Positions 1 through 32,000 of a DNA stretch of 32,000 nucleotides are shown here, piece by piece. The notes under the pieces are model-generated. The model saw only the letters and a list, made by a program, of their open reading frames with translations. It made no database searches and was not told the origin of the DNA. Within the stretch, counting starts at the first letter, position 1, and each line of letters starts with the position of its first letter. This DNA comes from Clostridium disporicum (lineage in GTDB: Bacteria; Bacillota; Clostridia; Clostridiales; Clostridiaceae). A program made the position numbers and the translations under genes. The stretch covers positions 58,133-90,132 of the forward strand of contig NZ_CYZX01000008.1 of NCBI RefSeq assembly GCF_001405015.1, read 5' to 3'.

Positions 1-749
1 GTTACGCTTTAGCATTTAGAAATGTTTATACTTTTGGACCAACTTTCAGAGCTGAAAATTCAAATACAGCTAGACACGCTGCTGAATTCTGGATGGTTGA
101 ACCTGAAATAGCTTTTGCTGACTTACAAGATGATATGGAGTTAGCTGAAGCAATGTTAAAATACGTAATCAAATACGTTATGGATGAATGTCCTGAAGAA
201 ATGGCATTCTTTAATCAGTTTATAGAAAAAGGACTATTAGATAAATTAAATCACATAGTATCTTCTGATTTCGGAAAAGTTACTTATACTGAAGCAGTTG
301 AAATGTTAAAGAATTGTGGTAAGACTTTCGAATATCCAGTTGAATGGGGAATTGACCTTCAAACTGAACATGAAAGATATTTAACTGAAGAAATATTCAA
401 AAGACCAGTATTCGTTACTGACTATCCAAAAGACATTAAGGCATTCTATATGAGACTTAACGATGATGGAAAAACTGTTGCAGCAACTGACTGTTTAGTT
501 CCTGGAATAGGAGAAATCATCGGTGGAAGCCAAAGAGAAGAAAGACTTGATGTATTAAAGGCTAGAATGGCTGAATTAAATCTTAAAGAGGAAGATTACT
601 GGTGGTATTTAGAGCTTAGAAAATACGGAGAAACTAAGCATGCTGGATTTGGTCTTGGATTTGAAAGATTAATAATGTACATCACTGGTATGTCTAACAT
701 AAGAGACGTAATTCCATTCCCAAGAACAACTGGTCAATCAGACTTCTAA
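1..749 (+). CDS. asnS: asparagine--tRNA ligase, C-terminal part (5' end outside window)
   Basis: The frame starting at nt 3 is open from the window edge. Translation gives [38 protein letters not shown] ... GGSQREER ... GFGLGFERL, which are class IIb aaRS motifs 2/3 typical of AsnRS. Stop at 747-749. Confidence 0.9.
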
Positions 750-754
750 AAAAA

Positions 755-783
755 TAGAGCCCTAAAAGGGTTCTATTTTTTTA
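755..783 (+). terminator. intrinsic terminator of asnS
   Basis: Stem tagagccc/gggttcta (8 bp, one G-U), loop taaaa, followed by a long T run. Confidence 0.7.
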
Positions 784-895
784 ACTTTTTTTATTTTTTT
801 ACAAATATGTTGTATATAAATTCTAATTTAAGTCCATACTTATAATGTAATAACAACTTGCATTTAATGCAGGTCCCATCCCCCCATTATTAATG

Positions 896-919
896 AAAAA
901 GCGCGCAAGCGCTTTTTTT
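896..919. terminator. bidirectional GC-rich hairpin terminator (serves nrdG on the minus strand)
   Basis: aaaaAGCGC-gcaa-GCGCTttttttt: GNRA loop, with an A run 5' and a T run 3', so a U tract follows on either strand. Confidence 0.7.
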
Positions 920-967
920 GTGTTCTTTTATAATAATCCATCTAAAAACTTAGTTATTAAGCAAATT

Positions 968-1498
968 CTAATATTCTAAAATAGATATTTTGTCTCTAAA
1001 TAAGCTCTCTTTTACATCTATTATTCTTTGATTACTAGACCCTCTAAATCTAAGTCCATCCTCCTTTTTATCCAATTGAAATTTTCCATCTACTAATACA
1101 TCAATATTTTCAAGCAATTCTCTAACTTCATTATCATTTTCCATCTTTTCTAATAGACTCTCAAATGTATATCCTGTATAACACCATATATTTAATCCAG
1201 CATCTTTAAAAGCCTTAGCCATATATGCAAATTTATCTGCTTGTTCTAAAGGGTCTCCTCCACTAAAAGTTACACCTTTTATCATTTTATTTTTTAATAC
1301 ATCTTCTATAAGCTCATCCATATTTCTTACTTCTCCACCTGAAAAGTCATGTGTTTCTGGATTAAAACAACCTTCACAATTATGTTTACAACCTTGTGAA
1401 AAAAATACTCTTCTCATTCCCGGTCCATTTACTAAACTTTCATAAGCAATACCTGATAATCTTACTTCCTTTACCAATATAACCACCTCATATATCAT
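968..1498 (-). CDS. nrdG: anaerobic ribonucleoside-triphosphate reductase activating protein (radical SAM)
   Basis: CKHNCEGC (CxxxCxxC) radical-SAM cluster motif, NrdG-like length, adjacent to nrdD. ATG 1498 has no SD. TTG at 1477 sits 5 nt after GAGGTGG and is the more likely start. Confidence 0.88.
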   Translation of the reverse strand: MIYEVVILVKEVRLSGIAYESLVNGPGMRRVFFSQGCKHNCEGCFNPETHDFSGGEVRNMDELIEDVLKNKMIKGVTFSGGDPLEQADKFAYMAKAFKDAGLNIWCYTGYTFESLLEKMENDNEVRELLENIDVLVDGKFQLDKKEDGLRFRGSSNQRIIDVKESLFRDKISILEY

Positions 1499-1698
1499 TA
1501 AACCTATTTATTCTTAGCTAATTAATATATCTGCAAAACTCTTCAACAACTTTTATCGTAGATACAGTTTCACCTAAATCTATTATTAACTTTATCTACG
1601 ACACTCATAACCTCCCTATCTTAATTTTAAAATATATTATTGTATTATTTTGACTTTATCCATATTTTTAAAAACACTAAACTAACTATAATAATTAT

Positions 1699-1737
1699 TA
1701 AAAAAATAAAGTTACCTACATTAATGCTAGTAACTTT
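1699..1737 (-). terminator. intrinsic terminator or attenuator directly after nrdD
   Basis: Minus-strand hairpin aaagttac...gtaacttt (8 bp plus inner pairs), followed by atttttttaa. Confidence 0.55.
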
Positions 1738-1753
1738 ATTTCTTTGAAATCAT

Positions 1754-3865
1754 CTATTTATAAGAATTTTTCTTTCCGCTAAAATGACAATACCTATCTT
1801 GTCTTTCTTCATATTTTCCTGGGCCAAACCTTTCATCTAAACTTAAATATCCTGTTACTCTGGATACTCCTTGAATATTACTTCCTTTGCAGTTTGGACA
1901 AGTTACTTCATGACTAAATAAATAATTACCACAATCCTTGCAATATCTTATATGAAAATTTATTCCTACATAGCTTATATTAGTTTCTTTATAAGCATAG
2001 TTTAATATATCCATGATAGTCTCCGGTGATGGCCTATCATCAACTTCTATATAAGATATATGTCCTGCGTTACAAAGCTTATGATAAGGTGCTTCAATAT
2101 CAATTTTATCCTTTATTGATATTGGGTATTTTACTGGTATGTGATAACTATTAGTGTAATATTCCTTATCCGTTACACCTTCTATAATTCCATAAACCTT
2201 TTTATCATTTTTTATAAATTTTCCTGATAAGCCTTCTGCTGGAGTAGCATAACAGCTCCAATTTAAATTAGTCTCCTCAACTAATCTATCTGTATATTGC
2301 CTAATAAAACCTACTATCTTTAGTCCTAATTCTCTTGACTCTTTACTCTCACCATGATGCTTTCCAGTTAAAGCAACTAGTGCTTCAGCAAGGCCTATAA
2401 AACCAATTCCCCAAGTTCCTTGCTTTAATATTGGTTCAATAGAATCATCCTCTTTTAACCCTTCTGAGCCCCTTAGTAGTCCTTGACCTGCTACAAAAGG
2501 TAAGTCCTTAACTTTAAGATTTTTAAGAACTCCATATCTATTTAGGAGTGCTTCTTTTGCTAATGATAATCTTTGTTGTAATATTTCAAAAAACTTATCA
2601 ATATTTTTTCCTGATTCTATAGCTACTCTTGGAAGGTTTATTGTAACTGGTGCTATATTTCCTCTTCCTTTACAACCTGGCTCTCCATTAACATTTTTCA
2701 TTAAATAAGTCCTACATCCCATAGTTGCTGGCATATATCCCTTATCATAAAATTCTTTATTGAAATCTGCATCTATATTCATAAATGTAGGATTCATTCT
2801 TTTAGATGCTACTCTACATGCTAATTGATATAGATAATGATATGGATCTTTAGGCTCCCTATTTACACCTTCTTTTACTCTAAAAATGATATTAGGGAAT
2901 ATAGGTTGTTCTCCCTTTCCTAATCCTTTTTCATATTCTTCTAAAAATGCTTCGCATACAAGTGCAGCATCTCTTGTATATGGAATACCTAAATTTATAG
3001 AACTAAATGGAACCTGTGATCCTGCACGAGAATGCATAGTATTTAGATTAAATACTATTCCTTGCATAGCTTGATGAATTCTCTTATTTAATTTTTTTTC
3101 TACTAATTCATCTAATCTTTCCTCGTCAATTCCAAGCTCCTCTAATTCCTTTCTTATTTCTTGTCTTGTAGGTTCTATGAATACACTTATATCGTTATCG
3201 AAATCTGGATGAGATTGACCTCCAAACATATCATTTTGACTTGATTGAAGTAATATGCAAGAAAGTTCCGCTGCAGTTTCTATTCTTTTTGGAGGACATA
3301 TTGTTCCATAACCTGTATTAAAGCCTTTTTCCAAAATCTCTTTTGTTGGTATATGAAGACAATTTATTGTAAGATTATAAGAGTCTAAATCATGAAAATA
3401 TAACTCTCCATTTTCATGTGCCTTTGCTAAGTGCTTAGGCATAGTAGCTAAATTGTGCCATTTATTAGATTCAGAAGCTATTCTCAATAACTTTGAACTA
3501 AAATTATTCCCAACATTCGCGTTATCTCTATCAGTTTCGATTCCTATCTTATTAATCGCTTTCATCAAATCTGATTTTATCTCTCTAACTCGTGTTCTTT
3601 CAATTCTGTAAGTTGAATATACCTTTTGAATTTTTTCATATCCGCTATCATTTAAAGCTTTTTCAACTAAATTTTGTACTTCTTCTACAGATACTTTTTC
3701 TTTTCCAGTCATCTCTATATAATTTATAGCTTTTTGTACGATATCTAATACTTGGCTTTCTCTAAGGTTATATTCAATCTCCTTAGCAGCTTTTTTTATA
3801 GCATTAGCAATTTTATCTGAATTAAATCTTACTTCTCTACCATCCCTCTTTACCACATATAGCAT
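1754..3865 (-). CDS. nrdD: anaerobic ribonucleoside-triphosphate reductase, class III
   Basis: N-terminal ATP-cone (MLYVVKRDGREVRFNSDKI), C-terminal Zn ribbon CKDCG...CPNCKG, and glycyl-radical motif RVTGYL. The ORF-track start 3874 is a GTG inside the SD. ATG 3865 lies 8 nt after AGGGAG. Confidence 0.95.
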   Translation of the reverse strand: MLYVVKRDGREVRFNSDKIANAIKKAAKEIEYNLRESQVLDIVQKAINYIEMTGKEKVSVEEVQNLVEKALNDSGYEKIQKVYSTYRIERTRVREIKSDLMKAINKIGIETDRDNANVGNNFSSKLLRIASESNKWHNLATMPKHLAKAHENGELYFHDLDSYNLTINCLHIPTKEILEKGFNTGYGTICPPKRIETAAELSCILLQSSQNDMFGGQSHPDFDNDISVFIEPTRQEIRKELEELGIDEERLDELVEKKLNKRIHQAMQGIVFNLNTMHSRAGSQVPFSSINLGIPYTRDAALVCEAFLEEYEKGLGKGEQPIFPNIIFRVKEGVNREPKDPYHYLYQLACRVASKRMNPTFMNIDADFNKEFYDKGYMPATMGCRTYLMKNVNGEPGCKGRGNIAPVTINLPRVAIESGKNIDKFFEILQQRLSLAKEALLNRYGVLKNLKVKDLPFVAGQGLLRGSEGLKEDDSIEPILKQGTWGIGFIGLAEALVALTGKHHGESKESRELGLKIVGFIRQYTDRLVEETNLNWSCYATPAEGLSGKFIKNDKKVYGIIEGVTDKEYYTNSYHIPVKYPISIKDKIDIEAPYHKLCNAGHISYIEVDDRPSPETIMDILNYAYKETNISYVGINFHIRYCKDCGNYLFSHEVTCPNCKGSNIQGVSRVTGYLSLDERFGPGKYEERQDRYCHFSGKKNSYK

Positions 3866-3880
3866 TTTCTTCACTCCCTA

Positions 3881-3896
3881 CACACAATATCTTGTA
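3881..3896 (-). promoter_or_regulatory. candidate NrdR box
   Basis: The minus strand reads tACAAGATATTGTGTg, close to the NrdR-box palindrome acaCwAtATaTwgtgt. It begins 6 nt downstream of the predicted -10 of nrdD. Confidence 0.5.
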
Positions 3897-3901
3897 TTAT
3901 A

Positions 3902-3930
3902 ATTATAATTTTTTTAAAATTTTAAAGCAA
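3902..3930 (-). promoter_or_regulatory. sigma-A type promoter of nrdD
   Basis: Minus strand: TTGCTT-17 nt-TATAAT. Confidence 0.55.
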
Positions 3931-4057
3931 TTTCGATTTACCTATATATCTGGTAATCTAGCCTTATTTTTGAATGTTTTTTTATTTTATCTTCCTTTTT
4001 TAACACTTATTAAATATGTCTATTTTATTTTAAATTGTACAAAATATATAACAGATA

Positions 4058-4100
4058 TTATCAATACTGATAACTATATATACATTATCAATATTGATAA
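4058..4100 (+). promoter_or_regulatory. twin 16-bp palindromic operator-like sites
   Basis: TTATCAATACTGATAA (4058-4073, 7 of 8 pairs) and TTATCAATATTGATAA (4085-4100, perfect), with starts 27 bp apart. The second overlaps the -35 of the degV promoter. Confidence 0.45.
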
Positions 4101-4121
4101 TGATATCTTTTATGATATAAT
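4094..4121 (+). promoter_or_regulatory. promoter of the degV-padR operon (extended -10)
   Basis: TTGATA-16 nt-TATAAT, preceded by TGa (TGnTATAAT). Confidence 0.55.
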
Positions 4122-4153
4122 AAAATTAATAAAATAATTTCGGAGGATTAATT

Positions 4154-4999
4154 ATGCAAAAAATTGCTTTAATAACCGATAGCGGTAGTGACCTAAGCTT
4201 AGAAGAACTTAGAGAATATAATGTAAACTTATTACCACTTAGAATTTCTTATTCTACTGGTGAATATCAAGATAAAATAGATATAAAAGCTAGTGATGTT
4301 TATGCGAACTTAGATAAAGAGGTACCAAAAACATCTTTACCAAGCCCAGAAACAACTGAAAAAATACTAACTAAATTAGAAGAAGAAGGATATACTCATG
4401 TAATAGCAATATGTATATCTGGTGGTCTTTCTGGAACAGCTAATTCATTAAGATTAAGCTTAGAAGATCATCCTAACCTTACTTCTTATGTTTACGATAC
4501 TAAAATCTTAGCTTATCCTGAAGGTGAAATAGTTATAGAAGTATCAAAGCTTATAAAATCTGGAAAAACTTTCGAAGAAATAATCGAAGCTCTACCTAAA
4601 ATTCGTGAAAAAATAACTGGTTACTTTACTATAGATACCTTAGAATATTTAAAAAAGGGTGGAAGAATCGGAAGAGTTGCCGGAACTCTTGGAGAAATGT
4701 TAAATTTAAAACCTATAATTACAACAGATGAAAATGGTGTATACTACAATATTGTTAAAGCTAGAGGCAGAAAACAAGCTTTATCAAAACTTACTGATAT
4801 ATTAAAAACACACCTTGCAAAAAACAAATGTGATGTAACTGTACTTCAAGGTGGTTGTGAAGCTGAAGCCATCAAATACATGGAGTCATTAAAAGGATTA
4901 GACAACATTAATAGCTTAAAACTTTCTGAAATCAGTCCTGCTCTTGGTGTACATGGCGGTCCAGGATTAATGGGCTTCTGTGTAAAGGTTGTTGATTAA
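4154..4999 (+). CDS. DegV family fatty-acid-binding protein
   Basis: IALITDSGSDL N-terminus and overall DegV-like sequence. SD GGAGGA lies 6 nt upstream. Confidence 0.9.
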   Translation: MQKIALITDSGSDLSLEELREYNVNLLPLRISYSTGEYQDKIDIKASDVYANLDKEVPKTSLPSPETTEKILTKLEEEGYTHVIAICISGGLSGTANSLRLSLEDHPNLTSYVYDTKILAYPEGEIVIEVSKLIKSGKTFEEIIEALPKIREKITGYFTIDTLEYLKKGGRIGRVAGTLGEMLNLKPIITTDENGVYYNIVKARGRKQALSKLTDILKTHLAKNKCDVTVLQGGCEAEAIKYMESLKGLDNINSLKLSEISPALGVHGGPGLMGFCVKVVD

Positions 5000-5004
5000 T
5001 AATT

Positions 5005-5460
5005 ATGGCTAATTATGATTTTAGCAACATAGAAGATCTAAAGGCAGAAGAAAAGAGGCTCCATGAAGAGTATAAGCAAAAACTTTCTGAACTAAAAAAG
5101 GTTCAGAAAGAAAAAGAAGCTGTTGGGCAAGTATTCGCTAAAGGACTTTTACCTATATATGTTTTATATATATTAAGTATGGGACCTACTAACGGCAACG
5201 ATATATCAACAAAAATATCTGAAAGAACAAAAGGACTTTGGTCTCCTAGTACTGGTGGTATATATCCATTATTAAAAAAGCTAGAAAAAGAAGGCCTAGT
5301 TGTTGGTGAATGGAATGATTTAAAAAAGAAAACTCAAAAATTGTATTCTTTAACTCCTCTGGGTGAAAAGGAGTTTTCTTACAGAAAATCTTTATTAAAG
5401 CCAAAGATTGAAGAATCTTTAAAAGTATTTAGATTAGTTTATGGTGATTTGTATTTATAA
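5005..5460 (+). CDS. PadR family transcriptional regulator with N-terminal coiled-coil extension
   Basis: Winged-helix core LPIYVLYILSMGPTNGNDIS...GGIYPLLKKLEKEGLV...KLYSLTPLGEKEF is typical of PadR. It starts 5 nt after the degV stop (operon). Confidence 0.8.
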   Translation: MANYDFSNIEDLKAEEKRLHEEYKQKLSELKKVQKEKEAVGQVFAKGLLPIYVLYILSMGPTNGNDISTKISERTKGLWSPSTGGIYPLLKKLEKEGLVVGEWNDLKKKTQKLYSLTPLGEKEFSYRKSLLKPKIEESLKVFRLVYGDLYL

Positions 5461-5464
5461 ATTT

Positions 5465-5500
5465 TACACTTAAGGGAAAACCTTAGGTGTATTTTTTTTT
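5465..5500 (+). terminator. intrinsic terminator of degV-padR
   Basis: tacacttaagg-gaaaa-ccttaggtgta, followed by T9. Confidence 0.8.
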
Positions 5501-5544
5501 AAAATTACATAAACTAACACAAAGTTATCTAAGGAGGAATAAAT

Positions 5545-5748
5545 ATGAAAGGAACTATTTTAGATTATACACCAACGGAAGTATTTGTCTTATTAGAAGA
5601 TGACTCAGTTGTTACTCTACCATTATCATCATTCAGCCATACATCTCCAATAGGTAGTAATATAAGTTTAGATAGATTGTACAACGGCACTTATAGTATT
5701 AATTATAAACCTTCTAACATACATGATAAATCTATTGACTTTTTTTAG
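5545..5748 (+). CDS. small hypothetical protein (67 aa)
   Basis: Strong SD AAGGAGGA 6 nt upstream of the ATG. The N-terminus (MKGTILDYTPTEVFVLLEDDSVV) faintly resembles RsgI-type anti-sigma N-terminal domains. No confident family call. Confidence 0.55.
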   Translation: MKGTILDYTPTEVFVLLEDDSVVTLPLSSFSHTSPIGSNISLDRLYNGTYSINYKPSNIHDKSIDFF

Positions 5749-5763
5749 CAATTTATATAATAT
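5735..5763 (+). promoter_or_regulatory. promoter of the TPP riboswitch-thiT unit
   Basis: TTGACT, followed by TATAAT (15-nt spacer) or TAATAT (17-nt spacer). Confidence 0.5.
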
Positions 5764-5765
5764 AT

Positions 5766-5868
5766 CTTATATAAGGTGCTAGGGGTGCCAATTGGCTGAG
5801 AGATGATTTTATCATTAACCCTTCTTTACCTGATCTGGGTAATACCAGCGTAGGGAAGCTATATACGG
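5766..5868 (+). promoter_or_regulatory. TPP (THI-box) riboswitch
   Basis: Conserved cores ctAGGGGTGCc...GCTGAGA...ACCCTTcttTACCTGATCTGGgTAATACCAGCGTAGGGAAgc. Confidence 0.92.
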
Positions 5869-5893
5869 ATTTTTATTATTTTCGTTTAACTGG

Positions 5894-5926
5894 TACCTCT
5901 TGCGCAAAACAAGGAGGTATTTTTTT
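5894..5926 (+). terminator. riboswitch expression platform: terminator hairpin that also sequesters the thiT SD
   Basis: tacctcttg-cgcaaaa-caaggaggta, followed by T7. The 3' arm contains the AAGGAGG SD of thiT. Confidence 0.75.
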
Positions 5927-6580
5927 ATGACAAATTTTCTAGCAACCTTATCAGAAAATTTTAAAACACTATTTAGTAGTCCATTAACACTACTAACATT
6001 ACTTGCATGCGGTATTTTACTAATTGCATTTATCAAATTTAAATCTATAAAATTTAATGCTCAACTTATGGCTAGAATTGGACTAGCTTTAGCATTAGCT
6101 ATCATATTAGATATGATAAAGCTTTACACATTCCCTAATGGTGGTGGAAGCGTATCTCTTGGTAGCATGATTCCTATATTTATAATCTCATATGTTTATG
6201 GACCATCTGTTGGGATATTTACAGGATTCCTTTTTGGCTTATTAAAGCTAATGATTAATCCGTATATATTAAGTCCTATTCAAGTACTATTTGATTATCC
6301 TCTTCCATTTATGGCTGTAGGGATAGCTGGCTTCTTTAGGGATAAAAAACTAATTGGAGCTACTGTAGGAATGTTTTTAAGATTTATATGCCACTTTATT
6401 TCTGGAGTTGTTTTCTTTGGTGAATATGCACCTGCTGGTATGTCTCCTGCAATATATTCATTAGCAGTAAATGGTCCAGCTGTAGGTGTAGAACTTTTAA
6501 TTTGTTTAGTAATATTAGGATTACTACCTTTAAATCAAATATTAAAAACACTTAATCCAAGTTCAAATATTAATATATAA
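5927..6580 (+). CDS. thiT: thiamine ECF-transporter S component ThiT
   Basis: Polytopic membrane protein directly behind the TPP riboswitch. The ORF-track start 5900 is a TTG inside the terminator stem. ATG 5927 follows AAGGAGG. Confidence 0.85.
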   Translation: MTNFLATLSENFKTLFSSPLTLLTLLACGILLIAFIKFKSIKFNAQLMARIGLALALAIILDMIKLYTFPNGGGSVSLGSMIPIFIISYVYGPSVGIFTGFLFGLLKLMINPYILSPIQVLFDYPLPFMAVGIAGFFRDKKLIGATVGMFLRFICHFISGVVFFGEYAPAGMSPAIYSLAVNGPAVGVELLICLVILGLLPLNQILKTLNPSSNINI

Positions 6581-6609
6581 AAAAAGATGCCCATTAGGCA
6601 TCTTTTTTT
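6579..6609. terminator. bidirectional terminator between convergent thiT and ferredoxin
   Basis: aaaaAAGATGCC-cattaGGCATCTTttttt: an A run and a T run flank an 8-bp stem. Confidence 0.8.
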
Positions 6610-6796
6610 AATCTACTGATATTGCACTTACTGGACAGCTATTAGCTGCATCTTGTGCTTCATCTTCTTTTCCTGCTGGAACTTCATCCACTATTGTATG
6701 TGCTTTTCCGTCATCATTCATATCAAATACTTCTGGACAGATTGATGGACACATTCCACATCCAATACAAGTTTCTTGATCTACGTTTGCTTTCAT
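6608..6796 (-). CDS. small ferredoxin (single Fe-S cluster type)
   Basis: CIGCGMCPSICP ... CP motif. ATG 6796 follows AGAGGTG. The GTG at 6805 in the ORF track lies inside the SD. Confidence 0.85.
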   Translation of the reverse strand: MKANVDQETCIGCGMCPSICPEVFDMNDDGKAHTIVDEVPAGKEDEAQDAANSCPVSAISVD

Positions 6797-6871
6797 AATT
6801 ATCACCTCTTATAAAAAATCACAATACTAATTTTCCCCAGATGGTGATTTTTATGTATCGCTTTTTACTTT

Positions 6872-7711
6872 TTAATATAATCCTTCAAAAATTAAACTAT
6901 ATAAGCTATTATCTTTTATATATTCCTCTGCTCTTCCTTCGTTGACAGCCTCAGTTAATTCTAAGTTTATAGGTAATTCTCCTAATAAAGGCAATCCTAA
7001 ATATTCTGCATGCTCCTCTGATGACTTATTGCTAAATACTTTTAATTTCTTATCACAATCTGTACATACTATATATGCCATATTCTCAATTAAACCTTTA
7101 ATTTTTATATTCATTTTCTCAGCCATAGATACTACTTTCTTAACTATCATAGAAACCATATCTTGTGGCGTTGATACTACTACAAGCTCATATATAGGAA
7201 AACTTTGCATTATAGTTAGCGTTATATCTGAAGTTCCTGGTGGCATATCAATTATTAAGTAATCTAATTCTCCCCAATTTGTATCAGTAAACATTTGAGT
7301 AAGAACTCCAGTTACTACTGGTCCTCTCCATATAACTGGCTCATCTTCCTTTGGTATTAAAAGATTCATAGACATTACTTTTATTCCACTCTTAGTTATA
7401 ACTGGTTCAAAAATCGCATTATTTTCATCCACAGCTATCATTCTAGCTCTTTGTTCATTTATACCAAAGAATCTTGGCATTGATGGTCCTGTTATATCGG
7501 CATCTAATACTCCAACCTTATATCCTTTTTTAGCTAAATTAACTGCTAAAATCCCTGATACTGTAGACTTTCCAACTCCACCTTTTCCACTTATAACTCC
7601 AATTACATTTTTTATTTTTCCATGTTTTATTGATATTTTTCCACAATTATTTTCTGCTGATTTACTAGCATTGCAGCTTGCTTTACTTGAACATGTTGAA
7701 CAATTTCCCAT
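6872..7711 (-). CDS. Mrp/NBP35/ApbC family Fe-S cluster carrier ATPase
   Basis: Deviant Walker A GKGGVGKST and a Cys-rich N-terminus. ATG 7711 lies 8 nt after AAGGAGG, which overlaps the upstream stop (translational coupling). ORF-track start 7756 rejected. Confidence 0.9.
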   Translation of the reverse strand: MGNCSTCSSKASCNASKSAENNCGKISIKHGKIKNVIGVISGKGGVGKSTVSGILAVNLAKKGYKVGVLDADITGPSMPRFFGINEQRARMIAVDENNAIFEPVITKSGIKVMSMNLLIPKEDEPVIWRGPVVTGVLTQMFTDTNWGELDYLIIDMPPGTSDITLTIMQSFPIYELVVVSTPQDMVSMIVKKVVSMAEKMNIKIKGLIENMAYIVCTDCDKKLKVFSNKSSEEHAEYLGLPLLGELPINLELTEAVNEGRAEEYIKDNSLYSLIFEGLY

Positions 7712-7724
7712 TTCTCTCTCCTCC

Positions 7725-8552
7725 TTACCAATCTTTAGGTTTATTGTTTGCTTCACTTACTTTAATATTCCATTCCTTAAATTCATTCACTGCAGTTATG
7801 AAATATTCATCAGTGTATTTTTGTATTCTATCATTAACAGTTATCTTCGTTTTATAATTTGTACTATCATATCCTCTATTTTTAACTGTTATTACTAAAT
7901 CAAAATTTTCATCATTGTTTTTTACTAAGTCTATATTAGGAGCTATTTTTCTAGCTTTTTCTAAAAAGCTCTTTAAATCAATTGAAAATACGTATTTTAA
8001 ACATTCAATATCTCCTTGAATATTTATTCCTATATTATAATCACTTAGCTTTATTTTATCTTTAATAACATTTAATACATCTAAAATTGATTGATAGTAT
8101 ATATAATCAAAATCTCTTGGTTTTCTTATAAATGAAAGATTCTGTATTATTCCTTCATCTAACCTCTTAGATGTTGTGAAAATATCATTATCATTGTAAA
8201 AATTACCTTCATCAGAACCAACTACATAATAAAAGTTTCTTACTTCTTCACCTATTTGAAATTCAAATATATAATCAGGCTCTAATGTTGACTTACTTTC
8301 GCTTACTTTTGATTTTGCTAAGAGTTGATACATATTTTTTATAGCACTATCCTCTGTTACAATAAACTTAAAACCTGGATCTCTAGTACTTTGAATACTA
8401 ATTTTACTTACATTATTATTATTTAAAAACTCAAAATACTCATTCCTAATTCCAAATTTTTTCTCTATACTTTCTATAGGATTACATCCTCCTAAGATAG
8501 TCATAGTTACTAGAAAAATTGATAACAAAGTTACTTTTGCTTTTCTTGTCAT
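7725..8552 (-). CDS. lipoprotein of unknown function
   Basis: Signal peptide with lipobox TILGG-C (MTRKAKVTLLSIFLVTMTILGGC). Confidence 0.7.
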   Translation of the reverse strand: MTRKAKVTLLSIFLVTMTILGGCNPIESIEKKFGIRNEYFEFLNNNNVSKISIQSTRDPGFKFIVTEDSAIKNMYQLLAKSKVSESKSTLEPDYIFEFQIGEEVRNFYYVVGSDEGNFYNDNDIFTTSKRLDEGIIQNLSFIRKPRDFDYIYYQSILDVLNVIKDKIKLSDYNIGINIQGDIECLKYVFSIDLKSFLEKARKIAPNIDLVKNNDENFDLVITVKNRGYDSTNYKTKITVNDRIQKYTDEYFITAVNEFKEWNIKVSEANNKPKDW

Positions 8553-8585
8553 TTTTTTCTCCTTTATATACCTTTTAATTAAAGT

Positions 8586-8617
8586 AATTAGGAGAAGTAT
8601 AAATACTTCTCCTAATT
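8586..8617 (-). terminator. strong hairpin downstream of the 8689 gene (probable terminator)
   Basis: aattaggagaagta / tacttctcctaatt, about 13-bp perfect stem. The trailing U tract is weak. Confidence 0.5.
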
Positions 8618-8688
8618 ATAAATAATTATAATACTTTAATTAATTAATCGCAAACATTAATGTTACATATTTCCTATACATTTCCCAA

Positions 8689-9900
8689 TTATTGCATAGG
8701 AACAACCACAGTTGAGTTCTTATAATCATAGAACATTAACCAACATCCTACTTCATCACTGTCATTATCATTTACCCATGTAACAAATCCAGTCTTTCCA
8801 TCATAAGGTTGTTCATCTTTATCTTTCTTTCCTGGAATTCCATAAACTATATATTTTAAGTTTCCTTCAGAATCACATTTATATCCTAACATAAAATATC
8901 CATGTTTTTTAATATAAGGATAGTAGTTAAGCATAGGATAATACGCTAAAGTATATTTATTATAATTAGACATATTACACATTTCATATAAATCATTTAC
9001 AGGAACCTTATACCATTTTGTATATTTAACTTCCTTATATTTACCCTTACATCTTTCGAATCCGTTAGCTACTGCTTCAAAATATTCTCCTATACTACCT
9101 CTTATATCAGAAGCATCTGGGTCAAATTCCTTAACGGCTTCTATTTGTTCTTCATACTCTTCAAACTTACCTCTTAAGTTTTCCCTAGGAACATATGGAA
9201 CTTCCTCTACCTTCGGCTCTTCTACTTTTTCTTCTTCTACTTTAGTCTCTTCTGTATTTACTTCTTCTGCCCTAGGTTCTTCTTGAACCTTATCATTATT
9301 ATCATCTTTACTAATTGAAGAAATTTCTACAGGTTTATCATCATCATCTCTCTTTTTATGTTCACACTTATCTGATTTCTTTTCTGATTTTTTATCTGAC
9401 TTTTTATCATCCTTACAGTCATCTTTCTTAGGCTTTTTCTCCATAGTTATTGGTTTATGTTCATTGCATTTTACAACCTTATAATTCTTCCAATTGTCTG
9501 AAGGTTGTTCACTATTTAAAAATCCACACATAACATATATAGGTAGTCCATCTTTCATTTTAGTCACAGCAGCTCCACATATCTTATCAAAGCTAACTCC
9601 TAATCCACCTATATTAGACGCATCATACTCTTTTGTTATTTCTCCCTTACCAGTATCACTTATTACTATTTTTCCAAGATCGATTATTTGTTTGCAATCT
9701 TTCTTACAGCAGATAAGTACCATATGATAATCATCAGTATCTTTTTTCAAGTTTTGAGCATAGAAAGAAACTTTGCATTTTTCTGCTCTTGCTTCAATCT
9801 TAGAATATCCTGATAGCGTTTTACCTGTTGCATTAGAATATCCTCTCTCGTCTTCTTGCAATATTATAAAGTTTCTATACAATTTATTGTTACTTGCCAC
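8689..9900 (-). CDS. hypothetical protein with a K/D/E-rich repetitive central linker
   Basis: Long ORF open to 9945. GTG 9900 lies 9 nt after TGGAGG and is the favoured start (MASNNKLYRNF...). Two Cys-containing globular regions are separated by KKSDKKSEKKSDK and EETKVEEEKVEEPKVEEV repeats. No family recognised. Confidence 0.7.
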   Translation of the reverse strand: MASNNKLYRNFIILQEDERGYSNATGKTLSGYSKIEARAEKCKVSFYAQNLKKDTDDYHMVLICCKKDCKQIIDLGKIVISDTGKGEITKEYDASNIGGLGVSFDKICGAAVTKMKDGLPIYVMCGFLNSEQPSDNWKNYKVVKCNEHKPITMEKKPKKDDCKDDKKSDKKSEKKSDKCEHKKRDDDDKPVEISSISKDDNNDKVQEEPRAEEVNTEETKVEEEKVEEPKVEEVPYVPRENLRGKFEEYEEQIEAVKEFDPDASDIRGSIGEYFEAVANGFERCKGKYKEVKYTKWYKVPVNDLYEMCNMSNYNKYTLAYYPMLNYYPYIKKHGYFMLGYKCDSEGNLKYIVYGIPGKKDKDEQPYDGKTGFVTWVNDNDSDEVGCWLMFYDYKNSTVVVPMQ

Positions 9901-10002
9901 TCTATAGAACCTCCAATTTATATAAATTCCATATATTATATGCATTGCATAGCCAAATATGTTAATAATTAAAACTGAAGAATTTATAATTATTAATTAA
10001 TG

Positions 10003-10026
10003 AAAAAAGCCAGCTTTCGCTGACTT
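10003..10026 (-). terminator. intrinsic terminator of rnmV-ksgA
   Basis: Minus strand: agtcagc-gaaa-gctggct, followed by T6. Confidence 0.75.
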
Positions 10027-10040
10027 TAATTATTAATTAT

Positions 10041-10883
10041 TTAAATTATTTCATTTATACAATTAGATAATGTTGCAAATTCTTGTATAGTTAGTGTTTC
10101 TCCTCTTCTCTTAGGATCAACTCCAGCCTTTTCAAATGCCTCTTCTAATTTTTCTTTTGCTGGTCCAATGCTCTTTACGCCATTCCATAAAGTTTTTCTT
10201 CTCATATTAAATGAATTTCTTATTATATCAAAGAATAATTTTTCATTATCTACCTTTACTTTTGGTTCATCAAGTTTATCTAATCTTATAACTATAGAAT
10301 CTACCTTTGGTCTTGGTATAAAACAAGCAGGTGGTACTTTTCTAACAATCTTAGTATTACAATAGTATTGAACCAATAAAGTTAATGCACCATAATCCTT
10401 ATTACCAGGTTCTGCATTCATTCTCTCTGCTACTTCCTTTTGAATCATTATAGTTAATGATTTAAACTTATGCTTTTCCTTCAATAGCTTTACTATTATT
10501 GGAGTTGTAACATAATATGGAAGATTAGCAACTAGTTTTACGCTTTTCTCGTCACCTATTATCTCATCAAAGTTTACTTTTAATGCATCATTATGTATAA
10601 GACTAAAATTAGAATATCCTCCTAATTCTTCTGTAAGTATTGGTATTAGGGTATCATCTAATTCTATAGCTACAACTCTTTTAGCTATTTTTAATAATTG
10701 AGCTGTTAATGTACCTACCCCTGGTCCTATTTCTATAACTAAATCCTCTGGACCAACATCAGCTCCATCTACTATGTCTCTTGGAACAGATTGATCTACT
10801 AAAAAGTTTTGTCCTAAGCTTTTAGTAAATTTAAAATTATATTTTTTAACCAATTCGGCTGTTTTTACATCTTGTATATCCAT
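10041..10883 (-). CDS. rsmA: 16S rRNA (adenine1518/1519-N6)-dimethyltransferase
   Basis: [11 protein letters not shown] motif [12 protein letters not shown], and NLPYY motif. Immediately follows rnmV. Confidence 0.95.
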
Positions 10884-11438
10884 CTATTTACCCTCTTCTA
10901 ATTTTTTATCTATTTTATTTATAGCATTTATAAATTCTTCTTTAGTAATTCCGTAATTATTTAATCTAGATAACATTTGATTTGCATTACCATATCCTAT
11001 TCCTAGCTCTTTTCCTAGTTCAATTCTTCTTGCCTTAGAATTACTATCTCCAGTAAGCTTGAAATAAATCATATCCTCATAATCAAATACTTTTTCTTTT
11101 ACTTCTAATGTTACCTTAGCTCTATTTAATGCTTCTATTATAACTTCAGGAGTTGCATTTTCTACACCTATATCATCGCCCTTAATTCCGTCTTCTTGAG
11201 CAATATAAGCATGCTTTATCCCTGGCACTCTTTTAGCTATTATTTTTCTTATTTTTTCTCCAGCGAAATCTGGATCAGTAAGAACTATTACACCTTTTCT
11301 CTTTTGGGCTTCTTTAATTCTTGCTATTACCTTTGCATTAATTCCAAATCCACCAACTGCTATCATTTCTGCATCTACTGCTTGCTTTACTGCAGTAATA
11401 TCGTCTCTTCCCTCTACTACTATAACTTCTTTAATCAA
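10884..11438 (-). CDS. rnmV: ribonuclease M5 (Toprim domain)
   Basis: VVEGRDD ... VLTDPDFAGEKIR Toprim signature. TTG start 7 nt after AAGGAAG. Conserved rnmV-ksgA pairing. Confidence 0.9.
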   Translation of the reverse strand: MIKEVIVVEGRDDITAVKQAVDAEMIAVGGFGINAKVIARIKEAQKRKGVIVLTDPDFAGEKIRKIIAKRVPGIKHAYIAQEDGIKGDDIGVENATPEVIIEALNRAKVTLEVKEKVFDYEDMIYFKLTGDSNSKARRIELGKELGIGYGNANQMLSRLNNYGITKEEFINAINKIDKKLEEGK

Positions 11439-11577
11439 AGTACTATCTTCCTTTCATAGTATATCTTATATTACTGTATCCCTATATCTCTATTATGTCA
11501 AACTTTATAATAGCAAATCCACTCTTATAAAAAATTAGAATTTACATTTTTTATAATATATATTTTTATTTGTACAC

Positions 11578-11611
11578 ATATAAAAAGAGGCTAGTCCAAA
11601 CTAACCTCTTT
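11578..11611 (-). terminator. probable terminator of the yabE-like gene
   Basis: Minus strand: aaagagg-14 nt-cctcttt, followed by ttatat. Confidence 0.5.
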
Positions 11612-11614
11612 CCT

Positions 11615-12661
11615 TTACCATTCTCCTGGATAAGCTAATATATATACAGGCACACCATATTTTCTACCCCAACTGGTAGCGTGATCGTGACTATTTACAT
11701 ATATATCAATTATACTTCCTTGAATAGCTCCTCCTGTATCTGCGGCAACAGCTTTTCCATAGCCATCAACATATACTAATGATCCTAGCGGAATTACTCT
11801 TGGATCGACAGCTATAGTACTTATACCATTAGGGTTGTACACTGGAACAGTTCCAGTAGCGGTGATTCCATCACCTGTATAAGCTGTAGACTCACAATAC
11901 AGAAGTTCTTTATAATCAAGAACCTCTCCACTTCTACTTGCGAAGGTCCTTCTTGTCCCTTGAACAATTATTTTATTTACTGGTTCGGCTACTACCTTAG
12001 AACCTACTACTTCTCTAGAAACCTCTTTGCCATCTTTTTTCAGTATTCTATAAGTAATTTCTTTTTGCCCAGGAACTCCTTCTTGTCTAATTTCTTCAAC
12101 ACTTATGTCTAAACTTCCATCTTCTTCTGTAACTGTATCAAATTGAATTGTCTCAGTTGCGACTTCTTTTACCTCTTCAACCTTAACTAATTTAATTTGT
12201 AAATTCTTTTGTATTTTTGTATCAAGATTAGGCTCAACCTCATCTATATTCTTTATAAATTCAATTCCTTGTGACTTAAGCGCTTCGTATTCAGCATCTA
12301 ACATATCTTCTACAGTTTTTTCAGCTGTTAAAATTGATAATTCCTTATCCATTGTTATTAACTGAACCTCTACAGCTTTCGTAATTGTTATCTTTTCACC
12401 TTCTGATAATCTGTCATCTAAAGCTGGCTGCACTTTGTCCTTTTCAGTAAGTTCTATTCCTTGATCTAATACTAGATCTTTAACAGTCCCTTTAAATGTT
12501 GTAACTTTTACTTCATTTCCATCTACAACTAACGTTACAGTTTTTCTCAGACTCGCTACAGATAATGCTATAACTACCGTCACAATAGCACATAACAAAA
12601 TCTTTGCCTTAGGACTATTAGAAAAATTTCTTTTAAGGTATTCCTTACATTTTTCTATCAT
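11615..12661 (-). CDS. YabE-like cell-wall protein (TM anchor, DUF348 repeats, G5 domain, C-terminal 3D domain)
   Basis: N-terminal TM segment, repeated V..DG..v..t domains, a G5-like IRQEGVPGQKEITY segment, and a C-terminal 3D/RlpA-like region (STAYTGDG...IAVDPRVIPLGS...YVDGYG...ADTGGAI). Same position as B. subtilis yabE. Confidence 0.85.
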   Translation of the reverse strand: MIEKCKEYLKRNFSNSPKAKILLCAIVTVVIALSVASLRKTVTLVVDGNEVKVTTFKGTVKDLVLDQGIELTEKDKVQPALDDRLSEGEKITITKAVEVQLITMDKELSILTAEKTVEDMLDAEYEALKSQGIEFIKNIDEVEPNLDTKIQKNLQIKLVKVEEVKEVATETIQFDTVTEEDGSLDISVEEIRQEGVPGQKEITYRILKKDGKEVSREVVGSKVVAEPVNKIIVQGTRRTFASRSGEVLDYKELLYCESTAYTGDGITATGTVPVYNPNGISTIAVDPRVIPLGSLVYVDGYGKAVAADTGGAIQGSIIDIYVNSHDHATSWGRKYGVPVYILAYPGEW

Positions 12662-12891
12662 CTACCTAAACCTCCTTTGGCAAGAGTGTATTTGAATTAT
12701 ATTATAATTCAATACTTTTTGTCAAATTTACCACTCTTACTATATTTAACTACTAAAAATATACCACTGTACATAAAAAATAAAATAAATAAAATGATAG
12801 CTGTTTTTATAGTTATTAAAATGTTAAGTTTTTGATGATATTATGTTAATTGTGATGGAAATAAAAGGAAAATCTGTAGTATTATTTTACT

Positions 12892-13677
12892 TTACTTTTC
12901 TCTTGAAATCAACCTCTCAAAATTCTCATTTAATTTGATATTTGCATTAATCGGGTCAATTTTCTTTATTTCAGCTATTTGTTCTATTATATATTCAATA
13001 TAATCCGATTTATTCCTTTTTCCTCTATTAGGTACTGGTGCCATATAAGGGCAATCAGTTTCAACTAATAATCTATCAATAGGAATTTCATCCACTACTT
13101 CTACTATTTTTTTAGCATTTTTAAATGTAACTACTCCTGTTACTCCTATATAGTAACCTAATTTTACACATTCTTTAGCAAATTCTACACTACCTGAAAA
13201 ACAATGAACTATCCCCTTAACCTCTGGATATTCCTTCATTATATCTAGTGTATCTTTATGTGCATCCCTATCATGAATAACAACTGGAAGTTTTAACTCT
13301 CTAGCTAATTCCATCTGTTCTCTAAAGACTCTTTTTTGAGTTTCTCTATCTGGATTCTCTTCCCAATAATAATCTAATCCTATTTCTCCAATAGCTAATA
13401 TCTTTTTATTAGAATTAGCCTTTTCTATAATCTCAGCTCTAACGTCTTCATTATAATCATAAGCATCACTTGGATGTATCCCTAATGCCCCATATATAAA
13501 ATCATACTTTAATGTTAATTCATTAGTTGTAGTTAAGCTTTTTCTAGAGCAAGCACAATTTAATACTCCTATAACTCCAGCTTCTTGAATCTGTTTTAAT
13601 ACCTCTTCTCTATCTTCATCAAAAGCCTCATCATCATAGTGAGCATGTGTATCAAAAATCTTATATTTAGGTTCCAT
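12892..13677 (-). CDS. tatD: TatD family metal-dependent hydrolase/DNase (YabD)
   Basis: FDTHAHY..., EIGLDY, VIHDRDAH, VHCFSG, ETDCPY motifs. Confidence 0.92.
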   Translation of the reverse strand: MEPKYKIFDTHAHYDDEAFDEDREEVLKQIQEAGVIGVLNCACSRKSLTTTNELTLKYDFIYGALGIHPSDAYDYNEDVRAEIIEKANSNKKILAIGEIGLDYYWEENPDRETQKRVFREQMELARELKLPVVIHDRDAHKDTLDIMKEYPEVKGIVHCFSGSVEFAKECVKLGYYIGVTGVVTFKNAKKIVEVVDEIPIDRLLVETDCPYMAPVPNRGKRNKSDYIEYIIEQIAEIKKIDPINANIKLNENFERLISREK

Positions 13678-13716
13678 AATATATCTCCTTATTTTTCAAT
13701 TTAAATCATTATTCTT

Positions 13717-13744
13717 ATTATACCAAAGCTCAAAATTTTGATAA
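13717..13744 (-). promoter_or_regulatory. candidate promoter of tatD (extended -10)
   Basis: Minus strand: TTATCA-16 nt-TATAAT, preceded by TGg. Confidence 0.45.
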
Positions 13745-13780
13745 GTATATAAACATTAAATTTCAATCTTCTATATTCTT

Positions 13781-14063
13781 ATGTGGAACAAGAATAGGAA
13801 CAAGCTCCATTTTTTCCTATACGCGTGTATATGCGTGTACGCGCACCTATAATTACTTATTATTTATTATTCGTTCTTAATATATAATTCTTGTTCCCTT
13901 GTTCCAAACATTAATCAATCCTAGTATTTTAACCACTTCCCATATGGAACAACAAAAGGAACAAGACCGATTCTTGTTCCTCTTGTTCCACATATTATTC
14001 TATTTTTAAAAAGAATTGCTCTACTTTTAAAACTTGTTCCAAGCTCGTTCCACTTCTTGTTCC
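13781..14063. repeat. dense array of 11 copies of GGAACAAG/CTTGTTCC in both orientations
   Basis: GGAACAAG at 13785, 13797, 13946 (GGAACAAC) and 13958. CTTGTTCC at 13890, 13898, 13973, 13982, 14033, 14044 (CTCGTTCC) and 14056. The ends ATGTGGAACAAG (13781) and CTTGTTCCACAT (to 13993) are inverted repeats. Confidence 0.9.
13818..13846. other. perfect 29-nt alternating pyrimidine-purine tract (Z-DNA-prone), GC-rich
   Basis: tatacgcgtgtatatgcgtgtacgcgcac alternates Y-R at every position. It lies inside the first GGAACAAG/CTTGTTCC inverted pair. Confidence 0.9.
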
Positions 14064-14091
14064 AATTTCCTTTATGATGTAACACCTCTCA

Positions 14092-14868
14092 TTAATTGAA
14101 TCTTACATAAAATGAACCTTTATAATCATTTAGATAAACTTCTACCTTTTGTCCTGGTTCTACAAACATTCCTTCAGTAAATTCTTCAGCTGAAATTTTA
14201 TCTGTTTCTGATTTTAAATTTCCATCTTTATCGTATACCTTCACCACTATATCGCCTTTTTCTCTTTCTCCCTTACACCAAAAGCTATGCTGATTAGATG
14301 TAATTGTATATTCTAAAACGTCTGTTGTTCTTTCATTAAATACCCTACCTTGATATCCGCTTGTATCAAAAGTGTTAATCTCTTCGGTGTAGCTTCCAGT
14401 AATTCCAGAGAAACTAACGTAGCTTACTACGAACATACCCACAAATAAAATTGCTAATACTACTATTATAGAAACTACTATTATAATAGGTTTATTATTT
14501 ATTTTTCTTTTACTATTAGTTATTTCATCAGGTAGTTCTGTTGTACAATTAGGACAGAATCTCCACCCCGGTTGAACATTTTGTCCACAGTTAGGACAAA
14601 AGTTTCCACACCTTTCCCCACAGTATGGGCATAACTTTAAGTCTTTTGGTACTTCTTTTCCACAGTTATTGCATCTTCTTCTATCGCTTCTACTAACTAT
14701 TGCATAAACTATAATTCCAACTGGAAATGCTATAAATGCAGCTATAGTCCATAGCCACCAATACTCTTCTCCTCTTTTTCTTGAATCAAGAGCAACCCAA
14801 ATAGCTTGCCATATAAATAATCCAAAAATTATAGCCATAAAAATCATTGGCATAAACATAATTAACAT
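14092..14868 (-). CDS. membrane protein with PLD-N-like TM hairpin, double zinc ribbon and extracytoplasmic C-terminal domain
   Basis: CNNCG...CPYCG...CPNCG...CPNC zinc ribbons between TM segments. SD AAGGGGGA upstream. Last gene of the ECF sigma operon. Confidence 0.75.
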   Translation of the reverse strand: MLIMFMPMIFMAIIFGLFIWQAIWVALDSRKRGEEYWWLWTIAAFIAFPVGIIVYAIVSRSDRRRCNNCGKEVPKDLKLCPYCGERCGNFCPNCGQNVQPGWRFCPNCTTELPDEITNSKRKINNKPIIIVVSIIVVLAILFVGMFVVSYVSFSGITGSYTEEINTFDTSGYQGRVFNERTTDVLEYTITSNQHSFWCKGEREKGDIVVKVYDKDGNLKSETDKISAEEFTEGMFVEPGQKVEVYLNDYKGSFYVRFN

Positions 14869-14886
14869 AAAATTTCTCCCCCTTTT

Positions 14887-15207
14887 CTAATAAGACTTCT
14901 TTCTTTTTATTATAGGTATAATAAGTAACATCATCATTGATACAGAAACAAAATAATATCCTATAATTAATTTAGGTATATTCATAATCCTTTTATCAAT
15001 AACTGCTATCCTAGGCATAATTATAGCTAAGCATGTTATTAGTGATACAAATACAACTATTAATATAGAAATAAAAATCGCTCTTTTTACTCTCTTTCTT
15101 TCACGCTTTTTATCAAACTGTTTATCTACTATAGAAAATATGTCTAACTCTTTTATATATCCTAACTTATCTAAGCTTTCATCATTTAACATATTACTAT
15201 CATCCAT
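14887..15207 (-). CDS. small two-TM membrane protein, putative cognate anti-sigma factor
   Basis: Starts 5 nt after the sigma-factor stop, with SD GAGGTG. Cytoplasmic N-terminus followed by two hydrophobic helices. No ZAS motif. Confidence 0.55.
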   Translation of the reverse strand: MDDSNMLNDESLDKLGYIKELDIFSIVDKQFDKKRERKRVKRAIFISILIVVFVSLITCLAIIMPRIAVIDKRIMNIPKLIIGYYFVSVSMMMLLIIPIIKRKKSY

Positions 15208-15212
15208 TTATA

Positions 15213-15743
15213 TCACACCTCACTTCCTACTAATTTCTTTTTTAACCTTGATGCAGTATAGAACACTCTAGATTTTACAGTTCCCTCAGAACATTTAAAT
15301 ACCTTAGAGATTTCTTCATAAGAATATCCATAATAATGTTTCAATATAAATGATATTCGTTTTTCATAAGGCATTTTTTTCAACTCTTTAAGCATCTCTT
15401 CCACTTGTAGCCTATCTAATATAGTGTCGGTTTCATTATTTTCAATGTGGCTTAACTCTATTTCACAACTATAATCTATTTTTTTATTTTTTCTTATAAT
15501 ATCTCTATAATAATTAATAGATATTGATATTAACCATGATTGAAATTTCGATTTCCCTTTGAACTTATTTATATTAACAACAGCTTTTAAGCAAACTTCT
15601 TGAACTATATCTTGAGTTAGATCTTCATTAGCAGTCATTTTCAGGGTAAATCCATATAGAGCTTTATAATTATTCTGAAGCAATATGTTCATGGCATGTT
15701 TATTGCCATCTTGAGCTTTTTTGATTAGCTCTATCTCCTCCAC
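15213..15743 (-). CDS. ECF-type RNA polymerase sigma-70 family factor
   Basis: Region 2 (DLTQDIVQEVCLKA...FKGKSKFQSWLISISINYYRD) and region 4 (YGYSYEEISKVFKCSEGTVKSRVFYTASRLKK). GTG start 8 nt after AAGGGGG. Confidence 0.9.
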   Translation of the reverse strand: MEEIELIKKAQDGNKHAMNILLQNNYKALYGFTLKMTANEDLTQDIVQEVCLKAVVNINKFKGKSKFQSWLISISINYYRDIIRKNKKIDYSCEIELSHIENNETDTILDRLQVEEMLKELKKMPYEKRISFILKHYYGYSYEEISKVFKCSEGTVKSRVFYTASRLKKKLVGSEV

Positions 15744-15777
15744 TCTTAATACCCCCTTAAATTAACTTTCATTATTA

Positions 15778-15803
15778 AGACGTAATATCTTCAAAATAGT
15801 TCA
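15778..15803 (-). promoter_or_regulatory. ECF-type (autoregulatory) promoter candidate
   Basis: Minus strand: TGAAC-16 nt-CGTCT, about 35 nt upstream of the sigma-factor start. Matches the generic ECF GAAC/CGTC architecture. Confidence 0.55.
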
Positions 15804-15940
15804 TTTTAATTTCAAAAAATTTTGTTAATATTTTCTTTCCTTTTTTGACACTTAATTGACACAAAGAAAGGGTAATATAATACTTGTAAAGTAGTTAAAG
15901 CATTATTATTTACCCCTAAAAAACCACCTTAAATGAAACT

Positions 15941-15980
15941 CAAAATCTCTGATTTTATTAGTTGAAGTTACATTTCAGTA
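15941..15980 (+). repeat. truncated copy of the dispersed hairpin repeat family (copy C)
   Basis: aaatctctgattt and ttgaagttaca match the reverse complement of the copy downstream of metG (17641-17873). The middle part is missing. Confidence 0.7.
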
Positions 15981-16006
15981 GAAAGAGTTTCCTTATAAAG
16001 AATGGT

Positions 16007-16048
16007 AACTAGAGCCGACGTCCCCCAACTTAGGCTCTAGTTTTTTTT
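16007..16048. terminator. strong hairpin terminator overlapping the stop of the MetRS-like gene; U tract much better on the plus strand
   Basis: aactagagcc-16 nt-ggctctagtt (10 bp), followed by T8 on the plus strand. On the minus strand it is followed only by accattcttta. Confidence 0.7.
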
Positions 16049-17498
16049 AATTTCTTTTCTCTTTTAATCTTAAAACTTCATCAATAGCTCTTCTTTTATC
16101 AATTCTCTTTAGTTCTAAATCAACCTCTTTTAATATTCCATCTCTTTTTTCTATAAAACTCCATATAGGTTCATTAATACTTAAGGAAGTTCTTATATTT
16201 TCACAAATATTAGGCATAAATGGTTCCAATAAATTAGCTATATTAGCTACTATTTGAATATTATTATAGACCTTATTCTTGCAGTAATCAGGATTCTTCT
16301 CTGCCATGTCCCATAATAAATTTTCTTTAAAATCTTTATTAGCCTTTCTGCAAAAAGCCATTATATTATTTAACGCACTATTAAAATGCCCCTCTTCAAT
16401 ATCGTCTCCAACGCTAAAATATAAATCTAAAATTTCATTTTTTAAACTTTCCTCTATAATTCCACTTGGTATTCTCGGCCCATAATTTTTTCTTGAGAAA
16501 GTTATGACCCTTTGTACATAGTGCGAAAAAGTACTTACCAAATCAAAATTATTTACATTTATATAATCCCTCCATGAAAAATCAGTATCCTTATCTTCTG
16601 GAGAGTTTAGCATAAGATAATATCTAAAACTATCTACGTTATAATTCTTTGTAATATAATCAGCCCATAATGCCCAATTCTTAACTGATGAGAATGGTTT
16701 TCCTTCTAGTTTTAAATGCTCACTTGATATCATTCTTAAATTAGGATTTTTAATTCCTACTCCACATAAAATAGCTGGGAAAATAACAGTATGGAAAGGT
16801 ATATTATCTTTTCCGTGAACAAAATAAACCCTTGAATCATCTCCGCTCCAATATTCTTTCCAATCCTCTCCTCTTTCACTTAGACATTTCATACTGGCAG
16901 TAAGATATCCCATTACCGCTTCAATCCATACATATATTTTTTTATCTTCATATCCGTCTAACGGTACATCAACGCCCCAATTAAAATCTCTTGTTACAGC
17001 TCTATCCCTTAATCCTTCATCAAGATATCTTTTTAATATTTTTTTGGCATTTTCTCTCCATCCATCTTCATTATCAAATATGTACTTTACATCATCCTCA
17101 AACTTAGATAAAGCAAAGAATAAATGTTTTGACCCATCTACTATTTCTTCATATATATATCCTTTTTCATATAAATCTAAAATAAATTTTTTTACCTTTT
17201 CTTGGTGATATTCAGAATGAGTTTTTTCAAAAATATCAAAAGAAAATCCTAAAGATTTAAAACATTTTTGAAATTCCTTATGATATTTTTCTACAGCTTC
17301 TAACGGAGATATCCCCTCTTCTTCTGCTCTATTAGTAACAGGAGTACCATGACAGTCAGTTCCTGATATAAATACAACATTATCTCCCATCATTCTATGA
17401 TACCTAGCTAAAATGTCCCCAGGTAACCATACAGCAATTCTTCCTAAATGAAGTGGTCCATTAGCATAAGGCCATGCATTTCCTATAATTATATTCAT
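16047..17498 (-). CDS. MetRS-like class I aminoacyl-tRNA synthetase paralog (truncated, degenerate catalytic motifs)
   Basis: WPYANGPLHLGR..., GTDCHGTP, WGVDVP, VWIEAVMGY, HGKDNIPFHTVIFPA and LLW in the anticodon-domain position all align to E. coli-type MetRS. It lacks the Cys-knuckle insertion and the C-terminal tRNA-binding domain. SD AAGGGGG lies 7 nt upstream of the ATG. Confidence 0.85.
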   Translation of the reverse strand: MNIIIGNAWPYANGPLHLGRIAVWLPGDILARYHRMMGDNVVFISGTDCHGTPVTNRAEEEGISPLEAVEKYHKEFQKCFKSLGFSFDIFEKTHSEYHQEKVKKFILDLYEKGYIYEEIVDGSKHLFFALSKFEDDVKYIFDNEDGWRENAKKILKRYLDEGLRDRAVTRDFNWGVDVPLDGYEDKKIYVWIEAVMGYLTASMKCLSERGEDWKEYWSGDDSRVYFVHGKDNIPFHTVIFPAILCGVGIKNPNLRMISSEHLKLEGKPFSSVKNWALWADYITKNYNVDSFRYYLMLNSPEDKDTDFSWRDYINVNNFDLVSTFSHYVQRVITFSRKNYGPRIPSGIIEESLKNEILDLYFSVGDDIEEGHFNSALNNIMAFCRKANKDFKENLLWDMAEKNPDYCKNKVYNNIQIVANIANLLEPFMPNICENIRTSLSINEPIWSFIEKRDGILKEVDLELKRIDKRRAIDEVLRLKEKRN

Positions 17499-17589
17499 TA
17501 AATAACCCCCTTTTATTGCTACAAAGATGAAAAGTTCACCTACAGTGAAAGTGAAAATATTGCTTTAGCAAAACTTTTCACTATAAAAT

Positions 17590-17609
17590 AAGGAGCCTAA
17601 TGGCTCCTT
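17590..17609 (-). terminator. probable terminator of the metG transcript (after the repeat-rich 3' UTR)
   Basis: aaggagcc-taat-ggctcctt, with short U tracts on both strands. Confidence 0.5.
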
Positions 17610-17640
17610 TGTTTTAAGTGAAACTTCCTCTATCGTCAAA

Positions 17641-17700
17641 TCAATACACTTATAGTGTAACTTCAAGATACCCAATCACAGACTTGAGCTTTTAGTCAAA
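17641..17700 (-). repeat. dispersed repeat family, copy A core module
   Basis: tacacttatagtgtaacttcaag ... cttttagtcaa recurs inverted at 31046-31140. Confidence 0.75.
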
Positions 17701-17869
17701 TTCGACTAACTAAATCAGAGATTTAAAGTCTAGAGGAAACACCTACTCACATACGTTCGTCTGTGTAAGTTCGACTAACTAAATCAGAGATTTAGAGTCT
17801 TAGAGGAAACACCGACTCACATCCGTTCGTAGGTGTAAGTTCGACTAGCTAAATCAGAGATTTAGAGTC
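17701..17869 (-). repeat. tandem repeat, 69-70 bp unit, about 2.4 copies, each with an 11-bp-stem hairpin
   Basis: Units start at 17701, 17770 and 17840. Conserved ttcgactaactaaatcagagatttagagtc contains the hairpin GACT-aa-CTAAATC-aga-GATTTAG-AGTC. The array starts 4 nt after the metG stop codon. Confidence 0.92.
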
Positions 17870-17873
17870 TCAC

Positions 17874-19826
17874 TTATCTTACTTGGCTTCCTGTTGGTAG
17901 TTCACCTGGACTTACTAGGTTTAATACACTATCATCGTCTGTAGCTGCAGCAAGTATCATACCTTGAGATAATTCTCCTCTTAATGTTACTGGCTTTAAG
18001 TTAGCTACTAAAACAACATATTTTCCTACTAATTCTTCTGGTTTATAGAATTTAGCTATTCCTGATACTACCTGTCTTTCTTCACCATTTAAATCTACTT
18101 TTAATTTTAATAATTTTTTTGCTCCCTTGATTGGTTCACAAGCAGTTACTTTAACTACTCTTAAGTCAAGCTTAGCAAAATCATCTATTGTGATTTCCTC
18201 TTTAATTGGAGTTATCTCTCTCTTTTCTTCAACTTTTTGTTGTGCTGCTAATTGTTCTGCTTTTTTCTTTTCAACTACCTCTAATATTGCTTTTACATCT
18301 AGTCTTGGGAAAATTGCTTCACCTCTATTAACCTTTGTTCCAGCAGCTGTTCCATCAAATGAATGTAAGCTTTCTAAATCTGTTTTTGAAATATTAACTT
18401 GTTCATTGATTTTTGCACTTGTTTCTGGTAAGAATGGTGCAATTAAGCTTGATATAAATCTTATACTTTCACATAAGTTATAAAGCACTGTAGCAAGTCT
18501 ATCCTTTTGAGATTCATCTTTTCCAAGAACCCAAGGAGTAGTTTCATCTATATATTTATTTGTTCTTCTAATTAAGTTCCATATTTGATCTAAAGCATCT
18601 GCAATTCTTAAATGCTCCATCTTATCTGCAACTTTTTTAGGAGTTTCAAGCGCTAATGAGATAAGCTCATCATCCACAGCTTCTTTAACCATTGGTACTG
18701 GAATTACTCCATCAAAATACTTTTCAACCATTGTAACTGTTCTAGAAACAAGGTTTCCTAAAGTATTAGCTAAATCTGAGTTAACTCTTTCAGTAACTAA
18801 TTCCCAAGTGATTGTTCCGTCATTATCGAATGGCATTTCATGAAGAACGAAGTAACGAACTGCATCAACACCAAATAATTCTACTAAATCATCAGCGTAT
18901 ATAACATTACCTTTAGACTTACTCATTTTTCCGTCACCTTGTAATAACCATGGATGACCGAAAATTTGCTTTGGTAATGGAATATCAAGAGCCATTAACA
19001 TAATTGGCCAGTAAATAGTATGGAATCTTAAAATATCCTTACCTATTAAGTGTAAATCTGCTGGCCAGAATTTTGTATACGCTTCTGCATGATTTCCATC
19101 TAAATCATATCCTAAACCAGTTATATAGTTTGAAAGAGCATCAAGCCATACATATACAACGTGTTTATCATCAAAATCAACTGGAATACCCCACTTAAAT
19201 GATGTCCTTGATACACATAAATCTTGTAATCCTGGTAATAAGAAGTTGTTCATCATTTCATTTTTGCGTGATTCTGGTTGAATAAACTCTGGATGAGTGT
19301 TTATATGCTCAATTAATCTATCTGTATATTTGCTAAGCTTTAAGAAATATGCTTCTTCTTGAGCTGGTTGAACTTCTCTTCCACAGTCAGGACACTTACC
19401 ATCAACTAATTGTGATGAAGTAAAGAAAGATTCACATGGTGTACAATATAATCCTTCATAGTGACCTTTATATATATCCCCTTGTTCGTAAAGCTTCTTG
19501 AATATTTTTTGAACTTGTTTTTCATGATACTCATCAGTTGTTCTGATAAATTTATCATAAGAAGTATTCATTAAATCCCAAATTCCTTTAATTTCACCTG
19601 CTATATTATCAACAAATTCCTTTGGTGTAATACCAGCTTCTTGAGCTTTTAACTCAATTTTTTGACCATGTTCGTCTGTTCCTGTTTGGAATTGAACATC
19701 ATAGCCTTGTAATCTCTTATATCTTGCTATACTATCAGCTAAAACTACCTCATAAGTATTACCTATATGTGGCTTACCTGAAGTATATGCAATTGCAGTA
19801 GTTATATAATATGGTTTTTTAGTCAT
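17874..19826 (-). CDS. metG: methionine--tRNA ligase (canonical, with C-terminal tRNA-binding domain)
   Basis: KPHIGN (HIGH), CTPC...CPDCG knuckle, KMSKS present, and a C-terminal Trbp111/EMAP-like domain (DFAKLDLRVVKV...). Preceded by a Met T-box. Confidence 0.97.
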   Translation of the reverse strand: MTKKPYYITTAIAYTSGKPHIGNTYEVVLADSIARYKRLQGYDVQFQTGTDEHGQKIELKAQEAGITPKEFVDNIAGEIKGIWDLMNTSYDKFIRTTDEYHEKQVQKIFKKLYEQGDIYKGHYEGLYCTPCESFFTSSQLVDGKCPDCGREVQPAQEEAYFLKLSKYTDRLIEHINTHPEFIQPESRKNEMMNNFLLPGLQDLCVSRTSFKWGIPVDFDDKHVVYVWLDALSNYITGLGYDLDGNHAEAYTKFWPADLHLIGKDILRFHTIYWPIMLMALDIPLPKQIFGHPWLLQGDGKMSKSKGNVIYADDLVELFGVDAVRYFVLHEMPFDNDGTITWELVTERVNSDLANTLGNLVSRTVTMVEKYFDGVIPVPMVKEAVDDELISLALETPKKVADKMEHLRIADALDQIWNLIRRTNKYIDETTPWVLGKDESQKDRLATVLYNLCESIRFISSLIAPFLPETSAKINEQVNISKTDLESLHSFDGTAAGTKVNRGEAIFPRLDVKAILEVVEKKKAEQLAAQQKVEEKREITPIKEEITIDDFAKLDLRVVKVTACEPIKGAKKLLKLKVDLNGEERQVVSGIAKFYKPEELVGKYVVLVANLKPVTLRGELSQGMILAAATDDDSVLNLVSPGELPTGSQVR

Positions 19827-19923
19827 ATTTCTTCCTCCTTTTTTCTAATTAATAATTAAGATATAGGAATTTAAATTTTGATATTTTCGTTAAATATTCA
19901 CTTCTAATTATTAATTTTTAATT

Positions 19924-20195
19924 ATAAAAAAATCCTCTATATAGGTTAATTACCCATATAGAGGCGTTATATACGCGTTACCACTCTATTTTTACATTTA
20001 TCTCACAATAAATATCTCACTAGGTTACTATCATCACCGTGCAATATAACGGTTGCTACCGTATTATCCTAATCATAAGACTCAGATAATCTGCTCCAAG
20101 ACCATCTTCATAAAGTTCAATGACGCTAGCTTTCACCAAATCCTAGCTCTCTTTAGACATATTCCTAAACTACTCTTCTTTTCTATGCATTTATT
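19924..20195 (-). promoter_or_regulatory. T-box leader, methionine specifier (AUG)
   Basis: Minus strand has AGAGAG...GGTGAAAG stem I elements, specifier loop gaactttATGaag (ATG at 20109-20111), T-box sequence AGAGTGGTAACGCG (19974-19987), and terminator cctctatatggg/cctatatagagg followed by T7. Confidence 0.9.
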
Positions 20196-20201
20196 AATTT
20201 T

Positions 20202-20230
20202 ATAATATGCTAAAATGTAAAAACTGTCAA
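20202..20230 (-). promoter_or_regulatory. promoter of the T-box-metG unit
   Basis: Minus strand: TTGACA-17 nt-TATTAT. Confidence 0.6.
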
Positions 20231-20235
20231 TAAGC

Positions 20236-20266
20236 AAAAATAAAAGCTGTGCCCCCATGCACAGCC
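20236..20266 (-). terminator. intrinsic terminator of the NhaC-family gene
   Basis: Minus strand: ggctgtgc-atgggg-gcacagc, followed by ttttattttt. Confidence 0.75.
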
Positions 20267-20289
20267 TTTATATAGCCCCTATTATTTTC

Positions 20290-22035
20290 TTATTTTGCTA
20301 AAGCGCCTGTTTCAGCTTCTATGTTAGCTTCATCTACCTTCTTACCAAATATTTGTACCCCAACATATACAGCAACTAGTGCTAATGGTAATACTAGATA
20401 TATAGGTAATCCTAAACCTGCTGGAATATAACCAAATAATATTGTTATTGTTGCAACAAATAATGAATACCATATTTGTGTATTAACGTGATTTATGTGG
20501 TTACATCCTGCACCCATTGATGAAAGTATTGTTGTATCTGAAATTGGTGAACAATGATCTCCAAATATTGCTCCTGTTAATACTGCACTTGTAGAAACTA
20601 CTATAAATGACATTTCAGGATTAATTGAATGTGCAAGAGGTATTGCTAATGGCATTAATATACTCATTGTTCCATATGCAGTTCCAGTTGAGAATGATAT
20701 TACTGCTCCTAGAACGAATATTAAACTTGGTAATAAAAATGCTGGTATAGCACCTTGTAAAGCTTCAACTAAATAATATGCAGTTCCAAGTTCTTTAATT
20801 ACTGAACCTAAAGACCAAGCTAATATAAGAATAACTCCTGTAATAATTAGCCCTTTCATTCCATCTACCCAAGTTTCTATAGCTTCACTTAAAGTAAATA
20901 TCTTTTTACTAACAGCCATAATTATAGTTACAACTGATGCAAATAATGCTGATTGGAATAATGCTACTGAAGCATCTGCTGCTGAGAAAGCTTCCATTAT
21001 TCCTGCAAATGACATTGGTGAGTTAGTCATTATTTGTTGAAGTGCTACGTTATCTCCACCCATTATTGAGCTATATCCACTATAGTAGAATGCTACTAGC
21101 GCTGAAATAATTAGTGTCCCTATTGGAATAATTGCATTCCATATGCTAAGCTCTACACCTTCTTTTGGTTCTAATTCATCCATTTGTGAAGATGATGCTG
21201 CTATCTCTTCAACAATATCTTTATTTCTCTTTCTTGCAGCTATTTCAGCTTTTCTCATTGGTCCAAATTCTTTTAAAGTAACTGCTGTAATAATTATAAA
21301 TGCAAGAATTAATATGTTGTAAAATCTATATGGTATAGTTTGAAGGAATACTCCAAATCCACTTGCTTCTACACCTATTTGATTAAACCCTTCACCTATT
21401 AAGCTAACTTCTAATCCAATCCAAGTTGATATTATTGCAAGCCCAGCTACTGGCGCTGCAGTTGCATCAATTATAAACGCTAATCTCTCTCTTGAAATCT
21501 TCATCTTATCAGCTACTGGACGCATTATAGGTCCAACTATAAGTGAATTTGCGTAATCATCAAAGAATACGAATAATCCTAATAACCAAGTTATTAATTG
21601 AGTGCTTCTTGCAGTCTTTGCTTTTTTTGCTAAAGCTTCTGCTATAGCCTTAGCTCCACCCATTTTACCTACTAAATTAATAACTCCTCCAATTGCCAAT
21701 ACCTGAAGTATTATACCTGCATTCCATGGATCTGCTAAAGAATTTAATGCTCTTGTAACAAAATCTAAGAATGCTTGTATAAGTGCATAAAACACATTAT
21801 ATCCTGTAAGGCTAATTAAAAAGCTACCTGATAAAATCCCTATAAATAAAGAAATAACAACGTTCTTAGTAATAAATGCTAATACTATCGCTACTATTGG
21901 TGGTATTAAAGTTAATAACCCAAATCTTTCTGCATTTACTGCTGCTGGTTCTAACTCACTGGCAAATGCCATTGTTGTTGATAAAGTAAAAATAATCATT
22001 GTTAGTAGGATTACTCTAAATCCCGTCTTTTTCAT
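20290..22035 (-). CDS. NhaC-family Na+/H+ antiporter-like permease (probable lysine transporter)
   Basis: 581-aa polytopic membrane protein with NhaC-like repeats. Directly controlled by a lysine riboswitch. Confidence 0.85.
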   Translation of the reverse strand: MKKTGFRVILLTMIIFTLSTTMAFASELEPAAVNAERFGLLTLIPPIVAIVLAFITKNVVISLFIGILSGSFLISLTGYNVFYALIQAFLDFVTRALNSLADPWNAGIILQVLAIGGVINLVGKMGGAKAIAEALAKKAKTARSTQLITWLLGLFVFFDDYANSLIVGPIMRPVADKMKISRERLAFIIDATAAPVAGLAIISTWIGLEVSLIGEGFNQIGVEASGFGVFLQTIPYRFYNILILAFIIITAVTLKEFGPMRKAEIAARKRNKDIVEEIAASSSQMDELEPKEGVELSIWNAIIPIGTLIISALVAFYYSGYSSIMGGDNVALQQIMTNSPMSFAGIMEAFSAADASVALFQSALFASVVTIIMAVSKKIFTLSEAIETWVDGMKGLIITGVILILAWSLGSVIKELGTAYYLVEALQGAIPAFLLPSLIFVLGAVISFSTGTAYGTMSILMPLAIPLAHSINPEMSFIVVSTSAVLTGAIFGDHCSPISDTTILSSMGAGCNHINHVNTQIWYSLFVATITILFGYIPAGLGLPIYLVLPLALVAVYVGVQIFGKKVDEANIEAETGALAK

Positions 22036-22096
22036 TTTTGTTTCCCCCTAATTAATATATTTTTTGTGAATAATTAAAGGGTTTTGCTTTTGTGCA

Positions 22097-22335
22097 ATAA
22101 AAAGAGCCTTGAGTTAACACTCAAGGCCCTAAAATTGCATTAAAAAATTAGGTCTTCCTCAAATGATAGCTCACCACAAAAACAAGTTTGTGACAGTGAT
22201 ATATATATTATATACATCCCCAGCTATACAACCTTAAAGCATTAGTTGTATGCTTCGGCGATAATTCCTTTCCTATTAACTCACAGTGCTTACCTCATCA
22301 ATAGTACTCTTAAGTATCGCGCCTCTACCTTTATT
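22097..22335 (-). promoter_or_regulatory. lysine riboswitch (L-box) with terminator
   Basis: Minus strand has gtAGAGGCGCgatacttaAGAGTA...GGAAAGGaattaTCGCCGAAGc...tAAGGttgtatagCTGGGG...ACTGTCAc, then terminator gccttgagt/actcaaggc followed by a T run. Confidence 0.9.
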
Positions 22336-22357
22336 TATTCACGATTAATTTATTATA

Positions 22358-22386
22358 ATTATACACATTATATTCGTTCTTGACAA
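22358..22386 (-). promoter_or_regulatory. promoter of the L-box unit
   Basis: Minus strand: TTGTCA-17 nt-TATAAT. Confidence 0.6.
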
Positions 22387-22418
22387 TACCATTTTATAAC
22401 TTTTTTCAAGTATATTTA

Positions 22419-23681
22419 TTAAATGTTATTATTATACTTTGCCATAAAAGTTTCTATTTCTTCCACAGTCTTTATCATTCCACTTGTTAAATTTACTACT
22501 CCATCTTTCGTTACTAGAATATCGTCTTCTATTCTTATGCCCATATTTTCTTCTTCAATATAAATTCCTGGTTCTACTGTATATACTACACCTTCTTTAA
22601 ATGTTATATCTCTATGAGGTGTTTCTAAATCATGAGTATCTAGTCCTAAACTATGTCCAATGCTATGAAAATAATACTTACTAACCTCTGATTTTTCTTT
22701 TATAAGTCCAAGTTTAATACATTCTTCAGCTATTAGATCAGTAGCTTTTTTATTGATATCTCTAAATGTTTTTCCTGGTTTTATATCATTTATTATTTCT
22801 TCGTTAACCTTTAAAACAGCATTATAAACAGCTTTTTGTCTCTCTGTAAATTTTCCGTTTACAGGGAAGGCTCTCGAAATATCTGCATTGTAAAAGTTAT
22901 ATTGTGCTCCTAAATCAAACTGAATTAAATCTCCGTCTTTTAATTCTGAATCATTTGCTACATAGTGTAATGTAGCTGCATTTTTTCCTGCAGCTGCAAT
23001 AGTTTTAAATGCAAAATCCTTTACCCCATTATTTTTACATACAAAATCAAAATATGATTCTAATTGATATTCTTTTATTCCTGCTTTAGAATTTTTCATT
23101 AAAGCTTCAATACCTTCGATAGTTATTGATATAGCTTTTTTTATGTTATCAACTTCTTCTTCACTTTTTACTAGTCGTAATTCTCCAAATATACTAAATA
23201 TATTTTTAATCATTACTTGTGGATATTTAGAAATTATATCCTTAGCAAATTCATTTGCTATACTAGATGTTGAAGAAATACTATCTCTTTCTAAATCTAA
23301 GTATAGATTCACTTCTTCTTTTAAGCAAAGCAATCTATGAATCTCTGAATCAAATTGACTTTTAAATTTTACGTCTTCAATACCACTAATTTCAGTAGCT
23401 TCATCTTTACGAATACTCTTTCCTATCCATCTTTCTAAATCAGGGTCTATATCTTTTATAAATAATGTACTCTTCTCACTTCCACCTACTTTACTCATTA
23501 CAAGAATATGATTTTCTTCACTTATTCCTGTTGAATAGTAAAAGTTTCTATTAGGCGTAAATGGGTATGCTTCATCTGCAGTCTTTTTAGGCGCATTACC
23601 TGCAAATAAAATCACAATTGAATTATCTTTTATTTTTTCAAATAATCTTTTTCTATTATTTTTAAAAAAATCTGCCTTCAT
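22419..23681 (-). CDS. pepP: Xaa-Pro aminopeptidase (M24B) with AMP_N domain
   Basis: DLGAQYNFYNADISR, HSIGHSLGLDTHD, VEPGIY and IEDDILVT metal-ligand motifs of the M24B family. Confidence 0.88.
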   Translation of the reverse strand: MKADFFKNNRKRLFEKIKDNSIVILFAGNAPKKTADEAYPFTPNRNFYYSTGISEENHILVMSKVGGSEKSTLFIKDIDPDLERWIGKSIRKDEATEISGIEDVKFKSQFDSEIHRLLCLKEEVNLYLDLERDSISSTSSIANEFAKDIISKYPQVMIKNIFSIFGELRLVKSEEEVDNIKKAISITIEGIEALMKNSKAGIKEYQLESYFDFVCKNNGVKDFAFKTIAAAGKNAATLHYVANDSELKDGDLIQFDLGAQYNFYNADISRAFPVNGKFTERQKAVYNAVLKVNEEIINDIKPGKTFRDINKKATDLIAEECIKLGLIKEKSEVSKYYFHSIGHSLGLDTHDLETPHRDITFKEGVVYTVEPGIYIEEENMGIRIEDDILVTKDGVVNLTSGMIKTVEEIETFMAKYNNNI

Positions 23682-23765
23682 ATACTTTTTCTCCTTTGCG
23701 TATTAAATTAACAGCTACAATTAATAAATATTATATCTATAAAAACAAAATTTTTCCATAAACTT

Positions 23766-24290
23766 TTAAAATATAAGAATTTTTACCATTAATATTGCCA
23801 TAATAATTGCTGTCATATCAGCCATCACTGCAGCCCAAACTGTATGTCTTACTTTTTTAATTTTAACTGCACCAAAGTATACCGTTACAGTATAAAATAT
23901 AGTTTCTGTAGTTCCCATTATTACTGATGATACTAACCCTATAAACGTATCTGGTCCATAATTTTTAAGTATATCAGTAAATATTCCCATAGCTCCACTT
24001 CCTGACAGAGGTTTTACTAAAACAAGAGGAACTACTTCTTTAGGTAAACCTATTAATCCTGATATAGGAGAGATAAGATTATTTAACATATCTAAAAGCT
24101 TAGCTTCCCTAAATATATGAACCGCCAAAATCATAGCTAAAAGATAAGGAAAAATATTCATACATACCTTTAATCCATCTTTTGCACCTTCAACAAACCA
24201 ATCATAAACCTTTCTTCCCTTAAACATCCCATAAGTTATTATTATAAATACTATTATAGGAATTATACTTTTAGTTATATATTGAAACAT
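23766..24290 (-). CDS. spmB: spore maturation protein B (nucleoside-recognition membrane protein)
   Basis: Polytopic protein paired with spmA, with SpmB-like sequence (LVKPLSGSGA...). Confidence 0.82.
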   Translation of the reverse strand: MFQYITKSIIPIIVFIIITYGMFKGRKVYDWFVEGAKDGLKVCMNIFPYLLAMILAVHIFREAKLLDMLNNLISPISGLIGLPKEVVPLVLVKPLSGSGAMGIFTDILKNYGPDTFIGLVSSVIMGTTETIFYTVTVYFGAVKIKKVRHTVWAAVMADMTAIIMAILMVKILIF

Positions 24291-24303
24291 ACTCTATCCC
24301 TCC

Positions 24304-24879
24304 TTAAAAATATCTCTGAAGAATTTTAGCACATATAACACCTACAATAGCCGCCACCGTGGTTGATATAATCGCAGGTAAAATTATTACCCCAGGATTT
24401 GTAGACCCTGCTGCCGCTCTTATAGAAATTACCGTGGATGGTACTAACTGAACACAAGCCGCGTTAAGTACAAGAAATAACGCCATATCATTACTAGCTC
24501 TTCCTTTATCTCTATTTAATCTATCCATTTCTTCCATCGCTTTTATCCCAAAAGGTGTAGCAGCATTTCCTAACCCCATCATATTAGCAGTTATATTCAT
24601 TACAATTGCCCCTAATGCTTTTTCATCCTTTGCTGCTTCCTTAAAAATCACTTTAAGTATCGGTTTCATAAGCTTTGCTAACTTCTCTGTTAATCCACTT
24701 TTTTCAGCAACCTTCATTACTCCACACCAAAAGCACATTAATCCAACTAAACTTATAATAAAAGTAACGGTACTATCTATAGAACTAATTATTGTATTAG
24801 ACATAGCTTCCCCATTGCCAGTAAATATACTAACTAGTATTCCTAGAAAAATCATTATAAACCATATGTAATTTATCAT
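24304..24879 (-). CDS. spmA: spore maturation protein A
   Basis: MINYIWFIMI... N-terminus and the Gate/nucleoside-recognition motif NITANMMGLGNAATPFG. Confidence 0.85.
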   Translation of the reverse strand: MINYIWFIMIFLGILVSIFTGNGEAMSNTIISSIDSTVTFIISLVGLMCFWCGVMKVAEKSGLTEKLAKLMKPILKVIFKEAAKDEKALGAIVMNITANMMGLGNAATPFGIKAMEEMDRLNRDKGRASNDMALFLVLNAACVQLVPSTVISIRAAAGSTNPGVIILPAIISTTVAAIVGVICAKILQRYF

Positions 24880-25237
24880 TTACTATCCCCCCAATTTAAT
24901 TAATAGTTAATAGTTAAGATTTAGTAGTTATTAGCTTTTATAAAACCGTTCCTTATTTTTATTAATAGTGTAAAATAACAAATTAAAAGTTATGAATAAA
25001 ACTATTCCGTAATTTTTATATTATGTTTTAAATTCAGTTCAGCTGAATTTAAACCTTAACTTTTTACTTTTAATTATTAATTTTATAAACGCGTGGAACT
25101 GTTTATTTTTCACTTCTTAACTTTTCTCTTTTAACTGTTAACTATTTAAAATATATGCCTTGCAACGTCTATTTATTAGTGATAGGATAAAGATAAATAC
25201 TATATTAGTTTTACTTTAAATATAAGGAGATGTACCG

Positions 25238-25423
25238 ATGAAAGAATCAAACTTAAAATTAGCTCAAAGAGACATAGAGGAAGCATTAAAAACGGTTGAA
25301 GAAATGGAAGAATTCGTTGATACAATAGATGCCCCAAAAGAAGTTTTAAAGGAAAAATTCTATACTTTAACTCAAAAGGTACAACAATTAGAAGATATAT
25401 TAAAAAATGAAGGAATATTATAA
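25238..25423 (+). CDS. small acidic coiled-coil protein (61 aa), unknown function
   Basis: SD AAGGAGA 7 nt upstream and its own terminator downstream. The overlapping minus-strand ORF 25200-25466 is low-complexity and rejected. Confidence 0.6.
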   Translation: MKESNLKLAQRDIEEALKTVEEMEEFVDTIDAPKEVLKEKFYTLTQKVQQLEDILKNEGIL

Positions 25424-25450
25424 AATAACATATTTTATTCAAAATAAAAA

Positions 25451-25478
25451 AAGATAGCTTACCCATAGCTATCTTTTT
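25451..25478 (+). terminator. intrinsic terminator of the 61-aa ORF
   Basis: aagatagct-7 nt-agctatctt, followed by a T run. Confidence 0.75.
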
Positions 25479-25640
25479 ATTATCTTGTTTACTAAATTAT
25501 TATTACACCCATTTAACTTATACTCTCATAAAATAACACATACATAGTTGAATTTTTTAACCCATTTTATTTTATTTAGTAAACGTTCTCAACATTATGT
25601 ATATAGTTTACCATATTTTCTTTATTATTACAATCTTTAT

Positions 25641-25675
25641 AAATAAAAAAAATAAGTCGTATAAAACGACTTATT
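25641..25675 (-). terminator. intrinsic terminator of the ccpA-like gene (overlaps its stop codon)
   Basis: Minus strand: aataagtcgt-5 nt-acgacttatt, followed by ttttttattt. Confidence 0.75.
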
Positions 25676-26669
25676 TACAACTTTCTCTTTGTATTAACTT
25701 ATAATCTAATACATATTGACCTTCTTCTAAAGGTTTATTATTTAAGATTTTAATTAACATTCTCATAGCTACAGATCCCATATCATAACTTGGTTGATTT
25801 ACTGTAGTTAATCTTGGATAGAAATATGATGCTACAGCGTTATTATTAAATCCTATAACACTAACGTCATCTGGAGTATTAATTCCCTTTTCTCTTAATC
25901 CATTTATAACTCCCATAGCTATTTCATCTGATGCACATACAACCCCTTCAAATTTTTTAGAAAGGCTTAAGAATTTTTCCGCAGCATCACTACCTGTCTT
26001 GTATTTAAGATTTTGAAGGTATACTAAATCTTCATCAACTTCTAATCCAGCTTCTTTTAAAGCTTTTTCGTATCCTAAGAATCTATCTCCCCAAGCATTA
26101 GCTACCTCTTTCTTTACTCCTACAAAGGCAATATTTTTTATTCCTTTTTCAAGTAAATGCTTAGTTGCTTCATATGAAGCCTCTATGTTATCTATAGTTA
26201 CGCTTGGTAATCTTCCTTCTCTGTCTTTTGTTTCAACTAAAACAGTTTTTAAATCTAAATCATTAATAATATCTAGAGATTCTTCTTGTAATGAAGAGCT
26301 CATGTAGATAACTCCATCTACCATTTTCTCTTTCAATACTCTTAAGTAATCTTTTTCTTTATCGTAGTCAAAGTCTGAGTTACATAATATAACGTTATAA
26401 TCATATATATTAGCAACATCTTCTGCTCCTCTAACTATTTCAGGATAAAATCCACTTGATATATCTGGAACTAATATTCCTATTGTCTTCGTTCTTTGAG
26501 TCTTTAAGCTTCTAGCTACGATATTTGGTCTGTATCCTAATTTTTTTATTGCATCCAATACCTTTTTCTTTGTATCTTCATTTACAACATCTATATCATT
26601 AAGTACTCTAGAAACCGTAGCTATTGAAACGCCCGCTTCTCTTGCAACATCTTTAATAGAAGTAGCCAT
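25671..26669 (-). CDS. ccpA: LacI family regulator, probable catabolite control protein A
   Basis: HTH IKDVAREAGVSIATVSRVLN, plus PDISSGFYPEIVRGAEDVANIYDYNVILCNSD, which closely parallels the B. subtilis CcpA core. Confidence 0.72.
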   Translation of the reverse strand: MATSIKDVAREAGVSIATVSRVLNDIDVVNEDTKKKVLDAIKKLGYRPNIVARSLKTQRTKTIGILVPDISSGFYPEIVRGAEDVANIYDYNVILCNSDFDYDKEKDYLRVLKEKMVDGVIYMSSSLQEESLDIINDLDLKTVLVETKDREGRLPSVTIDNIEASYEATKHLLEKGIKNIAFVGVKKEVANAWGDRFLGYEKALKEAGLEVDEDLVYLQNLKYKTGSDAAEKFLSLSKKFEGVVCASDEIAMGVINGLREKGINTPDDVSVIGFNNNAVASYFYPRLTTVNQPSYDMGSVAMRMLIKILNNKPLEEGQYVLDYKLIQRESCK

Positions 26670-26802
26670 GTCAACATCACTCCATTTTTTTCATTTTAAT
26701 TATTAATTATACCGTTTTTTCATTAGTTGTACAAGAACATATAAGTATTTTATTAATATAATATAATTTTGAACTAATTTATCTATCTTTATATATTCTT
26801 TC

Positions 26803-26838
26803 AAAAAAAGAAGGGAATTATGAGTTAATTCCCTTCTT
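26803..26838 (-). terminator. intrinsic terminator of ileS
   Basis: Minus strand: agaagggaatt-7 nt-aattcccttct, followed by T7. Confidence 0.85.
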
Positions 26839-26856
26839 TACCATAATATTTTTAAA

Positions 26857-29800
26857 TTATTTAACTACTTCTACTGTCATATTTAATTTTTCACCATTAA
26901 TAACAGTTTCAGTATAATCATAATCTCCATTAAATACTATTTCTTGAGTTAAAGTTTCTTTCTTTATAGTATCAGCAAACTTTTTGATAACGCCTTCTAG
27001 CATTTCATTTCCTGCTACATATAAATTAATCTTATCTGCAACTTCAAATCCTTTATCTTTTCTCATATTTTGAATCTTAGAAATCATTTCTCTTACGTGA
27101 CCTTCTTCTCTAAGTTCTTCTGAAATATGAGTATCAAGAACAACACCTATTGAACCTTCACCAGCAAATGCATATCCTTCTAAACCTTGCATTGTAACTA
27201 ATAAGTTTTCCTTATTAAGTTCAATTTCAGTTCCATCAACATTTATAGTTACTGTTTCCCCATTTTGGATAGCTTGAGCTAATTCCATTTGGTTTCTAGC
27301 AGCTATTTCTTTTCTGATTCCAGGTATCATCTTACCATAAGCTCTTCCTAATACAGGTAGGTTTGGCTTGATTTCAAAGTTAACATATTTAGAAAGGTCA
27401 GCACCAAATTCTACTTCTTTGATATTTAACTCATCAGTTATGATATCTCCGTAGTATTCTGGAAGTGAATCTGTTGAAATAAGCATCTTAGAAAGTGGCT
27501 GTCTATTCTTAATGTTAGCACCATTTCTTGCACTTCTTCCAAGCTTAACGATTGTGTAAGCTAAATCCATTTCCTTTTCTAAATCTTTATTTATAGCACT
27601 TTCATCAACTTGTGGCCATGAACATAAGTGAATGCTTTCTGGAGCATTATTGTCTAATCCAGTTACTAAGTTTTGATAAATTTCTTCTGTTATAAATGGT
27701 ACGAATGGAGCTGCAACCTTTATTAAAGTAGTTAATACTCTGTATAAAGTTACATAAGCACCAATCTTATCATCAGTTAATTCTTGAGACCAGTATCTTC
27801 CTCTATTTCTTCTTACATACCAGTTTGATAACTCATCTGTGAAATCTTCAATAGCTAAAGCAGCTTGAGTTATTTGGTATGAATCTAACATAGAGTCAAC
27901 GTCCTTAACTAATGTGTTAAGCTTAGACATAATCCATTTATCCATAACATTTTCTGATACGAAATCAGCATAGTTAAGCGGATTGAATTGGTCTAATTCA
28001 GCATATAGAACGTAGAATGAGTAAACATTCCATAATGTTCCCATGAACTTTCTTCCTGCTTCACCAACATCATCAACTGAGAATCTTGTTGGTAACCATG
28101 GAGCACTTGCAGTGTAGAAATGCCATCTTGTAGCATCAGCACCTTGAGAATCTAATACTGTGAATGGATCTACAACATTACCCTTAGATTTTGACATCTT
28201 TAAGCCCTTCTTATCTAGAACGTGACCTAAGACTATACAGTTTTCAAATGGATTTCTATCAAATATAGCAGTTGAAATTGCTAATAATGTGTAGAACCAT
28301 CCTCTTGTTTGGTCAACAGCTTCTGATATAAATTGAGCTGGGAAGTTTTCCTCGAATAATTCCTTATTTTCAAATGGGTAGTGTAATTGTGCAAATGGCA
28401 TTGAACCTGAGTCAAACCAACAGTCAATAACTTCGTTAGTTCTTGTCATTTCTTTTCCACACTTTTCACACTTTAAGTGAACATTGTCTATATAAGGTTT
28501 GTGTAATTCGATATCTTCTGGAACATTTATTCCCTTTTCTCTTAATTCTTCGATGCTTCCGATACATTCTTTATGTCCGCATTCACATCCCCAAATTGGA
28601 AGTGGAGTTCCCCAATATCTATCTCTTGAAATACCCCAGTCGATAACATTTTCTAAGAACTTACCAAATCTACCTGTTCTTATGTTATCTGGGTACCAGT
28701 TAATCTTATTATTGTTTTCTAAAAGCTTATCTCTTAGAGTTGTCATTGCAACAAACCAGCTTTCCTTTGGATAGTAAAGAAGTGGTGTGTCACATCTCCA
28801 ACAATGTGGATATGAGTGAAGGTGTCTTTCTGATTTAAATAACTTGTTGTTTTCTTCAAGCCATTTACAGATGCTTTCATCACATTTCTTAACGAATTTT
28901 CCTGCCCATGGAGTAACTTCTTCTACGAATCTACCTTCTCTGTCAACTAAGTTAATGAAAGTGATTCCATTAGCTTTAGCTACTAAGCTGTCATCTTCAC
29001 CGTAAGCTGGAGCTATATGAACTATACCAGTACCATCTGATAAAGTAACGTAATCACCGTGAATTACTTCAAATGCTTTACCTTCAACTTTACCGAAAGG
29101 CATTAATTGTTCATACTTAGTTCCTAAAAGTTCAGTTCCAGGGAATTCTCTAACTATTTCATAATCTTCGCCTAAAACTTTCGCTGCTAAATCTTTAGCT
29201 AATATTAATGTTTCTTCTCCAACTTTTGCTTCTACATAAGTGTATGCTTTGTTTATACATAAAGCTAAGTTTGAAGGTAATGTCCAAGGAGTTGTTGTCC
29301 AAGCTAAGATATACTTATTCTCTTCTCCTTCAACTTTAAATTTAGCTATACAAGTTAAGTCCTTAACGTCTTTATATCCTTGAGCAACTTCGTGAGATGA
29401 TAATGCAGTTCCACATCTTGGGCAGTATGGCATTACTTTGTGTCCTTCATATAAAAGACCTTTATCCCACATTTGTTTTAATGCCCACCAAACTGATTCG
29501 ATGTATGGGTTATGATAAGTTACATATGGATTTTCCATATCAACCCAATAACCGATTTGGTTAGTCATCTTTTCCCACATACTTACGTAAGTAAATACGC
29601 TTTCTTTACATTCTTTAACGAATTTTTCAACTCCGTACTCTTCTATTTGTTCTTTACCTGAAATTCCAAGCTTCTTTTCGATTTCAAGTTCAACTGGAAG
29701 TCCGTGAGTATCCCAACCAGCTTTTCTTATAACCTTATATCCCTTCATAACCTTGTATCTTGGGATTATATCCTTCATAACTCTTGTTAAAACGTGTCCT

Positions 29801-29967
29801 ACGTGAGGTCTACCGTTTGCTGTTGGAGGTCCATCATAGAAAGTGAAATATTCACCATCTTGGTTCATATCAAAATTCTTTTTTATGACATTTCTTGCAG
29901 TCCAAAGATTTGCAACTTCTTTTTCTAAGCCAACAAAACCATTTGGAAGTTCTACTTTTTTGTACAT
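26857..29967 (-). CDS. ileS: isoleucine--tRNA ligase (type 2, about 1036 aa)
   Basis: [12 protein letters not shown] (HIGH), KMSKSKGN, editing-domain WTTTPWTLP, and Cys clusters. Preceded by an Ile T-box. Confidence 0.97.
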
Positions 29968-30118
29968 ATTGCTTCTCCCTTCTCTTAATGTAATTACTTA
30001 TTTTGCTTTAAATTGAAATAATAAATATTTTTACATTATCCTTAGTATCAACATCTTTAGTATCAACCTTTAAATAAGAAAAATTACTTAAATTAAATAT
30101 ATATAATTTTTATATAAT

Positions 30119-30380
30119 AAAAAAACTCCATCCAAAAGGACGAAGTGTTATTCGCTATACCACCTATGGTTATTAAGCTCACATTATATATAAAACGAGC
30201 CATATCTTCAGATACTATCATATCCTATCCTTTAACGCAGGATTACGGGATAGCTTAATTGTCAAACTTTCAGCCTCCAACTCATAGGTGATTTTCTTAA
30301 AGCATTTCTATGATTTCACACCAACCAATCACTCTCTTAAAGAAAAAACTTAAATACTTTTCCTAATCATAGTTTTTAAC
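30119..30380 (-). promoter_or_regulatory. T-box leader, isoleucine specifier (AUC)
   Basis: Minus strand has AAGAGAGTG...GGTGTGAAA, specifier loop aagaaaATCacc (ATC at 30290-30292), T-box GGTGGTATAGCG (30153-30164), and a terminator hairpin followed by a T run. Confidence 0.9.
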
Positions 30381-30386
30381 GGTTCT

Positions 30387-30415
30387 ATTATATATTATGA
30401 AAAGTTCATTGTCAA
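30387..30415 (-). promoter_or_regulatory. promoter of the T-box-ileS unit
   Basis: Minus strand: TTGACA-17 nt-TATAAT (consensus). Confidence 0.7.
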
Positions 30416-30514
30416 TTACATCCAAAAACTGTTTTATTTTATAATATTAGTTTTAATAAAATACTTTACTATCAAAAGACGAATAATAATAGCATACTTA
30501 GTATAAAGTTTGCA

Positions 30515-30531
30515 TTAATAATCATTATTAA
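30515..30531 (+). promoter_or_regulatory. Fur-family-like operator (perfect 8-1-8 palindrome)
   Basis: TTAATAAT-C-ATTATTAA. Each half matches 6 of 7 positions of the TGATAAT half-site. It ends 6 nt before the -35 of the BFD-like gene promoter. Confidence 0.35.
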
Positions 30532-30537
30532 TTAATA

Positions 30538-30566
30538 TTGACTTTTGTTTTTTCTATTATTATAAT
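30538..30566 (+). promoter_or_regulatory. promoter of the BFD-like gene
   Basis: TTGACT-17 nt-TATAAT. Confidence 0.6.
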
Positions 30567-30632
30567 TAAATCATAGATTATTATATTAGTTCTCTAATAA
30601 GATGGTTCTTAATATTTAGGAGTGGATACACT

Positions 30633-30854
30633 ATGGAAAACAATAATTTAAATCAAGAGATTCTTGATAAGATAACTAAGGTTTGTGTATGTAAAGCTAT
30701 TTCTAGAGCAACAATTAAAGACGTAATAGCTAAAGGAGCTCATACTGTTGATGATGTTGTAAAAGTAACTGGTGCTTGTACTGGTGGCTGCAAAGGCTTT
30801 AGATGCAAAGATAAAATTCAAACTTTAATAAACGATCATTTAAATAGTAATTAA
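30633..30854 (+). CDS. BFD-like (2Fe-2S)-binding domain protein
   Basis: VCVCKAISRATIKDVI...VTGACTGGCKGFRC is the typical BFD-like [2Fe-2S] Cys pattern. Confidence 0.8.
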   Translation: MENNNLNQEILDKITKVCVCKAISRATIKDVIAKGAHTVDDVVKVTGACTGGCKGFRCKDKIQTLINDHLNSN

Positions 30855-30889
30855 CATTAACTTTAATATACATATCCCCAAATATGTAG

Positions 30890-30924
30890 AATATCCTATA
30901 ATTTATATTGTAGGATATTTTTTT
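30890..30924 (+). terminator. intrinsic terminator of the BFD-like gene
   Basis: aatatccta-12 nt-taggatatt, followed by a T run. Confidence 0.7.
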
Positions 30925-31045
30925 GCAACTAAAATGAACTAGCAATATAAAATATTACTAGTTCATCTACAGTAGCATAGGTATTGAGTTATCTTTACCC
31001 ATCCTTGCTACATTAATAGTATGTGATTTTTTCTTTTAATTATAC

Positions 31046-31140
31046 ATAAGTGAAGTCTAAGTTTTCGATTCACTCATACAAACTTGACTAAAAGTCCAAA
31101 TTTTAATTTGGTTACTTGAAGTTACACTGTAAGTGTACAT
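31046..31140 (+). repeat. dispersed hairpin repeat family, copy B (inverted relative to copy A)
   Basis: The reverse complement reads tacacttacagtgtaacttcaag...cttttagtcaag, versus tacacttatagtgtaacttcaag...cttttagtcaaa at 17648-17700. Confidence 0.75.
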
Positions 31141-31170
31141 CTACTAAATATATATTGGTAGTATTTTTCA

Positions 31171-32000
31171 CTACTTATTATTTTTCTGTTCTTCTATTTT
31201 TTGAGCTAAATCATTTAAATATTCCCATCTTTCATATTTATGTTCTAATTCAGCTTCAACCTCTTCTTTTTCCTTCATCAATTCTTGAAGTTTTCCAAAA
31301 TCTCTAGAGTTTTTTTCCATTAATATATCTATTTCAGATATTTTATTTTCTAAGTTTTCTATATCTTCATCAATAGTTTCAAATTCTCTTTCTTCTTTAT
31401 AAGTAAATTTTAACTTTTTCTCTTTTACTCTTTCTTTTTTCTCAGATAAATCTTTAGGCTTCTCTGAAGCTTTTTCTTGTTTATTTATAGCTTCCTCATA
31501 TTCTTTAGTTAATAGGTAATCGCTATAGTTTCCTGTGTATATTCTTATATTACCATTACCTTCATAAGCAAAAATTTTATTACATATTCTATCTAAGAAA
31601 TATCTATCATGGGATACAGTTATAACTACTCCACCGAAGTCATCAAGATAATCTTCTAATCTCTTAAGAGTTTCTATATCTAAATCGTTAGTAGGCTCAT
31701 CTAATAAAAGTACATTAGGGGAATCCATAAGAACTCTTAAAAGATGAAGTCTTCTTCTTTCTCCACCTGATAACTTTCCAATTGGAGTCCATTGTAAAGT
31801 TCCATCAAATAAGAACTTTTCACACATTTGAGATGCAGTTATTCTTTCTCCTGTAGCTGTTTGTAAATACTCTGCTACTTCTTTTATATACTCAATAGCT
31901 CTCATATCTGGATTCATGTGCTCATCATCTTGAGAGAAGCAAGCTATTCTAACTGTTTCCCCTTTTACGATTTCTCCACTATCAGGTTTTAATTTCTCTT
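31171..32000 (-). CDS. ABC-F family ATPase, C-terminal part (second ABC domain plus coiled-coil tail); 5' end outside window
   Basis: The frame stays open beyond M at 31917 to the window edge (...GEIVKGETVRIACFSQDDEH-M...). LSGGERRRLHLL signature, Walker B LLLDEPTNDLD, and a Uup-like K/E-rich C-terminal coiled coil. Confidence 0.9.
   Translation of the reverse strand, partial: EKLKPDSGEIVKGETVRIACFSQDDEHMNPDMRAIEYIKEVAEYLQTATGERITASQMCEKFLFDGTLQWTPIGKLSGGERRRLHLLRVLMDSPNVLLLDEPTNDLDIETLKRLEDYLDDFGGVVITVSHDRYFLDRICNKIFAYEGNGNIRIYTGNYSDYLLTKEYEEAINKQEKASEKPKDLSEKKERVKEKKLKFTYKEEREFETIDEDIENLENKISEIDILMEKNSRDFGKLQELMKEKEEVEAELEHKYERWEYLNDLAQKIEEQKNNK

What the first reader, a model, noticed from the sequence alone, without database searches (positions are those of the whole stretch)
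13781..14063. Eleven-copy GGAACAAG/CTTGTTCC array forming nested foldback structures between tatD and the ECF operon
Within 283 bp of non-coding DNA the 8-mer occurs 11 times (9 exact, 2 with one mismatch). Plus orientation: 13785, 13797, 13946, 13958. Minus orientation: 13890, 13898, 13973, 13982, 14033, 14044, 14056. Copies come in pairs 8-12 bp apart, and the pairs are arranged as inverted repeats. Pair 13785/13797 faces 13890/13898. Pair 13946/13958 faces 13973/13982 and forms a roughly 19-bp interrupted hairpin with a 7-nt loop. The outermost sequences ATGTGGAACAAG and CTTGTTCCACAT give a roughly 210-bp unit with TGT...ACA ends, which looks like a MITE or foldback element. Three further copies lie outside that unit, which fits a multi-site protein-binding array better. 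The extended motif TGTTCCAC equals one half of the Firmicute parS palindrome TGTTCCACGTGAAACA, but no full parS is present. I recognise no known operator, riboswitch or IS end here.
Basis: seen in the sequence. Interest (0 to 1): 0.78.

Follow-up and report, generated by a model that had tools for sequence, protein, structure and literature searches.

The report
Orphan phage replication-origin iteron array
The 11-copy GGAACAAG cluster is a roughly 300-bp piece of phage DNA, the repeat-studded region that follows the primase-helicase gene in a large family of Clostridia phages and is probably their replication origin; it sits in the Clostridium disporicum chromosome without its initiator gene and looks like a slowly decaying relic, not a new host device.

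Summary
All 9 exact GGAACAAG copies in the 32-kb window lie in 13785-14063 (0.74 expected), and two one-mismatch copies lie there too.

The array is not a MITE, a parS half-site or an ECF promoter. It has the same modular architecture as an intergenic element found in many Clostridia phages and prophages with GC from 33 to 64%: iterons, an alternating pyrimidine-purine tract, an AT-rich stretch, inverted iterons, then an iteron hairpin and distal iterons.

In 27 phage loci, 165 of 180 exact iterons lie in the gap between a VapE-type primase-helicase gene and a VRR-NUC gene. That helicase resembles SaPI1 Rep (PDB 7PDS), whose origin is defined as iterons just downstream of rep, flanking an AT-rich centre in opposite orientation. 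I therefore read the phage element as an iteron-type replication origin. This is an inference.

The window copy is an orphan, because no VapE gene is nearby. It is a 341-bp lineage-specific segment (13747-14087), absent from the sister lineage and from all 80 related tatD loci. It is polymorphic within the species: some assemblies carry a 166-bp iteron-to-iteron deletion and some strains carry an iteron point mutation. Iterons are not significantly protected (P=0.135).

The most likely status is a captured phage-origin relic. A decoy role remains possible.

The parts
13747..14087 (.). Lineage-specific segment (341 bp) that holds the whole array. It has no counterpart in the sister lineage.
   Evidence: The flanks 14088-14193 and 13601-13746 align at 87% with sister-lineage locus L223. 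The interior does not align, and L223 has 548 bp with a small lipoprotein-like ORF in its place. The length matches the phage VapE/VRR-NUC spacers, whose median is 319-331 bp.
13785..13804 (+). Unit A, proximal iteron pair: GGAACAAG at 13785-13792 and 13797-13804, 12-bp spacing, preceded by TGT.
   Evidence: The same position and orientation are seen in about 20 phage arrays. Position 13804 is mutated in 3 strains.
13818..13846 (.). Perfect 29-nt alternating pyrimidine-purine tract, tatacgcgtgtatatgcgtgtacgcgcac. It contains near-palindromic ATACGCGTGTAT.
   Evidence: Read from the sequence. A homologous CCTATA(TA)CGCG(Y)GTATAT tract sits at the same place in L031, L094, L056, L150, L151, L303, L037 and L018.
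13847..13889 (.). AT-rich centre of unit A, a candidate DNA-unwinding region.
   Evidence: GC is 0.20-0.28 here. An AT-rich block occupies this position in the phage arrays.
13890..13905 (-). Unit A, distal iteron pair: abutting CTTGTTCC CTTGTTCC that faces the proximal pair.
   Evidence: The sequence CTTGTTCCCTTGTTCCAAA plus its flank is also found in L018 and L118.
13946..13989 (.). Unit B, iteron hairpin: GGAACAAC and GGAACAAG (+) facing two CTTGTTCC (-).
   Evidence: The unit-B pattern found 30 viral contigs.
14033..14063 (-). Distal iterons: CTTGTTCC, CTCGTTCC and CTTGTTCC at 11-12 bp spacing. They correspond to the iterons next to the VapE stop codon in phages.
   Evidence: In L306 and L312, the iterons at 14056-14063 and 13890-13897 are the end points of a 166-bp deletion.
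13717..13744 (-). tatD promoter, TTATCA-16-TGgTATAAT. It is shown as context only, lies downstream of the array and is not part of it.
   Evidence: It is the best promoter-like match, 10 of 12 with an extended -10. The TTTGGTATAATAA sequence is conserved in relatives that lack the array.

Best explanation
The array is a captured copy of a phage cis-element. In a large family of Clostridia phages and prophages, the replication module runs DUF2800 nuclease, Enc34-type SSB, family-A DNA polymerase, VapE-type primase-helicase, VRR-NUC and SNF2 helicase. The roughly 320-bp spacer right after the primase-helicase gene carries TGGAACAAG iterons in this same layout.

By analogy with SaPI Rep/ori and P4 alpha/ori-crr, the iterons are most likely bound by the C-terminal winged-helix-like domain of the primase-helicase. 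That protein would then melt the AT-rich centre and load itself, which makes the element the phage replication origin.

In the Clostridium disporicum chromosome the element has no initiator gene next to it. It replaced about 550 bp (as in the sister lineage) between the ECF-operon Zn-ribbon gene and the tatD promoter, in this lineage only. It most likely has no host function. It would be silent unless a phage of this family supplies its initiator, and it is already eroding by recombination between its own repeats.

Shown here: the homology of architecture, the phage context, the orphan and lineage-specific status, and the polymorphism. Inferred: which protein binds, origin activity, and neutrality.
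For: (1) Architecture. The order of iterons, Y-R tract, AT-rich block, inverted iterons, spacer of about 35 bp, iteron hairpin and distal iterons is shared by the window and about 20 arrays from contigs of 33-64% GC. Similarity extends outside the iterons, at 72-79% over 71-139 nt to L037, L018, L200 and L150.

(2) Phage context. In 27 loci that carry both genes, 165 of 180 exact iterons lie in the VapE-to-VRR-NUC gap, which is 4.5% of the sequence. Neighbouring genes were identified with Pfam.

(3) The initiator. VapE of L118 matches PDB 7PDS, SaPI1 Rep1 with DNA, at E=4.5e-70. An AlphaFold model of a homologue matches 7PDS by Foldseek at E=1e-21 over 465 columns of a 451-residue chain. Its N-terminus matches a PrimPol AEP domain (6ZP9, E=6e-5). 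The last 60 or so residues are predicted as helix-helix-strands and carry a conserved motif, EIWCECFG...GWEK...YGKQRVY.R. The motif is kept even in L207, whose protein has a different N-terminal primase domain (Pfam Prim-Pol and PriCT_2) and whose best alignment is only 32% identical.

(4) Published definition. A SaPI ori has 6-12 iterons immediately downstream of rep, an AT-rich centre, and at least 2 iterons on each side pointing in opposite directions, bound by the Rep C-terminal winged helix (PMC9371898). P4 alpha has the same primase, SF3 helicase and winged-helix organisation (PMC2777425).

(5) Orphan status. The window has no VapE or VRR-NUC gene, and window proteins do not hit the phage loci.

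(6) Lineage-specific status. The array is absent upstream of tatD in all 80 related loci, including the sister lineage at 90% TatD identity with the same gene order. It is present in 21 full-length copies from C. disporicum-type strains.

(7) Decay. A 166-bp iteron-to-iteron deletion occurs in L306 and L312. An iteron point mutation occurs in 3 strains. Of 15 variable sites, 1 falls in iterons, which is not significant depletion (P=0.135).
Against: Nobody has shown origin activity or protein binding for this element, so the origin reading rests on position, layout and homology of the neighbouring helicase.

The array is not always next to VapE. In L215 it lies about 10 kb away. In L211 it lies between terminase and early genes. 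In L199, L203 and L221 a short cluster follows a sigma-region-4-like DUF1492 gene. Another module protein could therefore be the binder.

The conserved alternating Y-R tract has no counterpart in SaPI origins and is unexplained.

For the relic reading, the orphan is unusually intact. It has 9 exact and 2 near-exact iterons, against a phage median of 7 and only 2 in a C. beijerinckii prophage. It was also captured almost exactly as the intergenic unit, with no phage coding sequence. Both facts could hint at selection or at a specific capture mechanism. The strains are only about 1% diverged, so the test for constraint has little power.

I could not scan the rest of the C. disporicum genome for further copies or for a cognate prophage.
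Confidence: 0.65

Rival explanations
1. The array is a domesticated decoy or conditional origin. The chromosomal copy would be kept because it titrates the initiator of infecting VapE-type phages, or fires when that initiator is present. This would be a natural counterpart of the engineered 'phage-encoded resistance' (PER), in which a cloned phage origin protects the cell.
For: [quoted passage not shown] The orphan is complete and has more consensus iterons than most phage copies. It is present in most sampled strains of the lineage. VapE phages are abundant in Clostridium.
Against: PER is copy-number dependent, and this is a single chromosomal copy. Iterons are not significantly protected from substitution (P=0.135). 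A deletion that removes units B and C, together with an iteron mutation, is found in at least two assemblies. No defence genes lie nearby. The array is absent from the sister lineage.
Confidence: 0.12
2. In the phages the repeats are not an origin. They are operator or activator sites for a phage transcription factor, for example the sigma-region-4-like DUF1492 late regulator, that controls the operon starting at VRR-NUC. The window copy would then be an orphan promoter-control region.
For: In most phages the array ends 10-20 bp before the VRR-NUC ribosome-binding site, so that operon's promoter must lie inside it. In L199, L203 and L221 a GGAACAAG cluster follows a DUF1492/Sigma70_r4_2 gene and precedes terminase. 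DUF1492 homologues are detectable in 11 array loci. GGAAC resembles an ECF-type -35 element, a point that rests on general knowledge.
Against: No DUF1492 homologue is detectable in L056, L118 or L151, which have full arrays and long flanks, whereas VapE is present wherever the flank is long enough. The spacing from iterons to the CGCG tract varies from 15 to about 40 nt, so there is no fixed -35/-10 geometry. Inverted iteron sets flanking an AT-rich core are the hallmark of an origin. The two functions are not mutually exclusive.
Confidence: 0.15
3. The array is a MITE or foldback transposable element with TGT...ACA ends, inserted with a TA or 5-bp target duplication.
For: There is a 14-nt perfect terminal inverted repeat at 13780-13793 and 13981-13994, with TA on both sides. 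The 5-bp flanks tctta and tatta match at 4 of 5 positions. The segment is an insertion relative to the sister lineage.
Against: The lineage-specific segment is 13747-14087, not 13782-13992. No genome among 185,579 species representatives carries multiple copies of the terminal motif. There is no other copy in the window or in about 700 kb of related loci. In phages the element sits at one syntenic position. The 'ends' are simply iterons. The flanks are AT-rich, so a 4-of-5 match is weak evidence.
Confidence: 0.03
4. The array is a host regulatory element: binding sites for a host factor or the neighbouring ECF sigma factor, or a terminator/insulator between the ECF operon and tatD.
For: The array replaces the intrinsic terminator that relatives carry between these genes. 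The unit-B hairpin is very stable. The array lies upstream of the tatD promoter.
Against: The ECF-type promoter GAAC-N16-CGTC occurs once, upstream of the sigma gene, and no GGAAC in the array has CGT at 14-19 nt. The terminator scan found nothing in the spacer. Relatives with the same operon lack the array. The motif's conservation tracks phages rather than this host.
Confidence: 0.05

Closest known systems
SaPI (staphylococcal pathogenicity island) ori with the Rep/PriRep self-loading helicase
   Same: Both have short iterons, here 11 against 6-12 in SaPIs. In the phage relatives the iterons lie immediately downstream of the initiator-helicase gene. Both have an AT-rich centre with at least 2 iterons on each side in opposite orientation. 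The neighbouring phage protein is homologous to SaPI1 Rep1 (7PDS, E=4.5e-70 by sequence and 1e-21 by fold) and is fused to a primase, as in SaPI5 PriRep5.
   Different: The iteron is a 9-mer, TGGAACAAG, rather than a penta- or hexanucleotide. There is a second iteron hairpin and a conserved alternating pyrimidine-purine tract. The hosts are Clostridia phages carrying their own family-A polymerase, not satellites. The window copy lacks any rep gene. Binding and origin activity are untested.
Bacteriophage P4 ori/crr and the alpha protein
   Same: One polypeptide combines primase, SF3 helicase and a C-terminal winged-helix origin-binding domain (PMC2777425). From my own knowledge, not verified here, its sites are an octamer (TGTTCACC) repeated in direct and inverted orientation, in two separate clusters.
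   Different: P4 alpha has a DnaG-type primase, whereas these proteins have an AEP/PrimPol-type N-terminus. The iteron sequence differs. P4's ori and crr are kilobases apart.
Non-coding origin-like element of S. thermophilus phage Sfi21 and 'phage-encoded resistance' (PER)
   Same: It is a non-coding, origin-like stretch of about 300 bp in the phage replication module. When present in the cell in trans it acts as a decoy for phage replication (PMC6356513, citing Foley 1998). This is the closest precedent for what an orphan copy could do.
   Different: PER was shown with multicopy plasmids or within prophages. This copy is single, chromosomal and outside any prophage, and nothing here shows that it protects the cell.
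MITEs and foldback elements
   Same: Terminal inverted repeats, small size, no coding capacity, and insertion relative to a sister lineage.
   Different: The element is not multicopy in any genome scanned. The inverted repeats are iterons. The homologous copies sit at a fixed position in phage genomes.
Firmicute parS (TGTTNCACGTGAAACA)
   Same: Two iteron copies, together with their flank, spell the half-site TGTTCCAC.
   Different: There is no palindromic 16-mer. The flank bases are not conserved across the family.

Membership tests
Iteron-type origin of a Rep/PriRep (VapE-like, SF3) self-loading helicase (SaPI-type ori) | 6-12 short repeated iterons | tested here: met
   The window has 9 exact and 2 one-mismatch copies. 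Phage relatives have 2-10 exact copies, median 7.
Iteron-type origin of a Rep/PriRep (VapE-like, SF3) self-loading helicase (SaPI-type ori) | AT-rich centre with at least two iterons on each side pointing in opposite directions | tested here: met
   Iterons at 13785 and 13797 (+), an AT-rich stretch at 13847-13889, and iterons at 13890 and 13898 (-). The definition comes from PMC9371898.
Iteron-type origin of a Rep/PriRep (VapE-like, SF3) self-loading helicase (SaPI-type ori) | Located immediately downstream of the initiator-helicase gene | tested here: not met
   This is met in the phage relatives, where 165 of 180 iterons lie in the VapE/VRR-NUC gap. It is not met in the window, where the upstream gene is a Zn-ribbon membrane protein and no VapE gene lies in the 32 kb. 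I therefore file the window copy as an orphan derivative, not a working replicon.
Iteron-type origin of a Rep/PriRep (VapE-like, SF3) self-loading helicase (SaPI-type ori) | Cognate initiator has an SF3 helicase core and a C-terminal winged-helix domain that reads the iterons | tested here: inconclusive
   Homology of the helicase core to SaPI1 Rep1 is clear. The C-terminal 60 or so residues are conserved and predicted as helix-helix-strands at pLDDT about 70-89. No separate fold match of that domain was obtained, and no binding was tested.
Iteron-type origin of a Rep/PriRep (VapE-like, SF3) self-loading helicase (SaPI-type ori) | Supports initiator-dependent replication or melting | not testable with these tools
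   This needs EMSA, footprinting, plasmid replication assays or marker-frequency analysis.
MITE / foldback transposable element | Many dispersed copies in a genome | tested here: not met
   The scan of 185,579 species genomes gave 67 stretches. Nearly all were single matches with no array, and only two (L150, L151) had the array architecture, both next to VapE genes. There is no second copy in the window or in 80 related loci. Caveat: the complete C. disporicum genome itself could not be scanned.
MITE / foldback transposable element | Terminal inverted repeats flanked by a target-site duplication | tested here: inconclusive
   A 14-nt perfect inverted repeat exists. However, the insertion boundaries defined against the sister lineage, 13747 and 14087, do not coincide with it. 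The TA and 4-of-5 flanks are weak evidence in AT-rich DNA.
parS / ParB centromere | 16-bp palindrome TGTTNCACGTGAAACA | tested here: not met
   No match within the array with up to 3 mismatches.
ECF sigma-factor promoter | -35 GGAAC/GAAC and -10 CGT(C) separated by about 16-17 nt | tested here: not met
   The only GAAC-N15-18-CGTC in the window is at 15779-15802, upstream of the sigma gene. No GGAAC in the array has CGT at 14-19 nt.
PER-type origin decoy (phage-encoded resistance) | A phage origin present in trans lowers replication of the cognate phage | not testable with these tools
   Only the precedent is documented. Population data show no significant constraint on the iterons.

The most novel reading that the evidence does not exclude
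A complete phage replication origin kept in single copy in the bacterial chromosome would be a natural 'origin decoy'. When a TGGAACAAG-type phage infects, or a resident prophage is induced, its primase-helicase would load at the chromosomal site. That would either sequester the initiator or start local over-replication that harms the phage or aborts the infection. It would be a protein-free, cis-acting anti-phage element, the natural equivalent of engineered PER.
Probability: 0.1. Interest if true: 0.7.

Novelty: new member of a known kind. Interest (0 to 1): 0.4.

Why it matters
Three points matter.

- **An unrecognised marker.** The TGGAACAAG array appears to be an undescribed, strikingly conserved cis-element. 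The same 9-mer occurs in phage contigs from 33 to 64% GC whose primase-helicases are only 46-57% identical to the reference VapE proteins I compared them with. The element marks the probable origin of a very common replication module in gut and environmental Clostridia phages, with more than 8000 VapE homologues detected. It can therefore be used to annotate these phages and to build replicons or shuttle vectors for Clostridia, which are hard to manipulate genetically.
- **A lesson for annotation.** A dense repeat array in a housekeeping intergenic region need not be a host operator or a transposon. It can be a stranded piece of phage replication machinery.
- **A ready-made experiment.** The natural series in C. 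disporicum comprises a full array, a 166-bp deletion and an array-free sister lineage. It offers a direct way to ask whether a single chromosomal copy of a phage origin has any effect on phage infection.

Tried and rejected
- **ECF sigma promoter or -35 array.** Rejected. The operon's own promoter is GAAC-N16-CGTC at 15779-15802, and no array copy has a matching -10. The window sigma is unrelated to the sigma found in some VapE prophages (E=0.31). Sister lineages have the sigma operon without the array.
- **MITE, IS630-like or Tn7-like end.** Rejected on copy number, boundaries and synteny.
- **parS half-site.** Rejected.
- **Known RNA.** There is no Rfam hit in the spacer at the gathering threshold. 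The only sub-threshold matches were to a plastid psbA 3'UTR hairpin.
- **The 54-aa ORF at 13921-14085.** It has no Pfam hit and no tblastn match in the fetched loci, so I treat it as spurious.
- **Plasmid and cultured-phage databases.** blastn found no match to the array.
- **A loose pattern search.** TGGAACAAGN{0,4}GGAACAAG in viral contigs was swamped by 9-bp-periodic collagen-like coding repeats. The inverted-repeat pattern solved this.
- **Purifying selection on iterons.** With 10 strains, 0 of 13 variable sites fell in iterons (P about 0.04). With 21 copies the figure is 1 of 15 (P=0.135), and deletion variants appeared, so I withdrew the claim.
- **Donor phage.** The best matches are only 72-79% identical over 71-139 nt, so the donor has not been sampled.
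- **Intrinsic terminator in the spacer.** The scan found none.
- **Literature.** I found no paper describing the GGAACAAG array. A search aimed at P4 ori/crr returned no paper describing its iterons, so the P4 octamer detail rests on memory.
Full report
**Observation.** GGAACAAG or its complement occurs 9 times exactly in the 32-kb window. All 9 copies are between 13785 and 14063, against 0.74 expected, and none of 100 shuffles reached 9. One-mismatch copies lie at 13946 (GGAACAAC) and 14044 (GGAACGAG). The copies form pairs of the form TGGAACAAG-N(0,1,4)-GGAACAAG, and the pairs face each other. A 14-nt perfect inverted repeat joins 13780-13793 to 13981-13994, and a 23-nt, 87% repeat joins 13784-13806 to 14042-14064. 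Single strands would fold strongly: the unit at 13946-13989 reaches -28.6 kcal/mol (z=-5.9), and the whole array as ssDNA has z=-7.3. Between the first two pairs lies a perfect 29-nt alternating pyrimidine-purine tract (13818-13846), followed by an AT-rich stretch.

**Setting.** All genes here are on the minus strand. In order they are metG, a second 483-aa MetRS paralogue, an ECF sigma factor, a 106-aa protein with no Pfam match, a 258-aa Zn-ribbon membrane protein, the 414-bp spacer holding the array, tatD, a G5/3D-domain protein, rnmV and ksgA. The organism is Clostridium disporicum, because the TatD and sigma sequences are identical to WP_055265111.1 and WP_055265117.1. The tatD promoter, TTATCA-16-TGgTATAAT at 13744-13717, lies between the array and tatD and is conserved in relatives.

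**Where else the motif clusters.** A loose search of viral contigs was dominated by 9-bp-periodic coding repeats. A few contigs of 47-61% GC nevertheless showed 8-10 copies in both orientations within 300 bp. A scan of one genome per species (185,579 species) for TGTGGAACAAG-N1-4-GGAACAAG returned 67 stretches. Nearly all were single matches with no array. Two loci had the array architecture: a Clostridium sp. MAG (L150) and an uncultured Clostridia MAG (L151). A pattern specific to the inverted arrangement, with 24 specified bases, found 30 viral contigs. By my rough estimate fewer than one match is expected by chance.

All these arrays, and the window, share one modular plan. It runs: 2-3 direct iterons, an alternating Y-R tract of the type CCTATA(TA)CGCG(Y)GTATAT, an AT-rich block, 2 inverted iterons, a spacer of about 35 bp, then more iterons facing several inverted ones. 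The repeat logo is T-GGAACAAG with unconstrained flanks, and the commonest variant is GGAACAAC, as at 13946. Similarity to the window extends beyond the iterons, at 72-79% over 71-139 nt. Examples are CTTGTTCCCTTGTTCCAAA plus its flank in L018, and TACGCGTGTA 15 nt after the last iteron in L150 and L303.

**Phage context.** Pfam annotation shows a conserved replication module: DUF2800 PD-(D/E)XK nuclease, Enc34-type ssDNA-binding protein, family-A DNA polymerase, a VapE-like protein of about 780-810 aa, the array, VRR-NUC, SNF2 helicase, and then regulators and terminase. A named example is a prophage of C. beijerinckii (MBAF01000043.1). In 27 loci with both genes, 165 of 180 exact iterons fall in the VapE/VRR-NUC gap, which has a median of 331 bp and makes up 4.5% of the sequence. 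The VapE proteins are only 46-57% identical to the reference VapE proteins used as queries, and the contigs range from 33 to 64% GC, yet the 9-mer is the same. More than 8000 homologues exist, and the named ones are mostly from Clostridium species.

**What the phage element most likely is.** VapE of L118 matches the chain of PDB 7PDS, SaPI1 Rep1 bound to DNA, at E=4.5e-70. An AlphaFold model of a close homologue (mean pLDDT 76) matches 7PDS at E=1e-21 over essentially the whole 451-residue chain. Its N-terminus matches a PrimPol AEP domain. These proteins are therefore PriRep-type primase-helicases.

The SaPI literature defines the cognate origin precisely. It has 6-12 short iterons immediately downstream of rep, an AT-rich centre, and at least two iterons on each side pointing in opposite directions. 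The iterons are read by the C-terminal winged helix of Rep, which loads itself without a loader (PMC9371898). Phage P4 alpha has the same primase, SF3 helicase and winged-helix organisation (PMC2777425).

The phage arrays meet every positional and architectural criterion. The last 60 or so residues of the VapE proteins are conserved (EIWCECFG...GWEK...YGKQRVY.R) and predicted as helix-helix-strands. They are retained even in L207, whose protein carries a different primase domain (Pfam Prim-Pol and PriCT_2) and whose best alignment is 32% identical. I therefore infer that the array is the origin of this phage family and that the primase-helicase C-terminus is the iteron reader. Neither point is demonstrated.

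Two things count against this. The array is not always adjacent to VapE (L215, L211, L199/L203/L221). A sigma-region-4-like DUF1492 protein is also frequent in these modules. However, DUF1492 is undetectable in L056, L118 and L151, which have full arrays.

**The window copy is an orphan and a recent acquisition.** The window has no VapE, VRR-NUC or other phage gene, and its proteins do not match the phage loci. Eighty related tatD loci were recovered from metagenomes, and none has a single iteron in the spacer upstream of tatD. The sister lineage has 90% TatD identity and the same order of metG, metG2, sigma, anti-sigma, Zn-ribbon gene and tatD. In place of the array it has a small lipoprotein-like ORF or its remnant. 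More distant relatives have just a terminator and the conserved promoter. Alignment with the sister lineage delimits the window-specific segment to 13747-14087. Its 341 bp is close to the size of a phage VapE/VRR-NUC spacer. The captured piece is thus essentially the phage intergenic unit alone, with 9 exact and 2 near-exact iterons, at the top of the phage range.

**Population data.** Twenty-one full-length copies (13 haplotypes) were recovered from gut metagenomes and two NCBI assemblies of C. disporicum-type strains. With the first ten strains, no variable site fell in an iteron (P about 0.04). With all 21 copies, 1 of 15 variable sites does, at position 13804 in three strains, and the depletion is not significant (P=0.135). 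Two assemblies (L306 = GCA_040915905.1, and L312) carry a 166-bp deletion. It fuses the iteron at 14056-14063 to the one at 13890-13897, removing unit B and the distal iterons. The array is therefore eroding through its own repeats in part of the population. That fits a neutral relic better than a selected device, although the strains are too close for a powerful test.

**Alternatives examined.**
- ECF promoter: the only GAAC-N16-CGTC is the sigma gene's own promoter, at 15779-15802, and no array copy has a -10 partner.
- MITE: copy number, boundaries and phage synteny all speak against it.
- parS: there is no 16-mer, and the flanks are not conserved.
- RNA element: nothing in Rfam.
- Terminator: none was detected, although the array did replace the terminator that relatives have, so read-through from the ECF operon into tatD is possible.
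- Plasmids and cultured phages: no nucleotide match.

**Verdict.** It is a new member of a known kind: an iteron array of the Rep/PriRep-origin type, here as an orphan copy captured from a Clostridia phage. The family itself seems undescribed and is remarkable for keeping one 9-mer across very divergent phages. The most novel reading still open is that the orphan acts as a natural origin decoy, as in PER. I give that about 10%.

Noticed in passing
window 13818-13846: A perfect 29-nt alternating pyrimidine-purine tract with Z-DNA or cruciform potential, in a 30% GC genome. A homologous CCTATA(TA)CGCG(Y)GTATAT tract sits at the same place in the phage arrays and has no counterpart in SaPI origins. 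Its role is unexplained; a second binding site, a primase start or a melting aid are possibilities.
   Followed up: partly
L306 (GCA_040915905.1, JBCPCO010000172.1) and L312; equivalent to window 13898-14063: Natural 166-bp deletion between two direct iterons, leaving a 248-bp spacer with only unit A. Three other strains carry a point mutation in the iteron at 13797-13804.
   Followed up: yes
window 16047-17498 (-): A second methionyl-tRNA synthetase paralogue (483 aa, lacking the C-terminal tRNA-binding domain) lies directly downstream of the full-length metG. It is conserved in many relatives. Only metG1 is preceded by a T-box (19957-20194).
   Followed up: partly
window 15779-15802 (-): A textbook ECF-type promoter, GAAC-N16-CGTC, upstream of the ECF sigma gene. 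It is the only such match in 32 kb and is probably the autoregulated promoter of the sigma/anti-sigma/Zn-ribbon operon.
   Followed up: partly
window 5771-5873 (+), 22159-22335 (-), 30133-30379 (-): Rfam hits at gathering score: a TPP riboswitch before a ThiT-like transporter gene, a lysine riboswitch before a Na+/H+ antiporter-family gene, and a second T-box before the 1036-aa ORF.
   Followed up: no
L150 3300-4000 (Clostridium sp. MAG_CA253): The array's unit A is duplicated in tandem (period about 318 bp) together with a roughly 21-aa ORF (MASIHPALACHSSRWMNSNMQ and a variant). A group II intron reverse transcriptase lies next to it, and the VapE gene is split into two ORFs. It is probably a rearranged prophage.
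   Followed up: partly
L150 6662-7228 and L304 3406-3966: Low-GC Clostridium prophages of this family carry an ECF-like sigma gene between the DNA polymerase and VapE genes. It is unrelated to the window's ECF sigma (E=0.31), so having a sigma gene near the array in both settings is a coincidence.
   Followed up: yes
L215 650-1000 versus 11093-13751: In this phage contig VapE and VRR-NUC are only 17 bp apart, and the full iteron array lies about 10 kb away among small ORFs. In L211 the array lies between a lambda-type terminase and the DUF2800 module. In L199, L203 and L221 a short cluster follows a DUF1492 sigma-region-4-like gene. The element can therefore move within the phage genome.
   Followed up: partly
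viral loci L019, L026, L046, L060, L087 and others: GGAACAAGN repeated with 9-bp period on one strand, which I read as Gly-Thr-Arg/Ser collagen-like coding repeats. These are common in viral contigs and produce many false hits for tandem GGAACAAG patterns.
   Followed up: no
L223 5379-5926 and L313 1218-1500: In the sister lineage the same spot holds a small lipoprotein-like ORF (MKRKISIIILLMITLTLFTSC...) or a truncated remnant of it. More distant relatives have only a terminator. This intergenic site has been remodelled repeatedly.
   Followed up: partly

What the first reader, a model, noticed from the sequence alone, without database searches (positions are those of the whole stretch)
16047..17498. 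MetRS paralog lacking the zinc-knuckle insertion, with degenerate HIGH and KMSKS motifs, next to canonical metG
The 483-aa product aligns along its length with E. coli-type MetRS (WPYANG, GTDCHGTP, WGVDVP, VWIEAVMGY, HGKDNIPFHTVIFPA, anticodon-domain LLW), but it differs in five ways. (1) The HIGH signature reads HLGR (aa 17-20). (2) Where the canonical enzyme in this window has YCTPC...CPDCG, the paralog goes directly from YIYEEIVDG to SKHLFFAL with no Cys pair. (3) The KMSKS position reads GKPFSSVKN (aa 266-274), so the second catalytic lysine is absent. (4) There is no C-terminal tRNA-binding domain. (5) It has a good SD but no T-box, while metG 376 bp upstream has one. Loss of both class I signature motifs suggests a pseudo-synthetase or a repurposed Met- or tRNA-binding protein rather than a spare MetRS. 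Its function is unknown and the enzymatic inference is untested.
Basis: partly seen in the sequence, partly recalled or inferred. Interest (0 to 1): 0.72.

Follow-up and report, generated by a model that had tools for sequence, protein, structure and literature searches.

The report
Clostridium tandem MetRS paralogue with HxGR
A real, selectively maintained second methionyl-tRNA-synthetase-like gene sits directly behind the housekeeping metG throughout Clostridium sensu stricto; it keeps the methionine/ATP pocket but has an altered signature motif and keeps losing its tRNA-recognition parts, so it is probably not a simple spare enzyme.

Summary
The sequence observations are correct. ORF 16047-17498 (-) encodes a 483-aa MetRS-fold protein with HLGR, GKPFSSVKN, no Cys knuckle and no C-terminal tRNA-binding domain, 375 nt downstream of a T-box (AUG specifier) metG.

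It is not a one-off. It belongs to a lineage found across Clostridium sensu stricto (262 species-level hits), always immediately downstream of the canonical 650-aa MetRS1 gene. H-x-G-R is invariant in 81/81 members and in 0/36 of the nearest outside homologues.

Most members are 542 aa with two zinc knuckles. Knuckles were reduced or lost independently at least five times, and the window protein is one such derivative. The anticodon triad N391/R395/W461 is intact in only 30/81 members, against about 35/36 outside. The Met and adenosine pocket residues are invariant, and dN/dS is 0.085-0.12.

The adjacent metG itself has HIGN. KxSTS loops and missing C-domains occur in active MetRSs. The ECF sigma cluster is an unrelated variable insert.

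Best reading (about 0.4): a retooled, still Met/ATP-binding and probably adenylating paralogue that is not a stand-alone housekeeping tRNA-Met synthetase. An auxiliary type-2 MetRS (0.3) and a dead pseudo-synthetase (0.17) remain open. The lineage appears undescribed in the literature searched.

The parts
16047..17498 (-). CDS of the 483-aa MetRS-like paralogue. It is identical to WP_055265119.1 / UniProt A0A174EJB2, which sources name 'methionine--tRNA ligase' or 'class I tRNA ligase family protein'.
   Evidence: dN/dS 0.085-0.12
17439..17450 (-). Codons for H17-L18-G19-R20, the HIGH-equivalent. Arg replaces E. coli H24.
   Evidence: R is present in 81/81 lineage members and 0/36 nearest outside homologues. 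It is the only strong lineage-specific invariant position.
17130..17141 (-). Junction (V120-D121-G122-S123) where the roughly 59-aa two-zinc-knuckle insert of the 542-aa relatives is missing.
   Evidence: Alignments. The tree shows the deletion is specific to this sub-lineage.
16677..16703 (-). Codons for G266-K-P-F-S-S-V-K-N274, the KMSKS-loop equivalent. It is a derivative of the archaeal KKFSTSRN motif.
   Evidence: K267, F269 and S270 are invariant and K273 is K or R. The K332-equivalent is unconstrained and the S336-equivalent is lost.
16311..16523 (-). Anticodon-binding helices carrying the equivalents of E. coli N391, R395 and W461. In the window protein these are H326, R330 and W396.
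17506..17512 (-). Shine-Dalgarno sequence AAGGGGG of the paralogue.
   Evidence: Read from the sequence. The same strong SD is seen in nearly all relatives.
17590..17609 (-). Terminator-like hairpin plus T-run between metG and the paralogue, 91 nt before the paralogue's ATG.
   Evidence: An equivalent hairpin is present in 53/76 other species.
17874..19826 (-). Canonical housekeeping metG. It is type 1, 650 aa, has HIGN, KMSKS and one CxxC...CxxC knuckle, and carries a C-terminal tRNA_bind domain.
   Evidence: NCBIfam PRK12267 scores 939 bits (cutoff 598), with PF01588 present.
19957..20194 (-). T-box leader of metG with an AUG specifier.
   Evidence: RF00230, 117.6 bits (gathering score 93)

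Best explanation
The gene encodes one member of an old, vertically inherited lineage of archaeal/E. coli-type ('type 2') MetRS paralogues specific to Clostridium sensu stricto. The lineage is fixed in the slot between the T-box-controlled housekeeping MetRS1 gene and tatD. It is probably expressed at a lower level by read-through of the metG terminator.

The protein keeps the full methionine pocket and the adenosine-binding core. I infer, but have not shown, that it still binds Met and ATP and forms Met-AMP. On this reading the invariant Arg of H-x-G-R and the two flanking lysines (K267, K273) take over the role of the lost KMSKS residues.

Its tRNA-specific modules are not under consistent constraint in the lineage. 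These modules are the zinc knuckles of the connective peptide and the CAU-anticodon triad. The window protein has lost both knuckles and one triad residue. The selected function is therefore most likely not stand-alone housekeeping charging of tRNA-Met. It is more likely a methionine-dependent adenylating or ligase-type activity whose acceptor is not recognised through the classical MetRS anticodon and knuckle contacts. That acceptor is unknown: it could be a small molecule or a protein, or tRNA with relaxed specificity.

Shown here: family membership by fold, lineage distribution, synteny, motif states and purifying selection. Inferred: catalysis, read-through expression and a non-housekeeping role.
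For: Synteny: metG (66-88% identical to the window's) ends 26-772 nt (median 146) upstream of the paralogue in all 76 species with upstream flank, in the order nhaC-metG-paralogue-(variable)-tatD-yabE-rnmV-ksgA. No species has lost MetRS1.

Active site: A12, P14, Y15, N17, H21, G23, D52, G55, W253, A256, Y260, K295, F300 and H301 equivalents are conserved in 78-81 of 81 members.

Selection: dN/dS is 0.085 and 0.12, against 0.04-0.06 for metG. The catalytic part gives 0.07-0.10 and the anticodon part 0.12-0.17. ORFs are intact in 80/80 loci.

Signature motifs: R at H24 in 81/81 against 0/36 outside. The K332 position reads N30/D10/P9/S9/K7 and others. S336 is retained in 1/81 against 32/36 outside. 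K267 is invariant and K273 is K75/R6.

tRNA modules: N391 is N in 44/81, R395 is R in 33/81 and K in 36/81, and W461 is W in 46/81 with 29 gaps. Outside the lineage the figures are 34, 35 and 36 of 36. The full NRW triad is kept in 21/55 two-knuckle, 7/9 one-knuckle and 0/14 knuckle-less members. There were at least five independent knuckle reductions.

Precedent: MetRS-like domains of hydrazine synthetases (HLGH, KFSTG) adenylate amino acids and transfer them to a non-tRNA acceptor, keep the helical bundle, and vary in knuckle number.

Expression: a terminator hairpin is present in 53/76 gaps, the median distance from the T-run to the start codon is 43 nt, and a sigma-70-like promoter scoring at least 10/12 lies downstream in only 1/53.

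Weak in-vivo hint: the MetRS1 inhibitor CRS3123 depleted only the genus Clostridium among the highly abundant gut genera in a phase 1 study (PMC7187627). That would be unexpected if these species carried a fully competent type-2 MetRS.
Against: There is no biochemical evidence of any kind.

30/81 members still have the complete anticodon triad and at least one knuckle, and the window protein keeps R330 and W396. The anticodon-binding domain is never deleted and is still under purifying selection. tRNA-Met binding or charging therefore cannot be excluded, especially for ancestral-type members.

Relative to metG, the paralogue's anticodon domain is not disproportionately fast. Divergence is about 2.1x in that domain against 2.9x in the catalytic domain.

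No partner gene that could supply an alternative acceptor (cupin, N-hydroxylase, carrier protein) is conserved nearby.

The AF2 model is low-confidence exactly at the HIGH and KMSKS loops, so geometric compensation by R20 is conjecture.

The CRS3123 observation is genus-level 16S data of unknown species make-up.
Confidence: 0.4

Rival explanations
1. It is a bona fide auxiliary type-2 MetRS that still charges tRNA-Met. It would be kept as a second isozyme, for example one insensitive to inhibitors of type-1 MetRS or tuned to a stress or starvation state. The HxGR and GK-x-FS-x-x-K motifs would be tolerated variants, and knuckle loss a tolerated reduction.
For: The whole Met and adenosine pocket is conserved. 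The 1st and 3rd HIGH positions are intact, and the 4th is variable in active MetRSs: HIGN in the adjacent metG and HLGN in human. K-x-S-T-S loops and 'GKQFSKS' loops with the Lys shifted by -1 occur in full-length MetRSs. Altered HIGH motifs are compatible with full activity in IleRS2 (PMC10485003). 30/81 members keep N-R-W plus knuckles. The gene passes the TIGR00398 cutoff. Additional type-2 MetRS copies that protect Gram-positives from MetRS1 inhibitors are documented (PMC7187627). It is placed behind metG under the Met T-box.
Against: MetRS1 is never lost in 76/76 species, although a competent second enzyme would allow that. The anticodon triad, near-invariant outside the lineage, is broken in 51/81 members and in all 14 knuckle-less ones. 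The W461 loop is missing (alignment gap) in 29/81. There were repeated complete losses of the knuckle subdomain. The score is below the E. coli-type equivalog cutoff, 404 against 587. The distribution is genus-wide and syntenic rather than sporadic and mobile, unlike what I recall for the pneumococcal and anthrax MetRS2. The genus Clostridium was depleted by CRS3123 (weak).
Confidence: 0.3
2. It is a catalytically dead pseudo-synthetase. On this view it is a methionine- and/or tRNA-binding protein with a regulatory or chaperone role, such as sensing Met or buffering uncharged tRNA-Met that feeds the T-box.
For: Both signature loops deviate. R replaces the 4th HIGH residue in 81/81. The first-Lys position of KMSKS is unconstrained and is even Asp in 10/81. 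The final Ser is lost. Its location next to the T-box-regulated metG fits a regulatory link.
Against: The residues that matter only for catalysis or adenylate binding remain invariant or conservatively substituted over divergence down to about 44% identity. These are H21, G23, K295, D296 (D73/E8), and the flanking K267 and K273. A tRNA-sequestering role is hard to reconcile with decay of the anticodon triad and loss of the knuckles. The catalytic domain is the slower-evolving part: dN/dS 0.07-0.10, and 70% against 45% mean pairwise identity.
Confidence: 0.17
3. It is a decaying, functionless duplicate (a pseudogene in progress) that merely still has an open frame.
For: It evolves 2-3 times faster than metG. 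Modules have been lost piecemeal.
Against: Full-length ORFs are intact in all 80 species loci and in close relatives. dN/dS is 0.085-0.12. A strong conserved SD is present. The position is syntenic across a whole genus.
Confidence: 0.03

Closest known systems
Archaeal-type MetRS, e.g. Pyrococcus abyssi MetRS (PDB 1RQG), and the monomeric E. coli MetRS core (1QQT/1F4L)
   Same: The fold is the same: TMq 0.84-0.86 and E 1e-80 to 1rqg. The Met pocket residues match. The KMSKS region is of the same type, KKFSTSRNW against GKPFSSVKNW. The ancestral state has two zinc knuckles. The C-terminal helix is shared, and there is no Trbp-like domain, as in the E. coli 1-547 core.
   Different: HxGR replaces HxGH. 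The first Lys and last Ser of the KMSKS-equivalent are not conserved. The knuckles are deleted in the window protein. The anticodon triad is not conserved in the lineage. It is never the only MetRS in its genome.
Auxiliary type-2 MetRS (MetRS2) of Gram-positives that also have MetRS1. S. pneumoniae, B. anthracis and Faecalibacterium are mentioned in PMC7187627.
   Same: It is a second, type-2-like MetRS gene in a Firmicute whose housekeeping enzyme is type 1.
   Different: It is genus-wide, syntenic and tandem with metG, rather than strain-variable and horizontally spread (that description of MetRS2 is from my own knowledge). It has non-canonical HxGR and a decaying anticodon triad and knuckles. 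No resistance phenotype is known, and the genus-level CRS3123 data point the other way.
MetRS-like domain of bacterial hydrazine synthetases (PyrN, Spb40/Tri28). This is the cupin-associated MetRS paralogue of Aravind et al. 2010 (PMC2922099; PMC8664883; bioRxiv 10.1101/2025.08.22.671884).
   Same: Both are archaeal-type MetRS-derived paralogues coexisting with the housekeeping MetRS. Both have a KFST-type loop, a variable number of zinc knuckles and a retained helical bundle. Hydrazine synthetases show that such a scaffold can adenylate an amino acid and pass it to a non-tRNA acceptor.
   Different: No cupin or lysine N-hydroxylase gene lies in any of the neighbourhoods. The HIGH motif is HLGH in PyrN and HxGR here. 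PyrN needs the first Lys (K458), which is not conserved here. The Met-specific pocket (Y260, H301 equivalents) is retained here, whereas hydrazine synthetases use Gly, Glu, Ser, Ala, Tyr or Thr.
IleRS2 with the swapped signature motif G/AxHH (PMC10485003)
   Same: It is a class Ia synthetase lineage with a clade-wide non-canonical HIGH motif. This demonstrates that signature-motif change need not abolish activity.
   Different: There the 1st and 3rd positions swap and the enzyme is the proven housekeeping, antibiotic-hyper-resistant IleRS. Here only the 4th position changes (H to R), and neither activity nor any inhibitor link is known.
ArgRSs that lack the KMSKS lysine and use a lysine next to the HIGH loop instead (Sekine et al. 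2001, J Biol Chem; recalled from memory, not checked here)
   Same: A positive charge is gained at the HIGH loop together with loss of KMSKS lysines. This is the compensation I propose for R20.
   Different: It is a different synthetase with different positions. For this lineage the compensation is conjecture.

Membership tests
Methionyl-tRNA synthetase (class Ia; Pfam PF09334 / TIGR00398) | Sequence and fold of the MetRS catalytic core plus the helical anticodon-binding domain | tested here: met
   PF09334 scores 345 bits. TIGR00398 scores 376.7 against a cutoff of 336.35. Foldseek TMq is 0.84-0.86 to E. coli and P. abyssi MetRS.
Methionyl-tRNA synthetase (class Ia; Pfam PF09334 / TIGR00398) | Full-length equivalog score for a housekeeping MetRS (NCBIfam PRK00133 or PRK12267) | tested here: not met
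   PRK00133 scores 404 against 587, and PRK12267 scores 240 against 598. The neighbouring metG scores 939 on PRK12267.
Methionyl-tRNA synthetase (class Ia; Pfam PF09334 / TIGR00398) | HIGH signature (H-x-G-H, with N or Q tolerated at position 4) | tested here: not met
   The motif is HLGR. R is present in 81/81 of the lineage and 0/36 nearest outside homologues, which read H31/Q3/N2. Positions 1 and 3 are intact.
Methionyl-tRNA synthetase (class Ia; Pfam PF09334 / TIGR00398) | KMSKS loop (K-[MFIL]-S-[KT]-S) | tested here: inconclusive
   The window reads K-P-F-S-S-V-K. The first Lys position is P here and unconstrained in the lineage. The final Ser is lost (1/81 against 32/36 outside). A Lys at -1 is invariant, as in 'GKQFSKS' full-length MetRSs. 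T/S at the second-Lys position is normal for this subfamily.
Methionyl-tRNA synthetase (class Ia; Pfam PF09334 / TIGR00398) | Methionine pocket (E. coli Y15, D52, W253, A256, Y260, H301) | tested here: met
   All are identical in the window protein and in 81/81 lineage members. E. coli numbering was verified against PDB 1f4l.
Methionyl-tRNA synthetase (class Ia; Pfam PF09334 / TIGR00398) | Zinc-knuckle insertion(s) in the connective peptide | tested here: not met
   The window protein has 0 Cys and 0 CxxC in the region. The lineage ancestor had two knuckles (55/81 members still do).
Methionyl-tRNA synthetase (class Ia; Pfam PF09334 / TIGR00398) | CAU-anticodon recognition triad (E. coli N391, R395, W461) | tested here: inconclusive
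   The window protein has H326, R330 and W396, so 2 of 3. In the lineage the full triad is kept in only 30/81. Outside homologues have 34, 35 and 36 of 36.
Methionyl-tRNA synthetase (class Ia; Pfam PF09334 / TIGR00398) | Met activation and tRNA-Met aminoacylation activity | not testable with these tools
   This needs ATP-PPi exchange, charging assays and complementation.
Auxiliary inhibitor-insensitive MetRS2 of Gram-positives | Type-2 sequence present in addition to a type-1 MetRS | tested here: met
   The best NCBIfam and PDB matches are E. coli and archaeal type. MetRS1 is adjacent in 76/76 species.
Auxiliary inhibitor-insensitive MetRS2 of Gram-positives | Confers insensitivity to MetRS1 inhibitors, that is, can sustain translation alone | not testable with these tools
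   Only an indirect hint exists, and it points against: the genus Clostridium was depleted by CRS3123 in human stool 16S data (PMC7187627).
Hydrazine synthetase MetRS-like domain (cupin/MetRS-like/N-hydroxylase system) | Fusion to, or neighbourhood with, a zinc cupin and a Lys/Orn N-hydroxylase | tested here: not met
   Neighbours are nhaC, metG, tatD, yabE, rnmV and ksgA, plus variable inserts. No cupin or monooxygenase is present.
Hydrazine synthetase MetRS-like domain (cupin/MetRS-like/N-hydroxylase system) | HLGH plus KFSTG with an essential first Lys | tested here: not met
   The motifs are HLGR and (K)PFSSV. The first-Lys position is K in only 7/81.

The most novel reading that the evidence does not exclude
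The lineage is a new functional class of MetRS-derived enzyme. One possibility is a Met-adenylating ligase that transfers methionine to a non-tRNA acceptor. The other is a deliberately low-specificity 'mis-methionylating' synthetase whose relaxed anticodon recognition lets it put Met on non-Met tRNAs. In either case it would be switched on together with metG through the Met T-box in anaerobic Clostridium. The invariant HxGR Arg would be the catalytic adaptation that replaces the KMSKS lysines.
Probability: 0.15. Interest if true: 0.8.

Novelty: new variant of a known kind. Interest (0 to 1): 0.55.

Why it matters
(1) Annotation. Proteins of this lineage, from many Clostridium species, are named 'methionine--tRNA ligase' in some sources and 'class I tRNA ligase family protein' in others. 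Neither name rests on evidence, and the lineage has a simple diagnostic: H-x-G-R, in tandem behind metG.

(2) Drug spectrum. Type-1 MetRS inhibitors (CRS3123) are in clinical trials for C. difficile, and extra type-2 MetRS copies are the known route to insensitivity (PMC7187627). Whether gut Clostridium sensu stricto carry a functional type-2 enzyme, which could be a reservoir of resistance, is directly testable with this gene.

(3) Enzymology. Nature has repeatedly produced knuckle-free and anticodon-triad-free MetRS cores under purifying selection. These are a ready-made series for asking what those modules and the 4th HIGH residue are needed for.

(4) If the protein proves tRNA-independent, it would add a second functional class of MetRS-derived ligase beside the hydrazine synthetases.

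Tried and rejected
- Co-occurrence with the ECF sigma cluster. The sigY-like/membrane/zinc-ribbon genes are present only in the window lineage (L081-L084) and L005, with remnants in L004 and L009. In most species tatD follows the paralogue directly. The sigma gene also has its own TGAAC-N16-CGTC motif. Rejected as a functional link.

- A regulatory RNA in the metG-paralogue gap. Rfam at gathering and at E<=1 gave only two sub-threshold sRNA hits over the terminator. There are no tRNA genes in the window.

- L13-to-W (the 'AWPY' sequence) as a lineage-specific narrowing of the Met pocket. I first took it for one. The outside control showed W in 29/36 homologues, including full-length MetRSs. 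Rejected.

- A zinc-sparing backup enzyme. Rejected as the lineage's function, because 55/81 members keep eight knuckle cysteines.

- Hydrazine-synthetase membership. No cupin or N-hydroxylase neighbours are present.

- AF2 model. The fold is confirmed, but pLDDT is below 50 exactly at residues 9-23, 46-54 and 269-273, so no active-site geometry could be read.

- Specificity-determining-position scan. Apart from R20, only weak positions emerged (N7, I192 and a few surface sites), so it gave no hint of a new substrate sub-site.

- Domain-wise rate comparison. The anticodon domain is not disproportionately accelerated relative to metG. The case for relaxed tRNA recognition therefore rests on the specific determinants, not on bulk rates.

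- Literature. Eight searches (MetRS2 with Clostridium; MetRS paralogue with Clostridium; MetRS-like; MetRS2 with B. anthracis; duplicated aaRS in Clostridia; CRS3123; REP3123 with paraputrificum; IleRS hyper-resistance motif) found no description of this lineage. Brown et al. 2003 (EMBO Rep) could not be retrieved.

- The flanking 70-nt repeats. They were not found in any of the 88 loci then held, so they are not part of the lineage's architecture.
Full report
**1. The observation**

The ORF at 16047-17498 (-) is real and encodes 483 aa. It lies 375 nt downstream of a canonical 650-aa metG at 17874-19826 (-). That metG scores 939 bits on the type-1 MetRS equivalog PRK12267 and has a C-terminal tRNA_bind domain.

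The 483-aa product is clearly of MetRS fold:
- PF09334 scores 345 bits, and TIGR00398 scores 376.7, above its cutoff.
- The score on the E. coli-type equivalog is below cutoff: PRK00133, 404 against 587.
- The best solved relative is P. abyssi MetRS, E 1e-80.
- The AF2 model (pLDDT 76, pTM 0.80) superposes on E. coli and P. abyssi MetRS at TMq 0.84-0.86.

- HLGR at residues 17-20.
- No Cys-containing insert between YIYEEIVDG and SKHLFF.
- GKPFSSVKN at residues 266-274.
- No C-terminal tRNA-binding domain.
- A strong SD, with a T-box only upstream of metG. That T-box has an AUG specifier.

**2. It is a lineage, not an oddity**

The exact protein is WP_055265119.1 / A0A174EJB2. It comes from human-gut isolates labelled C. 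disporicum or Clostridium sp. Sources name it either 'methionine--tRNA ligase' or 'class I tRNA ligase family protein'.

Protein and genome searches show a family restricted to Clostridium sensu stricto. It includes disporicum, celatum, saudiense, tertium, paraputrificum, the butyricum/neonatale group, intestinale, gasigenes, baratii, sardiniense, perfringens-like lineages and Sarcina. There are 262 hits among GTDB species representatives.

In every one of the 76 species loci with upstream sequence, the canonical metG sits directly upstream on the same strand. The wider order is nhaC-metG-paralogue-(variable insert)-tatD-yabE-rnmV-ksgA. The ECF-sigma cluster that follows the gene in the window is one such variable insert. 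It is found only in the window's own lineage and one other species, so the proposed link to it is rejected.

**3. What defines the lineage**

I aligned 81 members to E. coli MetRS. The E. coli sequence and numbering were verified against PDB 1f4l. The results were as follows:
- The Met and adenosine pocket is essentially invariant: A12, P14, Y15, N17, H21, G23, D52, G55, W253, A256, Y260, K295, F300 and H301.
- The 4th HIGH residue is Arg in 81/81.
- The KMSKS-equivalent is G-K-x-F-S-[T/S/A]-x-[K/R]-N-W.
- In that loop the first-Lys position is unconstrained: N30, D10, P9, S9, K7 and others.
- The final Ser is kept in only 1/81.

As a control I took the 36 nearest homologues outside the lineage, from an exhaustive HMMER scan:
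- None has Arg at H24; they read H31, Q3, N2.
- W at L13 ('AWPY') is common (29/36), so it is not diagnostic.
- T at the second-Lys position is common (12/36, including full-length enzymes).
- A Lys shifted to -1 ('GKQFSKS') exists in full-length MetRSs.

A formal scan for positions invariant inside the lineage and different outside it returns R20 as the only strong one.

The HIGH change affects only the least critical position. That position is already N in the neighbouring housekeeping metG (HIGN). The missing second lysine is a subfamily norm, as in P. abyssi KFSTS and PyrN KFSTG, which adenylates. The unusual features are the Arg itself and the relaxed first-Lys and last-Ser positions.

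**4. The knuckle deletion and the tRNA modules**

Most members are 542 aa and carry two CxxC...CxxC knuckles. The window protein nests inside such a 542-aa group, so its deletion is recent and lineage-specific.

Independent reductions to one or no knuckle occurred in at least five other branches. Examples are L002, L011, L036, L049, the 453-467-aa baratii/sardiniense/chrysemydis group, and the 514-aa perfringens-like group.

The anticodon triad is near-universal outside the lineage: N391 34/36, R395 35/36, W461 36/36. Inside it is N 44/81, R 33/81 (K 36) and W 46/81, with the W461 position missing (alignment gap) in 29.

The full triad survives in 21/55 two-knuckle, 7/9 one-knuckle and 0/14 knuckle-less proteins. 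The window protein has H-R-W.

The two modules that serve tRNA in MetRS are therefore evolutionarily dispensable in this lineage, while the amino-acid/ATP site is not.

**5. Selection and expression**

Against relatives at 91% and 80% identity, dN/dS is 0.085 and 0.12. For metG the values are 0.04-0.06. The catalytic part gives 0.07-0.10 and the anticodon part 0.12-0.17. All 80 species ORFs are intact. The gene is functional.

It evolves 2-3 times faster than metG in both domains. Mean pairwise identity is 0.70 (catalytic) and 0.45 (anticodon), against 0.90 and 0.74 for metG.

Between metG and the paralogue, 53/76 species have a hairpin plus T-run. The median distance from the T-run to the start codon is only 43 nt, and only 1/53 has a good sigma-70-like promoter downstream. 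The window has the same hairpin at 17609-17590.

The simplest inference is attenuated read-through from the T-box-controlled metG transcript. This is inferred, not shown.

**6. Mechanism**

The conservation pattern fits a protein that still binds Met and ATP and probably makes Met-AMP. I propose that R20, K267 and K273 supply the charges that the KMSKS lysines supply elsewhere. This is by analogy with ArgRSs that use a HIGH-loop lysine, which I recall from memory.

Such a protein is not selected for classical anticodon- and knuckle-dependent charging of tRNA-Met. Hydrazine synthetases prove that an archaeal-type MetRS scaffold with a KFST loop can adenylate an amino acid and hand it to a non-tRNA acceptor, while keeping the helical bundle and varying its knuckles. 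The present lineage is not one of them. It has no cupin or N-hydroxylase neighbours, its Met pocket is intact, and it has HxGR.

I give this 'retooled adenylating, non-housekeeping' model about 0.4.

The main rival is a genuine auxiliary type-2 MetRS (0.3).
- In favour: the intact pocket, the 30/81 members with full triad and knuckles, and the precedent that altered HIGH motifs can be fully active (IleRS2).
- Against: MetRS1 is never lost, and the triad and knuckles decay.
- Also against, weakly: the MetRS1 inhibitor CRS3123 depleted the genus Clostridium in volunteers.

A catalytically dead regulator (0.17) fits poorly with the invariance of catalytic residues. A decaying pseudogene (0.03) is excluded by dN/dS.

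**7. Novelty**

Eight literature searches and the papers read on MetRS paralogues, MetRS types and aaRS duplication found no description of this lineage. Databases carry it only under generic names.

It is a new variant of a known kind: an aaRS paralogue. It has a clean diagnostic (HxGR, tandem behind metG) and an unusual evolutionary behaviour. Its function remains untested.

Noticed in passing
window 17662-17870 and 15930-15972: Three tandem copies of a roughly 70-nt element (67-100% identical) fill the metG-paralogue gap. A 43-nt inverted partial copy (81-86% complementary) lies just downstream of the paralogue, so the gene is bracketed by inverted repeats. The core AAATCAGAGATTT occurs only at these four places in the 32-kb window. 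It was absent from all 88 loci held at the time, including relatives at 91% and 80% protein identity. Its nature (REP/MITE-like, or a regulatory site) is unknown.
   Followed up: partly
window 17874-19826 (metG) versus L001, L005, L014-L018, L038, L051: The window's housekeeping metG is 87-88% identical to those of two MAG species (L038, L051) but only about 69% identical to the disporicum/cuniculi group. Yet the paralogue and all flanking genes (nhaC, tatD, rnmV, ksgA) are closest to that group. Among close relatives metG dS (0.29-0.35) is also about half that of its neighbours (0.57-1.0). This suggests allelic replacement of metG by recombination, or strong codon constraint.
   Followed up: partly
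window 14092-15803: A variable insert lies between the paralogue and tatD. It holds a SigY-like ECF sigma factor (15213-15743; NF007216 193.2 bits, cutoff 194), a 106-aa membrane protein and a 258-aa membrane protein with double zinc ribbons. Upstream is TGAAC-N16-CGTC (15803-15779), which resembles the autoregulated SigY promoter as I recall it from B. subtilis. The insert is present only in the window lineage and L005, with remnants in L004 and L009.
   Followed up: partly
L006, L012, L018, L029, L033, L054 and others, about 20-60 nt upstream of the paralogue start; window about 17515-17570: Between the metG terminator and the paralogue's SD, many species have a G-poor tract built from 3-4 short direct repeats. 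Examples are TTCACTTTTTCACTCATTCACTT, AACTTGTTACTTGCCACTTACAACTTGTCACT and AACTGTTAACTGTACACTGTTAACTGCTAACT. The repeat unit differs between lineages but the repetitive, G-poor character recurs. It could be a translational enhancer or a protein-binding site. This remains unexplained.
   Followed up: no
L085 349-7992 (and L086): The closest homologue outside the lineage is P0229 (547 aa, 41% identical), with canonical HLGH, KISKS and N-R-W. It heads a biosynthetic-looking cluster of a PLP-dependent decarboxylase, a 559-aa aminotransferase, a radical SAM enzyme and a GNAT, with a second MetRS-like gene on the opposite strand. It could be a self-resistance or biosynthetic MetRS.
   Followed up: partly
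L087 1693-3102: P0231 is another knuckle-less MetRS-like protein (469 aa), with HIGQ and a fully degenerate KMSKS region (IEMADAGEK). It sits directly after rimM-trmD in a translation-related operon. It appears to be an independent candidate pseudo-synthetase.
   Followed up: no
L089 5069-10237: P0230 (468 aa) lacks the knuckles but keeps HVGH, KISKS and the N-R-W triad. It lies next to a NUDIX gene, a radical SAM/SPASM enzyme, a 32-aa ORF (RiPP-like) and a serine recombinase. Knuckle-less MetRS cores with otherwise canonical motifs therefore exist as accessory genes.
   Followed up: no
window 22159-22335, 5771-5873, 30133-30379: These are ordinary riboswitch or leader contexts. A lysine riboswitch precedes the NhaC-type Na+/H+ antiporter (20290-22035). 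A TPP riboswitch precedes a YuaJ thiamine transporter (5900-6580). A second T-box precedes a 1036-aa IleRS with the DUF5915 C-terminus (26857-29967).
   Followed up: partly
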